NCBI GenBank assembly: GCA_049971805.1 | Contig: JBMFKU010000001.1 | Span: 70,498-134,497 of the forward strand | From: Caldisphaera sp. | GTDB lineage: Archaea > Thermoproteota > Thermoprotei_A > Sulfolobales > Acidilobaceae | DNA length: 64,000 nucleotides | Reading direction: 5' to 3' | Part shown: in pieces, positions 1 to 64,000 of the stretch | How positions within the stretch are numbered: position 1 is the first letter of the stretch | How the letters are laid out: each line of letters begins with the position of its first letter | Notes under the pieces: generated by a model | Told to the model about the DNA's origin: nothing | The model's database searches: none | Seen by the model: the letters and a program-made list of their open reading frames with translations, nothing else | Made by a program: the position numbers and the translations under genes

Positions 1-196
1 ACAGTTGTTTATCATAAGCCTCTAATTTGCTTAGATTATAGTCTAATTTGTTTATTTGTGTTGCAATTTTATATGTTGCAGATATTATTTGCCCCTTTAA
101 TGGGGGAGGTGGTCTTACTGCAGTTTTAATCTTTTGACCAATAGTTTCCTTCTTTTGTTCATACCATCTCTTATTCCAATCTTCTAAGCTGCTCAA
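1..196 (-). CDS. cdvB: ESCRT-III/Snf7 family cell division protein (CdvB-type), 5' part; runs off the window edge
   Basis: Not in the ORF track. Manual translation from TTG at 196 (GGTGA SD upstream) gives MSSLEDWNKRWYEQKKETIGQKIKTAVRPPPPLKGQIISATYKIATQINKLDYNLSKLEAYDKQL, resembling crenarchaeal CdvB paralog N-termini. Divergent from cdvA. Confidence 0.75.
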   Translation of the reverse strand, partial: MSSLEDWNKRWYEQKKETIGQKIKTAVRPPPPLKGQIISATYKIATQINKLDYNLSKLEAYDKQL

Positions 197-310
197 GCAT
201 CTTTCACCAACTAGTATAGTTTTAAAAAATAGCTAATAAGGAGAAAAACTTAATAAATAGGGGTTTCACATTATATATCCTTCTAGTTAATTAAAGATTT
301 GGTGTCTTAA

Positions 311-1027
311 GTGGTGATCCTAAGAATCGATGAGGTATCAAGATTTACTGGCGATGACATATATGATGAATATGGAAGAAATTTGGGAACAGTAATAAGT
401 ATATCAAGCTCAGTTGATGGTAAGGTAGAAAACATTTCAATAAAAATTGCTGATAGAAACATTGAATCAATAGATGGAGAAAGATTAAAGCTTCAAGATG
501 GTAAAATAGTTGTTGTTCCAACCTGGAAGTTTGAGGCCAGTAAACTAATAGAAAATCTCGATAGAGCATATAAAAGAAGGAAAGCGTTAGATACTATATC
601 TGGTCAAAATGACCTGCCGAGCAGTGTAGTAGACCCAATGAAAAGAAGACTTGATGAAGAAATAAAGGCTTTAAGAATTAAGGCCGATGAGGTTAAAAAA
701 ATTATAAACGGAAGAGTAAATGAGATCGAAGATGAGGAATTAAAAGTTTCTAGAGCTATAGCAAATATTGAGATATCATATTTTAGTGGAGAAATCAGTG
801 AAAAAGGCTACACACAAAGCATGAACCATCTAAGAAAACTAAAAGACACAAACTCAGAGGAAAAGAGATCTGCTAAAGAATATTTGGAAAAGCTCGATAA
901 AACTGTTCAATTAGCTTTTACAGAAAATAAAGAGGTTGTAAAGCCTAAAGAAATAACTGAACAAAGTAAACAAGTACAAGCTGTACAAGCACAACAGAAT
1001 TCGTTGCTTGTTAAAATAGAAAGCTAG
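311..1027 (+). CDS. cdvA: cell division protein CdvA
   Basis: N-terminal PRC-barrel pattern (FTGDDIYDEYGRNLG..VDG), PTWK, coiled coil, ISYFSGEISEKGY and C-terminal LLVKI tail; colinear with Sulfolobus CdvA. Confidence 0.9.
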   Translation: MVILRIDEVSRFTGDDIYDEYGRNLGTVISISSSVDGKVENISIKIADRNIESIDGERLKLQDGKIVVVPTWKFEASKLIENLDRAYKRRKALDTISGQNDLPSSVVDPMKRRLDEEIKALRIKADEVKKIINGRVNEIEDEELKVSRAIANIEISYFSGEISEKGYTQSMNHLRKLKDTNSEEKRSAKEYLEKLDKTVQLAFTENKEVVKPKEITEQSKQVQAVQAQQNSLLVKIES

Positions 1028-1184
1028 CTATAAAATTAATAGGATTTTTGTGATAAATTTAATGATTTTATTATATGAAATTAACTATAAAATTCTATTT
1101 GGTTATATAATTAAAAATTTTGCTAATCATATTAAATAAAAAGGATAGAAAATATAATCCCTTTTTATCAAACTAAAATAATGA

Positions 1185-1270
1185 GCAGGGGTGCCCGAGC
1201 TTGGTCTAAAGGGGACGGGCTCAAGACCCGTTGGCGTAGGCCTGCGTGGGTTCAAATCCCACCCCCTGCA
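1185..1270 (+). tRNA. tRNA-Leu(CAA), no intron, CCA not encoded
   Basis: GCAGGGG/CCCCTGC acceptor stem, ACGGG-CTCAAGA-CCCGT anticodon arm, long variable arm, GTTCAAATC T-loop, followed by a T-run. Confidence 0.95.
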
Positions 1271-1354
1271 TTTTTTAATTTAATGGTAATTGATTTATTA
1301 AATATAAATGCAAAATAAACAAAAATTTTTAACTACTATCATACCTTACTATTT

Positions 1355-1882
1355 TTGGTGTTTGCAATGAAAAATCTTAGTAAAGGTATAGTTGCAGGTG
1401 TATTAATAATTGTTATAGTATTAGCTATTGGTCTATATTATTATGAATCCTATGGATATGCAAGATTTTATATTTCTGATCCTGGAAACAATAGTTATGC
1501 TCAAATATACTTAACGATCTCATCTATAATGATACATTCAACCAACAAAGGGTGGATAACAGTTTCAAATAAAACTCAGACAATAGCGTTATCAAGCACT
1601 CCCCAACTTTTGACTTCAACTACGATACCTAGTGGAAATTATACTGAAGTAAGATTTGTAGTTGAATCTGTCACAATACAGCTATTAAACAACATTAATG
1701 TTTCTGCAAATTTACCAAGTAATGTATTTAAAATAGCAATTCCAGGAGGTCTTTTAATATCTCCAGGAAGAACTACATATGTAACTATTAGCTTGGGATC
1801 TCATATAACTGAAACTGGAAATGGAGAATACATTTTAAGGCCTCTAATTGCTGTTACTACTTCAAATTCTCCCCCTAGCTAA
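1355..1882 (+). CDS. DUF4382-like membrane-anchored exported protein
   Basis: N-terminal TM helix, ISDP motif, IPSGNYTEVRF, beta-rich with terminal YILRP; start may be ATG 1367. Confidence 0.65.
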   Translation: MVFAMKNLSKGIVAGVLIIVIVLAIGLYYYESYGYARFYISDPGNNSYAQIYLTISSIMIHSTNKGWITVSNKTQTIALSSTPQLLTSTTIPSGNYTEVRFVVESVTIQLLNNINVSANLPSNVFKIAIPGGLLISPGRTTYVTISLGSHITETGNGEYILRPLIAVTTSNSPPS

Positions 1883-1889
1883 TTAAAAA

Positions 1890-2741
1890 TTATTTATTTT
1901 GTTCTTGAGCTCCTTGCTGTGTTTGCTTAGCTTGTGTTTGCATTATTTCTTGCATTTTTTGTATTCCAAACAAGTTAATTGGAGAGCCGGTTAAAGGACC
2001 TGCAGCAGGTAGATTAACAGGTATTAACATTAATGTATTCCTTCCCTCCATACCTAACTCATAAATCATGTTCATCCATCTAAGCATAAATGCTTCATCA
2101 TGATCTTTATAGAGGCCTGCTGCCTCAACCATTTTTTGAGCGGCCTCAAATTCTGCCTCTGCCAAAGTAACTCTAGCCCTTCTTTCTCTTTCTGCTTGAG
2201 CTTGTCTTGACATAGCTTCTACTAAGTCATGAGGAATTTCGACATTTCTTATCTCAACAGCTGTTACTTTAACACCCCATGCTTCAGTTTTACTATCAAT
2301 TATATTTCTTGCCAACGCCGCAACTTTATCTCTTTCCGCTAAAACTTCATCTAGAACAGTTTGACCAATAACTTCTCTTAAAGTTGTTTCAGCAGCTAAC
2401 TGTGTAGCTATATTAAAATTTTCTACTGACAAAACAACTTTTTCTAAGTTTACTGGTTGATAATACATTACTGCATCTACCACAACAGGTACATTATCTT
2501 TTGTCAATGATTGTTCAGTTCTAAATGCTAAGGCCTGCAGCCTTGTAGAGATCCTAAAAGGTATTCTACTTATTATTGGTATCACGTAAACTATACCTGG
2601 TCCTTTTAAGCCTCTAAATCTGCCCAGCACCAATACAGGTAATCTTTCCCATTCGTTAACTATCTTTATACCACTTAATAATATGGCCAACACTATTAAT
2701 AATATAAAAACTTCGATAGCTAATAGTGCAATATTAATCAA
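1890..2741 (-). CDS. SPFH/band 7 stomatin-like (slipin) protein
   Basis: LGRF..LKGPG, TKDNVPVVVDAV, TTLREVIG, WGVKVTAVEI, QAQAERERRA. Confidence 0.92.
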   Translation of the reverse strand: MINIALLAIEVFILLIVLAILLSGIKIVNEWERLPVLVLGRFRGLKGPGIVYVIPIISRIPFRISTRLQALAFRTEQSLTKDNVPVVVDAVMYYQPVNLEKVVLSVENFNIATQLAAETTLREVIGQTVLDEVLAERDKVAALARNIIDSKTEAWGVKVTAVEIRNVEIPHDLVEAMSRQAQAERERRARVTLAEAEFEAAQKMVEAAGLYKDHDEAFMLRWMNMIYELGMEGRNTLMLIPVNLPAAGPLTGSPINLFGIQKMQEIMQTQAKQTQQGAQEQNK

Positions 2742-3233
2742 ATTTTATCCCTCTGTTAGTATTAAATTACAGGCTTAAAAATCTATGTTTTTAAATGAAA
2801 ATTCTTTTAATTAAGAGATGCTGAATTCAGAGGCTGTTTTTCTCTTTGTAATAAAGGCGAATCCCCCTTATATTGGAAAAGATTAAAAAATATTAATCTA
2901 ATTTTTATATCATCGAATAAAATATGAAAATAGATACACAGGTTTAATAATATAAAACCTAATTAATGTTAAGAAGGATGACCAAAAATAAATTAAGATT
3001 TTTTAAATAATAGTGAATTCATCATTTAGGGTAGATATGTAGCTAAATCTATGTTTTTTATAAGATCTCACCTTCATGACAGAGAGGGCAGATTATTACG
3101 GTAAAGTGGTTTAAATATCTCATCCCTTGAGTTTACATAAAAATTAGGTATTAACGAACTCATAATAAAGGATGCATATAAAATGAAAAAGTCTGAAATA
3201 ATTTCTTAATTTCTCATTAATAGAAGTTGTATC

Positions 3234-4514
3234 TCACTTATTATTTGCTTTAACTATTAGTTTTAATCCTTCTATCCTTATAACTTCTACTTGATCTCCT
3301 ACATTAGCGCTGCAAGACTCGCATTTGGCTTTCCATATAATGCCTTCTATCCTTATCTCCCCTTCAGGATTTAAAGGAGATACAACAATTCCTCTCTTAC
3401 CTATTAATGATTCAGGGCCTGCTAGCTTATTTTTCTTTCTCAAAGGACCTGCCACCCATCTTATGTACAAACCTGCTACTACTCCAACAGCTCCAACACC
3501 AGTAATTTCTAGCTGAGATATATAACTATTAGGAACTCCGCTTGATATCATTGGTATACCTTCTGCCATTAAATAAATACCAACTGCAGCAATTATCATA
3601 CCTGCCATAAGAGCAAATCCATGGCCAAGCTTTAATTCTACAAGCATTACTGCTGCCCCTATAGCAATTAAAGAAATTCCTAAAACAGATGCACTAATTA
3701 TTTCAGCTCCAACCAAACCCGCAATTATTGCTACTATTCCTATTATAGTTAATATTATAGTTGGATGATATAGATCTAAAAGTATTGCTAAAACACCTAA
3801 AGTCATAAGAATGCCATCTAATGTCGAGTTGCTTAAAGCACTTAAAAATTGTTCATAATAATTTTCGCTAACATTTATTTTAGGGTTGTCAGATAGGTTC
3901 CATATTTCCAATGCCTGACTAAAAGAATTCGATATACCGTTTATTAGATGATACTGGTATGCTTGTTGTGAAGTAAAGGCTATATCATATAATACCATAT
4001 CCTGAGCAGCAGTAACATTTCTTCCCCATTTTTGGGCTAAACTTTCCATAAAACTAATCATGGCATCTTCTGTGTGATTTTGCTCTAAAGCAGTTCCACC
4101 AACTACTATTGGGGTTGACGGACCTATTTCTGACCCATCTCCCATAATAATTTGGTTTGTAGCCATAGCAATATAGCTTCCTGCTGAAGCAGCCAAACTA
4201 TTTGGTGGAACATATGTGTAAGTTGGTATTCCTGATTTATTTGCTTCTTCTATTGTATTAACTATATTAACCATATCGCTAAGATATCCCCCAGGCGTAT
4301 TCATTACTATCACTATTGCGCTTGCATTGTATGATTGTGCAATAGTTAAAGCTCTGTTTAACATATCTGAAGATCCTATATCAACTGTAGTATCAAAGTT
4401 TACTATTACTATTGGCTTTTTATTATTGTTCACATTTATTGAGTATGCTCTAATAGATAGGGCTAGAATTAAAATCAATAATATTACTATTACTATTGAT
4501 TTTTTTATGTTCAT
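3234..4514 (-). CDS. nfeD: long NfeD membrane-bound serine protease (ClpP-like + TM + OB fold)
   Basis: NTPGG, AASAGSYI, GPSTP, TM block, C-terminal GEIRIEGIIWKA; neighbours a stomatin gene. Confidence 0.88.
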   Translation of the reverse strand: MNIKKSIVIVILLILILALSIRAYSINVNNNKKPIVIVNFDTTVDIGSSDMLNRALTIAQSYNASAIVIVMNTPGGYLSDMVNIVNTIEEANKSGIPTYTYVPPNSLAASAGSYIAMATNQIIMGDGSEIGPSTPIVVGGTALEQNHTEDAMISFMESLAQKWGRNVTAAQDMVLYDIAFTSQQAYQYHLINGISNSFSQALEIWNLSDNPKINVSENYYEQFLSALSNSTLDGILMTLGVLAILLDLYHPTIILTIIGIVAIIAGLVGAEIISASVLGISLIAIGAAVMLVELKLGHGFALMAGMIIAAVGIYLMAEGIPMISSGVPNSYISQLEITGVGAVGVVAGLYIRWVAGPLRKKNKLAGPESLIGKRGIVVSPLNPEGEIRIEGIIWKAKCESCSANVGDQVEVIRIEGLKLIVKANNK

Positions 4515-4618
4515 TCTTATTCCCCGTTATCTGATAACACTTAAAAGCTATAAACTATATTACTAGTATTTGTTTAATAATAATAATTTGTGGCGATTAC
4601 TAAATAAAGGGTGATATA

Positions 4619-5020
4619 ATGCAGTATAATGATAATGTGGGATTTTTTTCCAGAATAAGGTGGGGGCCTGGAAGCTTAACATTGATCTCGATACTAATAA
4701 TTCTTTTTATCATATCAATATTTTTATACTTAAAAACAAAGTCCATATATTATTTGTTTATTTTAATTGTTTTAGCCATAGCCATTATTTTAATTGTTTT
4801 AGCCAAATCATTTGAGATAATAACACCAATAAATGTTAATCAATCAACTTTAATAGGATCAAAAGGTGTTGTAATAAAAGCCATAACACCAATAAAGCCT
4901 GGAGTTATTAAAATTAATAATCAGCTTTGGTCTGCAAAGAGCAATGAGAATATAAATAAAGGAGAAAAGATAATAGTAACAAATATAGATGGAATATACC
5001 TAGTTGTTAAAAAAGAATGA
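4619..5020 (+). CDS. short NfeD family protein (OB domain)
   Basis: two TM helices, then LIGSKGVV...GVIKINNQLWSA...GEKIIV. Confidence 0.8.
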   Translation: MQYNDNVGFFSRIRWGPGSLTLISILIILFIISIFLYLKTKSIYYLFILIVLAIAIILIVLAKSFEIITPINVNQSTLIGSKGVVIKAITPIKPGVIKINNQLWSAKSNENINKGEKIIVTNIDGIYLVVKKE

Positions 5021-5166
5021 TTTCAAAGGAAATCATTAATAATTATTATAGTCATGCTTCTTTAAAGCAAAGTTATGTAATAAATATTAATTTAAAATAT
5101 TTTTAATTTGAGTTCTCAAGTTATATGATTTGCAATTAAACTGATCTCATTATATAATGAGATCAG

Positions 5167-5610
5167 TTATTTATTTTTTTGTTTTATTGACTCCAAAATA
5201 CGATTGTATTTGTTAATCAATTTAGTTAATTCGTTGTATAGTAATTTTTCACCTACATTTCCTTCAATAACCTTTATTATTTTATTATTGTAACAATTCA
5301 TAATTAATAAAGTTACTGGAGAAACATTAATGCTGTATTTTTTAAACGCATTTAATGCACACTCAGACTTACAATCATATATAAACCAGTTGCATGATAC
5401 TACAAAAAAATAAATGAAGTCGATATTCTTGTTTGTTCTTACGAACTTATCTACAAACGGATACCATAATAAATTAAAGAGTTTGCATGCAGCGCAATAT
5501 CTATTACTAAAATATATAACATTTATTCCATTTTCTTTCCTAAATTCGTCACAATTAATTTTCTTCCAGTTAAAAGAAGATTTATCAAAAAAAATAAATC
5601 CCATTTTCAA
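5167..5610 (-). CDS. thioredoxin-fold protein
   Basis: YFSNRYCAAC CxxC motif, extra Cys residues, VSP cis-Pro-like motif. Confidence 0.6.
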   Translation of the reverse strand: MKMGFIFFDKSSFNWKKINCDEFRKENGINVIYFSNRYCAACKLFNLLWYPFVDKFVRTNKNIDFIYFFVVSCNWFIYDCKSECALNAFKKYSINVSPVTLLIMNCYNNKIIKVIEGNVGEKLLYNELTKLINKYNRILESIKQKNK

Positions 5611-5618
5611 TTAAATTA

Positions 5619-6236
5619 TCAGTAAACATTATTGATCATCAGCCATACCCATGGTGTGTATTTCATCCATCCAGCTGTGTGCTCAAATATTGCTTCTAAT
5701 CCTATATAATATGATAATATTCCTGATAAGACAAATGATATCAATGCTGTAAAGCTCCAATATCTTTTTGCCTTTGTTTGTAATAATTGGCTTAAAATTC
5801 CATAGATTCCTATCAATATATACAATGCAGCAGCTGCTGTTGGCGAACTTGTTAAACTAAAATGTAATATAACGTCTCCATAAACTATTATTGGTATTGA
5901 AATAAATGCTATACCAAGTAATATGCCAAACAAAGGTGCTTTATTTAAACTAGCAAAACCTAATGCAAGCAGTACTATACCATGCAATACATTAGGGTCT
6001 ACCAAAATTAAATTATAGGAGCTTGGCAATGGCCAGGCAAACATTCCCAAAAATCCAAATATTAAAGCAAAGATTCCTAAAAATACAAGAAAATATCCAT
6101 AGTCCATGTTTATTTCTGAGAGTTTTTGTTTATCATAGCTAATTGAGAAGTTTAGGAAAACCCAACTTGCTAAAAGTAATAGACCAGCACCTAACAAATC
6201 TAATTGTATATCAAGTATATCTATAAAATAAGCCAA
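5619..6236 (-). CDS. DUF981-like integral membrane protein
   Basis: six hydrophobic helices and WPLPSSYN..DP motif. Confidence 0.75.
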   Translation of the reverse strand: MAYFIDILDIQLDLLGAGLLLLASWVFLNFSISYDKQKLSEINMDYGYFLVFLGIFALIFGFLGMFAWPLPSSYNLILVDPNVLHGIVLLALGFASLNKAPLFGILLGIAFISIPIIVYGDVILHFSLTSSPTAAAALYILIGIYGILSQLLQTKAKRYWSFTALISFVLSGILSYYIGLEAIFEHTAGWMKYTPWVWLMINNVY

Positions 6237-6328
6237 TTTATCACCCTATAATAATCTCTAAATATAGAATTAAATTGTTTTAATACTGAAAAGTATTTAT
6301 TCTCTATATAGATAAATTTAAATATATG

Positions 6329-7210
6329 CTATTTTTCATTATGTAATTCCTTTATTGCATTAACTATATAAGATAATGAATCTTTGCTATAGCCTTCTAT
6401 TTGGTCTTGCAATAATGGAAGCTCTATTGAGTAAATATAGTTAGTTAAAGGAATAACTTCTTGTGTTTTAACAGTCCACGGTTTTCCATTTGTTAGTATT
6501 AATTCTATAGCTTTCCTGAATCTTTTACCATCAATAACTATAGCCGATCCAGGAGTAACTGCTATAACTAAATCGCTGTTAATTGAATTGATAGTTGGAG
6601 ACGCGACATTTGAATTAGATTCTATAACTATTGCTTCATGCCTATTTTCTAGATAATTTAAACATTTATCAATCTCATTTATTGCACCGCCACTTATTAA
6701 GTTAAATAAATAATTATCGTCTACTTTTACTAGGTTATCAAGAATAGATACTAGATCTAATATTTCATATCCAATATTTTTAGTGCTTTTATTTATTGCA
6801 CCCTCATTTATAAAATGTATATTTTTCATCTTATTATTGCATGAGGTCAGCCTAGAAATTCCCATCCTCATGTTAGGCGAATATAATGTTGCATTAAAAG
6901 AATTTAATGAATTAAATTTTTCAGGCAAAACAGGTAATAGCAGACCTCCAAACGGATTTAATAGGTTTATTGGTTCTTTTTCTTTCGATGATTTATATAA
7001 TATGATTGAATCCTTAGTTATTACCATTTTTTGCCTTCTGGATTCTTCCAAGACTTCCGGGTGTTCCCAAAGCTCAGTATTACCTAATGGTTTAAAGCCT
7101 ACAGAATCGAATCCTTCACTTATTAATGCAGATATCAAGCTAGATGCAAAGGTTGTTTTTCCTGAGTTTTCCTCTAGCAATCCTATTATTAATATTTTCA
7201 TTTTATACAC
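6329..7210 (-). CDS. archaeal P-loop ATPase (DTBS/CobQ-like, uncharacterised)
   Basis: ENSGKTT Walker A, GFKP, VIES. Confidence 0.7.
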   Translation of the reverse strand: MYKMKILIIGLLEENSGKTTFASSLISALISEGFDSVGFKPLGNTELWEHPEVLEESRRQKMVITKDSIILYKSSKEKEPINLLNPFGGLLLPVLPEKFNSLNSFNATLYSPNMRMGISRLTSCNNKMKNIHFINEGAINKSTKNIGYEILDLVSILDNLVKVDDNYLFNLISGGAINEIDKCLNYLENRHEAIVIESNSNVASPTINSINSDLVIAVTPGSAIVIDGKRFRKAIELILTNGKPWTVKTQEVIPLTNYIYSIELPLLQDQIEGYSKDSLSYIVNAIKELHNEK

Positions 7211-7279
7211 CGTTTTCCTCTACAAATTCTTTTTAATTTTTAATAAGAGTTATTATTCTTGTGTCTAATTATGATTATA

Positions 7280-7344
7280 GGCGATGAAGAGAGTTGTGCC
7301 CGGAAGGAGTAAAAAGCGATGACGATCTCTGGGGTATCGGAGCC
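7280..7344 (+). ncRNA. candidate C/D box guide sRNA
   Basis: GC-rich island: GGC + GATGAAGA (C-like) + 10 nt + CGGA (D'-like) + GATGACGA (C'-like) + 12 nt + CGGA (D-like) + GCC, then a T-run; D boxes are non-canonical. Confidence 0.4.
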
Positions 7345-7833
7345 TTTTCTTTACAGAATAGCTTGCCAAATGATAAAGGTCTTTATATAATAGGCTTTCA
7401 AATAGTAAACAGAATTAAGTTTAACATAAATAAGAAGTTATATAAATTAGACAATGGATTTGTAATATATGTTGGATCTGCAGGCAATGGATTAAGGGAT
7501 AGATTAAAAAGACACCTATTAAAAAATAAAAGAATTAAATGGCACATAGATTACCTTTCATCTAGTATTGATTCACTACCAATATTTATTTTTTATGTTA
7601 AAGGAAACTATGGAGTTATTAAAGAAGACAATTTAGCAAGCTTATTAAAGAAGAGCTTTACAAATATTGGTATGTTAGGATCAACAGATTCTAAAGAGCC
7701 ACATCTGTTTTATTCTGATAATGAACAAAAAATATTAGAATTTTTATTAAAGACAATGGAAAATACGGAAGGGAGTGAAATGTTTATAATGCCTACGTTT
7801 TATAATAAAAAATTGAGTATATCGTTTATATAG
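7294..7833 (+). CDS. DUF123 / GIY-YIG (Uri) family putative endonuclease
   Basis: GLYII...YVGSA...RLKRH...WHIDYL...GSTD...HLFY; true start probably downstream near LPNDKG (about 7363). Confidence 0.8.
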   Translation: MCPEGVKSDDDLWGIGAFSLQNSLPNDKGLYIIGFQIVNRIKFNINKKLYKLDNGFVIYVGSAGNGLRDRLKRHLLKNKRIKWHIDYLSSSIDSLPIFIFYVKGNYGVIKEDNLASLLKKSFTNIGMLGSTDSKEPHLFYSDNEQKILEFLLKTMENTEGSEMFIMPTFYNKKLSISFI

Positions 7834-7850
7834 AAGTGTGGTGGTAAAAA

Positions 7851-8507
7851 ATGAACAATATAAAATTAGTAGTTTTTGATGTTGATGGTGTATTGACAAA
7901 TGTAAAAAGTAGCTGGGAGTTTTTACACGAGTATTTTGATGTTGCTGACAAGGCAAAAGAATATTATAAAAAATTTGAAAAAGGCGAAATTGATTATATG
8001 GAATGGATGAGATTAGATACTTCACTATGGATTGATAAAAATAATGGTAAATTAAAAATAGAAGAATTGGTAAAAATTTTATCAAAAATACCTGTAAGAG
8101 ATGAAATAAAAGATGTTTCAATATGTTTGCATAAAAATAAAAAAACTATAGCTTTACTCAGCGGTGGTATAGACATATTGGTTAATAGAATAGCCGATAT
8201 TATAGGAGCAGAAATTTGGATGGCAAATGAATTGGAATTCAATAAATTTGGTTACTTAGTTCCAGGAGGTTTACCTATGGTTGGAACTAATAAAGAAAAG
8301 GCGCTTATGAGAATTTTACAATATTTAAATGTAGAGCCACAAGAAACAATGTATGTTGGAGATTCTAAGTGGGACTATAATGCTATGATCAAAGTTGGTT
8401 ATCCAGTTTTATTTGGTAATGATGAAAGTCTATTAAATATTTCTAAATATAAAATTAGCAATTTAAATCAAATATGTGATATTATAAAAAAGATTGAAGG
8501 AAAATAA
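7851..8507 (+). CDS. HAD-IB phosphatase (phosphoserine phosphatase-like)
   Basis: FDVDGVLT, LSGG, K, YVGDSKWD motifs. Confidence 0.85.
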   Translation: MNNIKLVVFDVDGVLTNVKSSWEFLHEYFDVADKAKEYYKKFEKGEIDYMEWMRLDTSLWIDKNNGKLKIEELVKILSKIPVRDEIKDVSICLHKNKKTIALLSGGIDILVNRIADIIGAEIWMANELEFNKFGYLVPGGLPMVGTNKEKALMRILQYLNVEPQETMYVGDSKWDYNAMIKVGYPVLFGNDESLLNISKYKISNLNQICDIIKKIEGK

Positions 8508-8530
8508 ATTGAAGAAAAATAATAAGGTGT

Positions 8531-9796
8531 TTATGCTTGTTTTATATAATCCACCAGTACATCAGTATATTCACTTGTTGATATAGGTGTAACACCAGGC
8601 ATTTCTCTTGCTAGGTCATAAGTGACGTGTTTATTCTTTATTGCTTTAACAATGGCATCTTCAATATATAGTTTAACTTCTCTCCATCCAACGTAATCTC
8701 CTATCAATACGGCAGCGCTTAATATTTCTGCTGTTGGGTTTGTAACATTTTTGCCAGTATATTTTGGAGCACTTCCATGGACTGGTTCTGCGACTGCAAC
8801 ACCATCTCCCATATCTAATCCAGCAGCCATTCCAATACCTCCTACCAACGCATTTGCCTCATCACTGATGTAATCTCCATTTAAGTTTGGAGATACTATG
8901 ATATTGTATTCTCCTGGTCTTGTTATTATTTGTTGTAGCATGTTGTCTGCAATTCTATCATTTACTACTATCTTGTTTTCTGGCGTCTTTCCAGCATACT
9001 TTGTATTAACTTCGTCCTCTGTAACTATATAATCCCTAAATTCGTTTAATGCTACCTCATATGCCCATTCTCTAAAAGCCCCTTCAGTGTATTTCTGTAT
9101 GTTTCCTTTATGCTGTATTGTGACACGTTTAATATTATTTCTAACTGCCCATTCCAATGCCCTTCTCATAAGCCTTTGTGTACCAAATTTTGATATTGGT
9201 TTGATTCCAATTCCAGCATCAGGCCTTAGTTCTATCTTTAATTCCTTTTTGAAGAAATCTCTAATTTTATTGGCTTCTGAGGAATTCCATGGAAATTCTA
9301 TACCCATATAAACGTCTTCAGTATTTTCTCTAAATATAACCCAATTTATTCTGTCTGGATGACAATGAGGAGAGGGTTGACCATACCATTTAACTGGTCT
9401 TATGTTTGCATATAAATCTAAAATAATTCTTAATGAGACATTTAAGCTTCTAAATCCACTACCAACAGGTGTTGTTAGCGGTCCCTTGAGATTTATTCTT
9501 GATCTCTTAAATGCCTCTAGAGTTGCTTCAGGCAAAAGATTTCCGCACTCTTTTTGTGCCTCTTCACCAGCTGCTACTTGCCACCAAAAGATTTTTCTAT
9601 TTGAGCCATAAGCTTTTTGAACTGCTGCATCAACAACTTTGATTGCACTATTTACAATTTCAGGACCAATACCATCCCCTTTAAAGTAAGCTACTATTGG
9701 AGTATCAGGTACAATCAATTTACCATTTTCATACTTTGCAAATTTTCCCTCTGATGGAGGTTTTAATTCATCAATTGAACACGGAATTTTTCCCAA
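8531..9796 (-). CDS. icd: NADP-dependent isocitrate dehydrogenase
   Basis: GDGIGPEI, KGPLTTPVG, RSLNV, FRENTED, HKGNI, NLNGDYISD, HGSAPKY. Confidence 0.96.
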   Translation of the reverse strand: MGKIPCSIDELKPPSEGKFAKYENGKLIVPDTPIVAYFKGDGIGPEIVNSAIKVVDAAVQKAYGSNRKIFWWQVAAGEEAQKECGNLLPEATLEAFKRSRINLKGPLTTPVGSGFRSLNVSLRIILDLYANIRPVKWYGQPSPHCHPDRINWVIFRENTEDVYMGIEFPWNSSEANKIRDFFKKELKIELRPDAGIGIKPISKFGTQRLMRRALEWAVRNNIKRVTIQHKGNIQKYTEGAFREWAYEVALNEFRDYIVTEDEVNTKYAGKTPENKIVVNDRIADNMLQQIITRPGEYNIIVSPNLNGDYISDEANALVGGIGMAAGLDMGDGVAVAEPVHGSAPKYTGKNVTNPTAEILSAAVLIGDYVGWREVKLYIEDAIVKAIKNKHVTYDLAREMPGVTPISTSEYTDVLVDYIKQA

Positions 9797-9941
9797 CTAC
9801 TCTCACCTATATAAATTTGCATATGTATAGGGTATAAATTCATTATCATTTAGTAAATTATAAAGATGTTATAAATAAATTATAATAAAATATTTTTAAT
9901 TTGAATTTAAAAACTGATTGATAAAAAATAACAAATCTTAT

Positions 9942-11054
9942 TTAGTGTGGAGATATTGAAAGAAATGACTTGAAGTTATTTAGATATGGTTTCTTAACAA
10001 TGCCTTTTTCTGTCATGATCCCCTCTATTAGTTCTGGCGGAGTTATATCGAATGCAGGATTATATGCTTCAGTTCCTTCAGCTGCTATTCTTAATTGACC
10101 CATAATATTAGTTACTTCATCATCTGATCTCTCTTCTATAATAATTTCTTCTGGATTTTCTATCGGCTGAACAGTGCTTAATGGAGCTGCAACATAGAAT
10201 GGTTTATTGCTATAGTTTGCTGCCAAAGCTAAGTTAAAAGTACCAATTTTATTTGCAACATATCCAGTTAATGTTATCCTATCTGCTCCAACTATTGCCA
10301 TATTTGCCATGTTTTTCTTAAATAATAGACCTGAGGCACCGTCTACTATTAGAGTTGAAGGAATGCCCTCTTTTTTAAGTTCCCAAATGGTTAATCTGGC
10401 TCCTTGTAGCAATGGTCTTGTCTCATCTGCATAAACGTGCACACTTTTACCTTCATAATAAGCATATCTTATTACTCCCAATGCAGTTCCAAAACCAGCT
10501 GTTGCCAAAGCACCAGTATTGCAATGAGTAATTATCTTAGAATTATTATCTATTACTTTGGATCCCAATCTTCCCATCTCTACGTTATTTTTAACATCTT
10601 CAATATAAATTTTGTGTGCCTCACTCAAAACTGCATTTTTAATCTCTTCTGTGTCATTTTTTTCACTTTCTTTTAATATTACATTCCAAATTCTATTTAA
10701 AGCCCAAAATAAATTATATGCTGTTGGTCTTGTGGAAGAGAGCACATTGTATGCTTCCTTAGAATTTTTTATCAATTCGCTTATATTATTTGATTTGTCA
10801 TATAAAACAGATAATGCCAATCCATAAGCTGCTGAAACTCCTATGGCTGGGGCTCCTCTTATTTCCATTTCTTTGATTGCTATCGCAACTCTTCTATAAT
10901 CTTTCGTATTTCTATAAATTTCTTTCCATGGTATTAATCTAGTGTCTATCCAATAAAATTCATTTTTATCAAAGTCCCAATAAAGGGGTTTAATTTTTAG
11001 ATATGGTTTAAGCCTGTCTAACTCCTTTCTTATATCATTCAATGTATTCACCAA
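9942..11054 (-). CDS. mtnA: S-methyl-5-thioribose-1-phosphate isomerase (eIF2B-like)
   Basis: IRGAPAIG, RPTAYNL, THCNTGALAT, ETRPLLQGARLT, GADRI, NKIGT, NPAFDITP. Confidence 0.9.
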   Translation of the reverse strand: MVNTLNDIRKELDRLKPYLKIKPLYWDFDKNEFYWIDTRLIPWKEIYRNTKDYRRVAIAIKEMEIRGAPAIGVSAAYGLALSVLYDKSNNISELIKNSKEAYNVLSSTRPTAYNLFWALNRIWNVILKESEKNDTEEIKNAVLSEAHKIYIEDVKNNVEMGRLGSKVIDNNSKIITHCNTGALATAGFGTALGVIRYAYYEGKSVHVYADETRPLLQGARLTIWELKKEGIPSTLIVDGASGLLFKKNMANMAIVGADRITLTGYVANKIGTFNLALAANYSNKPFYVAAPLSTVQPIENPEEIIIEERSDDEVTNIMGQLRIAAEGTEAYNPAFDITPPELIEGIMTEKGIVKKPYLNNFKSFLSISPH

Positions 11055-11149
11055 ATTCTTAGTTTGGGGATAAAGTAAAATGTGTTTATCTTAGAATTAT
11101 ATTAAGCGAAAAGAGGAAAAATATTTTAATAAAAAACTGTATTTCTTAA

Positions 11150-11659
11150 TTGGTGCTTAAATTGGGAATAAAAGATGACATAATAAAATGGCTGAAGGAA
11201 GAAGATTTAGATATATCAGAAATTCCAATACCAAAGGAAGCTCCAATAGAATGGGCTATTAATGCTATGAGTAAGATTCCAATGAAGGTTTCGATATCCG
11301 TTCAAAAACCAAAGGGGAGAACAGAAAAATATGCATGTACAATGGGAGTTAAGGTAGCCGATGAACACAAGGAAAAATTATCTCATTTGTCTGAGCAGGA
11401 TAAGGCTAATATGATAGGCGAGCTATTAAGGAGCCTATATTATATGTGCTCTTCATGTATTATAATATTTCAGCCTGATTTGTCTATGCCAGATAATATA
11501 ATTGTTACTAAAGTTATTTATGGAGAAAAATTGTCTCAAAGTGAATTAACGGATTCCATAAGATTATTAACAAATACGTATACTTTGATAGCAACATATT
11601 TTAATATTAAGCTAGGCGGATCGTTTAAACAAGGTGGGCAGACTGTAATGCATATGTGA
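11150..11659 (+). CDS. DUF2299-like conserved crenarchaeal protein
   Basis: IKWLKEE N-terminus; size and pattern recalled from the family. Confidence 0.55.
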   Translation: MVLKLGIKDDIIKWLKEEDLDISEIPIPKEAPIEWAINAMSKIPMKVSISVQKPKGRTEKYACTMGVKVADEHKEKLSHLSEQDKANMIGELLRSLYYMCSSCIIIFQPDLSMPDNIIVTKVIYGEKLSQSELTDSIRLLTNTYTLIATYFNIKLGGSFKQGGQTVMHM

Positions 11660-11669
11660 GGTTATAAGG

Positions 11670-12140
11670 TTGGTTGATTTATATCCTGTGGGAATATTAG
11701 CGAAATCTAAGTGTTTTTATATAGCTGGACCAATTATTAATGCTCCTTGGCCACCAGATAATGATGTTAAGTATGTAATAAATGATATAACTGATAGCAT
11801 GAAAGAATGGAATCCATCAAATTACAACTTAGATATTATTAAAAAAGTTATTTGGTATTCTACAGTTTATGGAGGTCTAATATTGATGTATTCTTGCGAA
11901 CCATTAATTCCGATGAGTAGGGTTATAATAAATATCGGTTTAGATATAGAAAAGTATGATAAGAAAGAAATTAAGGAATTTGATGATAATATTGTGTTAA
12001 AAGCGTGGGCTTTAATATTAAATGGAAATGAAAAAGAAGGCCTGGAATTAATAAGTGGAAAGATGTTTTTCCCCAATGATTTTGTATGGAAACCTGGAAA
12101 TAACTATAGCATAGCAGTTAGAGGTATTAAGTATTTATAA
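11670..12140 (+). CDS. hypothetical protein
   Basis: 156-aa ORF 10 bp downstream of the previous gene, GAGG SD. Confidence 0.6.
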   Translation: MVDLYPVGILAKSKCFYIAGPIINAPWPPDNDVKYVINDITDSMKEWNPSNYNLDIIKKVIWYSTVYGGLILMYSCEPLIPMSRVIINIGLDIEKYDKKEIKEFDDNIVLKAWALILNGNEKEGLELISGKMFFPNDFVWKPGNNYSIAVRGIKYL

Positions 12141-12285
12141 AAAATTATCTTATCATATTAATAAAAAATATAGCTTGATAATTTATAGTATTAATAAATG
12201 TTATTAGTTTTTTCTTAATTTCTTATTTTTATGAGATTAGAAAAACTTATTTTCTTTTCATTTTTTTATTTAATGGGGATAAGTT

Positions 12286-13167
12286 TTGGTGTATGAAAGA
12301 GACTTTATAGGTTATTCAAATAATTACCCAGACTTTAAATGGCCCAATGGAAAGAGACTAGCGGTTAATCTAGTTTTTAATTATGAATGTGGTTCTGAGC
12401 ATTCATACAATGTTGATGGAATAGTTGAATTAATAGGTGAATTTCCGCCAACTGATATTAAGGGTAGAGATATTGGCTTGGAAAGTGTTTATGAATACGG
12501 AACTAGGGCTGCTATTTGGAGAATATTAAAAGTTTTAAAGGATAATGATGTAAAGGCCTCATTCTTCTCGGTAGCCCATACACTAGAATTAAATCCATTA
12601 GCAGCTAAAGCGATTGTTGACCAAGGTCATGAAATAGTTGATCATGGCTTAAGATGGTTTGAAAATTATAGGTTAAGCTATGATGAAGAAAAAAGGCAAA
12701 TAGAAAAATCTATTGAAATAATTAAAAATTTAACTGGTGTGAAGCCTTTAGGTTTCTATGCTAGAGAACCAAGTGAAAATACAATTGATATAATAAAGGA
12801 ATTAGGATTTTTATATGATTCAGATGCATATAATGATGATTTGCCATACTATTATAAAAATGGACTTCTAATAATACCGTATACTCCAGATATAAATGAC
12901 TTTCATTTTTTGTTTCCCATGAATAGATTTTCTACGGCTGAAGAATTCTTTTCTTATGTGAAGGATTCTTTTGATCAACTATATGAGGAATCAAAATATG
13001 AAACTAAAATGATGAGTGTTGGTATGCATGTAAGAATTACTGGTAGACCTGGCAGAATTAAGGCACTGCAAGAATTTATAAGATATTTGAAATCTCATGA
13101 TGTATGGATAGCTAAAAGAGAAGAGATAGCCAAATTCTGGATAGAGAACTTTAAGAAAAGTCCATAA
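12286..13167 (+). CDS. puuE: PuuE-type allantoinase / polysaccharide deacetylase family
   Basis: RDFIGY..WPNGKRLAV..NYECGSE, ESVYEYGTR, HGLRW, YDSDAYNDDLPY, MMSVGMHVRITGRPGR. Confidence 0.8.
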   Translation: MVYERDFIGYSNNYPDFKWPNGKRLAVNLVFNYECGSEHSYNVDGIVELIGEFPPTDIKGRDIGLESVYEYGTRAAIWRILKVLKDNDVKASFFSVAHTLELNPLAAKAIVDQGHEIVDHGLRWFENYRLSYDEEKRQIEKSIEIIKNLTGVKPLGFYAREPSENTIDIIKELGFLYDSDAYNDDLPYYYKNGLLIIPYTPDINDFHFLFPMNRFSTAEEFFSYVKDSFDQLYEESKYETKMMSVGMHVRITGRPGRIKALQEFIRYLKSHDVWIAKREEIAKFWIENFKKSP

Positions 13168-13169
13168 TT

Positions 13170-13505
13170 TTAAATTAAGTGGTTTTTAGTATATTCTTTT
13201 AATTTATTAAAAAATTCTTCTAATGGCATGCTTGTTTTCATTAAAATCTCTTTACCATCGCATAAACTAATAAATAGACTTCCCTTGTTTATGTTCAAAC
13301 TTATGTATAACCCTCCTCTTGGTTTTCGTGACAATTCAACACCCATATCTAGTTCATACATATAATTTTTTAATAAGCTCCACGTGTGGTTATCAATAAA
13401 TATTGGGATATCTTCATTTTCTTTAAACATTATATTTAAAATATTATCATAATCAATCTGTTGAGAATATAAACTTTTATATATTTGATCTATCTCATCC
13501 ATCAT
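13170..13505 (-). CDS. hypothetical protein
   Basis: 111-aa ORF with AGTGA SD-like motif upstream. Confidence 0.5.
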   Translation of the reverse strand: MMDEIDQIYKSLYSQQIDYDNILNIMFKENEDIPIFIDNHTWSLLKNYMYELDMGVELSRKPRGGLYISLNINKGSLFISLCDGKEILMKTSMPLEEFFNKLKEYTKNHLI

Positions 13506-13744
13506 TTATTCACTTCTTTTATTTTAAACTTTTCCTCCTAAATTTTGTTTAACTTAGTATTACTATGCTTACTAATGTTAAACTAATATAAAAGCTTTTA
13601 ATTAACATTTAAACAATATGCATAATATGTTAATTAAATTGCAAAAAAGCATAAAATTTCTTAAATAATATTTATATTTTGTTTATGATTTAAAGTTATA
13701 CAAATCTATAAGGTCGGAAATACAAATTATACAAGGTGTAAGAT

Positions 13745-14065
13745 ATGCCTTGTTCAATTGACGTTGATGATATAAGTGACTTAGATGAAATTTCAAATGA
13801 AATATTAGACCTAGAGGATGATTTAGATACTATAACAGATACGCTGGGTGAATATAAGGAAGATTCTTTAGAAAAATTCATTGATGCATTGATGTCAGAA
13901 GGTATAAACATAGAATGTCTTTCAAATGACGATAATGAGGAAAGAACTTGCAAATATAAGTTTAATAGTGAATTAATAGATGCAGATGTATTAATAACAA
14001 TTATTATTGAGGAAAATAGGATAAAAAGTTATGAAATAGAAAAAATTAAGATAACCCCTAAGTAA
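13745..14065 (+). CDS. small acidic hypothetical protein
   Basis: D/E-rich 106-aa ORF, AGGTG SD. Confidence 0.6.
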   Translation: MPCSIDVDDISDLDEISNEILDLEDDLDTITDTLGEYKEDSLEKFIDALMSEGINIECLSNDDNEERTCKYKFNSELIDADVLITIIIEENRIKSYEIEKIKITPK

Positions 14066-14144
14066 TTTTTTATATATGCTTAGGTTCCCAAAATCTGTAT
14101 CTTTATAACTTCTATTTGATACAAAGGAAATGGTGTAAGCATAG

Positions 14145-14471
14145 GTGAATCAATTGAGTTCAAAACGAGATCCCAGATCTTTTGCGTTATTATTGGTTGA
14201 GGCCAGCAGTTTATTAACGCAAGCAGCAAACTATTTAAACGGAATGATAGATAAAGATAACTCCGATAATTTGGTAGTTATTAGGGCATCACTAAAAGGT
14301 CTATCATTACAAATAAGCAATTTGAGTAAAAGTGGATGTAATATGATAGAGCTGCAAAAAATAATAAATAGGGCTGATAAGTTAATGAATCAGATACCAC
14401 CTATTCCAAGGGTGATGCAAAATGCAATTTTGGCTAAGGAAAACTTGATAAAAGCTATGGCATATTGTTAG
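14145..14471 (+). CDS. hypothetical helical protein
   Basis: 108-aa ORF, GGTG SD. Confidence 0.55.
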   Translation: MNQLSSKRDPRSFALLLVEASSLLTQAANYLNGMIDKDNSDNLVVIRASLKGLSLQISNLSKSGCNMIELQKIINRADKLMNQIPPIPRVMQNAILAKENLIKAMAYC

Positions 14472-14576
14472 TATTTAATAAAAATGATAAAATATATTAT
14501 ATATCTTTAATATAATTTATTATTCTAATATATAGTATGTTTATCAGATAAAATATTTATAACTTAGCTTATCAAT

Positions 14577-15815
14577 ATGCATTGGGGAACGTTAATGTTA
14601 ATAGAGAAAGTTATACAAAACATGTTTAATAATTATAATTGGAAATTAAAAGAGGTAGACAGTTTTAATCCTCCTTATTATGATAGGAAATTAGCATTAT
14701 ATATACACGTTCCATTTTGTACGTCTCTTTGTCCGTTCTGTATATTTCATAGCATCTTATACAAACCGAGTCTAAAAAAAGGTTATTTTGATGCGCTCAA
14801 AAAAGAATTAGAGAAATATATATCAATGGGCTTTAATTTTTCTACTATATATATTGGTGGAGGTACGCCAACATTAGCTACAGAAGAAGTGTGCGATTTA
14901 TTGGATTACATAAAGGAGTACAATAAAATTGATGATATTTCTATCGAGGCTTCACCTTATGATATTAATGATGAAAAAGTTTCGGAGCTTGAAAAAACAG
15001 GCATAACAAGGTTATCATTAGGTGTTGAATCTTTTGTACCTGTTATACAAAGAAAAATAGGAAGACAACAAGTTAACACTGAGGAATTATTGGAAAAGAT
15101 AGATATAGCTTCAAAGATACCAACGTTAAATGTTGATATTCTTTTCAATATACCAGGTCAAAAAAAAGAAGATTTAGTTAATGAAATTGATATTGTTAAA
15201 AAAAGCAAGGCTAATCAAATAACCTTTTATCCAATTATGCCATCAATAAGACAAGCTCCTAAGGAATTTATGTATCCTGATGAAAAAAATGAAAAAATGT
15301 TATATAATGTGTTAACTAATCAATTTTCAGATAGCGATTATTATCAATCTACAGCGTGGACCTTTTCTAAAAATCAAGGCTCAATAGTTGATGAATATAT
15401 AATAGATAACGATGATTTCATAGGAGTTGGCACTGGCGCTATGAGCCATCTATCGCAATACTATTATGCAAATTCATTTAGTTTAGAAAAATATGAAAAA
15501 ATGATTAATAATGGTAAATTTTCCATTTCATTATTAAGAGAATTAAATCTTAAAGATCAAATTTATATATATTTAATTTATAGGTTGTATTCTTTAAAAA
15601 TTAATAAAAAAGAATTTGAAACTAAGTTTAACCATGATATATATCATTATCTTAGAAGTGAAATTAATCTATTAAGCTTCTTAGGTATAATAAAAGATGA
15701 TGGTAATTACTTTAAGGTTACAAATAATGGAAAGTACTATTCTAATTTGTTTATGAAATATTTATATATTAATATTTCAAATATAAGAAAGTATGCAATT
15801 CAAAATAAGATATGA
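14577..15815 (+). CDS. HemN/HemW-like radical SAM protein
   Basis: LYIHVPFCTSLCPFC (CxxxCxxC), YIGGGTPT, RLSLGVES; start may be ATG 14595. Confidence 0.85.
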   Translation: MHWGTLMLIEKVIQNMFNNYNWKLKEVDSFNPPYYDRKLALYIHVPFCTSLCPFCIFHSILYKPSLKKGYFDALKKELEKYISMGFNFSTIYIGGGTPTLATEEVCDLLDYIKEYNKIDDISIEASPYDINDEKVSELEKTGITRLSLGVESFVPVIQRKIGRQQVNTEELLEKIDIASKIPTLNVDILFNIPGQKKEDLVNEIDIVKKSKANQITFYPIMPSIRQAPKEFMYPDEKNEKMLYNVLTNQFSDSDYYQSTAWTFSKNQGSIVDEYIIDNDDFIGVGTGAMSHLSQYYYANSFSLEKYEKMINNGKFSISLLRELNLKDQIYIYLIYRLYSLKINKKEFETKFNHDIYHYLRSEINLLSFLGIIKDDGNYFKVTNNGKYYSNLFMKYLYINISNIRKYAIQNKI

Positions 15816-15984
15816 CATTAAATTTAATTACATTATGTAAATAAAAATTAAAAATTTAACATTTTAGTTAAAATATAAAAATTTATGTAGATGTTTTAGA
15901 CTAGGTAAAAAGAAATATTTAAAAGGCAGAAACAATAAAAAAATATTAGTAATTTAGGTGGGGTAGATGCAAAGCCAAATTTAA

Positions 15985-16075
15985 ATTTAGTTGGTCATAA
16001 TTTTATCACTCATTTAGTTGGTCATAATTTTATCACTCATTTAGTTGGTCATAATTTTATCACTCATTTAGTTGG
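15985..16075 (+). repeat. exact tandem repeat, 3 x 27 bp (ATTTAGTTGGTCATAATTTTATCACTC) plus 10-bp partial
   Basis: units at 15985, 16012 and 16039, partial at 16066; no spacers. Confidence 0.97.
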
Positions 16076-16095
16076 GGTGATTTCATTATGACAAA
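16045..16095 (+). promoter_or_regulatory. predicted hairpin sequestering the ilvB SD and start codon
   Basis: GTCATAAT pairs with ATTATGAC (8 bp), 3x3 internal loop, ATCACTC pairs with GGGTGAT (7 bp including one G-U), 9-nt loop. Confidence 0.6.
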
Positions 16096-17786
16096 TGGAT
16101 CATCATTGGTTGTTCAATCATTAAAAAAAGAAGGAGTAAAAACAATATTTGGAATACCAGGACTGTCAAATATGCCAATATATGATGCGCTCTATGATTA
16201 TGTTAATTCTGGCGAAATAAGGCAAATATTAATGAAACATGAGCAGGCAGCAGCACATGCAGCCGATGGTTTTTCAAGAGCATCTGGATTTCCAGGCGTT
16301 TGTACTGCTACATCAGGTCCAGGCGCAATAAATTTAGCAACAGGACTAATAACTGCATACTGGGATAGCTCTCCTCTAATAGCAATTACTGGGCAGGTCC
16401 CTAGAAACTCTATGGGAAAAATGGCGTTTCAAGAGGCAGATGTTATGGGTGTTATGGAAAATATAACTAAATATATAGTAAAAATCAAAAATATAAAAGA
16501 AATACCGATTTGGATTAAAAATTCATTTTATATATCAATGACTGGAAGAAAAGGGCCTGTTGTAATAGATATTCCAAGGGATATATTGCAAGAAAGTATT
16601 GATGATATAGAATGGCCAGAAAAACCAAGTGTCAAAGGTTATAAAGAATTTATAACAGAAGTTGATTTAGAAAAAATCAAGAAAGTAGCGAAGATGTTGC
16701 TTGAGGCTGAAAGACCAATAATTGTTGTAGGTACTGGGGTTATGTATTCAAACGCCTATAATCAAGTATTAAACTTATCAGAGCAATTACTTGTTCCAAT
16801 AGTTTCAACTCTTCCTGGAAAAGCCTCAATACCTAATGATTTTCCACTTTACTTTGGTGTAATAGGCTATTATGGCAGGGCTGAAGCCAATAGGGCTCTG
16901 CTCGAGTCAGACTTTATGTTAATATTAGGCTCCAGAATTAGCGATAGATCATTTACATCACTTGACGAAATTACAGAAACCAAAAAGAAGATAGTTATGG
17001 TAAACTTAGATCCTGTAGATAATGAAAAATATAACATAGCAAGCTTAACATTAAATGGTGATATAAAAATAATTTTAAATCAAATAATCGATGCCATTAG
17101 TAAAATCAAATTAGAAAAGAAAGATAAGAATTTATGGATTAAAAATATAACTGAATGGAAAGATGAATATTCTAAGTATTATTATATAGAAGATAAGAAT
17201 TACATGAAACCATGGAAGATATTAAAAACTATAAGAGAAGTCTTGCCTAGGGATGCAATTGTTACAACAGGTGTTGGAGAGCATCAAATGTTTGCAGAAG
17301 TCTTTTGGGATGTACTTGAACCAAGGACATTCTTTACTTCGTCAGGTATGGGTACAATGGGTTTTGGATTTCCAGCAGCTATGGGAGCTAAAGTAGCGAG
17401 ACCTGATAAGATAGTCGTCAATCTAGACGGTGATGGCTCTTTTTTAATGACAGGCAATAATTTGGCAACTGCGGTTGATGAAAATATACCTGTTATCTCA
17501 GTAATATTTGATAATAGAACTCTAGGTTTGGTAAGACAAGTTCAAGATCTATTTTTTGGAAAAAGAATAGTAGGGGTTGATTTCGGTATGTCTCCGGATT
17601 TTGTTAAATATGCAGAGTCTTTTGGGGCTATTGGATATAATGCAGAATCATATGAAGGTTTAGAAAAATCATTAAAAGATGCAATCAAAAGCAATATGCC
17701 TTCAGTAATAAGAGTACCGATTAATAGGGAAGAATTAGCTTTACCAACGTTACCTCCTGGAGGTAAATTAAAGCAGGTGATATTAA

Positions 17787-17800
<14 letters not shown>
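16088..17800 (+). CDS. ilvB: acetolactate synthase large subunit
   Basis: HEQAAAHAADG, TSGPGA, FQEAD, GVGEHQM, GMGTMGFG, GDGSF..DNRTLGLVRQVQ; upstream of ilvC. Confidence 0.93.
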
Positions 17801-19155
<1,355 letters not shown>

Positions 19156-19198
19156 ATCCAAAAAGGCAAAATTTTTTAAGTCAAATATAATTTATATC

Positions 19199-21076
19199 TT
19201 GGTGTTTAGCATGGTAATAGAAAAGAGAAAATTTTCTGTTGATGATATCATTAATATGTCTACTATAAATGATGTTAGAATATCAAATAATAATGATATA
19301 GCCTTTTCATTTACAAAAGCTGATTTAAACAAAAATAAAAATGTAAGCGAAATACAGGTAATTTTATCCTCTAATAAAATTTATTTCTTGACTGAAAACG
19401 ATAGCACTCCAAGGTGGTCCCCTTCAGGAGATAAATTAGCTTTCATAAGTAGGAGAGGAGAAGATGAAAAGACAAGAGGTCAAGCTCTATATATTTATGT
19501 AATCGGAGGGGAGGTAAAAAGACTTTCTTGGTTCAAATTTGGCGTGCTATACATGGATTGGTTCAATGAAGATAAAATAATAGTGTTAAGTCCAAAACCT
19601 GTAGAGGCTTTTTATGATGAAGACAATGATTACGTTTCAACAGATAGATTGCCTCTTTGGATGGATGAAAGCGACTTTATTGGTAATTTTAACTATGCCA
19701 TATATTTGGTTGATATAAATTCCGGTTATATTAAGGAAATTGCTAACGAACCTAACTATATTAATAGCATTGTATTTTGTAAAAACTATCTATATTATTC
19801 AACTATAATTGATTATAAAAATCCCCTTTTATATAAAGTTATTAAGGTAGATATTAATGATATGAAATATGATGAGATTCTTAGCAATTATACAATAGAA
19901 TCTCTAAGGTGCTTTAATGATAAGTTATACCTATTGATGCACAAAGGGGAAATAGGTCTAGCGAGTCATTTTAAACTTTATGAAATAGGCTCTGATAATA
20001 AAATAAATTGTCTGACATGTAAGTTATTGGATAGAAATATAGTAAACATCATAGGAAGCTTTAATGATGGTTTAGCATTAATTATTAATGATTCTGGCTC
20101 ATCAAAAGTTATTTTGTATAAAGAAAATTCAATTAAAGATTTATTTGGTGAAAAAGGCTATGTTTATTTAGGTGACGCAAATGGTAAATTATTAGTATAT
20201 GCTTATGCCGATCCAATAAAACCTATGGAACTATATTTATATGATGGAAACAAGATTAATAAGTTAACAAAATTAAATGAATTCATATTAAATGAAACAA
20301 ATTTAATAAATCCAATTCATGAGACTTTTATGTATAATGGAAGAATACTTGATGGATGGGTGATGTTGCCTAATACTAACAATAAAGTTCCATTAATATT
20401 ATATATTCATGGTGGACCAAAAAGTATGTATGGGTATAACTTTTATCCAGAAATGCAACTGATGGTATCAAATAATTTTGCTGTTGCATTTACTAATCCA
20501 TTAGGAAGCGATGGCTATGAAGAAAAATTTGCTGAAATAAGAGGAAAATATGGAGAAGATGATTTTAATCAAATAATAGCATTTCTAGATTATATATTAA
20601 ATAAATACAGTAATATAGATAGAGATAGATTGGGTGTTACGGGCATTAGTTATGGAGGATTTATGACAAATGTTATGATTACAAAAACTAATAGATTTAA
20701 AGCAGCAATAAGTGAAAACGGAATAGCAGATTGGATAGCAGATTATTATGCATCAGATATAGGTTATTGGTTTAATCCGGATCAAATTGGTGATACTCCT
20801 CAAGAGAACTTGGATGAATATATTAAGAAAAGTCCTGCATATTTTATCGATAATGTTAAAACACCTGTTTTGTTTATACATAGTATGCAAGATTATAGGT
20901 GCTTTGTTGATCAGTCGTTGGCAATGCACACATCATTAGTTTCCAGAGGTAAGGATTCTAGGATAATAATATTCAATAAAGGTAGCCATGGTCATAGCAC
21001 AAAAGCTGAGCCGAGACACAGAAAAAAGAGATATGAAATAAAGTTGAAATATTTTAATGAAAAACTAAAAATATAA
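19199..21076 (+). CDS. S9 family acylaminoacyl peptidase
   Basis: PRWSPSG beta-propeller, IHGGP, GISYGG nucleophile, D (QDYRC) and H (GSHG). Confidence 0.9.
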   Translation: MVFSMVIEKRKFSVDDIINMSTINDVRISNNNDIAFSFTKADLNKNKNVSEIQVILSSNKIYFLTENDSTPRWSPSGDKLAFISRRGEDEKTRGQALYIYVIGGEVKRLSWFKFGVLYMDWFNEDKIIVLSPKPVEAFYDEDNDYVSTDRLPLWMDESDFIGNFNYAIYLVDINSGYIKEIANEPNYINSIVFCKNYLYYSTIIDYKNPLLYKVIKVDINDMKYDEILSNYTIESLRCFNDKLYLLMHKGEIGLASHFKLYEIGSDNKINCLTCKLLDRNIVNIIGSFNDGLALIINDSGSSKVILYKENSIKDLFGEKGYVYLGDANGKLLVYAYADPIKPMELYLYDGNKINKLTKLNEFILNETNLINPIHETFMYNGRILDGWVMLPNTNNKVPLILYIHGGPKSMYGYNFYPEMQLMVSNNFAVAFTNPLGSDGYEEKFAEIRGKYGEDDFNQIIAFLDYILNKYSNIDRDRLGVTGISYGGFMTNVMITKTNRFKAAISENGIADWIADYYASDIGYWFNPDQIGDTPQENLDEYIKKSPAYFIDNVKTPVLFIHSMQDYRCFVDQSLAMHTSLVSRGKDSRIIIFNKGSHGHSTKAEPRHRKKRYEIKLKYFNEKLKI

Positions 21077-21166
21077 GATTTTAGTTTTTATAGAACTTTA
21101 CTAAAAAACAGAATTTATTAGTCATTCAAAAGCTAAAATTTTTTATTTTTGGTTTTAGATTATTGA

Positions 21167-22612
21167 TTGTGGGGTAATATGTTAAGAATAAACCTTCCTA
21201 AAAAAGAAATAAACACATTTTATGCATTTTCAGAAGAAGTTCCATCTGAAGAATATTGTAGAGGATTAGCATGCTATGTAGCTAGAAACCTAAAACCTGA
21301 AATATGGAAAAAAGCAGTTTCTCAAAACACTAGGACTTATTGCTTAGGTAAATGCTATTCTTCACCTTCTTCATCGAGTTATGATGAAAAACCAATTATT
21401 CAAAATAAATCAAGAGAATCGATTTTATTGAAATATATGATTAAAGAAAATTCTAATATAAAAGATTATTTAGCTCTCGGAGGATTCAAATCAATGGAAT
21501 ACGCTCTAACTTCAATGTCTCAAAAAGAAATTATTGATGAAGTTGATAAATCTTTTTTAAGAGGAAGAGGAGGAGCCGGATTTCCAACTGGAAAAAAATG
21601 GCTATCTGTTTTTAACCAAAAAGAAAAAGAAAGATATCTAATAGTTAATGCAGACGAAGGGGATCCTGGGGCATTCAGTGATAGGTTCTTAATGGAATAT
21701 TCACCTCACTTAGTTATAGAAGGTTCAATCATATCAGCATATGCTATAGGTGCAAAGAAGATTTACTTTTATATAAGAAGAGAATATCCAAAGTCAATAT
21801 TTAGGATAAAAAATGCTATATTAGAAATAAAGCATTATTTTGAAGGTAAATTGAAATTACCTGATATCTTAGTTGAAGTTGGGAAAGGAAGTTATGTATC
21901 TGGAGAGGAAACTGCAATGATAAATGCAATAATGGGTAGGAGACCAGAACCCATGCAAAGGCCTCCTTTTCCAACTGAAAGAGGACTTTTTGGGAAGCCA
22001 ACAGTTGTAAATAATGTTGAAACCATATCAAACATACCATACATAGTTGAAAATGGTGGTAAGAAATACTATGAACTAGGATTTTCTAAGAGCAGGGGAA
22101 CCAAATTAATTTCTTTAAATTCATTATTTAATGAACCAGGATTGTATGAGGTGGAATTCGGTATAACACTTGATGATATAGTTTATAAAATAGGAGGAGG
22201 ATTAAAAAAAGGTAAGTTAACTGGTGTCTTAATTGGAGCACCTTTTTCAGGAGTTGTTAAACCAGATGAATTAAATACAAGGCTTGGATACGAAGAATTA
22301 AAGGAGATCAATGCTTCATTGGGTCATGGAAATATAATAGCATTTAATGACGAAACTAAAATTGGTGATCTATTGCATGAAATTCTCCTTTTCTCTTCTT
22401 ATGAATCTTGTGGAAAATGTACACCTTGTAGAGTTGGAACAAAGAGACTAGAAGAAATATTTTCTAAAGGATATGTATCATTAAATGAATTAGATGAGGT
22501 TAACGATATAGTTTATGCGTTAAGAAAATCAAGTTTATGTGGATTAGGTACAGGCACAGGGGAAACAGTAAACACCTTTTTATTAAAATATAGAGATGAG
22601 GTGATAAAATAA
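21167..22612 (+). CDS. NuoF/HoxF-like NAD(H)-FMN subunit with N-terminal NuoE-like [2Fe-2S] domain
   Basis: TFY..CRGLAC...CLGKC, then LRGRGGAGFPTG, NADEGDPG, GEETA, ESCGKCTPCR, SLCGLG. Confidence 0.88.
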   Translation: MWGNMLRINLPKKEINTFYAFSEEVPSEEYCRGLACYVARNLKPEIWKKAVSQNTRTYCLGKCYSSPSSSSYDEKPIIQNKSRESILLKYMIKENSNIKDYLALGGFKSMEYALTSMSQKEIIDEVDKSFLRGRGGAGFPTGKKWLSVFNQKEKERYLIVNADEGDPGAFSDRFLMEYSPHLVIEGSIISAYAIGAKKIYFYIRREYPKSIFRIKNAILEIKHYFEGKLKLPDILVEVGKGSYVSGEETAMINAIMGRRPEPMQRPPFPTERGLFGKPTVVNNVETISNIPYIVENGGKKYYELGFSKSRGTKLISLNSLFNEPGLYEVEFGITLDDIVYKIGGGLKKGKLTGVLIGAPFSGVVKPDELNTRLGYEELKEINASLGHGNIIAFNDETKIGDLLHEILLFSSYESCGKCTPCRVGTKRLEEIFSKGYVSLNELDEVNDIVYALRKSSLCGLGTGTGETVNTFLLKYRDEVIK

Positions 22613-24717
22613 TGAAGGTTAAAATCGATGGTAAAGAATTAAATTTTAATAAGAAAATAACGATATTAAATGCAGCGAGAAGCATAGGTATAGATATACC
22701 GAGTTTGTGTTATGATGATCGCTTGTCTCCGTATGGTTCTTGCAGGTTATGCCTAGTTAACATAAAAAGTAAAGGTATTGTAACTTCTTGTAACACGTAT
22801 ATAGATGATGGTATGGAAATAGAAACAGAAAATGAAGAAATAAATAAATTAAGGGTAGAAAATTTAAAATTATTGTTACACAAATATCCAAAAGGTTATG
22901 ATAAAAAATATGCAGATAAGAGATTTCATGAATTAATTAAAAAATATAGGTTAGAGGCAAAGATAGAAAGTGAAGATACAAAATTGATTGATTCTACTCA
23001 TCCATTAATTTATGTTAATATGAATAGATGTATTAATTGCTACAATTGTGTTAGAGCATGCGAAGATATAGTAGGAAAGCTTGTCTGGAGATCTGTTAAT
23101 AGAGGTTATAATACGTTAGTAATAGCAGAAGGTAATAAATTAGGTAATAGCTCTTGTATAAGTTGTAGAACGTGCATTGACGTATGTCCGAGCGGAGCTA
23201 TCGAGGATTCGATTTTAATTAAAAACGTGTATCCTCAAAGATGGATAGACTCTACATGCTCTACATGCTCTATTGCATGCCCAGTTAAAATTGGCCTATC
23301 TAACAATGATCCTTCTTTAGTTAAGTTAGATGATAAAAAACTTAAATATGCAACTGATTGCTTGCTTGGAGAATATCATTGGGAAGATACATACTACAGC
23401 ATAGAAAGAATATATTATCCTTTAATCAGAGCAGAAAATAACTTTTTAAAAACAAATTATGATCATGCTATAAATTACTTAGCGAGTAACATAAAAGACA
23501 TAATCTCTAAATATGGGCCAGATAAAATAGGTTTTTTAGTTGCAAATAGATTAACTATGGAAGAGTATTATGTGTTGCAAAAACTTGGCAGAGATGTAAT
23601 AAAGACAAATAATATAGGTTCTAACTTAGATATTTGTTTTAAAGATGACTTAAATAATTTATTAAATTCTATAGGTTTTGTTCATTCTTCTATAGCTTTA
23701 GATAAATTAGATGAATCAAAGGTAGTATTTGTAGTAGGAGAGATTGATAGGTATCATCCTGCATTATCTTCTATTATTAGAAAAATATCCTTGCAAGGGA
23801 AGACAAGTTTGATTGTAATAGACTCATTAAATAGCAACAAACCTATACATAATGCATCCGATATTTATATAAATGTTGATGAAAGCACTATGGCTAGAAT
23901 TTTCAAATATATAAATTATTTGCTAATAAAAGAAAATAGATATGATAGAGAATACATAAATAATATAGAAAATTTGAATTCATATTATAAAAAAATTGAG
24001 AATGAAATTAAGAATAAAGAAGACCTAATTCCACTATATGAAAAACTAGATGCAATATTTAGGCTCATAAGTGAAAATAAACCTATAACTTTTATAGTCG
24101 AGTTAAACAATGATAATGAATTAAGTAAGGAAATAATAAACACGTATTTGCTTTCTAACAATAGCAAATTAAACAATAAAATTATACCTTTGTTTGGTAG
24201 CTGCGATTTAATAGATTCTCTTTATATGGGCGTTTCAAATAAATTTGAACCGGGATTAAAGCCAAGCAATAAAACCGGTTTGGATGGACTATCAATAATA
24301 GAAAAAGCAGAGAAGGGGGAAATAAAGGGTTTAATTGTTATTGGTAATTCACTATTAAATTCAAATTTGTATAGGGAAAAAATACTAAAAGCATTAAAAA
24401 GAGTGGACTTTATAGCGCAAATAACTCCAAAATTTGATATTGTTGCTAAATATTATGCCAAATTAATTATACCATCTCCTACAAGCCTAGAAAAAGATGG
24501 CCATTATTTAAGCATCGATATGAAGATAAGGAAATCAAATAAAGCAATAGATAATGGGATAAAACAGGAATTTAATATATTTAATGAGATTTCAAAATCG
24601 CTTAATGGCTTTTATTATAAAAGTAATGAAGAAGTCTGGAATGAAATTGGTTCTATTAATGAATACTTAAACAATATCCTAATTAATAAATTTAAGGGAG
24701 GATACCTGTTAATATAG
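22612..24717 (+). CDS. NuoG/FdhF-like Fe-S protein with degenerate molybdopterin domain
   Basis: [2Fe-2S] IPSLC..GSCRLC..SC, two [4Fe-4S] CINCYNCVRAC and CISCRTCIDVCP, CSTCSIAC..C; FDH motif altered to NLDICFK; no C-terminal domain IV; TAATG coupling to the upstream gene. Confidence 0.8.
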   Translation: MKVKIDGKELNFNKKITILNAARSIGIDIPSLCYDDRLSPYGSCRLCLVNIKSKGIVTSCNTYIDDGMEIETENEEINKLRVENLKLLLHKYPKGYDKKYADKRFHELIKKYRLEAKIESEDTKLIDSTHPLIYVNMNRCINCYNCVRACEDIVGKLVWRSVNRGYNTLVIAEGNKLGNSSCISCRTCIDVCPSGAIEDSILIKNVYPQRWIDSTCSTCSIACPVKIGLSNNDPSLVKLDDKKLKYATDCLLGEYHWEDTYYSIERIYYPLIRAENNFLKTNYDHAINYLASNIKDIISKYGPDKIGFLVANRLTMEEYYVLQKLGRDVIKTNNIGSNLDICFKDDLNNLLNSIGFVHSSIALDKLDESKVVFVVGEIDRYHPALSSIIRKISLQGKTSLIVIDSLNSNKPIHNASDIYINVDESTMARIFKYINYLLIKENRYDREYINNIENLNSYYKKIENEIKNKEDLIPLYEKLDAIFRLISENKPITFIVELNNDNELSKEIINTYLLSNNSKLNNKIIPLFGSCDLIDSLYMGVSNKFEPGLKPSNKTGLDGLSIIEKAEKGEIKGLIVIGNSLLNSNLYREKILKALKRVDFIAQITPKFDIVAKYYAKLIIPSPTSLEKDGHYLSIDMKIRKSNKAIDNGIKQEFNIFNEISKSLNGFYYKSNEEVWNEIGSINEYLNNILINKFKGGYLLI

Positions 24718-24812
24718 TTAAAATAAAACATTTTTAATAGATAAGAAGGTATAATGAGATATAATGAAAAGCTTAATTATTCTTTTATGTATAGATACAA
24801 GGGGGGACTTAA

Positions 24813-25325
24813 GTGGTTAAACTATTAATGGCTATTCCTAATAAGTGCACAGGTTGTGGGAGATGTGAAGAAGCTTGTTCATTTCATCATTTTAATATTA
24901 TTGATCCTACCCTTTCTGCAATACATGTAGTAAGGATAGAAAATGAGCCTTTAGATGCTCCAGTATTTTGCATACAATGTGGATTGTGTACTCTTCCAGG
25001 AGTATGCCCAGAAAATGCTATTTATAGGGATCCAAACACATTTGCAGTTATAATAGATAGAAATAAATGTGATGGCTGTACAAATTGTATTGCAGTTTGC
25101 CCATATGGTGTTATAACATTAGATCATATTGAGAAGAAAGCTATAAAATGTGATTTATGTGGAGGAGATCCTCAATGTGTAAAGGCATGTCCTGAAGGTG
25201 CTTTGCAATATCTGGAAGCTGACGATTCGGCATATTATAAAAGATATTTCTTTGCTCAAATGCAAAAGAAAGGGCTTATACCAATAGTACCATATCCATC
25301 CCCAGGTACAAGGGAGGCTGTTTAA
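24813..25325 (+). CDS. 4Fe-4S dicluster electron-transfer subunit (AorA/WorS-like)
   Basis: CTGCGRCEEAC, CIQC..C...CP, CDGCTNCIAVCP, KCDLC...CVKACP. Confidence 0.9.
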   Translation: MVKLLMAIPNKCTGCGRCEEACSFHHFNIIDPTLSAIHVVRIENEPLDAPVFCIQCGLCTLPGVCPENAIYRDPNTFAVIIDRNKCDGCTNCIAVCPYGVITLDHIEKKAIKCDLCGGDPQCVKACPEGALQYLEADDSAYYKRYFFAQMQKKGLIPIVPYPSPGTREAV

Positions 25326-25326
25326 G

Positions 25327-27246
25327 ATGAAGGAATGGTATGGTTATACAGGTAGAATTTTAAGAGTAGATTTAAGCAAAGGTAAAGTAGTTGTTGATGA
25401 GTTAAAAGATGATTGGCCAAAGCTTTATGTCGGTGGTTTGGGATTTGCTGCAAGGATAATGTGGGATGAGTTTACTCCATTAACTGATCCATTATCTCCA
25501 GAAAGCATATTAATTGGAACCGCAGGTCCTATGACTGGTACCTTAGCACCAGGTAGTGGAAACATATTTTGGGCATTTAAGTCACCCTTAACTAATTTCT
25601 GGGGGGAAACTAGATCTGGAGGTAAATTTGGGGCATTTTTGAAGTTTAGTGGGTTTGATGTAATAATTATAAAGGGGAAGTCACAAGAACCTGTTTACTT
25701 GTATTTAGAAGGAGGAAAAGCCGAGATAAGGAAGGCAGACCATCTATGGGAAATGACTGTGCATCAAGCTACAGATACTATTAAAGAAGAAGTCGGGGCA
25801 AAAGATATTTCAGTTACAACAATTGGTCCAGCTGGAGAAAATCTGGTTAGATACGCATCTATAATAAATGACTATGATAGAGCGGCTGGTAGAACTGGTG
25901 GAGGTGCAGTAATGGGATCTAAGAAGTTAAAGGCTATTGTTGCAGCTGGAGGATATGGAGTAAGGGTGTATGATCCAGAAAGATTTCTATCTCTTTCATA
26001 TGAAGCTGAAAAGGCAATAATATCTGATGCTGGAAACAAAGGTATGGGTGCCCACGGAACAATAGGGGGCTTATCATTATTGAATACCGTAGGGGGTTTA
26101 CCTACTCAGAACTTTAGGACAGGTTATTTCGAGAACGCCGATAAAATATCAGGAGATTATTTGGAAAGAAATTATATGATAAAGAGGAGGGCATGCTATA
26201 GTTGTACAATAGGTTGTAGCAGGTATTCTTATGTTGCAGCAGGAAAATACGCTACCCCTCCGAATGAAGGCCCAGAGTATGAAACCGCTGATATGAGTGG
26301 AGCAATGTTAATGAATGGAAACATGGAGTCAATAATAAGGTTTAATTACTTAGCCAACAATTATGGTATTGATACCATATCTTTAGGCCATACTATTTCG
26401 TGGGCAATTGAGGCATATGAATTAGGTATGTTAACTGATGAAGACACTAATGGAATAAAACTAAGATGGGGGGATCCTGATATTATGCTAAAATTAGTTA
26501 ATATGATAGCATATAGGCAAGGCATAGGAGATTTATTGGCTGAAGGCAGTTATGCTGCATCTAAAAAGATAGGAAAAGGGTCAGAGGAAATAGTTAATCA
26601 TGTAAAGGGTTTGGAATTTCCTGCCCATGATCCGAGGGTTGAATCTAAGTTTTTGGCCATCCAATATGCAGTGGGTCCAAGAGGGGCTTGCCACATACAT
26701 CCAATATATCCATCATATGATATGATGGGAGTTGATAGCGGGCTAAGAGCTGTAGGATTACCTTGGCCATTACCAGATAGATTAGATGAGACAGGAGTTA
26801 ATAGAGGTAAGGCATATAGAGTAATAGCTTTATATGGTGAAGTATTAAATAGCCTAGGATATTGCAATTTCTACGTACAAAGTAAAGAAGATGGATCTTT
26901 ATCTCCTAAAAGGCTATCTGCTTTGTATTCATCTTTAACAGGAATTGAACTAACACCAATGCAAATTTTTGAAGCAGGAGAAAGAAGCTGGAATCTGAAG
27001 AGGGCATTTAATATAAGAGAAGGGCTTAATAGGAAGCATGATACATTACCTAAAAGGGTTAAAATGCCTGTAATGACAGGACCAGCCAAAGGCTTAAAGG
27101 TTGAAAATCCTGATGGAATGGTAGACGAGACCTATGAGGCGTTTGGCTGGGAGAAGCAAAGCGGCTATATAAAGGAAGAAACATTAAGAAGACTTGATCT
27201 TGATGATGTAGCTGAGTACTTAAAAAATGTTAAGAAATTAGCATAA
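25327..27246 (+). CDS. aor: tungsten-containing aldehyde:ferredoxin oxidoreductase family
   Basis: GRILRVDLS, KSPLT, IGPAGEN, AAGRTGGGAVMGSKKLKA, CYSCTIGC, EYET, DTIS, HDPR, RGACH. Confidence 0.93.
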   Translation: MKEWYGYTGRILRVDLSKGKVVVDELKDDWPKLYVGGLGFAARIMWDEFTPLTDPLSPESILIGTAGPMTGTLAPGSGNIFWAFKSPLTNFWGETRSGGKFGAFLKFSGFDVIIIKGKSQEPVYLYLEGGKAEIRKADHLWEMTVHQATDTIKEEVGAKDISVTTIGPAGENLVRYASIINDYDRAAGRTGGGAVMGSKKLKAIVAAGGYGVRVYDPERFLSLSYEAEKAIISDAGNKGMGAHGTIGGLSLLNTVGGLPTQNFRTGYFENADKISGDYLERNYMIKRRACYSCTIGCSRYSYVAAGKYATPPNEGPEYETADMSGAMLMNGNMESIIRFNYLANNYGIDTISLGHTISWAIEAYELGMLTDEDTNGIKLRWGDPDIMLKLVNMIAYRQGIGDLLAEGSYAASKKIGKGSEEIVNHVKGLEFPAHDPRVESKFLAIQYAVGPRGACHIHPIYPSYDMMGVDSGLRAVGLPWPLPDRLDETGVNRGKAYRVIALYGEVLNSLGYCNFYVQSKEDGSLSPKRLSALYSSLTGIELTPMQIFEAGERSWNLKRAFNIREGLNRKHDTLPKRVKMPVMTGPAKGLKVENPDGMVDETYEAFGWEKQSGYIKEETLRRLDLDDVAEYLKNVKKLA

Positions 27247-27346
27247 TATAATCATTTTTTATTTGTAATTTTATTTATTAGTAGAGGTTTTTATGCCAAT
27301 TTCTTTAGTAAAAATTTGGATTTAACTGATAGGGAGCTGTTAAAAG

Positions 27347-28438
27347 TTGAAGGTAAGAAAACAAGAAGGTATATTAATAACTGTTATGTCATTAAATGGT
27401 ATAATTTTTGGATCCTCTCAATTGGTAAATCCATTATATCTTAAAGACTTAGGATTAAATTCTGCGATAATTGGTTTTCTTTTAACAGGTCAAATGCTTA
27501 TTGGATCTATGCTATCAATAACTCTTTCTATTTTTGGCGATGCCTATGGAAGGAAAAAATTCGCAATATTAAGTAGAGCAATAAGTATAACAGGTTTATT
27601 TATTTTATTTTTAGGCATCCCTTTTGGTATTCTAATGTCAACTTTAATGGGTGGAGGAGGATTAATTGGTGCTCTTATGGCAGAAAAATCTAGAGACCTA
27701 GATAAAAATTTAAGTATAGCATATTCTTCCAGTACATTCCTATCTATTTTAGGAGCATTATTACCAATTTTTATATCATTAAGGTACATAATTTTAATAA
27801 ACTTATTTATAGTTACGTTGGCAGCGATCCTTCTCTTATTTGTAAAAGAAGAATATAAAGGAATGGGAAAAATTGATATTAGACTCAAGTCCATAAATAA
27901 GGTAGCAAAGCTTTCAGTTGAATCCTTTATAGGCTTGGGAGCAGGTTTAATTTTACCTATAATGTCTCTATGGTTTTATTTGAGGTTTAATGTAAGTGCT
28001 CAACAAATGAGTCCAGTATTTGCTATATCAGATGCATCATTAGCAATAACTACTCTTTTCTCTCCTAAGCTCTCAAAAATTTTTGGTAGAGTAAAGGCAA
28101 TAGTCTATACTCATATTTTGGGAATTATATTGCTAATACTGCTTCCATTAGTAAATTCTTATTATTTGGCCACGTTAATATTTGTTTTGAGAAATACAGC
28201 CATGAATATGACTGGTCCCTTGTTTAGCTCATTTATATTAAATCTTATTCCTAAAGAAGAAAGGGCCAGAGGGCAGAGCTTAATAAATTTAATAGATTCA
28301 ATACCAAGAAGTTTTGGACCATCAATAGGAGGTTATTTATTTTATTTAGGTAGGCTTGACATACCTTTTTTCATAACATCTGGTCTCTATTCTATAGCGA
28401 CTTTGGGCTTTTATTTATTTTTTAAAGATGTAAGATAA
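27347..28438 (+). CDS. MFS transporter
   Basis: GDAYGRKK motif A, multiple TM helices, ERARGQS. Confidence 0.85.
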   Translation: MKVRKQEGILITVMSLNGIIFGSSQLVNPLYLKDLGLNSAIIGFLLTGQMLIGSMLSITLSIFGDAYGRKKFAILSRAISITGLFILFLGIPFGILMSTLMGGGGLIGALMAEKSRDLDKNLSIAYSSSTFLSILGALLPIFISLRYIILINLFIVTLAAILLLFVKEEYKGMGKIDIRLKSINKVAKLSVESFIGLGAGLILPIMSLWFYLRFNVSAQQMSPVFAISDASLAITTLFSPKLSKIFGRVKAIVYTHILGIILLILLPLVNSYYLATLIFVLRNTAMNMTGPLFSSFILNLIPKEERARGQSLINLIDSIPRSFGPSIGGYLFYLGRLDIPFFITSGLYSIATLGFYLFFKDVR

Positions 28439-28512
28439 TAAACAAAACTGCATTTAGAACAAAAGAAAATCTTAATTTAACAATATATTTAGGTTAGATA
28501 TCTAAAAAATTC

Positions 28513-29415
28513 TTGGAGGGAGGATTGAGGTGTATGGATTATTTAGATTCAGAGGTAGGGAAATTAAGAGAAGTAATGATGCATGTTCCTGGGAAAGAGC
28601 TGGAACTCGTAAATGATAAAAATTATAATAAATATCTTTTTTCTGCTCCAAATATAGATAAAGAAGAATTCAAAAAGGAAATAATTGATCTTATAGATCT
28701 ATATAAAAAAGAAGGAGTTAAGGTTAACCTTGTTCAAGGGTTAGAGGATAAACCAAATGCTGTATATTCTAGAGATTCTTTTCTGATGACGCCAAAAGGT
28801 GCTATAATTTCAAATTTTAAATATGATGTTAGAAAAGGAGAAGAATTAGAATATGAAAAGGCATTAAGAGAATTAAACTATAATATAATAAAGAAAATGC
28901 AAGGTGTTGAAATTTTTGAGGGTGGGAACGCACTAATATTAAACAGCGAAACTGCCTTAGTTGGTATAGGGGAAAGAAATAATAAAAATGGAGTTGAGGC
29001 TTTCGTTTCTTTAATGCAATCAATGGGTTTTAAAAATATATTAGAAATTCAAACACCAATGAGCAAGATACACATAGACGAGTATGTATCTCAAGTAAAT
29101 GAGGATACAATTATTACTATTAGGCAGCTTTTTCCATGGGATATAGCAGATCAACTAAGAAAGCTAGGATTTAATATAATAACTGTAGAATATGGGGATG
29201 TATCTAGTGATTTAAAGGCTAGATTATGCCTTAATTCAGTTGCATTGGCGCCAAATAAAATTGTAATTGGAGAAGGATGCAATACTGTAAGAAAAATACT
29301 AGAAGATAATGCGGTTGATGTAATTTTAAATAAAATTGATGAGGTAGTGAAGGGTGGGGGAGGGATTCACTGCGTAACAGGCCAATTAAAGAGGGATAGT
29401 ATAAAAATAGGTTAA
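28513..29415 (+). CDS. amidinotransferase / arginine deiminase / DDAH superfamily
   Basis: SEVGKLREVMMH, YSRD, EGGN, HID, GGGGIHCVT catalytic Cys; start probably ATG 28534. Confidence 0.85.
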   Translation: MEGGLRCMDYLDSEVGKLREVMMHVPGKELELVNDKNYNKYLFSAPNIDKEEFKKEIIDLIDLYKKEGVKVNLVQGLEDKPNAVYSRDSFLMTPKGAIISNFKYDVRKGEELEYEKALRELNYNIIKKMQGVEIFEGGNALILNSETALVGIGERNNKNGVEAFVSLMQSMGFKNILEIQTPMSKIHIDEYVSQVNEDTIITIRQLFPWDIADQLRKLGFNIITVEYGDVSSDLKARLCLNSVALAPNKIVIGEGCNTVRKILEDNAVDVILNKIDEVVKGGGGIHCVTGQLKRDSIKIG

Positions 29416-29527
29416 TGATAATTGTTCAAATTTTTAAATTAATTTTTAAATTAATATTATTATTAATTTGTATTCATTAATGTATTTTATTTTTAGTTAT
29501 AGATTATAATTTGGTTGTGCTTGGTGA

Positions 29528-31249
29528 GTGATTATGGGAAGAATAACTGGTGGTGAAGTTATAAAGCGCTTGTTGGTTAATGAAGGTATTGATTACGTTT
29601 TTGGAGTTCCTGGAGATCAGTTATATCCATTATTAGATGCTTTTTATGACAAAAAAATAAAATTCATTACTTTTCATCATGAAGCTGCTGCAGCCCATGC
29701 AGCTGATGGATATGCAAGAATAACAGGAAAGCCTGGAGTTGTTATAGCAACTGTTGGTCCTGGCGCAGCAAATTTGATAGGAGGAGTTTATCCTGCTTTT
29801 GCTGAAGGTATACCAATGGTTATAATAACAGCTCAAAATCAATCATGGAAATCATATCCAGATCATGGATCGATGCAAGCATTAGATCAAATTAATTTGT
29901 TAAAGCCTGTAACAAAATGGAACGCCTATGTTAGCCAGTGGAATAGAATACCTGAATTATTTTACTGGGCTTTTAGGAAAGCTCTAACTGGTAGACCAGG
30001 ACCTGTTCATCTAGATGTTGCAGTAGATGTTTTATATCAAACAGGAGATGAAAACAATGTAACGATATTAAAACCAGAAAATTATAGACCATTAAGTGGT
30101 CCTTCAGGAAATCCGAATTTAATAGATGAAGCAGCGAGGCTTTTAACAAAAGCAAAAATGCCTTTAATTCATTTAGGTGGTGGGATTTTAAGATCTAATG
30201 CAACAGAAGAAGCTCAAATGCTTGCTGATTATCTGAAAGCCATTGTTACTACATCAATTGGAGGTAGAGGTAGTATACCAGAAGATTATCCATCGATTCT
30301 TCTTCCATCATTACCAGGTGCTTTAGAAGCTCAATCAGAGGCTGACGTAATTTTAATTGCCGGTTCAAGATTAGGAGATCTGGACTATTGGGGAAAACAA
30401 CCAGCTTGGGGTGATTTTAAAGATCAAAAGACAATTCATATAGATATTACTGGAGAAGACATAGGATTAAATAGACCTGTAGAAGTAGGTATAGTTGGAG
30501 ACTTAAAAATAGTTTTAAGTCAATTATTAGAAGCTGTTAAGAAATATAGTCCGCCTAGAAAAGACTATCCAGAAAAGCTTGAAAAATACAAAGAATCTGA
30601 AAGGGAATACCTAAAGTCGATGGAAGATTTATCTTATTCCAATTCTATTCCAATTCATCCCTTAAGAGTTGTCAGAGAAGCCAGAGAGTTTTTCCCAAAG
30701 GATTCAATAACCATAATAGATGGAGGAAATACAACAGTTTGGGCTTCATATTTAAACAGAATTTATATGCCTAGAACTTATTTAAGCACTGCTAGCGGAG
30801 ATTCTGGTCATCTCGGATCAGGAATTTCATTTTCGATAGCAGCAAAGCTAACAAACCCGGATAAATATGTTTATGCAATAACAGGAGATGGTGCCTTTGG
30901 ATTTCATGTAGCCGAGTTAGAAACAGCTTGCAGAGAGAATTTGCAAATTACTATTTTGGTTTTAAATGATAGCTCATGGGGAATGATCAAAGCTGGCCAA
31001 ACCCTATATTACAGTAAAAGGCATGTGGGAGTTGATTTCTCCGAAATAAGATATGATTTGATAGCTGAAGCCATGGGATGCCATGGAGAATATGTAACTA
31101 AACCAGAAGATATAAAACCTGCATTAAGAAGGTCTATAGATTCTAAGAAGACATCAGTAATTAATGTTATTGTAGATAAAAATGCGATTCCTCCTCATTT
31201 CGAAATTTTAGCCGGTATTTGGTTAGAGGGTGTTGAAATGCCTTCTTAA
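29528..31249 (+). CDS. ThDP-dependent enzyme (ALS-like decarboxylase/lyase family)
   Basis: HEAAAAHAADGYAR, GPGAAN, GPVHLD, GDGAFGF..LNDSSWGMI. Confidence 0.88.
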   Translation: MIMGRITGGEVIKRLLVNEGIDYVFGVPGDQLYPLLDAFYDKKIKFITFHHEAAAAHAADGYARITGKPGVVIATVGPGAANLIGGVYPAFAEGIPMVIITAQNQSWKSYPDHGSMQALDQINLLKPVTKWNAYVSQWNRIPELFYWAFRKALTGRPGPVHLDVAVDVLYQTGDENNVTILKPENYRPLSGPSGNPNLIDEAARLLTKAKMPLIHLGGGILRSNATEEAQMLADYLKAIVTTSIGGRGSIPEDYPSILLPSLPGALEAQSEADVILIAGSRLGDLDYWGKQPAWGDFKDQKTIHIDITGEDIGLNRPVEVGIVGDLKIVLSQLLEAVKKYSPPRKDYPEKLEKYKESEREYLKSMEDLSYSNSIPIHPLRVVREAREFFPKDSITIIDGGNTTVWASYLNRIYMPRTYLSTASGDSGHLGSGISFSIAAKLTNPDKYVYAITGDGAFGFHVAELETACRENLQITILVLNDSSWGMIKAGQTLYYSKRHVGVDFSEIRYDLIAEAMGCHGEYVTKPEDIKPALRRSIDSKKTSVINVIVDKNAIPPHFEILAGIWLEGVEMPS

Positions 31250-31258
31250 GGTGAGATT

Positions 31259-32425
31259 ATGGTATCGCTAGTATTTCCTAGAAAAATATTTTATGGGGGG
31301 AGTTCATTAGAGGAACTTTTAAATATCTCCTCCATGTTTGATTTAAAGAACTTTTTGATTATAACAGATAAAACAATTGAGAAGATAAATGCATTTAAAA
31401 ATATTCATGAGGGATTAATAAAGAGTAATATAAAAACATATGTCTATTCCGATATTAGTCCTGAACCAAACATAGAAACTGTTGATAAAATAATTGATTT
31501 TATTAAGGGGAAAAATATTGATTTGATAGTAGCAATTGGAGGGGGTAGTGTAATTGATGTTTCTAAAATATTGAGGGTTAAATTAATAAGACCTGATATA
31601 AATAGTGAAGACATATCACCATTTATTTCTCTAAATATAGAAAATAAAAGACCGTTACTAATTGCGATACCAACAACTGCAGGAACAGGGAGCGATGCAA
31701 GCTTTGCATTTGTGTTAAAGATTAGAGAAAATGAAAATGAAATTAAATATGCATCAGGTAACTATGAACTTGTTCCATACGAAAGCATTTTGGATATTAA
31801 TTTCATAAAGACTCTTCCTAAAAGGCAGCTTATTATAACTGCAATTGACGGTCTTGCAAACGATATAGAGGGTATAGTTTCTATCAATTCCAATCCTTTA
31901 ACTGAAGGATTGGCAATTCAGTCCGCCAGAATGTTCTTTAAATATCTGCCAAAAGTTGTTGAAAATCAAACTGATGAAGAATCTCTTAACTATCTTCATC
32001 TTGCAGCAACACTCTCAGGAATAGCCTTTTCAAATTCTGGAGTTGGATTGGTTCATGCTATAGCTCATCCGCTCGGATCTCTGTTTAATATACCTCATGG
32101 CATGGTTGTTGCAGTAACTATGCCTTATGTAATGGATTTTAATTATAAAAATGAAAATGCAAGAAAAATGTATGATGAAATAAAAATTGCTTTAGAAAGA
32201 CTTGATGGTTTTGATGTCAAAAATAGTTTAACAGATCACCTAATAGATTTATATAATAAAATTGGGCAGCCTTTAAGGCTTAGAGATATTGGAATTAAAG
32301 AGGCTGTTTATAAGAATAAGATTGATGAAATAGCAAATTTAGCCTTAAGGGATTCTGATTTAGCTTTTAATCCAGTAACACCAACAATAGATGAAATAAA
32401 AGAAATATTAAATAAAATATATTAA
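31259..32425 (+). CDS. iron-containing alcohol dehydrogenase family
   Basis: GGGSVID, PTTAGTGSD, GLVHAIAH, PHG. Confidence 0.88.
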   Translation: MVSLVFPRKIFYGGSSLEELLNISSMFDLKNFLIITDKTIEKINAFKNIHEGLIKSNIKTYVYSDISPEPNIETVDKIIDFIKGKNIDLIVAIGGGSVIDVSKILRVKLIRPDINSEDISPFISLNIENKRPLLIAIPTTAGTGSDASFAFVLKIRENENEIKYASGNYELVPYESILDINFIKTLPKRQLIITAIDGLANDIEGIVSINSNPLTEGLAIQSARMFFKYLPKVVENQTDEESLNYLHLAATLSGIAFSNSGVGLVHAIAHPLGSLFNIPHGMVVAVTMPYVMDFNYKNENARKMYDEIKIALERLDGFDVKNSLTDHLIDLYNKIGQPLRLRDIGIKEAVYKNKIDEIANLALRDSDLAFNPVTPTIDEIKEILNKIY

Positions 32426-32431
32426 TAAAAA

Positions 32432-32863
32432 TTATTTTGACGCTTCTTGCGCAGATTTAACAAGCTCTACTGCAGCCGAAGGGAACCTCATTACTGTAGC
32501 CATTGATCCTTTTTCTAGTTTTAATTTCCCTTGTAAAATCGCGCTAACTGGGTTTAATTCATTATTTAATATTTTTATCCAATCATTAAAAGATGCAGAT
32601 AATATGAAGTCTGCGGTTGATTTGCTTACGTCTTCATAAAATTCTACTTCTCTGCACGTGCCTTCATATAGATCTGCTTTAATTCCTATGCTTCCACTTG
32701 GATATTTTGAAATTAAGTTTTCTGGTAGTTGAGATACTTTAAACATCAATGGCCATTTCCAACCCTTTGCTGTATTTTTATAATTTTGGTTTTCATTTAT
32801 TTTTTTACAAAAAATTTCTGCCCATTCTTTGCTAGGAAATTCTACATTTCCCACTTTTATCAC
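32432..32863 (-). CDS. SCP2 sterol/lipid-binding domain protein
   Basis: FPSKEWA, W..IL..ELNPVSAILQGKLKL.KG.M pattern. Confidence 0.8.
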   Translation of the reverse strand: MIKVGNVEFPSKEWAEIFCKKINENQNYKNTAKGWKWPLMFKVSQLPENLISKYPSGSIGIKADLYEGTCREVEFYEDVSKSTADFILSASFNDWIKILNNELNPVSAILQGKLKLEKGSMATVMRFPSAAVELVKSAQEASK

Positions 32864-32909
32864 CTATTTTATTATTAGTTTCTCTAGAATAAAAACCTAA
32901 CTTATTTTG

Positions 32910-32923
32910 CCTTAAAGATTAGG
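32910..32923. promoter_or_regulatory. palindromic operator candidate CCTTA-AAGA-TTAGG
   Basis: matches CCTWA-N4-TWAGG, also found at 34365 and 48661. Confidence 0.45.
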
Positions 32924-32960
32924 CTAACGTAAATTTAGGTTTTTTAATTTTTTAATAATC

Positions 32961-33728
32961 GTGATATTCATGCAAAAAGCACCAATGGCACATGGATTAA
33001 TATCTTCATTAATATTATCGTTGGTATTAGCTCTTGGATTATCATCTAAAATTTCCATAATATCATTAATAGTTATAATTAATGCAATTATTGATATTTA
33101 CTATTTTAATTATTTAAGGTTAAGAATAAATAAAATGAAAGTAAAGGATATTACTTTGGTTGCAATACTATTAATACCATATATTATTTTAGTTAAATTA
33201 ACATTATATTTGATTTTATCTGTATCTTTGTTAATTATTTATTTAAGGTCTTCGTTAAGGAGAAAATATGTCTTATCTAACATTTCAGGTAGTAGCTTCT
33301 TGTCGTCTATGTCATTAGTTTGGTTATCAATGATATCTTATGTGAGAATCTATCAATTTCTTATAATATTATCATGGATTATGTTTACCTTAACTTTAGC
33401 TTCTATAGTTGAATATAAGCTACCTTTTAGGAAAATTGAGAAAGTTAAAACTATTGGTTATACATTATCTCTAGTTGTAATAGCTATTGCATTGACTTAT
33501 TTAGTTTCTGGAAATTATTACTTGGTCACACTGTATTTATTTCCTTTGATCGCTTTATCTCTTTCTGGTAATAAAATTATTAATATTAAAGAAATAAAGA
33601 AAATTGGAAGAATAGGTATGTATTCATCTATATTGTTCGTTTTAATTAGTATATTGATGTATCATTTATTAATTTTATCAACACCTATTGCTCTCAATAT
33701 CTTCTTCGTCCATAAGGCCTTGTTCTAA
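32961..33728 (+). CDS. polytopic membrane protein, YwiC-like
   Basis: N-terminal P-x-x-HG motif (PMAHG), about 8 TM helices, next to the qNOR locus. Confidence 0.5.
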   Translation: MIFMQKAPMAHGLISSLILSLVLALGLSSKISIISLIVIINAIIDIYYFNYLRLRINKMKVKDITLVAILLIPYIILVKLTLYLILSVSLLIIYLRSSLRRKYVLSNISGSSFLSSMSLVWLSMISYVRIYQFLIILSWIMFTLTLASIVEYKLPFRKIEKVKTIGYTLSLVVIAIALTYLVSGNYYLVTLYLFPLIALSLSGNKIINIKEIKKIGRIGMYSSILFVLISILMYHLLILSTPIALNIFFVHKALF

Positions 33729-34310
33729 AAAGTAATTACTTAAGATTTTTTCTAATCCTCTTCTTAAAACGTCCTCAAGCGATGATGGTTTTACATTAAG
33801 CTTTTGGGCGACCTGAGTTAGCGTTGCTTTTCTATCCTTACAAAAATATCCCATTCTATATGCAGTTATAATTGCTTTAATTTGCTTTTCACTTAAATCA
33901 ATATTTTCGTATGTCACTTTACTTAATATCTCAACTTTTAATCCATTATCTTTGATCTTTTTTATGGCATCATTTAGTTGGTCATTCTTGGCTAATACTG
34001 TATAAACTATGCTGTTATTGTTACTAGGTTCTGCTGACAATATTAATAGATTTACTAGAGACATAACTTTACAAGCACTGCAACTTTTTGTAATAGCTAA
34101 TATAGTATTGTTATCGATTTGTGAAATGTTTCTGAGTCCCCTAATAGAATTTTTATTTATGGAATTTTCAAATTTTATTATATGAATGCTCTCCTCATAT
34201 CCGGGTCTAACTTTTAAATGTTTAAATTTAATTCCTCTTTCATAGATTTCATTAGTAACTTCGCAATCATCTCTATAAATCTTTATTTCTGCCTTTACAA
34301 GCTTAATCAA
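33678..34310 (-). CDS. HTH-10 (bacterio-opsin activator-type) transcription regulator
   Basis: LSEKQ..AI..AYRMGYF..DRKATLTQVAQKL.VKPSSL...LRRG; CSAC motif in the N-domain; divergent from qNOR. Confidence 0.85.
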   Translation of the reverse strand: MIKLVKAEIKIYRDDCEVTNEIYERGIKFKHLKVRPGYEESIHIIKFENSINKNSIRGLRNISQIDNNTILAITKSCSACKVMSLVNLLILSAEPSNNNSIVYTVLAKNDQLNDAIKKIKDNGLKVEILSKVTYENIDLSEKQIKAIITAYRMGYFCKDRKATLTQVAQKLNVKPSSLEDVLRRGLEKILSNYFLEQGLMDEEDIESNRC

Positions 34311-34364
34311 TTTAAACCCCTGCTAAAATTTTAAATGTTAAAATTTATCTTTTTATTTGATTTT

Positions 34365-34378
34365 CCTAAAAGGTTAGG
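34365..34378. promoter_or_regulatory. palindromic operator candidate CCTAA-AAGG-TTAGG upstream of the norB TATA box
   Basis: perfect inverted repeat (extends to T/A flanks) between the regulator and norB. Confidence 0.55.
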
Positions 34379-34412
34379 ATCTTACCTAAATATATTTAAC
34401 CTTAATTATTAA

Positions 34413-36609
34413 TTGGTGAACATAATGGAAAACGGAAGTACTAAAATTGTTTTAGTAGCAGTTATATTTGTGTTTGTATTTGCTTTTGCTTTATACGCGT
34501 ATACGTTTAGAAATTTCCCCCCGGTGCCGAATGAGGTAATATCTCAAAACTGTACTGTACTTTTTACTAAACAACAAATAATTATGGGAAAATACTACTT
34601 CCAAAAGTATGGACTTATGGATTATGGCAGCATAGAAGGCATGGGATCATATTTTGGTATAGATTTTACTGGTTATACGTTAAGGTTATTTCAAGATTAT
34701 ACAGCAAAGCATCTATATTTAGATCCAATATCACAAGGCAATATGCCTTCAAATTATAATTCAACCGAACTTAATGAGATTAAAAATTATTTAGATCCGA
34801 TATATTATAAAAATAATAATACAATAGTTGTAAGCAATGATTTTGCCAACGCTTATAACTATGCAATTAATTATTATTCTATTTATTTAGGATCAAATTC
34901 ATCTTAATATAGATTAAAACCCAATTTGATAACAAATAAGACTATAATAAAAGATTTGACCGCATATTTTACATGGTCAGCAATAATTTCAATTATGGGC
35001 TATACAAATGGTTTTCCATATACTATAGGATTAACTACGCCCTAGCAATAACGCTTATTTTTCTACATTTGCAATGATAGGTGCTATCTTTGCTGTTGGA
35101 ATACCTCTTATAATCTATATAATTAAGGAATTAATTTCACATTGGAATGATCCTATTGTAAAAATTGATTTACCTAAACCCAATAAAACGCAAAAGTTAG
35201 CATTATGGGTCATGCTTATAGCCACTTTAGGTTCTGGAGTACAGGGGCTATTAGGAGCATATGTTATGCATCTTTATTCTACAGGTATATTATATGGTTT
35301 AAATCTTCTATCTATTTTACCGTTTAATGTTGCAAGAGGTTTGCATATATGGCTTGCTATATATTGGATCTCATTAACATGGGTAATTTTTTCGCTATTC
35401 GTTTTGCCATACTTTGGATTAAATATATCTAGGAAAACAATGATAACAGTTATAATATTGGGTATATTAACTGCTTTAGGTTCTTTGTTTGGACTATGGG
35501 CAAGCTATCTGCAGCTAATACCATCTTCATGGTGGTTCATATTTGGAGCACAAGGTAGGGATGTAATAGAAGTAGGTTCTTTCTGGTTATTGTTAATAAC
35601 CGCTCTTTTAGGTTACGTCTCGTATCTATTTTATAAAGCGTCTAAACTAACAGTTGACCTTCTTAAGCCCTTCGCCAAAGTATTATCATATTTACTTGCT
35701 GGTGATGCAATAGGTATTTTTGTTGGGGCATTACCAATTGTAAAACCTTTCCCATATTTTACAGAAGATGAGTTCTTTAGATGGATATTTGTACATGCAA
35801 ATGTAGAAGGATTCTGGCCAGGCATTGTAATAGCTGTACTTGCATTACTATTAGTTTTGCAAGGATTAATTCCAGCTGGTTTAGCAAAAACTGTTGTAAC
35901 TATAGATGCTGTAACAGAAGTACTTACTGGCATGATCGGTACAGCTCATCATTATTATTGGACTGGATTCCCTGTTATATGGATGTACATAGGCGCTATA
36001 CTAAGTGTTTTAGAGGCTATACCATTAGGAATGGCTATGGGTTATGTAATTTTAGCAGCTAGAAGAAACAAGGGCAACAATCTAAATCAGTTCCAAAAGA
36101 CCTTGATAACATTTGTTTTAGCTACAGGAATTGGTGGAAGCGCTGGAGTAATAGTTTTTGGAGCTGGTTTGATTAATGCTCCTATAATTAATTATTTTAC
36201 CCATGATTTACAATTTACGATGGCTCATGCTCACTTGGCATTTCCATTAGCCTATGGATTACCAACTATATTAATGTGGGTAGTGGCTTATACATTATCA
36301 GGAGGATTTACGGAAAGAGATCTAAAATATTTAGGAATATCATCAATAATTTATACTGTTGGATTTTATCTTCAGGCTTTAATTTCTTTGTTACCATTAG
36401 GAATTTTGCAATGGATTTATGAGTTAAAGTATGGATTTTGGTATATAAAAACAGTTGCAACACCTAATGGTAAAACTGGGTTTTGGAATCTTCAAATAGT
36501 TCAGAACTTAATTTGGTTAAGAATGATTGGTGACTTAGTTGCTGCATCAGCAATAGCTGTAATAATATTATTGATGTTGATCAGATTTCCCAGATCTATC
36601 AAAGGTTAA
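34413..36609 (+). pseudogene. norB: quinol-dependent nitric oxide reductase (qNOR), disrupted
   Basis: N-part MDYGSIEGMGSYFGIDFT; in-frame TAA at 34905, after which the frame continues YRLKPN..AYFTW..GYTNGFPY; +1 frameshift near 35040; C-part retains ARGLH, VHANVEG, GTAHHYYW, HAHLA. Confidence 0.85.
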
Positions 36610-37038
36610 TTGTTAACTATTGTAACCACCTAAATTAAACATTCTATCTAAGAAGCCTATACTCTTATTGCCTTTCAAGATAATCATAATTGCAATTTAA
36701 ATAATTAAATATATAAACTTTTGTATTAGATTGTAATTATTTTTACTTGGCTAAATAAAAACTATCTTTATTTACTCATTCTCTTTTAAGTTTTATAATC
36801 ACATAAAAAGAAAAGCAAAAGCTTGTATTCTTTGCTATGCCAGTAAGTTAAACTTGCAAAAGCGATTTGCCTTAAAGAAGTGCATTATAGTAGTACCTCT
36901 TTGAGACTTTGCATAATAATATTTAAGGTCTTGTTCTTTACTCCATTTTCATTGTAAGTATATAGCAATAGAAATAAAGCTTTATATATAGGTTTTTTCT
37001 TTAAAAATTAGGAAATAGGCAAGCTGAGTTGACTTATA

Positions 37039-39456
37039 ATGTCTGAATCTGTAAAGGGCACCGAAAAAAGCCTTGATGATTATGTAAAAGAATTTGGAGC
37101 TGATATGGACCACGGCCTTTCATCTGAGGAAGTGAAAAGGAGACAGCAGAAGTATGGATTCAATGAAGTGACTGAAAAGAAAGAATCATCAATAAAAAGA
37201 TTTGCCAAAAAGTTCTGGGGACTTACTTCATGGATGCTAGAAGTAACTATGGTTCTCACACTAGTTCTTCATAAATTTTTAGATTTTTACCTAGTGACAG
37301 GACTTCTAATTTTAAACGTCTTATTAGGATATGTACAGGAAGAAAGGGCAAATCGTGCATTGGAGGCTCTTAAACAAAGGCTTCACATAAATGCTAGAAC
37401 TTTAAGGGATAGTAAATGGATTCTTGTGCCTGCTAGGGAATTAGTTCCTGGTGATATAATTAGATTAAGAGCAGGAGACGTTGTACCTGCTGACACAATA
37501 ATGTTTAAAGGCGAGCTTGAGGTTGATCAATCTGCCCTTACAGGCGAATCATTAACTGTCACAAGAGGGCCAAAGGAGGCAATTTACTCAGGCTCAGTGA
37601 TAAAAAGAGGTGAAGGAACAGGAATTGTAGTAGCAACGGGTTCAAAGACTTATTTTGGCAAGACAACAGAACTTGTAAATATTGCCAGACCAAAGCTTCA
37701 CATGGAAGAGGTTATAGGACAGGTAGTTAAATGGCTTTTAATTATGGTAGTTACATTTCTTGCTGGAGCTGCTATATATTCAACAATCTTCATGAAGACA
37801 AGTTATCTTAGCCTTCTTGAACTATCACTTGTTTTATTAGTATCAGCTATACCAGTTGCTTTACCAGCAATGTTCACAATAACTATGGCTTTAGGTTCGA
37901 TTGAGCTCTCTAAGAAGGGAGTCCTAGTAACACGTCTATCAGCTTCTGAGGATGCAGCTTCTATGGACACATTGTGTGCTGACAAAACCGGAACGATAAC
38001 TCTTAACATGATATCAGTAGCAGAGGTAGTTCCGGTTGACAGTTACAGCAAAGAACAAGTCATTACATTTGGAGCTTTAGCTTCGGAAGAAGCTAACAAA
38101 GATCCAATAGATATGGCCTTTATTCAAGAAGCGAAAGAAAGAAATATAGATCTCAAAAGTTATAAAGTTCTGAACTTCGTACCTTTTGACCCTAGCACAA
38201 GAAGGACTGAAGCAACAGTGCAATATAACGAGAAAAAAGTCCAGATAATGAAAGGGGCTGTAAACGTAATAATAAAACTTTGTAGCTTAGACGAGCAAAC
38301 TAAGAAAAAAGTAGAAGATGCTATGAAAGATATGGCAGAAAAAGGCTACAGAAGCCTTGGTATTGCAGTTAAGGAGGATGATACCATAAAGCTTATTGGT
38401 TTAGTAGGCCTCTATGATAAACCTAGACCAGATTCGCAACGTCTAATTAAAGAGTTAAAGAACTTAGGCGTAAGCGTTAAGATGCTAACCGGAGATGCAA
38501 AACCAATAGCTTTGCAGATAGCAAAACAGGTTGAGCTGGGAGAAAATGCCGCTGATATAGCCGAAGTTAAACAGATGAAAGATGAAGAAAAAGATGAAGT
38601 AATTGAAAAGAGCGATGTGTTTGCAGAAGTTTATCCTGAAGACAAATACATGATAGTTAAATCGTTACAAAAGAAAAAGCATATAGTAGGAATGACTGGA
38701 GATGGAGTAAATGACGCACCAGCACTAAAGCAAGCAGAGGTCGGAATAGCTGTTAGTAATGCTACGGATGTAGCAAAAGCAGCTGCAAGCGTTGTTCTTA
38801 CTCAACCTGGTCTCATAAATATAGTTGATCTAGTAAAGACCGGTAGAATGATTTATCAGAGAATAGTAACATGGATATTTAATAAGGTTGTTAAAACATT
38901 TCAGATAGTTGTTTTTACAGTCCTTGCATTGTTCCTATTGAATAGATTTATTGTAAATGCCTTTGACGTACTATTGTTGCTATTTTTAATAGACTTTGTG
39001 ACAATCTCGATATCAACAGACAATGTAAGATATTCAAAGACACCTGATAAATGGGACGTTGATTGGCTAGTTAAAGTATCTGTATTTATTGGATTAGCAG
39101 CTATATTGGAATCGCTGTTTTTTACTTATATAGGAGTGAGGTATTTTGGTCTCTTAAGTAATGTAAACCAGTTGCACACATTTGGCTTTGAAATACTAAT
39201 GCTCTCAGGAATGTTTACTATATTTGTAGTGAGAGAACGCGGACATTTCTGGGATTCAAGACCAAGCAATGTACTCTTTGCTTCAATAATAGCTGATATA
39301 GCTTTAGCAATTATCATATCAACCTTTGGCATCCCCGGAATAACACCAATTCCTATAATGGATTCTGTAGTACTTTTGGGACTTTCGATAATTTTCATTC
39401 TTGTTATAAATGATTTTGTAAAGATAGCAGTGTTAAAAAGGATAAAAAAGATATAA
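37039..39456 (+). CDS. plasma-membrane-type H+-transporting P-type ATPase (P3A)
   Basis: DQSALTGES, IPVALPA, CADKTGTIT, DPID, PFDP..RRTEA, KGA, MLTGD, TGDGVNDAPALK. Confidence 0.9.
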   Translation: MSESVKGTEKSLDDYVKEFGADMDHGLSSEEVKRRQQKYGFNEVTEKKESSIKRFAKKFWGLTSWMLEVTMVLTLVLHKFLDFYLVTGLLILNVLLGYVQEERANRALEALKQRLHINARTLRDSKWILVPARELVPGDIIRLRAGDVVPADTIMFKGELEVDQSALTGESLTVTRGPKEAIYSGSVIKRGEGTGIVVATGSKTYFGKTTELVNIARPKLHMEEVIGQVVKWLLIMVVTFLAGAAIYSTIFMKTSYLSLLELSLVLLVSAIPVALPAMFTITMALGSIELSKKGVLVTRLSASEDAASMDTLCADKTGTITLNMISVAEVVPVDSYSKEQVITFGALASEEANKDPIDMAFIQEAKERNIDLKSYKVLNFVPFDPSTRRTEATVQYNEKKVQIMKGAVNVIIKLCSLDEQTKKKVEDAMKDMAEKGYRSLGIAVKEDDTIKLIGLVGLYDKPRPDSQRLIKELKNLGVSVKMLTGDAKPIALQIAKQVELGENAADIAEVKQMKDEEKDEVIEKSDVFAEVYPEDKYMIVKSLQKKKHIVGMTGDGVNDAPALKQAEVGIAVSNATDVAKAAASVVLTQPGLINIVDLVKTGRMIYQRIVTWIFNKVVKTFQIVVFTVLALFLLNRFIVNAFDVLLLLFLIDFVTISISTDNVRYSKTPDKWDVDWLVKVSVFIGLAAILESLFFTYIGVRYFGLLSNVNQLHTFGFEILMLSGMFTIFVVRERGHFWDSRPSNVLFASIIADIALAIIISTFGIPGITPIPIMDSVVLLGLSIIFILVINDFVKIAVLKRIKKI

Positions 39457-39460
39457 AATA

Positions 39461-39736
39461 AACTGCAAACCTGCCTTTAAGGCTGGGTAATGCTTTTAAG
39501 GTTTGTTTTTTAAATAATTAGATATTAATAACCATCAAGGGTATTCTTCACGATATGAGGTAAGCCTCTACTCGTTAGCAAATTAAAGAAAAAGGAGGGT
39601 GAGATTTCTCTCTTAGGTCAAATAAGGATGAGGAGTTGGAGTAACTTTACTCCCACATAGGGAGAAATCAAAGTAGCTCCTATAGAAACCCTAAGACCTC
39701 AGGAACCCTTGCCCTTTAAGGCGGGACAGATGTCAG
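39461..39736 (+). mobile_element. non-autonomous IS200/IS605(IS607)-type element remnant, about 275 bp
   Basis: left subterminal palindrome CCTGCCTTTAAGGCTGGG; right end GGAACCCTTGCCCTTTAAGGCGGGACAGATGTCAG, resembling crenarchaeal tnpB-element right ends; no ORF; left boundary approximate. Confidence 0.65.
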
Positions 39737-39737
39737 T

Positions 39738-39818
39738 GGTGATTTAACAGCAGGATTTGCAATATCTATAGTTATTATATTAATGTTGTTTAGATTTCCA
39801 AAGGCAATTAAATCATAA
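39738..39818 (+). pseudogene. norB: 3' fragment of a second qNOR gene
   Basis: GDLTAGFAISIVIILMLFRFPKAIKS* aligns without gaps to the norB end GDLVAASAIAVIILLMLIRFPRSIKG* (15/26 identical, stop in register). Confidence 0.85.
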
Positions 39819-39888
39819 TTTTTTTAAAAATATTTTTCTAAGTTAAATTTAAATTATTAAAAATTTATACTGAAAATGGTGTACAATT

Positions 39889-40425
39889 ATGGATGGAGAA
39901 AAGATGTCTGGGATTATGATTTTTATAGGTGTAACCCAATTCTTATTATTTATGATTATTTCGGAGGCATTGTATCCTGGGTATAGTATATCTAGAAATT
40001 ATATTAGTGATTTAGGAGTTGGATCAACAGCATATATTTTCAATACATCCATAATATTTTTAGGAATATTTCTTATATTAGGAGGAGCTTTTTTAAATAG
40101 TAAATTATTATCTATATTTTTAATTTTATCAGGTATTGGAGCTATGGGTGTTGGTATCTTTCCTGAAACATCGCCATTTCATTTGCACGTAATAATGTCT
40201 TTAATAGTTTTCCTTTTTGCATCCCTTTCATCATATCCGGCGTATTTTTACAAGGGAAATAAAAACATAATTTGGCCTATAATGGGCACCTTTGGTTTAA
40301 TAGCTCTAATTTTATATGTATTTGGTTATTACGGCACGATAGATTATGGTGGGATGGAAAGGTTAATAGTTTATCCAAACCTCATTTGGGCTCTTTCTTT
40401 TTCTGGTATGTTGATGAAGAAATGA
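39889..40425 (+). CDS. DUF998 family membrane protein
   Basis: YPGYSISRNYISDLG, GVGIFPE..H, GGMERLIVYP. Confidence 0.85.
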   Translation: MDGEKMSGIMIFIGVTQFLLFMIISEALYPGYSISRNYISDLGVGSTAYIFNTSIIFLGIFLILGGAFLNSKLLSIFLILSGIGAMGVGIFPETSPFHLHVIMSLIVFLFASLSSYPAYFYKGNKNIIWPIMGTFGLIALILYVFGYYGTIDYGGMERLIVYPNLIWALSFSGMLMKK

Positions 40426-40484
40426 TTAATTTTAATGGAGATTTTTAACCTTTCTTTTTTGTTGAATAAATGAGATGAAAAGTA

Positions 40485-40973
40485 TTGATAAAAGACAAAA
40501 AATTAATTGAGATAGGTATAATTTTATTAGCAGTTGCCGTAGTTTTATTGTTTATTGTTTCACCATATGCGTTAGAATCATCATTCTCAGTATCAATAAA
40601 GCAGGCGCAGAGCGAAATTAATAAAACAGTTATGGTTTTATCGCCAAATGAATCAGAATCTATTGCAATTGAGAGCAACAAGATTTTTCTTTATAACTCA
40701 ACAAATCCTTTAAAAGTTTACTTTAATGGAGAAAATATAACGCAAGCATCTAGCAACAATTTATATTTATTGGCTACTACTTCAAATGGAACACTTACTG
40801 TAATAAATAATTATACAAATCCAATTAAATTTGGCTATGCAATAGTTGGAATATCATTGTTATCGTCATATTTGTCAATACTGCTAAGCTTTATTATTGG
40901 CATCGTAGGTGTAATGGTAATAGTTTATGGTACTATAATAATGTTAAGGAGTAGGAGAGCAAAAACTTTATAG
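40485..40973 (+). CDS. hypothetical membrane protein
   Basis: N- and C-terminal TM helices flanking an N/S/T-rich ectodomain. Confidence 0.65.
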   Translation: MIKDKKLIEIGIILLAVAVVLLFIVSPYALESSFSVSIKQAQSEINKTVMVLSPNESESIAIESNKIFLYNSTNPLKVYFNGENITQASSNNLYLLATTSNGTLTVINNYTNPIKFGYAIVGISLLSSYLSILLSFIIGIVGVMVIVYGTIIMLRSRRAKTL

Positions 40974-41264
40974 ATTAATAATTATTGTTCTATTAATGAA
41001 AATTAAGTTCTCAAATAGCTTAAGGATTAAATTAAAGGCTTTGCTAAAAAAGATGATAAAATAAAGACAAACATTTCAGGGCAAGAAAGGATAAAAGCTA
41101 ATTAAGATTAATATGAAGTAATTGAAAGCATTTTAATAAAATTTTAATAAAATAATAAATACGAATTTGGATTTTATATTAACTTAAAATATAAAAATTT
41201 TGATGGTTTTAAACAGAGTAAAGCTTATATATCTATTAAAGATATATATGTAGGGGCGATAAAT

Positions 41265-41855
41265 GTGGAATCAAAGAGCTTTTCATCATTGGGTTATGTT
41301 TTAGATCCTAAAATATCAGCATTAATAGTTTGGGATGTTCAAAATATGCTTGTTAACAATATATTTAATAAGGATCAGTTTTTAGTGAACATAAACAAGC
41401 TCATTAATTCTGCCAGAAAGGCAAATATACCAATATTTTATACAAAAATTACCCCATTACCAGAAAGATTTGATTCTCCTGTAAGGAAATTTATATATTC
41501 AAGGTGGGGTAGGTCTTCATGGGGAAATGATCCATCGCTTTATGAATTGGTAGTTAAGCCAGAGAAAAATGAAATAGTGATAAATAAAAATACTGCAAGT
41601 ATATTTGTTGGAACAAACTTTGAACTCATGGTAAGAAATGCTGGTATTAAAACATTAGTTTTCACAGGAATATCAACGGAAATGGGTGTTGAGTCTAGCG
41701 CAAGAGATGCTTTTAATTTAGGCTTCTTCCCAGTTATAGCTGAAGATGCAGTTTCTTCATCTGATAAAGAATCCCACGAAAGATCTCTAGCAAACATGAA
41801 AAGGATGATGATAGTATTAAGTTCAGATGAGATAACAAAATATTGGAATAAATAA
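41265..41855 (+). CDS. isochorismatase family hydrolase (YecD-type)
   Basis: [30 protein letters not shown]. Confidence 0.85.
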
Positions 41856-41859
41856 TAGT

Positions 41860-42612
41860 TTACCTATTTAAAATTTTTGTACCTATATCTTTACCAACTA
41901 ATGCATCATAAATTTTTTTACCTTGAATTATTCTAACTTCATTTGCATTTGATTTAAATGCTTTTTTCACCTTGTTTAAAATCCCACCAGTAACATCAAA
42001 TCCCTCATTTTTTATTACAGTAATGTTTTGATTTCTATCTAGGGTTTTTATTACATTTCCATTTTCATCATAAATACCTTGAACATCTGATGCAAATAAT
42101 AAACAATCTGCATTTATTATATTTGATATAATTATTGAAAGGTCATCTCCAGAAATAATTTTTCCTTCCTTATAAAAAATCGCATCTCCAAAAGTAACAG
42201 GAATTAAATTGTTTTTAATATCATTTAATATTGGTTCATAGTTGCAGTTTTCTGCTATCTCATTTTTACAAATAGTGTGGGCTGGATGCAAGGAAACTGG
42301 CAAGTTATTTTTTATCATTATATCTATCACGGCCAAACCTAAAGTTATCATAGACTTTTGAATTGTTGAAACACCTAGTTGGTCAATCCTATCATTATTC
42401 CTTTTAATTCTTTCTACTTCATAGTGGCCGAAGCTTCCTCCACCATGAACTATTACTATAACTCCTCCATGTTCTTTATAGAATTTATTTAGTTGCATAG
42501 TAAACTCTTCTAAAGAATTCCAATCTATAGTTAATGGTATTTTTTTATCTGTTATAAAGCTCCCTCCAAGCTTTATTACAATTTTTTTACAAACCATTTT
42601 TTCACTCATCAT
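41860..42612 (-). CDS. ipk: isopentenyl phosphate kinase
   Basis: [19 protein letters not shown] (IPK His), SGDD, DVTGGI..K. Confidence 0.88.
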
Positions 42613-42645
42613 TATTTGAAAGATATTTAAGCATATTAAAATGTT

Positions 42646-43422
42646 TTATTCTAAACATATTAATTCAGCTATGTTCGGCAGTCCAGGAACATAAAAACAA
42701 TTATTGTTAGGAATTAATCCATATATTAAATATGATACAGAATCTGTTATCTTCCTAAATTTATTTAGAGTATCATCAAAATCATTACTTTCTTTTATTC
42801 TTAAAGAAGCCTCTAAAACCGATACCCCCATTAGATGGGTTATAGCTCCGTATACATCATTACCCACTATATCTCTTATAATTTGAGGTTTTATAGAAAC
42901 TATTTTGCTTAATTTAATTTTTATAGTTTTTTTGTTCAATTCAGAACTTTCTTCTTCATTTCTGTAAACAACAGCTTTTCCGGTAATTGATGAGTACCTT
43001 AAAGAATCCATTACTGATGCCCATGAAGGATCATCAATGTTATCAACAATTCTTGTTAGTTCTATTATTTCATTTTCATTTAATGTCTCATTATTATATT
43101 TTCCCAATGAATAAAGTAATAGAGATGTGGAAACAGCATATAAACCTGAAAAAGTATATCCTTGAGCTTTATTAATTAATTTTATTTCTGCACAATTTTT
43201 AAAGTTCATTCCTTCATTAAGTTTCATCCAAAAATCCTTTATGTAAGAGTTTAATTCTAATGGAAGGTTTTCGATTTTAATGTTGGTATTTTTACATTCA
43301 TTTATATTAATTTCGAACTCAACCTCGCTTGTTGGAACAGCTATATAAGGATTTTCTGTATTTGGTATTGGAAACCCAAGAAAAATCGCAGATGAGTATG
43401 ATTTGAGTTTCAAAATGATCAT
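42646..43422 (-). CDS. highly diverged GHMP-kinase-like protein at the mevalonate kinase position
   Basis: lies between MEMO1 and IPK; faint MVK-like layout (AIFLG..PYIAVP; QGYTFSGLYAV) without canonical motifs. Confidence 0.45.
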   Translation of the reverse strand: MIILKLKSYSSAIFLGFPIPNTENPYIAVPTSEVEFEININECKNTNIKIENLPLELNSYIKDFWMKLNEGMNFKNCAEIKLINKAQGYTFSGLYAVSTSLLLYSLGKYNNETLNENEIIELTRIVDNIDDPSWASVMDSLRYSSITGKAVVYRNEEESSELNKKTIKIKLSKIVSIKPQIIRDIVGNDVYGAITHLMGVSVLEASLRIKESNDFDDTLNKFRKITDSVSYLIYGLIPNNNCFYVPGLPNIAELICLE

Positions 43423-44270
43423 CCTTTTATTAACATGGCTGAAGCATAACCAACTACATAATCTTTTTCCCCTGTAACATCTCCAGAGGTTGCATGCTTT
43501 AATATCTTAGCCTTAAATCCCAATTTCTTCCCTAATTCTATTAATGCTCCAACAGGTCCTGGACCGCACATAGTTATATCGTTGTTTTCTATAGTTGAGA
43601 AAAGACCATCAAGATCCAGTTGAATTATTTTCTGCAAGGCCATTTCATCCTTTTTTACTGTTATATCTTGAGGTTCGTAGTGATTCATATCACTGCTTGC
43701 TATATATATTAAATCAACATCATTTTCCTTCATTATTTTATATAGGGAATTTGCTAGGTCTCTGGAAACTTCCTCATTTTGCAATTTTATAACTATTGGA
43801 ACAATTTTTATATCTTTAAAAATATATTGTAAAAAAGGTATTTGAATTTCTACAGAATGCTCGTATAGGTGAGCTTCTTCATCAAATGAAAAATACCTTG
43901 AGTTTTGAACTATCAATTTTGCTACATCAGAATCTACCTCAACGTCTCCTAGAGGTGTTTGCCAAATACCTTCTTTCCATATAGAAGCATTTTCACCCAA
44001 ACCAGTGTGATTAGGGCCTGCTATAATAAATACCTTTGGTTTACCTCCTAATGAGATGTTATAATAGCTGTGAGCAGCAATTGGTCCGCTATACATATAA
44101 CCAGCATGAGGAACCATATATGCAATGCTATTTTTATCTCTTTCTTTTGCAACAGGCAATTTACCAGGTCCTAAATTATGCAGAAAGCTATTTTCTATAG
44201 ACTTAATTAAATCTTCTCTTTTGCTTGGATAAAATGATCCTGCATGAGATGCAAGCCTTTTTTGACTCAT
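43419..44270 (-). CDS. MEMO1 family (AmmeMemoRadiSam system protein B)
   Basis: AGSFYP, PHAGYMYSG, GPNHTG, EHSVEIQIPF, SSDMNHY, TMCGPGP, VVGYAS. Confidence 0.92.
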   Translation of the reverse strand: MSQKRLASHAGSFYPSKREDLIKSIENSFLHNLGPGKLPVAKERDKNSIAYMVPHAGYMYSGPIAAHSYYNISLGGKPKVFIIAGPNHTGLGENASIWKEGIWQTPLGDVEVDSDVAKLIVQNSRYFSFDEEAHLYEHSVEIQIPFLQYIFKDIKIVPIVIKLQNEEVSRDLANSLYKIMKENDVDLIYIASSDMNHYEPQDITVKKDEMALQKIIQLDLDGLFSTIENNDITMCGPGPVGALIELGKKLGFKAKILKHATSGDVTGEKDYVVGYASAMLIKG

Positions 44271-44681
44271 TTTTAACCCCTCTTTAAATCCTCTTATTAT
44301 ATGTTAAATCAAAATATATAAGTTTCATATTTTTTCTAGCTAAAATCCCTATGTAAAGTACTTTGATATTTATCTATGGCTAGAATCCTTTTTAATTACA
44401 ATAAGATAAATTTTGTAAAAAAGCTATAATAATATATTTTATGTTGATGGCTTTTAAATATGTTTAATATTAACTAAAGATCAGAGATCAGATATTAAAG
44501 AACTTTCAAGCATAGAAAGCAACTAAATAATTAAATATGCTTTACTATTCTAATACAAAATAATTTAATATTTTGTTTTTTAAACTTTTCTAATATAATC
44601 TGTATATATTATAAAGATAAATTATATAATTTAATCGTACATATATATTAGATTTTTTAAGGTGTAAAATATTATATAAAT

Positions 44682-44963
44682 ATGGTGAGAAAATTGACCA
44701 TAAAGGTATGGATAGAACCTAGAGAAAATTGCATTGCTGACATGGTATGTGTAAGTCTATGCCCAGATGTATTTCAAATGAATGAGATCGATGGTAAAGC
44801 TGAAATAGTTAATAAATGGAGGACAGATCCTGATAAGAAAGAACAAGGAACTAGAAGTGAAGGTACTGTAGGAGACGAATTGCAGGATTGTGTAGATGCA
44901 GCATCTCAAAGTTGTCCTACTCAAATAATACACTATAGCAAAGATGGGCAGCAAATACACTAA
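44682..44963 (+). CDS. single-cluster ferredoxin (Asp-ligated 4Fe-4S/3Fe-4S type)
   Basis: CIADMVCVSLCPDVF...SCPTQII. Confidence 0.85.
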   Translation: MVRKLTIKVWIEPRENCIADMVCVSLCPDVFQMNEIDGKAEIVNKWRTDPDKKEQGTRSEGTVGDELQDCVDAASQSCPTQIIHYSKDGQQIH

Positions 44964-45019
44964 ATAACTAATCAAAAAGATATCTTCTAAATAATATCTT
45001 ATAACTTTATTAATAAAAA

Positions 45020-46498
45020 TTAAGAGTTGTTTTGTAATGGTATTTCGTTTTGCTTTATTTTTGGTCCTTTTTCGCTTATTATTTTTGCATTACTTGGTCT
45101 TAGTAGGGATAAAACTATCGCTAATATAAGAAGGCCAAATGATATGTGGTATGCAAATCCCTGAGCCAATAAATATTGTGCTGATGTATTTATATCTAGC
45201 TTAGAGCTTATTGTTCCAACAAAAAGTTGATAAACTATATAAGGTGGCAGTCTGCTAGCAACAGCAGTTAGTGCCACTGCAAAGCTTAATATCATACCTG
45301 TGTTTCTAAATGTTGATAAGATACCTGATGCTGCACCATATTTTCTCTTTGGTGCCCCAGACATAACTGCGCTTGTATTGGATGGCCAAAATAGACCTCC
45401 TCCAATACCAAATATAGCTTCTGTAAACGCCACATACCATAAGGATGTTGTTGTATTCATGAAGCTAAGCATTAGTATTGCCAGTGCTTGAATCGCTAAG
45501 CCAGCAGTTGCTATGATTCTTGCCCCATATATATCTACCATTCTTCCTCCAAATGGTCCGACCACAGCATTTACGGCAGCCATGGGTATTATTAGATATG
45601 ATGCTGTCAAGACATTTAACCCAAAAATACCTTCCAAATAGAAAAGCAATAGAAAGTTAACTGCAAACATAGCTAAGCTCTGAATTGTTGCTGTCATTGT
45701 TGATGCGCTGAACATTCTATTTCCAAAGAATAATTTTAGGTCTATTATTGGGTCCTTTGCAAACTTTGTTTCCCATATGAGGAAGAATATAAATGGTAGA
45801 GGAGATAATGAAAATGGCAGAATTGTTCCTAATTTAACCCACCCATATAATAAGCCATCAGTTACTCCTAGTTGGATTAACAATATGCCTATAGTAAATG
45901 CAACAGCAGCTGGTATATCAAAAGATTCTTTAGTATTTTCTATCTTTGATTCTTTTAGTGTTCTCCATGCCCATATGGTACCAAATAATCCTATAGGCAC
46001 ATTAATTAAAAATATCCATCTCCATGTAGTGTATGATATTATAAACCCCCCTAGCACTATTCCTAAAATGTTTCCAGTTGCCCAAACTATGGAATTTAAT
46101 CCAAATGCTTTACCTCTTTCATTGGGTCCAAATGCTGTTGAAATTATTGCCAAAGAATTAGCTACCATCATTGCAGATCCAATTCCTTCTATTGCTCTAA
46201 AAATTACTAGTTGTAAACCATTTATTGAAAGCGCTGCAAGCAATGAACCAATTACGAAAACAACAAATCCTAAGTTATATATCCTTTTTCTTCCATACAT
46301 ATCTCCCATTCTGCCTAAGCTAAGCACTAAGCTTGTACTTGCCAACAAGTAAGCTATTACAACCCACACAATTGTTACATAGTCTGCATGAAGATCTTGA
46401 GTTATCGGAACTAAAGCTAATAGCACTACGGTACTATCAATTGCTGACATTAATGAACCAACGCTTGTTACTGATAGGGCCTTCCATTTATATTCCAA
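45020..46498 (-). CDS. MFS DHA2 (EmrB/QacA-like) transporter, 14 TM
   Basis: DSTVV, GRMGDMYGRKR, FRAIEGIG, WRWIFLINVPIG, PIIDLKLF. Confidence 0.9.
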   Translation of the reverse strand: MEYKWKALSVTSVGSLMSAIDSTVVLLALVPITQDLHADYVTIVWVVIAYLLASTSLVLSLGRMGDMYGRKRIYNLGFVVFVIGSLLAALSINGLQLVIFRAIEGIGSAMMVANSLAIISTAFGPNERGKAFGLNSIVWATGNILGIVLGGFIISYTTWRWIFLINVPIGLFGTIWAWRTLKESKIENTKESFDIPAAVAFTIGILLIQLGVTDGLLYGWVKLGTILPFSLSPLPFIFFLIWETKFAKDPIIDLKLFFGNRMFSASTMTATIQSLAMFAVNFLLLFYLEGIFGLNVLTASYLIIPMAAVNAVVGPFGGRMVDIYGARIIATAGLAIQALAILMLSFMNTTTSLWYVAFTEAIFGIGGGLFWPSNTSAVMSGAPKRKYGAASGILSTFRNTGMILSFAVALTAVASRLPPYIVYQLFVGTISSKLDINTSAQYLLAQGFAYHISFGLLILAIVLSLLRPSNAKIISEKGPKIKQNEIPLQNNS

Positions 46499-46718
46499 CT
46501 CATATCCCTTGGTTAGTATTTAATTTTCTAGGCTATATATCTCTTTCGTATATATGAGATTTGTTTTTGAAAAATAAATTTTCTAATTAAATTATTAATA
46601 AAATATAATTTAGAGAAAAAGATTAGTAATATATAAACGTTGAAAATAATCTCTACAATACATAACAATTTTTAAAATATTTTAAGTTATTCTATATATA
46701 TAGAAAATGGGATGAATT

Positions 46719-48082
46719 ATGAAGGAGGTCTATAAAGAGAATTTTTTCCTAAATTATAAGTATAACATAATAGCTATGTTAGTTTACATATCCTTAGTTT
46801 TAGTTTTCTCCCCTTTGCTAGGAGCTAATTGGGTTCAACCTGGAGATTTCAACATTCAAACTGGTGGTGGACTTTATCATGCAGTGATGATACCAGCATT
46901 GTTGCTCGCAGTTATAATAGCTTCAGAATTGTTCTATTTACCTAGATGGGAAAAAATTTTTGCTAATGCTTTAACTTATCCAACTATAATCCTTACTTTT
47001 ATAGGCAATGGTATAATTGAAGGTCTTAATTTACCTTGGGGTCTCGCAAATGATGTTATTCAAGGTATTAGAGACGTGTTACTATGGGTATTGGCAATAT
47101 TGTTTATCATAGGGTTAATAGTTTCTGCAGTTAAAAATAAAGAATTTTTTAAGAAAACCTATGGTGCTTTTATCTTGTTAATAGTCTCATCTATTTCAGT
47201 TGCAATAGCTCCAATATATGCAGTTGTATCTTTGATGCCAAGCTTTTGGAGTTTTCCCCATTTTCATCAACTATATCTGCAGTAGGTAATCAAACTTTTG
47301 TTGGAAATCTTATAACATCTCATTCTCATCAAATATTACCAGCAGCAATGTGTGCAACTGCAGTTATAGCAGCGGTAGCATTTTCTTATTATGAATCATC
47401 AAAAAGGATTAAAAACTTGGTTAATATAGGTGCTATAATTTCTATAATTGCAATAATTGCATTTACTACTATATATTGGATTGCAGGTGTTGGTACTTAT
47501 TCTATTCCTGCAATATTTACATTTGGTCCATCAGGAGTTAATGGATTAGCTTTAGATGACATCTTAACTGGTCTATCCGGATGGGGTGCAGTAATAATGG
47601 CCGTAGGAGTTTATTTATCTTTATCTAAAAACGATAAAAATACTAGAATATTTAGAACAGCAACAATAGTAATTGGATTCACAATAATGGCAATATTAAT
47701 ACTGATTGGTTATTCAATAGAATTTAATGAAGCATTCTATGGGTTTGGAAGCCCTGGAACTCCTCCAACAGGTGGTCCAGGATATATGTATGATCTGGCT
47801 TTTATGAATGCCCACTTACTGACTGCATTCTTTTTATTGCCCTTGCTATTTTTAATATTTGTTGCATTTGATTTCATGTATAAAAAAGATAACAATATAA
47901 AAAGATATCTATCATATTTAAGTTTTGCTTTAATGATAATATCGTTTTATGCGGTATTATATGCAACTATGACAGCAATTGAGACAATGCTTGCAATAGA
48001 TGTGGGTCTATTGATATCTACAGTATTTATAATAATGGTTATAACATTGGTTAAAAGAAAAGAAATATTATTAACAAAATAA
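46719..48082 (+). pseudogene. frameshifted polytopic membrane protein (two overlapping ORFs)
   Basis: 46719..47285 and 47246..48082 overlap across TTTT/CCCC homopolymers; hydrophobic helices continue across the shift; His motifs YHAVM, SHSH, NAH. Confidence 0.6.
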
Positions 48083-48094
48083 TTTTTATTTTAT

Positions 48095-48613
48095 TTAAAA
48101 TTTTTCTAATATTTCTTCATATTTATTCTTATCGCAATAATAGTTGTTATCCTTTTCATATTTAATTATTTCATCAAGCAATTCGTCCTTCTTTTTATCG
48201 TCGATTATAAACTCAGCATAAGCAAATACAACAGTGTTTTCTTTTTCTATGTGAGAATCAATCAATAATACCAGATCGGTTAATACTTTAGATGCATCGT
48301 AAAAATTGTTTTTTTCTAAATGGATCTCTATTTGATTTTCCATTTTTTCTAAATCTCTATGTTGGATTATCATTTCGTTTGCTAAATCTGCTTCATCTCC
48401 CCCTTTTTCTAACATATATGGGAAGATAAAGATCTCTTCTTTTTTATGATGACAATTGCTTACAAATTCCTTTATTATTGTTAATAGCTTCTTTAAGTTA
48501 TCTATTTTGCTAAAGTTTCCTGAAGTGATTTTATCTTTGTATAACTTTAAGTACGAGTTAATCTTAGATATAAATTCATGTTCATCTTGTAATTCTAGGG
48601 TTAAAGCTTGCAA
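48095..48613 (-). CDS. hemerythrin/HHE cation-binding domain protein
   Basis: EH, HHKKEE..IFP, QH, HIEKEN.VVF. Confidence 0.88.
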   Translation of the reverse strand: MQALTLELQDEHEFISKINSYLKLYKDKITSGNFSKIDNLKKLLTIIKEFVSNCHHKKEEIFIFPYMLEKGGDEADLANEMIIQHRDLEKMENQIEIHLEKNNFYDASKVLTDLVLLIDSHIEKENTVVFAYAEFIIDDKKKDELLDEIIKYEKDNNYYCDKNKYEEILEKF

Positions 48614-48660
48614 AACTATACACCGAATAATCTCTTTCCATAAAAATTTATAGTCTTTTT

Positions 48661-48674
48661 CCTAATTATTAAGG
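48661..48674. promoter_or_regulatory. palindromic operator candidate CCTAA-TTAT-TAAGG upstream of hemerythrin
   Basis: on the minus strand it lies 8 nt upstream of TATAAA; same consensus as 32910 and 34365. Confidence 0.45.
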
Positions 48675-48719
48675 TAAAAGGGAAATATTTTAAAGGAAAA
48701 AATAGATAGAAAAAAGTGA

Positions 48720-48793
48720 GGGCCCGTAGTCTAGCTGGTTAGGACGCCGCCCTGACGCGGCGGAGGTCTCCGGTTCGAATCCGGACGGGCCCA
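48720..48793 (+). tRNA. tRNA-Val(GAC)
   Basis: GGGCCCG/CGGGCCC acceptor stem, CCGCC-CTGACGC-GGCGG anticodon arm, GGTTCGAATCC T-arm. Confidence 0.95.
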
Positions 48794-48943
48794 CTTAAGA
48801 AATTTATGTAATTTCCAAAACGTATATTATTGCTTAAAGGTGAGATAAGCCTTTAATATACCATTGGAGTAGAAGAAGCTAAGGTAAATTTAGCAACTGG
48901 AGATGCAAAAATTGTTGCTATCAATCTAAATTTAAAAGAAATA

Positions 48944-51010
48944 GTGAAATCCATAAGGAGTTCTGGCTATGATGTTGCTACTCAAAAAATCGTAGGTAAA
49001 ATAAATATAAATCCCGAAGAGGTTTCTAAGCTTAAGAATTATGTAGAAAGTATTGATGGTGTAATAGAGGCTAATATATCAGCAAACGGTTTGATTAAGG
49101 TAGAATACAATCCATTAGCTTTATCATTAAATGATATAATAACTAAAATTAAGGAAAAAGGATATAATGTAAACATAATAGAAAAAGAAATTAAGGTTGA
49201 GGAATTAGAAAAAAAGAGTTTTAATAATATGCTTTATAGGCTTGTTACAGGTATAATTTTTTCAGCATTAGCAATTTATTTAGAGTTTGCAGGTTTTTCC
49301 TTGTTTGCATTGCTATCATCAATACCGGTTTTCTTTTATTCTGGATATAATTATCATAAAGGAGCAATAAGAGCGATAAGAAATAGAACAGGAAATATGG
49401 ACGTTTTAGTATCTTTATCCTCATCAATAGCGTTCTTTTATAGCATATATGCTACGATTGTTAGTATACCAACAATAATAGACGTTACAGTTTTGCTTAT
49501 AACATTTGTGCTAATAGGGAAAACTTTGGAGGCATATTTTAGATATAAGCTTTCTTTATCAATAAAGGGTAATGTTAATGCTAAGGTAAGAAAAATCATT
49601 AACAATGAGGAAAAGTTGGTTGATGTTTCAGAAGTAAATGTTAGTGATGTAATAATTTTAAAAAACGGCGATCAAATACCTGTTGATGGGATAATAGATG
49701 AAGGTGTTGTCGAAGTAAATGAATCTGTAATTACTGGAGAACCTTTACCAGTAAAAAAGGATAAGGGAGATGCTTTGATTTCAGGTTCAACAATAGTTTC
49801 TGGATACGCAAAATTATATGTAACAAGGTCTGGAGAAAATGCTTATATTTCACAGATCGCAAAATCAATAAGGGAAGCTCAGGCAATAAAAGTACCTATA
49901 CAAAACCTAGTTGATAGAGTCTCATCGATTTTTGTTCCAGTAATATTAATTGCATCGTTTATTTCGTTTTTAGTATGGCATTTTGCTTTAGGCAAAAGCA
50001 CCTATTTTGCTTTGCTATTTTCAATTGCGGTATTAGCATCTGCATGCCCTTGCGCCTTGGGTTTAGCAACTCCCATGGCTGTAGTTGCGACGATAAATAA
50101 AGCTGTTAAAAAGGGAATAATTATAAGGAACGGTGAGATTTTAGGTAACTTAAAAAATGTCGATACAATAGTATTTGATCTAACTGGTACTCTAACTGAA
50201 GGTAAAATCTCAATTAAGTCTTATAAGGAATTTAGGAAAGATGCTTTAAAATATGTAGCAAGCATTGAGAGCTTTAGTAATCATCCGATAGCTAAAGCGA
50301 TATCTGAATTAAGTAAGGAAAAGAAAAAAGTTGACGAATTTGAAGAATTCGTTGGAGAAGGAGTATATGGTAGAATTAAAGATGATATAGTAATTATCGG
50401 TAAGAAGGAATTTATTAAACAAAACTGCGAAATGAAAGAAAATGAAGATGGGGATATATTTGTATGCATAAATAATGAGATTTCCGGTATAATAAATATT
50501 GAGGATAAAATAAGAGATGGAGTATATGATTTATTGAATAAATTAAAAGCTTATGGTATAAATGTAATAGTCGCAACTGGTAAGGATAGGGTTGAGGGTT
50601 TTAATGATATTGAAATACATAAAGGTTTAAAGCCAGAAGATAAGGTTGATCTGATAAGAAAATTAAAAGATGAAAAACATTATGTCGCATTTGTTGGAGA
50701 TGGTATTAACGATTCTCAAGCATTATCTGAGGCAGATATAGGTATTGCTTTAAATTCAGGTAGCGATCTTGCAAAGGTTGCTGGGGATATTATATTAAAT
50801 GATGTAAACTCAATTCCAGAGATATTCTCAATTTCAAATAAATTGGAAAGTAAAATAAAGCAGAATTTAACATGGGCCTTTGGATATAATAGCGTTTTAG
50901 TTCCTATTTCAGCAGGTATTTTATATCCGTTGATTTATTTGCAGCCTCAATTTGCAGGTTTAGCAATGAGCATGAGCAGTGTTATAGTTTCATTGTGGTC
51001 ATATATATAA
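48944..51010 (+). CDS. copA: P1B heavy-metal (Cu+) ATPase, N-terminally truncated and motif-degenerate (possible pseudogene)
   Basis: NMDVL, TGEP, ACPCALGLATP, SNHP, GDGIND, YN and MSMSS; but DLTGT replaces DKTGT, TGK replaces TGD, and no CxxC. Confidence 0.75.
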   Translation: MKSIRSSGYDVATQKIVGKININPEEVSKLKNYVESIDGVIEANISANGLIKVEYNPLALSLNDIITKIKEKGYNVNIIEKEIKVEELEKKSFNNMLYRLVTGIIFSALAIYLEFAGFSLFALLSSIPVFFYSGYNYHKGAIRAIRNRTGNMDVLVSLSSSIAFFYSIYATIVSIPTIIDVTVLLITFVLIGKTLEAYFRYKLSLSIKGNVNAKVRKIINNEEKLVDVSEVNVSDVIILKNGDQIPVDGIIDEGVVEVNESVITGEPLPVKKDKGDALISGSTIVSGYAKLYVTRSGENAYISQIAKSIREAQAIKVPIQNLVDRVSSIFVPVILIASFISFLVWHFALGKSTYFALLFSIAVLASACPCALGLATPMAVVATINKAVKKGIIIRNGEILGNLKNVDTIVFDLTGTLTEGKISIKSYKEFRKDALKYVASIESFSNHPIAKAISELSKEKKKVDEFEEFVGEGVYGRIKDDIVIIGKKEFIKQNCEMKENEDGDIFVCINNEISGIINIEDKIRDGVYDLLNKLKAYGINVIVATGKDRVEGFNDIEIHKGLKPEDKVDLIRKLKDEKHYVAFVGDGINDSQALSEADIGIALNSGSDLAKVAGDIILNDVNSIPEIFSISNKLESKIKQNLTWAFGYNSVLVPISAGILYPLIYLQPQFAGLAMSMSSVIVSLWSYI

Positions 51011-51037
51011 AATTATTTTCCTAATGGTTATGAAATA

Positions 51038-52057
51038 CTACGAATTTGGAACTAATTTTTCTATTATATCATAAAACTTCAATCCATTACCAGTTAACAT
51101 TATTACATAATTGTTTATATTGTAGTTTAATTCCTTTAACTTAATTAATCCAAGATAAGAAACTGCTGAAGTTGGTTCAACCAGATAACCCATCTGCCAT
51201 AATTTTTTCAAACCAATCTTTATTTCTTCATCATCAAAAACTAATAGACCCCCTTTGCTTTCCTTTATTGCATCTAAAGCATCTTTAGCTCTAGGAGATT
51301 TCTTTAATGCAAGGCCGTCAGCTAGCTTAGACTCTTTTCCCTTAGATTCATAAATAGGATCAATAAACTCCTTTAGAGAAGCTGTTTCTTTTCCTTGTAT
51401 TGCAAACATTTTAGCATTAATTCCAATTTCTTTTAGACCATAATAAGCTCCTAAAAATAATGAAAAAGAGCTTGTAGGTATTATAACACCTCTAGGCTTT
51501 AAATCTTTTATTTCATTAGCTATACCTTTTATCCCCTCAATAAAAAATGGATTTCTTGCATGAGATACATAAAAGCAGTTTTTTGATAGTTCTTCAGCAA
51601 TATTTGATGCTTCATCCCTTGTATTTGATTCAATTATTTCAGCATTTAATGACCTTAAAAGAGCCTTCTTTCCATAAGGGGCATTTTTCGGTATAACTAT
51701 TTTGCTTTTCATACCGAGTCTAGAGGAAAAAGTGGCTGTAGATATACCTGTATTTCCGCTGGAATCCTCTACGGCGCATTTGTACTTTAAGGAGGAAGCA
51801 AGCTGTAAGCTATATGAAACACCCCTATCCTTAAAGCTACCGGTTGGATTAAGATATTCAAGCTTAAAGTAAACTTCATTTCCATCTATAATTTCTTTTA
51901 CAACTGGTGTATTACCTTCGCCAAGGATTGAATTGAATTTAGGTGCATCCCCTTTTATATATAAAGGGGACTTGCATATTGGACAATAAGGATAATATTT
52001 ATTTTCCTCTCCTTCAAACCCACAGTTTTTGCAAAATAACTTCCACATTTCCAACAC
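51038..52057 (-). CDS. threonine synthase-like PLP-dependent enzyme
   Basis: N-terminal CxxC..CxxC, LGEGNTP, KLEYLNPTGSFKDRG, DSSGNTG, VEPTSA, LTGNGLK. Confidence 0.85.
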   Translation of the reverse strand: MLEMWKLFCKNCGFEGEENKYYPYCPICKSPLYIKGDAPKFNSILGEGNTPVVKEIIDGNEVYFKLEYLNPTGSFKDRGVSYSLQLASSLKYKCAVEDSSGNTGISTATFSSRLGMKSKIVIPKNAPYGKKALLRSLNAEIIESNTRDEASNIAEELSKNCFYVSHARNPFFIEGIKGIANEIKDLKPRGVIIPTSSFSLFLGAYYGLKEIGINAKMFAIQGKETASLKEFIDPIYESKGKESKLADGLALKKSPRAKDALDAIKESKGGLLVFDDEEIKIGLKKLWQMGYLVEPTSAVSYLGLIKLKELNYNINNYVIMLTGNGLKFYDIIEKLVPNS

Positions 52058-52139
52058 AATTATTTTTAATATAAGAAGGACTAAAAATTTTTGCTTAAAA
52101 AATTTAAACTGTGAATTCTAAATATTTCAGGGAACTAAC

Positions 52140-53297
52140 ATGGTTAAATACTATACTGATGAAATTCTTATGACCCCAGGCCCAACTCATATTTCTTTAG
52201 ATATTTACAAAAGCATGTTAACAAAGGCAAAAAATACAGATTTGGATGAAGAATTCATAGATTTCTATAATAACTTAAGGAAAAAATTTTTTAAATTATT
52301 AAATATAAAAAAAGGAGATTTATATATTATGCTCGGGGAAGCAATGCTTGGATTAGAAACTGCTATTTCTAATACTGTTAAGGAAAAGGAGAAAGTATTG
52401 GTTATTGATAATGGCGTGTATGGTGAAGGCTTTAAGGATTTGGTCAAGATATATAAAGGAATTCCAATAACCATGGGTCTTGATTGGAGAAAAGAGGCTG
52501 ATCCGAACGAAGTAGACAAGGTTTTAGAAAAGAATAAAGACATTAATTTGGTAACATTGGTTCATTGCGATACACCATCGGGTATGTTAAATAACTTAAG
52601 AGAAATTTCCAAAATTGTTAAATCTCATAATGCTTTTCTTATTGTTGATGCTGTATCAAGCATAGCAACGACCAATATAGAATTTGATAATATTGATATA
52701 ATCATTGGAGGGGCCCAAAAAGCATTAAACATACCTGCAGGATTAACAATAATAGCTATTAGTGAAAAAATATGGGAAAGAATAAAAGAAGTCAATTATC
52801 AAGGATATTACATGAATTTAGGTTTATGGAAAGAAATGTTTGATAATAAGAAAACTTTTCCATATACAATGAATGACACTCTAGTTTATGCTCTAGATGC
52901 ATCAATAAATAAAATATTTGCAGAAGGTCTTGAAAGCGTTTATAAAAGACATGAATTAGCAAAGAAAGCATCTTTAAATGCATTAAAAGCCTTAAACCTT
53001 GAGTTGTATCCAATAGAAGAAAAATATTCGTCTCCTAGTGTTACAGCCTTTCTTTTACCTAATGGCATTAAAGATAAGGAATTAAGAGAAATGACCTGGA
53101 AAAAATATGGAGTTATGATAGCTGGAAGCTGGGGAAAGCTTGAAGGTAAAGTTGCAAGAATTGGGCATATGGGTTATCAGGCATCTCTAAATAACTTATT
53201 GATAGCTTACTCAGCTTTATCAAGATCTCTAAATGATTTAGGATATAAAAATTCAATAACTGATGTACTAGGGGCTATAGAAGAATCATATCCCTAA
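52140..53297 (+). CDS. class V aminotransferase (alanine-glyoxylate/serine-pyruvate type)
   Basis: MTPGPT, VHCDTPSG, VDAVSS, AQKAL, RIGHMG. Confidence 0.9.
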   Translation: MVKYYTDEILMTPGPTHISLDIYKSMLTKAKNTDLDEEFIDFYNNLRKKFFKLLNIKKGDLYIMLGEAMLGLETAISNTVKEKEKVLVIDNGVYGEGFKDLVKIYKGIPITMGLDWRKEADPNEVDKVLEKNKDINLVTLVHCDTPSGMLNNLREISKIVKSHNAFLIVDAVSSIATTNIEFDNIDIIIGGAQKALNIPAGLTIIAISEKIWERIKEVNYQGYYMNLGLWKEMFDNKKTFPYTMNDTLVYALDASINKIFAEGLESVYKRHELAKKASLNALKALNLELYPIEEKYSSPSVTAFLLPNGIKDKELREMTWKKYGVMIAGSWGKLEGKVARIGHMGYQASLNNLLIAYSALSRSLNDLGYKNSITDVLGAIEESYP

Positions 53298-53361
53298 ATT
53301 TTATTGAACGTTCAGCAGGGCTAATATTATTAATTCAATTCGTTTTATTTGGTGAAAATTT

Positions 53362-54576
53362 GTGAATGAAATAAACAGAATTGATTATGGGCCTTTAAAT
53401 AAGTATCAATGGCTAATAATAATTTCCTCATCTTTCAGTATGTTAATTTATGGTCTAGTTTTAGCTTTACCTTCAATTTCAACTACGTGGAGCTTTGTAC
53501 CTCAAAATTATTACGTATACATATTTCTTTCGATTCCAATAGGAACAATTATAGGAAACATCGTTATAGGTAGGCTAGCGGATACTAAAGGAAGAAAAAA
53601 TATGTTTATATTAACATTATTATTGTATGGATTAGGTTCTTTAATAGTTTTGGTATCAAATAATTTTTTGGTTTTGATTTTAGGCTTGCTTATTTCTCAA
53701 ATAGGTCTTGGAGGAGAAATGCCTACGCTTTTAACTTATCTATCAGAAATGATTCCAATAAAATATAGAGAAATTGTATTAATATTTACAACTAACATTG
53801 CAAATGTAGGTGTGTTAATAGGCGGTATCATTTCATTAAAGGCAGGTCTTCTTTCAATAGAACAAGAAAGATTTTATTATTTGATATCTTTAATAGCATC
53901 AATATCATTAATGCTAGTATTTAGGTTAATGGTACCCGAATCATTGAGATGGGAGATTAAGAAGAAAAAAGAAATTGGAAAAAGGGTTAAAATTGAACAG
54001 CTATGGTTTAAAATTTACTTTTTAACTTCTTTGATAATTGCAACAGCATTAACTTATGCTTTATTAGCATTAACTATAGGTCCTTATCTGTTTCCTAAAT
54101 TGACTTCAATTTTATTAGTTATTTATAATTTAGGGGAAAGTATTGGTGGTTTCATTTCATTAGGCATTATTAAAAGAATTGGCACGAAATTTTTTGCTGT
54201 TTTTTCTTATATGGGAGGTTTCATAGTTATGATATTCGTTGTTATTGATTATATTTTTGCAAAAAATGTATTACAATTATTTTTGGCCCTGTTATTTATA
54301 AATGGATTATTTGGAGAATTTGCATGGGCTGCAAGAGTCTCATTAGAACCAGTTATATTTCCAACAAACTTTAGATCAACTGGAATAGCTATTTCAAGAC
54401 TTTTGCCATATATTTTATACGCGGCCTCTATTTTTTATGCAGCTTCTTTTGATGTAATGCAATATTTAATATATAATATCATATTATGGGGAATTGGAGG
54501 CCTAGCATCTATATTATGGTATGTTTATGGGGTTGAAACAATTAACAAAAAACTTGAAGATATCAATAATGAATAA
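53362..54576 (+). CDS. MFS transporter
   Basis: GRLADTKGRK, GLGGE, PESLRW, FPTNFRSTG. Confidence 0.85.
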   Translation: MNEINRIDYGPLNKYQWLIIISSSFSMLIYGLVLALPSISTTWSFVPQNYYVYIFLSIPIGTIIGNIVIGRLADTKGRKNMFILTLLLYGLGSLIVLVSNNFLVLILGLLISQIGLGGEMPTLLTYLSEMIPIKYREIVLIFTTNIANVGVLIGGIISLKAGLLSIEQERFYYLISLIASISLMLVFRLMVPESLRWEIKKKKEIGKRVKIEQLWFKIYFLTSLIIATALTYALLALTIGPYLFPKLTSILLVIYNLGESIGGFISLGIIKRIGTKFFAVFSYMGGFIVMIFVVIDYIFAKNVLQLFLALLFINGLFGEFAWAARVSLEPVIFPTNFRSTGIAISRLLPYILYAASIFYAASFDVMQYLIYNIILWGIGGLASILWYVYGVETINKKLEDINNE

Positions 54577-54585
54577 TTTTAAATC

Positions 54586-55617
54586 TTATTGAATTAAAAT
54601 ATTAAAGAGATCATCATATATTTTCTTTGCAGTATTTATATCATCAATTCCTTCTACCATGCCTAAGCCATTATTCATGAGAACCATTTGAATAGTATCT
54701 TTTTGTACTCTTAAACTATATTTGTTTATAGATATTACATTAAACTTTTCTTTAATTTTATTAATTTTTTTACTAAAATCAAAATTAACAAATTTTTCTG
54801 GCCTTATTTCTACAGCATGCGTTCCGCAAATCTTTACTACACCTCTTAATGTTTTTTTCTCTAAAAATTCATAGTGATGTAAACCGCATGTAGTACACTT
54901 CTCATTTTTAGTTATTTTTATCTTTTCTATGCTCACATCTCTTCCATCTATTACAAATAAAACACCATAGGGCACTTCATTACCTGCTAAGTATCTTATA
55001 GCTAAATTAGAAGATATGGAAGAAACTAATGAAGTCATAGTTCCAATAGAAGGTATAATATCGCAACTCTCATTTTGATTGCTAATTTCAGGTATAAGGC
55101 ATCTAAGGCAAGGCCCTTGATTCGGTTTTATGAACATAACATTACCATACCACGAATTAACGCCTGCATAAATCCAGGGTATGTTGTGTTTAACTGAAAC
55201 ATCATTAATTAAAAATCTAGCCTCTAGGTTATCTGTTCCATCAAGAATTAAATCTACATCTTCTAAAAACTTTTCGGCGTTTAAAGAATCAAATTCATCT
55301 ATAGCACTTTCTACTTTGATACTTTGATCTATTTCTTTAATCCACTTTTCACAGGCAATAGCCTTAGGTAATGATTCCAAAGCATCTTTTTCTGTAATCA
55401 TATGAGTCCTATGTAAATTACTTAAGTCTATATAATCTCTATCTATAATTTTGATTTTTTTAATTCCTGCCCTTGCTAAAATTTCTGCCTGGGTTGAACC
55501 CAAGGCACCACAGCCTACAATAGCTATTTTGGAATTCATAATTTTTTCCATACCTTCATATCCTATATCTTGCATTAATAATTGCCTAGAGAACCTTGCT
55601 AAATCATTTTTATTCAA
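54586..55617 (-). CDS. ThiF/MoeB/E1-like adenylyltransferase
   Basis: RFSRQ, GCGALGS, DRDYIDLSNLHR, DGTDN, CLRC, CTTC. Confidence 0.9.
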   Translation of the reverse strand: MNKNDLARFSRQLLMQDIGYEGMEKIMNSKIAIVGCGALGSTQAEILARAGIKKIKIIDRDYIDLSNLHRTHMITEKDALESLPKAIACEKWIKEIDQSIKVESAIDEFDSLNAEKFLEDVDLILDGTDNLEARFLINDVSVKHNIPWIYAGVNSWYGNVMFIKPNQGPCLRCLIPEISNQNESCDIIPSIGTMTSLVSSISSNLAIRYLAGNEVPYGVLFVIDGRDVSIEKIKITKNEKCTTCGLHHYEFLEKKTLRGVVKICGTHAVEIRPEKFVNFDFSKKINKIKEKFNVISINKYSLRVQKDTIQMVLMNNGLGMVEGIDDINTAKKIYDDLFNILIQ

Positions 55618-55658
55618 TCATTACCACCAAGATCATATTATACATAAAACCTAAATTT

Positions 55659-57170
55659 TTATCTGCTGTAAATCCTTAATATATCTCTTCTATATAATGG
55701 GAAAACTAACTTACCATCCTTATCAATTATAGCTATTACATAGAGGTCCTTATCTTTTATTCTTCTTATAGCTTCACCTATAGTATTATTATATAATAAT
55801 ACTTCAACTTGTTTTAAATAGGTTTCACATATCATCGTGTTCTCGTAATTGTTAGGATCTACATCTATGAGACTTCTTATAGAAAAAACTCCAATTGGAA
55901 CCATATCACGGTTAACAACAACAATTTCATTTATATCTCTTTTTGAAAATATTTTTGCAGCATCAAATAATGTAGAATCGCAATGCAATATATCATAGTC
56001 ATCAACTTTAATAGTTGATAATGGCATTGAAAGCTTAATATTTTCAATTTTTTCTCCAGGTAACTTCCATTTTCTTAAAACAAATGGGAATATTATTGCA
56101 ACTATAGCTATTGTTAAAACCGAAAAAGAATATTGATATCCAGTTATATAATTGCTTAGTAATGAAATAAGCAACAATGATGTATCAACGCCACCCTTAG
56201 CCGTTTGGGCCCACGAATTGAGCCATTTGTTTTGAAATTTTATTATATCAGAAGAAAGATACCCAGAAAAAAGTTTAGATGATAGGACAATTCCAACAAG
56301 TATTAATGACATTATAACTATGTTAGCTGTTATTTTAACAACTTCTAATCCAATATCAGCAAAAAATATTGGTTCGAAAAAACCATAAGTTAATCCCCGA
56401 ACTCTTTCTAAAATTTCTTGTCTGTCTTCGAAGTAATCTCTAAACAAATATCCTAGAAAAAGAGCTGAAATAGCGGCATTGAAGCCATAATAGTCTGAGA
56501 AATAACCTACGATTAAAATTATTGATATTATTAATGCCAATTCAATTTCTCTTGCTTTTAATAAGTACAGTATTTTTGAAAATATCTTCGAATATATTTG
56601 CCCTAAAGCAAAGATAGCTATTATTACTAAAGAAGTTCCAATGAAAGCTTCTAATATCCTTGTTTTTTGACTAAATCCTACAAATAAAATAATAAATATA
56701 ATTTCAGTTATCACAGCTTGATAAAAGAGTGTAGTTCCCGTTTTTGTTTTTGAAATATTCATATCAGAAAGTGCTCTTGCAAGAGGACCAGTGCTTGTCA
56801 TAGCTAATGGTACAACTAATATTAAAGCATTCTCAGTGTTTATTAGTTTAAAAAATAACAAAATAAAAGTAATGGGAATCAATACTTGTATTAAAGATGC
56901 AACAAATAATTTTATGTTTGGTCTTTCATTTAAATTAAACTCCTCAGCTCCAGCAAGAAATAGAATAAAAGTTATGCCTAGTTGAGATAAGAAATTTATT
57001 GATTGATTTGGAACTATAAAATTTAATACTGCTGGCCCCAATATAATACCAGAAACAATTATACTAACAAATGCTGGAATGTAGAATTTTTTTAGGCTCT
57101 CTTCTAGTACTTTAGCAATTAATATTATAACACCAACATAGAGAAACGATATAATTGTGGAATTAATCAT
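55659..57170 (-). CDS. cation:proton antiporter (CPA2) with C-terminal CBS pair
   Basis: GIILGP, LFLAG, FFEPIFF..IG, hydrophilic CBS-like tail. Confidence 0.85.
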   Translation of the reverse strand: MINSTIISFLYVGVIILIAKVLEESLKKFYIPAFVSIIVSGIILGPAVLNFIVPNQSINFLSQLGITFILFLAGAEEFNLNERPNIKLFVASLIQVLIPITFILLFFKLINTENALILVVPLAMTSTGPLARALSDMNISKTKTGTTLFYQAVITEIIFIILFVGFSQKTRILEAFIGTSLVIIAIFALGQIYSKIFSKILYLLKAREIELALIISIILIVGYFSDYYGFNAAISALFLGYLFRDYFEDRQEILERVRGLTYGFFEPIFFADIGLEVVKITANIVIMSLILVGIVLSSKLFSGYLSSDIIKFQNKWLNSWAQTAKGGVDTSLLLISLLSNYITGYQYSFSVLTIAIVAIIFPFVLRKWKLPGEKIENIKLSMPLSTIKVDDYDILHCDSTLFDAAKIFSKRDINEIVVVNRDMVPIGVFSIRSLIDVDPNNYENTMICETYLKQVEVLLYNNTIGEAIRRIKDKDLYVIAIIDKDGKLVFPLYRRDILRIYSR

Positions 57171-57186
57171 TAATAGTTTTATCCTC

Positions 57187-58767
57187 CTAATCTAATGGTA
57201 TAAATTTTAAGTCTAATCCATATTCATCTGCAATTTTCTTTATTGATTTTACCTTTTTCGCTGTAACTCTTGAATGCCTAGGTATCCTTATAATAAGGCT
57301 ACCTTCGCTTATTTCAGTCTTTGCATTAGGAATTAGCCTACTTATTTTATCTGATACAGATGAAAAGTCCTCTTCCAATAAATTTAAGCTAGTTTTACCT
57401 CCTTTACCTTCTCTATATTTTCTTCTTACAGGAATTACCATAGTTTGTTCTCCAAATGTATATAGTTCATATTCAAGTTCACCTGTCAAAAAGTTCTTCA
57501 CTTCAACAACAGGTCTTGCTAACTCAGCTTCTTTTAACCCGGTAGGAAGCCTTACAGTTATTTCTAGATCATAAACTTTCTCAACACTTCCATTATTTAT
57601 AAATATTACGGTATCAATTATACTTGGTATCATGCCTAATTCAACTCTTGTAGCGATTCTTTGTATTGCATCTATTGGTGATGTAGCATGAGTAACACCT
57701 ACCATGCCTATGCCTGCTAATCTCAGATCAACATAAAGCTTAAAATCATTATCATCTCTTAATTCATCAAAAAATGTATAATCAGGTCTTGATAAAAGCA
57801 ATATATCATGGAGCTCTGTCATTTCTGCATAGGTTTTTGAATATTGAGTTATATCAGGGGGTAATCTCATATCCCTAGGAGATTCAATAGTTTTCACTAT
57901 TTTTCCTTTACTAGAATAAAATTCTGCAAGAGCTTGAGCAAAAGTTGTTTTACCTGCTCCTGGCGATCCACTTATTAGAATTCCCTCAGCCCTTTCTAGC
58001 AGTCTTTTCATTAACTTTTCTGGCAAATTATAATCTTCTAGCTTTAGTTTAGCTATTGGTCTAACAGCGGTTATTTCCCATCCATCGCTCAATGGAGGCC
58101 TTGTTATTATTATCCTATAATCTCTTAGTTGCACAATAGTTGAACCTGTTCTATCAATTTCTACAAATCCTTCTTCCATTGTTGAAGCTCTTTCAATAAT
58201 TTCTCTAGATAGCTCTTCTATTTGAGCTCTTTCCATAGGTTTATCAGATAGCTTTACAAATACCCAGCTTCCAGGTTTTCCTAACTTTGCTAGAGGTGTT
58301 GCTCCTTCTTTTAAATGCACGCTCATCGTTTTATCATCAAAGAAACTTTCCAATTTTAATTTTCCAGTTCTTTTAGAGCCAGTATATAAAACTGGTATTC
58401 CTAGAGCCTCTGCAGAATCTAACATCATAGAATCGCTTGTTATTATAATTGCCGATGACTTCCAAGCATATTCCCTTATTGATTTCTTTATTTCTTCATA
58501 GTTCAATTCTCTAATAACATGCTTATCATTTTCTATTATTTCTATATTTACGCCGCTCCTCTTTATCGATCCAAGTTTCTTGATCTCATCTAGACCTGTA
58601 AATCCAATGCTCATACCTTTTTTTGCCTGGTTATAGAAATATTCTATTAGATCCTTTAAAATTAAAACCTTTCCAACAGGTACCATGCCATCTTCAATCG
58701 ACCTTCTAGCACTTCCATCTAATACAGATTCTATATCAACCAAGTAAAGGCCTGTACTTTCTACCAA
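57187..58767 (-). CDS. PIN-domain ATPase PINA (PIN + PilT-like ATPase + KH-like tail)
   Basis: PIN N-terminus, TMSVHLKEG, GSPGAGKTTF, ESPRD, FDELR, HAT..IDAIQR. Confidence 0.88.
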   Translation of the reverse strand: MVESTGLYLVDIESVLDGSARRSIEDGMVPVGKVLILKDLIEYFYNQAKKGMSIGFTGLDEIKKLGSIKRSGVNIEIIENDKHVIRELNYEEIKKSIREYAWKSSAIIITSDSMMLDSAEALGIPVLYTGSKRTGKLKLESFFDDKTMSVHLKEGATPLAKLGKPGSWVFVKLSDKPMERAQIEELSREIIERASTMEEGFVEIDRTGSTIVQLRDYRIIITRPPLSDGWEITAVRPIAKLKLEDYNLPEKLMKRLLERAEGILISGSPGAGKTTFAQALAEFYSSKGKIVKTIESPRDMRLPPDITQYSKTYAEMTELHDILLLSRPDYTFFDELRDDNDFKLYVDLRLAGIGMVGVTHATSPIDAIQRIATRVELGMIPSIIDTVIFINNGSVEKVYDLEITVRLPTGLKEAELARPVVEVKNFLTGELEYELYTFGEQTMVIPVRRKYREGKGGKTSLNLLEEDFSSVSDKISRLIPNAKTEISEGSLIIRIPRHSRVTAKKVKSIKKIADEYGLDLKFIPLD

Positions 58768-58859
58768 TTCTTTTTTCCCCTTAGCCTATAAAAATATTAA
58801 AATTGAGGAGTATAAGTTTATTATGAAAAATATTAAAATGCAAATTAATAATTGATAAA

Positions 58860-59747
58860 ATGAAAGAAGGCGGGATAATGTACAGCATATTAATAACTGG
58901 AGAGGTTCTATATACTGGTAAAGAAACAATAAAAGATTCATATGTTTATATAAGAAATGGAGTTATTAAAAAAGTTGGAAACATGCCAATACCTGATGAA
59001 ATAGGGGAACCATCATTAGTTTTAGGAGGGGAAGGAAAGGTTATAATGCCTTCATTAACTGCTGTTGCAGATATAGCATCATTCCCTATAAAGTACTTTA
59101 GACCAAGTATGAAGAAAAGAATAGAGTTTTATAAAAGAATGAAGGCAAATGAGTTGTTTGTATTATCATTTCCTGCTGTTTACGAATTAAACATGCAAGG
59201 TATATCTACAATAATAGCTGAGGCATTGGATCCATCCTATGTTATAGATTTAAATAAGAAAATTGGAGGTAATTATGGTGTAGCAATACCCGTATGTGTT
59301 GAAAGCTTTGATGTCCCACCAATCCTAGTTGGGAGGATAAAGATAAGTGGTGTTGATTGTTTTGGAGAGGGAATTAGTGAGGATTCAAACAATTATTTAA
59401 TGCTAATCAGTAGACCAACCTATTCGATATCTGGTTTTCAAAATGCATATGAAAAAAGTGAAAATATTAGAAAAGAAATAGGATTAAAGCCAAACTTAAT
59501 TAAGGAAGGAAACAATGCTGAAATAGTTGTTTATGATGTTTCAAAGCCGCCTGCAATGATGATATACAACAGCAATGAAGAAGACCTAATAAATATTTAT
59601 GGCTTAAATGCAAGGGTTGAGAGCCTTATAGTTAATGAAGATGTTTTGGTTGATATCGGGGGGCATCTAAGAATTACGGAAAAGCAATTAAAACAAAGCA
59701 AAAGCTTGGCAGAAAAAATATTTAATAGCCAACAAACTCAGCCATAG
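58860..59747 (+). CDS. amidohydrolase-related protein lacking the metal-binding HxH
   Basis: VYIRNGVIKKVG..GKVIMPSL N-terminus and IKEGNNAEIVVYD C-terminus; start probably 58878. Confidence 0.6.
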   Translation: MKEGGIMYSILITGEVLYTGKETIKDSYVYIRNGVIKKVGNMPIPDEIGEPSLVLGGEGKVIMPSLTAVADIASFPIKYFRPSMKKRIEFYKRMKANELFVLSFPAVYELNMQGISTIIAEALDPSYVIDLNKKIGGNYGVAIPVCVESFDVPPILVGRIKISGVDCFGEGISEDSNNYLMLISRPTYSISGFQNAYEKSENIRKEIGLKPNLIKEGNNAEIVVYDVSKPPAMMIYNSNEEDLINIYGLNARVESLIVNEDVLVDIGGHLRITEKQLKQSKSLAEKIFNSQQTQP

Positions 59748-59857
59748 ATGCAAGATATGCTTTATCTGTTAACTTATTTAAGATTAGTAAATGAGCATAT
59801 TTTTCAAAAAGTAAGAAAAACTTATAAATGATTCAATTCTTAAGGTTTGAATATTCT

Positions 59858-60760
59858 TTAAATATTAGAAAAATATTCAGAATATTTTAGCATGGAATTT
59901 ATTTCATTCAAATAAGGAGAATTGCTACTTCCTATCTTTTCTACCTTTATTGATCCAGAGGTTACCGCAAATCTTAATGATGTTTCGAAGTTTTTTGTTT
60001 CTATATATTTAACATTAAATGCTGCATTAAATGCATCTCCTGCCCCTGTTGGATCCAATTGAGAAACCTTTCCTTTATATGATGCATGATGAACCTTATT
60101 ATTTTTATCAATAAGTCTAGCACCCATTGAGCCCATTTTCACTACTATAAAATCTATGTAATTGTTAATTAGTGAAGTTAAGCTGCTGTTTAAGCAGTTA
60201 AATTCATTTTGATTGATAAGAACCCAATTAACTTTCTTGATGGCCTCAATAGTTTTTTCTTTATTTATGCATGCAATACCTCCTGGATCATAACTTATTG
60301 TTGTTTTATTTCTATCAACTTTTAAAGAATTAAGAATTTCAGGGTCTACGCTAGAAATATGTACATGCTGAGAATCAATCTTTCTATCAACTTTTAAAGA
60401 ATTATTTGCATTTCTAGCAGAAATCATAGTCCTTGTTCCATTCTTTCTGTCTACTATAATCATTGCAAGTCCTGTACTTTCATTCTTATCTATTTCTATT
60501 AGAGTAATATCAACACCTTCTTTTTTTATCCATTCAATTAATCCTAACTTTATAGAATCTTTGCCTGCCCTTGCTATAAGCTTTGCTTTATGGTTTAATC
60601 TAGATACGGCAATGCTATAATTTGTTGCTGCACCTCCTAAACCAATCCAAGTTTCTTTTGCAAATATGTTATGATCAGGCTTAGGTATTTCATCTACAAA
60701 TGCTATAAAATCTATGTTTATATTTCCCACAGATGTATGAACTTGCTTGTCTAGACTCAT
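59858..60760 (-). CDS. PfkB/ribokinase family kinase
   Basis: GGAATN, NQNE, VKMGSMG, DPTGAGDAF. Confidence 0.9.
   Translation of the reverse strand: MSLDKQVHTSVGNINIDFIAFVDEIPKPDHNIFAKETWIGLGGAATNYSIAVSRLNHKAKLIARAGKDSIKLGLIEWIKKEGVDITLIEIDKNESTGLAMIIVDRKNGTRTMISARNANNSLKVDRKIDSQHVHISSVDPEILNSLKVDRNKTTISYDPGGIACINKEKTIEAIKKVNWVLINQNEFNCLNSSLTSLINNYIDFIVVKMGSMGARLIDKNNKVHHASYKGKVSQLDPTGAGDAFNAAFNVKYIETKNFETSLRFAVTSGSIKVEKIGSSNSPYLNEINSMLKYSEYFSNI
60309..60404. repeat. exact 24-bp direct repeat (60309-60332 and 60381-60404) inside the PfkB gene
   Basis: TTTCTATCAACTTTTAAAGAATTA occurs twice with a 72-bp period; protein has NSLKVDR twice. Confidence 0.85.
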
Positions 60761-60888
60761 TTTATATCACAATTAAATAAAAACAATTAGGCAAAATTTG
60801 CATTATAAATAAGTTATTTATATATATAAATTAAATATATAGAAAGATTTATATATTATGTTTATATACTTAGAAAAAGGTGTAAAAA

Positions 60889-61881
60889 ATGGCAGAAGTT
60901 GCAGTTGAAGTAAAGGGTTTAACAAAAAAATATGGAGAATTCACTGCGGTAGATCACATCAGTTTTAATATAAATAAGGCTGAAATTTTTTCTCTATTAG
61001 GTCCTAATGGAGCAGGAAAGACAACTACAATAGGCATGCTATCAACTATAAAGAGGCCAACAGAAGGAGATGCATTAGTTATGGGTTATAGCATTGTAAA
61101 GGAAAAGTACAAGGTTAGGAAAGTTATTGGTGTTTCCCCACAAGATTTGACAGCAGATGATGAGCTAACAGGCTATGAAAATGTCTTGATAATGGCAAAG
61201 CTTTTTGGTTACAAAGGAAAAGAAGCTGAAGATAGGGCAAAGTGGGCCCTTGAATTTATGGAACTATGGGATAGTGCATTTAAAAGGGTTAGGGAGTATA
61301 GCGGAGGTATGAGAAGGAGATTGGAAGTTGCCATGAGCATAGTTCATAACCCATCGGTAGTTTTTTTGGATGAGCCAACAGTTGGATTAGATGTGCAATC
61401 AAGGAGACGTATATGGGATCTAATAAGGGAATTGAAGAAAAACAGAATAACAGTTTTGCTAACAACTCATTATATGGAAGAAGCAGAAGCTTTATCAGAT
61501 AGGGTTGCAATCATAGATCGCGGAAAGATAATAGCTATTGGTAGCCCTGATGAATTAAAAGCAAAAATTAAGGGAGAAAGGATTTACATAACATTAAAAG
61601 AATTAAATTCGATAGATGGACTTGTTAAGAAAATAAATGATATCTTACCCGAATCTGCTAAACAAATAGATGGTCAAGTTGTTGTAAAAACGGAGTCGTC
61701 AAGTGAAATATTACCATTAATAATAAAGGTTTTATCTGGTTACGATATAACAGAATTAAAAGTTGTTAAGCCAAACCTAGAGGAGGTATTTCTTGAGTTA
61801 ACTGGTAGAGGATTAAAGGAAGAAGAGGGAGGATTTGATAGATTTAAGTATATGAGAACCATGAGGAGTGTGAGATCATGA
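60889..61881 (+). CDS. ABC-2 exporter ATP-binding subunit (DrrA-like)
   Basis: GPNGAGKTT, YSGGM, FLDEPT, TTHYMEEA, LEEVFLELTG. Confidence 0.93.
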   Translation: MAEVAVEVKGLTKKYGEFTAVDHISFNINKAEIFSLLGPNGAGKTTTIGMLSTIKRPTEGDALVMGYSIVKEKYKVRKVIGVSPQDLTADDELTGYENVLIMAKLFGYKGKEAEDRAKWALEFMELWDSAFKRVREYSGGMRRRLEVAMSIVHNPSVVFLDEPTVGLDVQSRRRIWDLIRELKKNRITVLLTTHYMEEAEALSDRVAIIDRGKIIAIGSPDELKAKIKGERIYITLKELNSIDGLVKKINDILPESAKQIDGQVVVKTESSSEILPLIIKVLSGYDITELKVVKPNLEEVFLELTGRGLKEEEGGFDRFKYMRTMRSVRS

Positions 61882-62714
61882 TACAAGAGACTTACACTTT
61901 AACAATAAGGGAATTAAAGAAATGGCTTAGCAGGAGGGGTACATTTATTGTGTCTTTGGTAACACCATTATTTTGGTTAGGATTGTTCGGTAAGAGTCTG
62001 AACTTTGCAACTATGTTTACTCCCACAAATATACCACCTCAATATGAAAGTATGCTATCTCAATATATTAATTCTCAATTGTTAAGCATGTTTGGAACGA
62101 CAAGTTATTTCACATACTTAGCAAGTGGCATGTTAGTTGTATTTGGTTTCTTCCAAAGCGTTTTTGGAGGAACTAATTTAGTGTTTGAAAAAAGGCTTGG
62201 ATATTTAAATAGACTTTTAATGACTCCTGTTTCTAGATCTGGTATATTTTTATCAAAGGTTTTAGGAACCCTTGTAAGAATTCTATTCTATGAAACAGTA
62301 TTAATATTAATTGCATATGGATTGGGCTTTAGATTTAAACCTGGTATAAATGCAATAAATATAGTTTTAGCTGGTATAGCAATAATATTGATAGCGATTG
62401 GTTTCGTTAGCATATTTGCCGCCATAGCTTTTAATGTAGATAATGTTGAGATAATGTTTGCTATAGTTAACTTAATCAACTTACCTTTAATGTTTGCCTC
62501 AAGTGCTTTATTCCCATTAAAACAAATGCCTTCATGGTTACAAGAAATAGCTAAATTTAACCCAATAACATATGCAGCCGATATAGTAAGGCATAATTTA
62601 GTTGGTACACCAATTAACAATTATGCCATTAGCTGGGTTATACTAATAGTAATAACTGTAGTTCTTTTCATAGTAGGATTAATAGTTAGCATTAACGCTA
62701 TGGAAAGAGCATAA
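61878..62714 (+). CDS. ABC-2 permease
   Basis: EKRLGYL.RLLMTP, SSALFP, MPSWLQ..A.FNPITY; ATGA overlap with the ATPase. Confidence 0.92.
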   Translation: MIQETYTLTIRELKKWLSRRGTFIVSLVTPLFWLGLFGKSLNFATMFTPTNIPPQYESMLSQYINSQLLSMFGTTSYFTYLASGMLVVFGFFQSVFGGTNLVFEKRLGYLNRLLMTPVSRSGIFLSKVLGTLVRILFYETVLILIAYGLGFRFKPGINAINIVLAGIAIILIAIGFVSIFAAIAFNVDNVEIMFAIVNLINLPLMFASSALFPLKQMPSWLQEIAKFNPITYAADIVRHNLVGTPINNYAISWVILIVITVVLFIVGLIVSINAMERA

Positions 62715-62772
62715 AAAATTAAAAGGAAAACAACAATAAAAAAATAAAAAAATTTTAATTGGTTGTTTTTAG

Positions 62773-63981
62773 TTACTTTCTTTGGCTTATTGGGACATAC
62801 TTTAATCCTACAGGCCCTTTATAGTCCTCTGTCGGTCTCATTATCTTGTTTTTCTTTGTGTCTCCTTCACCTACTTGCTCTATGTAATGAGAAGACCATC
62901 CAACAATTCTACCCATAGCAAATATCGGAGTATACATTGGTATTGGAATTCCTAACTGATAGTATAATACTCCTGTGTACAAGTCAATATTAGCAGGCAA
63001 GTTCCTTTCTTTCTTCATAACCTCTTCCGATTTTCTCAATACTTTTAACCACATTTCTCCATCTTTTAATTGTTGCACAAACTTTGCAGCAACATCTGTT
63101 CTTGGGTCGTGGACTTTATAGACTCTGTGACCAAATCCCATTATTAGCTCTTTTTTGGCTAATCTTTCTTTTATGTATTCTTCTATATATTGATCTAATG
63201 GAACTCCCTTAGCTTGTGCTTTGGCTTGTGCGTCTAAGAACATAAGCATTGCTTGCTCATTTGCTCCTCCATGTAATGGGCCTTTTAATGCTCCAATTCC
63301 CGCTGCTATGGCGCTGTAAATATCAGCTAAGGTGCTTGCAACAACTCTAACGGTAAATGTGCTTGCATTAAATCCGTGATCCATATATAATACAAGAGTA
63401 CTTTCAAATGCTCTTGCTTCCGCATCAGATGGCATACGGCCAATAATCATCCTCAATGTGTCTTTTCCATGAGATAGGCTTGGATCAGGCCTATATAGAT
63501 TACCATCTCTCGATAAATGCCATGCTGCTGTGAAAAACACAGGCATTGTAGCTATTAATCTTAGTGCATGATCATATAGAGAATCTCTATCAAATTTCCA
63601 ATCGGGAGCATAGAATTGTCCCATTAAGCTAACAGCTACCTGAGCATAATACATTGGGTGTGTTGAAGGAACATATTTTAATGCATCGAATATTTTCTCA
63701 GGTATTTGACCTCTATATGTATCTATTTTTTTCTTAATCTCTTTATATTCGCTTTCATTTGGCAAATGACCATATAAGATCAAGTGAGCAGCTTCATAGA
63801 AGTCTGCATGTTCTCCTATATCATCAATTGTATATCCTCTATATATTGTGCTCGTTCCTTTAGGATCAACTCCACTAATGTTTGTTGTATCTGAAACTAC
63901 ATCAACTAATCCCTTTGGAACTCTTATATAATATCCCTGTTGGGGCGGAGTTAAAAACTTTCCAAGGGGAGTTTCCTCCAC
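62773..63981 (-). CDS. gltA: citrate (or 2-methylcitrate) synthase
   Basis: YRGY, DHGFNASTF, GPLHGGANE, MGFGHRVYK..DPR, NIDLY, GWSSH. Confidence 0.92.
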   Translation of the reverse strand: MEETPLGKFLTPPQQGYYIRVPKGLVDVVSDTTNISGVDPKGTSTIYRGYTIDDIGEHADFYEAAHLILYGHLPNESEYKEIKKKIDTYRGQIPEKIFDALKYVPSTHPMYYAQVAVSLMGQFYAPDWKFDRDSLYDHALRLIATMPVFFTAAWHLSRDGNLYRPDPSLSHGKDTLRMIIGRMPSDAEARAFESTLVLYMDHGFNASTFTVRVVASTLADIYSAIAAGIGALKGPLHGGANEQAMLMFLDAQAKAQAKGVPLDQYIEEYIKERLAKKELIMGFGHRVYKVHDPRTDVAAKFVQQLKDGEMWLKVLRKSEEVMKKERNLPANIDLYTGVLYYQLGIPIPMYTPIFAMGRIVGWSSHYIEQVGEGDTKKNKIMRPTEDYKGPVGLKYVPISQRK

Positions 63982-64000
63982 ATCACATTCTATTTTGCTA

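What the first reader, a model, noticed from the sequence alone, without database searches (positions are those of the whole stretch)
15955..16095. Candidate archaeal translational attenuator of ilvBNC: triplicated Val/Ile/Leu mini-ORF that doubles as an anti-SD/anti-AUG strand
Seen: each exact 27-bp unit read in one frame is TTG GTC ATA ATT TTA TCA CTC ATT TAG = (M/L)VIILSLI*. Six of the seven codons after the TTG encode the branched-chain amino acids this operon makes. An SD-led ATG mini-ORF (GGTGGGG..ATG 15967, MQSQI*) precedes the units in the same frame. Each unit (TTGGTCATAATTTTATCACTC) is also the near reverse complement of 16075-16095 (GGGTGATTTCATTATGACAAA), the ilvB SD plus start codon (16/21 matches plus one G-U). 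The last copy can therefore fold into a hairpin hiding SD and AUG. Established: bacterial ilv operons use BCAA-rich leader peptides; I know of no well-described equivalent in Crenarchaeota. Inference: ribosome stalling on V/I/L codons during starvation would melt the hairpin and switch on ilvB, and repeat copy number could tune repression. Caveat: I/L codons are common in AT-rich DNA and the mini-ORFs have weak TTG starts.
Basis: partly seen in the sequence, partly recalled or inferred. Interest (0 to 1): 0.88.

Follow-up and report, generated by a model that had tools for sequence, protein, structure and literature searches.

The report
Frameshift-gated leader before archaeal ilvB
The triple repeat lies in a leader RNA whose conserved parts are a tiny upstream reading frame with one Val/Ile codon and a start-less frame running on to ilvB, probably a ribosome-slip sensor of amino-acid supply.

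Summary
There is a perfect 27-bp x 3.4 repeat at 15985-16075. Each unit reads LVIILSLI* in one frame. Each unit can also pair with the ilvB SD and AUG (-16.9 kcal/mol).

I examined 71 orthologous ilvB leaders from four families.
- 69 of 71 keep a promoter and an SD-led uORF (MQSQI* here) ending in Q-[V/I], 0-4 more codons (0-2 in 67 of 68), then stop.
- In 69 of 69, the frame one base back, entered at an invariant C-CAA, stays open for 63-123 nt. It stops within 14 nt of the ilvB start in 66 of 68 distinct leaders (ATGA overlap here).
- That frame has no start codon of its own in 58 of 68.

The repeat is 9 codons in the conserved frame, so it reads as an in-frame expansion. SD masking by the spacer exceeds chance in only 4 of 68 leaders, the window included.

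Best reading (inference, 0.55): a scarce Val/Ile-tRNA makes the ribosome slip -1 on the uORF. It then reads through the repeats, melts the hairpin and re-starts at ilvB.

My searches found no paper describing this. Earlier unverified notes of this scan proposed similar frameshift leaders on other archaeal DNA.

The parts
15914..15925 (+). TATA/BRE-like promoter element (TTTAAAA core at 15918-15924). The predicted transcript start is near 15945-15950.
   Evidence: Sequence. A like element (AAAGnTTTAAAAA type) sits 32-72 nt before the uORF start in relatives, and 48 nt here. The start site itself is inferred and not mapped.
15957..15963 (+). Shine-Dalgarno-like GGTGGGG serving the uORF. It may also stimulate the backward slip.
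   Evidence: Sequence. GGTG lies 9-18 nt before the CAA codon in all 68 distinct leaders, and exactly 11 nt before it in 44 of 44 of family f13.
15967..15984 (+). Conserved upstream ORF MQSQI* (frame 0).
   Evidence: Translated. Counterparts ending Q-[V/I], 0-4 more codons (0-2 in 67 of 68 distinct leaders), then stop are found in 69 of 71 orthologous leaders.
15975..15981 (+). Proposed -1 shift site C-CAA-AUU: Gln codon in the P site and the Ile 'test' codon in the A site.
   Evidence: C-CAA-(G/A)-U is invariant in 68 of 68 distinct leaders. The codon before CAA always ends in C although its amino acid varies among L, S, R, F and P. The test codon is Y-ending in 32 of 33 leaders against a 39% background. 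The slip itself is inferred.
15975..16091 (+). Start-less -1 frame 'conduit' ORF, PNLNLVGHNFITH(x3)LVGVISL*. Its TGA at 16089-16091 overlaps the ilvB ATG (ATGA).
   Evidence: The -1 frame is open in 68 of 68 distinct leaders, about 1e-13 by a conservative per-genus product. No ATG, GTG or TTG lies upstream in that frame in 58 of 68.
15985..16075 (+). Perfect tandem repeat, 27 bp x 3.4. That is 9 codons per unit, in frame with the conduit ORF.
   Evidence: It is absent from all 70 other leaders. The congener L005 instead has a different 21-nt x 2 repeat of 7 codons per unit.
16048..16092 (+). Hairpin pairing the last repeat unit (arm 16048-16065) with the ilvB SD and AUG (arm 16075-16092). Units 1 and 2 can take the place of unit 3.
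   Evidence: At 70 C the z is 4.0 and 1 of 40 spacer shuffles is as good.
16074..16080 (+). Shine-Dalgarno of ilvB (GGGGTGA).
   Evidence: Sequence. A GGTG- or GAGG-type element precedes the ilvB start in the orthologs printed.
16088..19155 (+). The regulated operon: ilvB 16088-17800, ilvN-like ACT subunit 17787-18167, ilvC 18151-19155.
   Evidence: ORFs. Pfam gives TPP_enzyme N, M and C; ACT_5; KARI_N and KARI_C.

Best explanation
The region is the 5' leader of the ilvB-ilvN-ilvC mRNA of a small AT-rich archaeon.

Proposed pathway:
1. A private promoter near 15918 drives the leader.
2. Ribosomes load at GGUGGGG and AUG 15967 and translate the 5-codon uORF MQSQI*.
3. When Ile-tRNA is plentiful, they stop at UAA 15982 and leave. 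The ilvB SD and AUG stay paired with one of three identical anti-SD/anti-AUG repeat units.
4. When Ile-tRNA is scarce, the ribosome waits with CAA in the P site and AUU in the A site. The still-nearby SD:anti-SD contact helps it slip back one base, from C-CAA to CCA-A.
5. It then reads the start-less -1 frame through all three repeat units and unwinds the hairpin.
6. It terminates at the UGA that overlaps the ilvB AUG, and ilvB is translated by termination-reinitiation.

The 27-nt repeat is a recent in-frame expansion (9 codons) of the conduit segment that carries the anti-SD strand. It is not a set of sensor mini-ORFs.

Shown here: the architecture and its conservation. Inferred: the slip, its response to Val/Ile supply, the reinitiation, and the in-vivo role of the hairpin.
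For: 1. uORF conservation. 69 of 71 orthologous ilvB leaders from four families hold an SD-led uORF ending Q-[V/I], 0-4 more codons (0-2 in 67 of 68 distinct leaders), then stop. The codon after V/I and the stop codon both vary while the frame is kept.

2. Open -1 frame. It is open from the invariant C-CAA to the ilvB start in 69 of 69 leaders, or 68 of 68 distinct ones. Frame 0 has a mean of 4.7 stops. The product of shuffle probabilities, using the most permissive leader of each of 18 genera, is about 1e-13.

3. Where the -1 ORF ends. Its stop lies -14 to +14 nt from the ilvB start in 66 of 68, and is an ATGA overlap in the window.

4. No independent start. The -1 frame has no ATG, GTG or TTG upstream of CCA in 58 of 68. 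In 27 of 44 f13 leaders a TGA closes it 9 nt before CCA, so there it can only be entered within the last uORF codons.

5. Nucleotide-level constraint at the site. The codon before CAA always ends in C, whichever of five amino acids it encodes.

6. Test-codon bias. GTC is 17 of 19 at the site against 8% of Val codons in ilvB. ATA is 0 of 14 against 58% of Ile codons.

7. SD spacing. GGTG lies 9-18 nt upstream of CAA, and 11 nt in 44 of 44 of f13. Passages of the review PMC5009743 give 9-14 nt as the spacing at which SD-like elements stimulate -1 shifts, and describe hungry A-site codons as shift-prone.

8. Transit ORF. Substitutions fall 57/64/64 on the three codon positions over 16 pairs, and the I/L/V content is an ordinary 29%.

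9. Specificity. Among 1116 SD-led candidate starts of long ORFs in the window's genome, the architecture occurs once, at ilvB. In f13 the cassette pattern hits the ilvB site in 43 of 47 genomes, with 6 stray hits elsewhere.

10. Outliers. The two leaders without the Q-[V/I] motif and one deeper relative have other short uORFs with Val/Leu codons and the same open -1 frame.

11. Window-specific hairpin.
Against: - No experiment or read-level data shows a shift, a transcript start or a response to amino acids.
- C-CAA-RUY is not a canonical X-XXY-YYZ slippery heptamer. After the slip, tRNA-Gln would re-pair at only two of three positions.
- The review states that a slow A site matters more for +1 than for -1 shifting.
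- No downstream stimulatory structure is general (median z 0.13).
- In f13 the +1 frame is open as well in 44 of 44, so the direction of the shift there is ambiguous.
- ilvB has a strong SD of its own, and it is not masked in 64 of 68 leaders. Why a conduit is needed there is unexplained.
- 10 of 68 leaders do have some start codon in the -1 frame.
- The leaders are related, so all counts overstate independence.
- At 75 C the window's hairpin is marginal at -1.5 kcal/mol, and extra copies add little (0.60 to 0.65).
- tRNA-Gln(UUG) was not found in this incomplete genome.
Confidence: 0.55

Rival explanations
1. First reader's model. The TTG-started VIILSLI mini-ORFs in the repeat units are translated. 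Ribosomes stalling on their Val/Ile/Leu codons melt the anti-SD hairpin, and copy number tunes repression.
For: - The mini-ORFs exist, are in frame with the uORF and follow one another stop-to-start.
- The hairpin is real and non-random.
- The congener L005 also has a BCAA-rich TTG ORF in the same frame inside its own 21-nt repeat, with 8 of 13 codons.
Against: - No SD precedes the TTGs.
- This frame averages 4.7 stops in relatives and holds no conserved ORF outside the genus.
- L005 shows no SD masking (z -0.7).
- The BCAA richness rests on one independent 9-codon unit of T-rich DNA.
- An in-silico single copy masks the SD almost as well: 0.60 against 0.65 at 75 C.
Confidence: 0.06
2. The uORF acts without a frame change. 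A ribosome stalled at, or terminating after, the V/I codon occupies the RNA just behind the stop. That occupancy controls premature transcription termination, mRNA decay or ilvB initiation.
For: - The conserved uORF has one V/I codon, 0-2 codons before the stop in 67 of 68 leaders.
- A run of four or more T lies 0-22 nt after the uORF stop in 31 of 44 f13 leaders, by my count.
- Bacterial ilvB uORF attenuators exist (PMC10272879 and PMC11857589, search listings and abstracts only).
Against: - It does not explain why the -1 frame is open in 68 of 68 leaders and ends at the ilvB start.
- It does not explain why the base before CAA is invariant.
- No T-run follows the stop in any f3 or f5 leader, nor in L005; the window has one of 4 T at +16.
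- No conserved hairpins were found.
Confidence: 0.12
3. The shift and conduit are real but constitutive. A fixed fraction of ribosomes slips and delivers translation to ilvB, setting its level or protecting the mRNA, with no sensing of Val/Ile.
For: The same architecture data. The SD-like element at -1-type spacing could drive a fixed rate of shifting.
Against: - The A-site codon is Val or Ile in 68 of 68, and never Leu or another amino acid.
- It is strongly biased to codons that are rare in ilvB itself.
- The regulated operon makes exactly these amino acids.
Confidence: 0.15
4. About the window-specific part only. The triple repeat is a neutral, recent slippage product, tolerated because 27 is a multiple of 3. 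Its pairing with the SD and AUG has no function.
For: - The copies are 100% identical, and the unit is flanked by a 10-nt direct repeat that could seed slippage.
- Only openness of the conduit frame is selected, not its peptide.
- L005 has an unrelated in-frame 21-nt repeat.
- SD masking is not conserved.
- Copy number barely changes the predicted masking.
Against: - Pairing with the SD and AUG exceeds every spacer shuffle at 65 and 75 C (0 of 100).
- A second genus (g90) has independently strong SD masking, with z 4.2, 4.8 and 2.0.
- Without the two extra units the spacer would be 49 nt, shorter than any of the 68 leaders at 63-123 nt.
Confidence: 0.35
5. DNA-level reading. The 27-bp units are binding sites for a regulator, or they duplicate a TATA-like box (ATAATTTTAT) and give an internal promoter for a short-leader ilvB transcript.
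For: The direct repeats and an inverted repeat overlap the ilvB start, and each unit has an A/T-rich TATA-like stretch.
Against: - The units lie about 45-130 nt downstream of the conserved promoter.
- They are absent from all relatives.
- The ilvB SD is conserved, which implies a leadered mRNA.
- This reading does not account for the frame conservation.
Confidence: 0.04

Closest known systems
prfB (release factor 2) autoregulatory programmed frameshift of bacteria
   Same: - A short first frame ends early unless the ribosome shifts.
[quoted passage not shown]
- An upstream SD-like element stimulates the shift.

These points come from passages of PMC5009743.
   Different: - Here the slow codon is a sense codon (Val/Ile), not a stop.
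- The direction is -1, not +1.
- The SD-like element is 9-18 nt away, not 3 nt.
- The shifted frame does not encode the enzyme. It only leads the ribosome to the enzyme's start codon.
Enterobacterial and actinobacterial leader-peptide attenuators of ilv and leu operons (ivbL, ilvL, leuL; Corynebacterium ilvB uORF, PMC10272879 and PMC11857589)
   Same: A small translated ORF in the leader of a branched-chain amino-acid operon uses codons for the pathway's own products to gauge supply.
   Different: - It has one test codon instead of a run.
- No conserved terminator/antiterminator hairpins were found.
- The read-out proposed is a frame change plus reinitiation, not transcription termination.
- I saw the bacterial papers as search listings and abstracts only. 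The enterobacterial details are recalled.
dnaX-type -1 programmed frameshifting with an internal Shine-Dalgarno stimulator
   Same: The direction is -1. An SD-like element lies about 9-14 nt upstream of the site (PMC5009743 passages; spacing data).
   Different: - There is no X-XXY-YYZ heptamer.
- There is no general downstream structure.
- The shift is proposed to depend on an empty A site.
ermC/cat-type translational attenuation (recalled, not looked up)
   Same: In the window only, the SD and AUG of the regulated gene are held in a hairpin that a ribosome on upstream leader sequence would open.
   Different: - The masking is not conserved in relatives.
- The ribosome that opens it would arrive in a shifted frame.
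- No antibiotic or nascent-peptide arrest is involved.
Translational coupling by termination-reinitiation at overlapping stop/start (ATGA, TAATG)
   Same: The -1 ORF stops within 14 nt of the ilvB start in 66 of 68 leaders. It is an ATGA overlap in the window.
   Different: The upstream ORF has no start codon of its own in 58 of 68 leaders.

Membership tests
Classical leader-peptide transcription attenuator (trp, ilv, leu, his type) | Leader ORF with a run of codons for the regulated amino acid(s) | tested here: not met
   The conserved uORF has a single Val/Ile codon, plus Leu before Gln in 61 of 68. The BCAA-rich mini-ORFs in the repeat are not conserved.
Classical leader-peptide transcription attenuator (trp, ilv, leu, his type) | Conserved alternative hairpins, with a terminator hairpin followed by a U-run | tested here: not met
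   The consensus folds of the f13 and f5 leaders are worth -2.35 and -1.6. There is no excess structure downstream of the uORF. Runs of T occur after the stop mainly in f13 (31 of 44), in no f3 or f5 leader.
Translational attenuation by SD sequestration (ermC type) | SD and start codon of the regulated gene held in a hairpin | tested here: inconclusive
   It is met in the window (z 4.0) and in genus g90. It is not met in 64 of 68 leaders, where the median z is -0.29.
Translational attenuation by SD sequestration (ermC type) | Translated leader ORF overlapping the strand that competes with the masking strand | tested here: not met
   The uORF ends 7 nt before unit 1. A ribosome on it cannot cover units 2 and 3 (coordinates).
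Programmed -1 ribosomal frameshift site | Overlapping ORF in the -1 frame that lacks its own start and is kept open | tested here: met
   68 of 68 are open. 58 of 68 have no start codon. The architecture occurs once among 1116 candidate starts in the genome.
Programmed -1 ribosomal frameshift site | Slippery heptamer X-XXY-YYZ | tested here: not met
   The invariant site is C-CAA-R-U-Y.
Programmed -1 ribosomal frameshift site | Stimulator: an upstream SD-like element at 9-14 nt, or a downstream structure | tested here: inconclusive
   GGTG lies 11 nt upstream in 44 of 44 of f13 and 9-18 nt elsewhere. No general downstream structure was found. The spacing rule is taken from PMC5009743 passages.
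Programmed -1 ribosomal frameshift site | Trans-frame product or shifted ribosomes observed | not testable with these tools
   Only assembled RNA contigs were on hand. There was no ribosome profiling or proteomics.
prfB-like autoregulatory frameshift | Slow-to-decode A-site codon whose decoding depends on the product of the regulated gene | tested here: inconclusive
   The A-site codon is Val or Ile in 68 of 68, and rare-codon biased. Dependence on supply was not tested.
Rfam cis-regulatory RNA families | Match to a curated covariance model | tested here: not met
   cmscan of 15700-16300 at E up to 10 gave only 5 sub-threshold chance hits.

The most novel reading that the evidence does not exclude
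Across the order that holds this genome, model-sized Sulfolobaceae-like genomes included, ilvBNC is switched on by a hungry-codon -1 ribosomal frameshift. A tiny uORF presents one rare Val/Ile codon. When that codon starves, the ribosome slips at C-CAA-RUY and travels a start-less conduit frame to the ilvB start.

This would be a natural amino-acid sensor built on frameshifting, a class for which a 2016 review says no examples are known. It would also be ribosome-mediated attenuation in Crenarchaeota.

In the window's lineage an in-frame triplicated anti-SD/anti-AUG segment makes ilvB translation depend on those shifted ribosomes.
Probability: 0.5. Interest if true: 0.92.

Novelty: new variant of a known kind. 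Interest (0 to 1): 0.82.

Why it matters
Ribosome-sensed control of amino-acid operons is a textbook feature of bacteria. My seven literature searches found no description of it for Crenarchaeota.

The review PMC5009743, read as passages only, says that no example is known of hungry-codon frameshifting being put to use in starvation.

The architecture found here is simple and sharply defined. It is also present in genomes whose size and completeness suggest cultivable model species. Reporter mutants and ribosome profiling could therefore test it directly.

If it holds, it adds a new logic of gene control: a sense-codon analogue of the RF2 switch. It would also show that a leader 'spacer' can be a coding conduit.

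For annotation, it explains why in-frame tandem repeats of 27 and 21 nt are tolerated in these leaders.

Tried and rejected
1. The idea that the C-rich end of the uORF pairs with the ilvB SD. The pairing partners of the SD and AUG are mostly variable spacer or local sequence, rarely the uORF. Rejected.

2. The idea that SD masking is the conserved mechanism. At 70 C the median z is -0.29, and z exceeds 2 in 4 of 68 leaders. Rejected as a general feature.

3. The idea that BCAA-rich spacer mini-ORFs are conserved. They occur only in the window and its congener. Rejected.

4. An oligo-T terminator right after the uORF. T-runs occur in many f13 leaders, in no f3 or f5 leader and not in L005; the window has one of 4 T at +16. 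Not general.

5. Recurrence of the uORF core in spacers. The own 6-mer recurs 6 times against 2.7 expected. CAA[GA]U occurs 35 times against 19.8 +/- 4.3. This is weak because the sequences are related, and it is left unexplained.

6. Rfam gave nothing.

7. The scan of named genomes with an IlvB alignment returned only distant lineages at 45% identity or less, so I have no organism names. Their ilvB genes follow another gene and have no free leader.

8. The metagenome scan gave 11 loci, the best at 69% identity. None is close enough to show copy-number variants of the repeat. Five of the 9 examined were listed with f5-type uORFs by the script, and three others show the f13 type by eye.

9. RNA evidence. 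By mistake I searched with L126:1150-2150, which is ilvB/ilvN coding sequence. The locus is stored in genome orientation and the leader lies near 3208-3400.
   - All 24 runs are kept as contigs, not reads.
   - Of the 4 runs laid on L126:2800-3800, X3 and X19 have one contig across the whole stretch. That does not show a single transcript and may include DNA.
   - X13 has no cover over the leader.
   - In X1 a 608x contig coming from ilvB ends at 3323, about 5 nt inside the uORF, and a 33x contig continues.
   - One study only, so this is no evidence of a transcript start.

10. The 16S rRNA 3' tail was not found in the genome. Of the tRNA-Gln genes, only the CTG anticodon was detected. Nothing gained.

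11. A loose genome-wide pattern for SD-ATG...Q-[ILV] gave 66 mostly chance hits. The only HMGL-like (leuA-type) gene of the genome has no such cassette upstream.

12. The paper id PMC2798825, recalled for a Sulfolobus transcriptome map, is not held. Supplements are closed, so published start-site tables that might cover ilvB could not be seen.

13. Rows dropped. Of the 73 genomes with an IlvB match, G271 and G306 were left out because their matches lack the N-terminus, which leaves 71 leaders. L156 and L158 are identical, which gives 68 distinct leaders of the 69 with the motif.
Full report
**What is in the window**

Bases 15985-16075 hold a 27-bp unit repeated 3.4 times without a single mismatch. 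The 21-nt core of the unit occurs three times in the window against 0.01 expected. It occurs nowhere else in the 1.52-Mb, 31% G+C genome.

Downstream lie three genes:
- ilvB at 16088-17800, with TPP_enzyme N, M and C domains;
- an ACT-domain small subunit at 17787-18167;
- ilvC at 18151-19155, with KARI_N and KARI_C domains (Pfam results).

Upstream lies a radical-SAM gene that ends at 15815.

- The frame through the repeats reads I*LVIILSLI*LVIILSLI*LVIILSLI*LG*.
- The ATG at 15967 opens MQSQI* in the same frame.
- The last unit and the ilvB SD plus AUG fold into a two-stem hairpin at 16048-16092 worth -16.9 kcal/mol (z -2.74).
- With the spacer shuffled, no shuffle of 100 reaches the observed pairing of the SD/AUG window at 65 or 75 C. 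The fold is worth only -1.5 kcal/mol at 75 C.
- An in-silico single-copy leader masks the SD nearly as well, at 0.60 against 0.65.

**Relatives**

A search of 325 genomes of the same order found an IlvB ortholog (E up to 1e-150) in 73. By family:

| Family | Genomes with ortholog |
|---|---|
| f13 | 46 of 47 |
| f5 | 15 of 26 |
| f3 | 8 of 52 |
| f1 (the window's own) | 3 of 66, plus the window |

I collected the upstream DNA of 71 of them. Two were dropped because their matches lack the N-terminus.

None carries the 27-bp unit. Nearly all carry three things:
- an AAAGnTTTAAAAA-type promoter element;
- an SD 32-72 nt further on;
- a very short ORF after it.

The ORFs by group are:

| Group | uORF |
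|---|---|
| Window | MQSQI* |
| Congener (L005) | MRSQI* |
| f5 | MELQVx* |
| f3 | (M)EV[LRFP]QIH* |
| f13 | M[IM]G[DGE]x[TS]LQ[VI](x)* |

In 69 of 71 leaders the ORF ends Q-[V/I], a few more codons, then stop. The codon after V/I and the stop codon vary while the frame is kept, which is the mark of a translated frame.

**What is not conserved**

- Spacer mini-ORFs rich in Val/Ile/Leu occur only in the window and its congener. The congener has a different 21-nt x 2 repeat.
- The SD and AUG of ilvB are not masked more than in spacer-shuffled controls. The median z is -0.29 over 68 distinct leaders. Only the window (z 4.0) and the three genomes of genus g90 (z 4.2, 4.8, 2.0) stand out.
- The uORF does not pair with the SD.
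- Consensus folding finds nothing shared beyond a small hairpin around the uORF in f3.
- Rfam has no match.

**The unexpected regularity**

By my count, spacer lengths in f13 are multiples of three in 35 of 44 leaders, spread over 13 different lengths. That led me to look at reading frames.

Take the frame one base back from the uORF. It is read from the invariant C before CAA, so that C-CAA-RU becomes CCA-ARU.
- This frame is open from the uORF to the ilvB start in 69 of 69 leaders.
- Among 68 distinct leaders it has no stop at all. The uORF's own frame has 4.7 stops on average.
- The +1 frame is open only in f13, in 44 of 44.
- Taking for each of the 18 genera only the leader in which dinucleotide-preserving shuffles most often give an open frame, the joint probability is about 1e-13.
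- The frame stops -14 to +14 nt from the ilvB start in 66 of 68.

In the window it runs from 15975 to 16091 as PNLNLVGHNFITHLVGHNFITHLVGHNFITHLVGVISL*. Its TGA overlaps the ilvB ATG as ATGA.

It has no ATG, GTG or TTG upstream of the CCA codon in 58 of 68 leaders. In 27 of 44 f13 leaders a TGA closes it just 9 nt before CCA, so there it can be entered only from the last codons of the uORF.

The two leaders without the Q-[V/I] motif (f1g8) and a deeper relative (L011) have other short uORFs: (M)VLK*, (M)VLNISTSI* and MPLELR*. Each has the same open -1 frame.

As a control, I scanned all 1116 SD-led candidate starts of long ORFs in the window's genome for the full architecture. It occurs once, at ilvB. 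In f13 the cassette pattern hits the ilvB site in 43 of 47 genomes, with 6 stray hits.

**Signs that the site is a shift site and the V/I codon a test codon**

- The codon before CAA is CTC, AGC, CGC, TTC or CCC. That is five amino acids, always ending in C. This constraint lies on the base that the P-site tRNA would meet after slipping back.
- The A-site codon is Val or Ile in 68 of 68 (GTC 30, ATT 22, GTT 8, ATC 5, GTA 3) and never Leu.
- It is biased against the usage of the neighbouring ilvB genes. GTC is 17 of 19 against 8%. ATA is 0 of 14 against 58%. Y-ending codons are 32 of 33 against 39%. The sequences are related, so the p-value is overstated.
- A GGTG element lies 9-18 nt before CAA. 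In f13, where the uORF is longer, it lies inside the uORF at exactly 11 nt in 44 of 44.

Passages of the review PMC5009743 say three relevant things:
- SD-like elements stimulate -1 shifts from 9-14 nt and +1 shifts from 3 nt.
- Codons that are slow to decode for lack of aminoacyl-tRNA ('hungry' codons) promote shifting where re-pairing allows.
- For such shifting put to use in starvation, 'no examples are known'.

The conduit frame itself shows no selection on its peptide. Substitutions fall 57/64/64 on the three codon positions in 16 pairs, and Ile+Leu+Val is 29%. Only its openness is kept.

**Reading for the window**

The 27-nt unit is nine codons (LVGHNFITH) of the conduit frame, and the congener's 21-nt unit is seven. 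Tandem expansions are tolerated, or useful, as long as they keep the frame.

The unit is flanked by a 10-nt direct repeat that could seed slippage, and the copies are identical, so the expansion is recent. Without the two extra units the spacer would be 49 nt, shorter than any of the 68 leaders at 63-123 nt.

The unit also carries the strand that pairs with the ilvB SD and AUG.

The model that fits all of this is:
1. Ribosomes translate MQSQI* and normally leave at UAA 15982. ilvB stays masked.
2. When Ile-tRNA is short, the ribosome slips back at C-CAA-AUU.
3. It reads through the repeats and opens the hairpin.
4. It stops on the ATGA and ilvB is translated by reinitiation.

The frame, the entry point and the sensor differ.

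**Weak points**

- Nothing here shows a shift, a transcript start or a response to amino acids.
- The site is not a canonical slippery heptamer.
- The review notes that a slow A site matters more for +1 than for -1 shifts.
- No downstream stimulatory structure is general.
- In f13 both alternative frames are open.
- In 64 of 68 leaders the ilvB SD is free. The need for a conduit there must then lie elsewhere, perhaps in keeping translation coupled to transcription. That last point is my speculation.
- RNA data were contigs only and are told under Tried and rejected.

**Novelty**

Seven full-text searches found bacterial ilvB uORFs and attenuators but no archaeal counterpart and no amino-acid-sensing frameshift leader. 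Supplements and many subscription papers could not be seen.

Earlier unverified notes of this scan proposed Val/Ile/Leu uORFs before archaeal ilvB in several lineages. For Pyrodictium relatives and others, they proposed a one-base slip. One of those notes gave me the lead to test frames. The test itself was made here on other genomes.

Noticed in passing
window 16088-19155; loci L005, L114: IlvB is patchy in the window's own family, found in 3 of 66 other genomes. The window's IlvB is 71% identical both to its congener and to an f13 genome, and its uORF cassette resembles the f5 type. The operon and its leader may have moved together between lineages.
   Followed up: no
f13 leaders, e.g. L115, L006, L126 (about 100 nt upstream of ilvB): In f13 the +1 frame is also open across the spacer in 44 of 44 leaders. 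It begins with a GTG inside the GGTG element, just after in-frame stops. All stop triplets of the spacer sit in the uORF's own frame.
   Followed up: partly
spacers of the 68 leaders: The pentamer CAA[GA]U, the core of the shift site, is enriched in the spacers: 35 against 19.8 +/- 4.3 in shuffles. In L009 and L159 it recurs just before the ilvB SD. Unexplained.
   Followed up: partly
f3 leaders (L008, L155, L160-L163, L172, L173): The whole uORF is enclosed in a conserved hairpin in which CCAA pairs with the UUGG of the start-codon region. The variable L/R/F/P codon lies in the loop (consensus fold -8.2).
   Followed up: no
L127, L128, L130 (genus g90): These leaders mask the ilvB SD far more than shuffles do, with z 4.2, 4.8 and 2.0. 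That is a second, independent origin of SD masking besides the window.
   Followed up: no
L005 (about 70 nt upstream of ilvB); L013 (about 80 nt upstream): The congener has an imperfect 21-nt x 2 tandem repeat in the conduit frame. A GC-rich relative (L013) has a 35-bp tandem duplication of the whole SD-uORF cassette, giving MSNVPA* and MSNIW*.
   Followed up: partly
window 29549-31183: A second acetolactate-synthase-like ThDP enzyme, 32% identical to IlvB, lies about 12 kb downstream of the ilv operon.
   Followed up: no
window 15951-15963 and 16066-16078: The stretches before the uORF SD and before the ilvB SD are alike, both of the ATTTAG-(G/T)-TGGGGT type. This may be a trace of an old duplication of the ribosome-binding region.
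   Followed up: no
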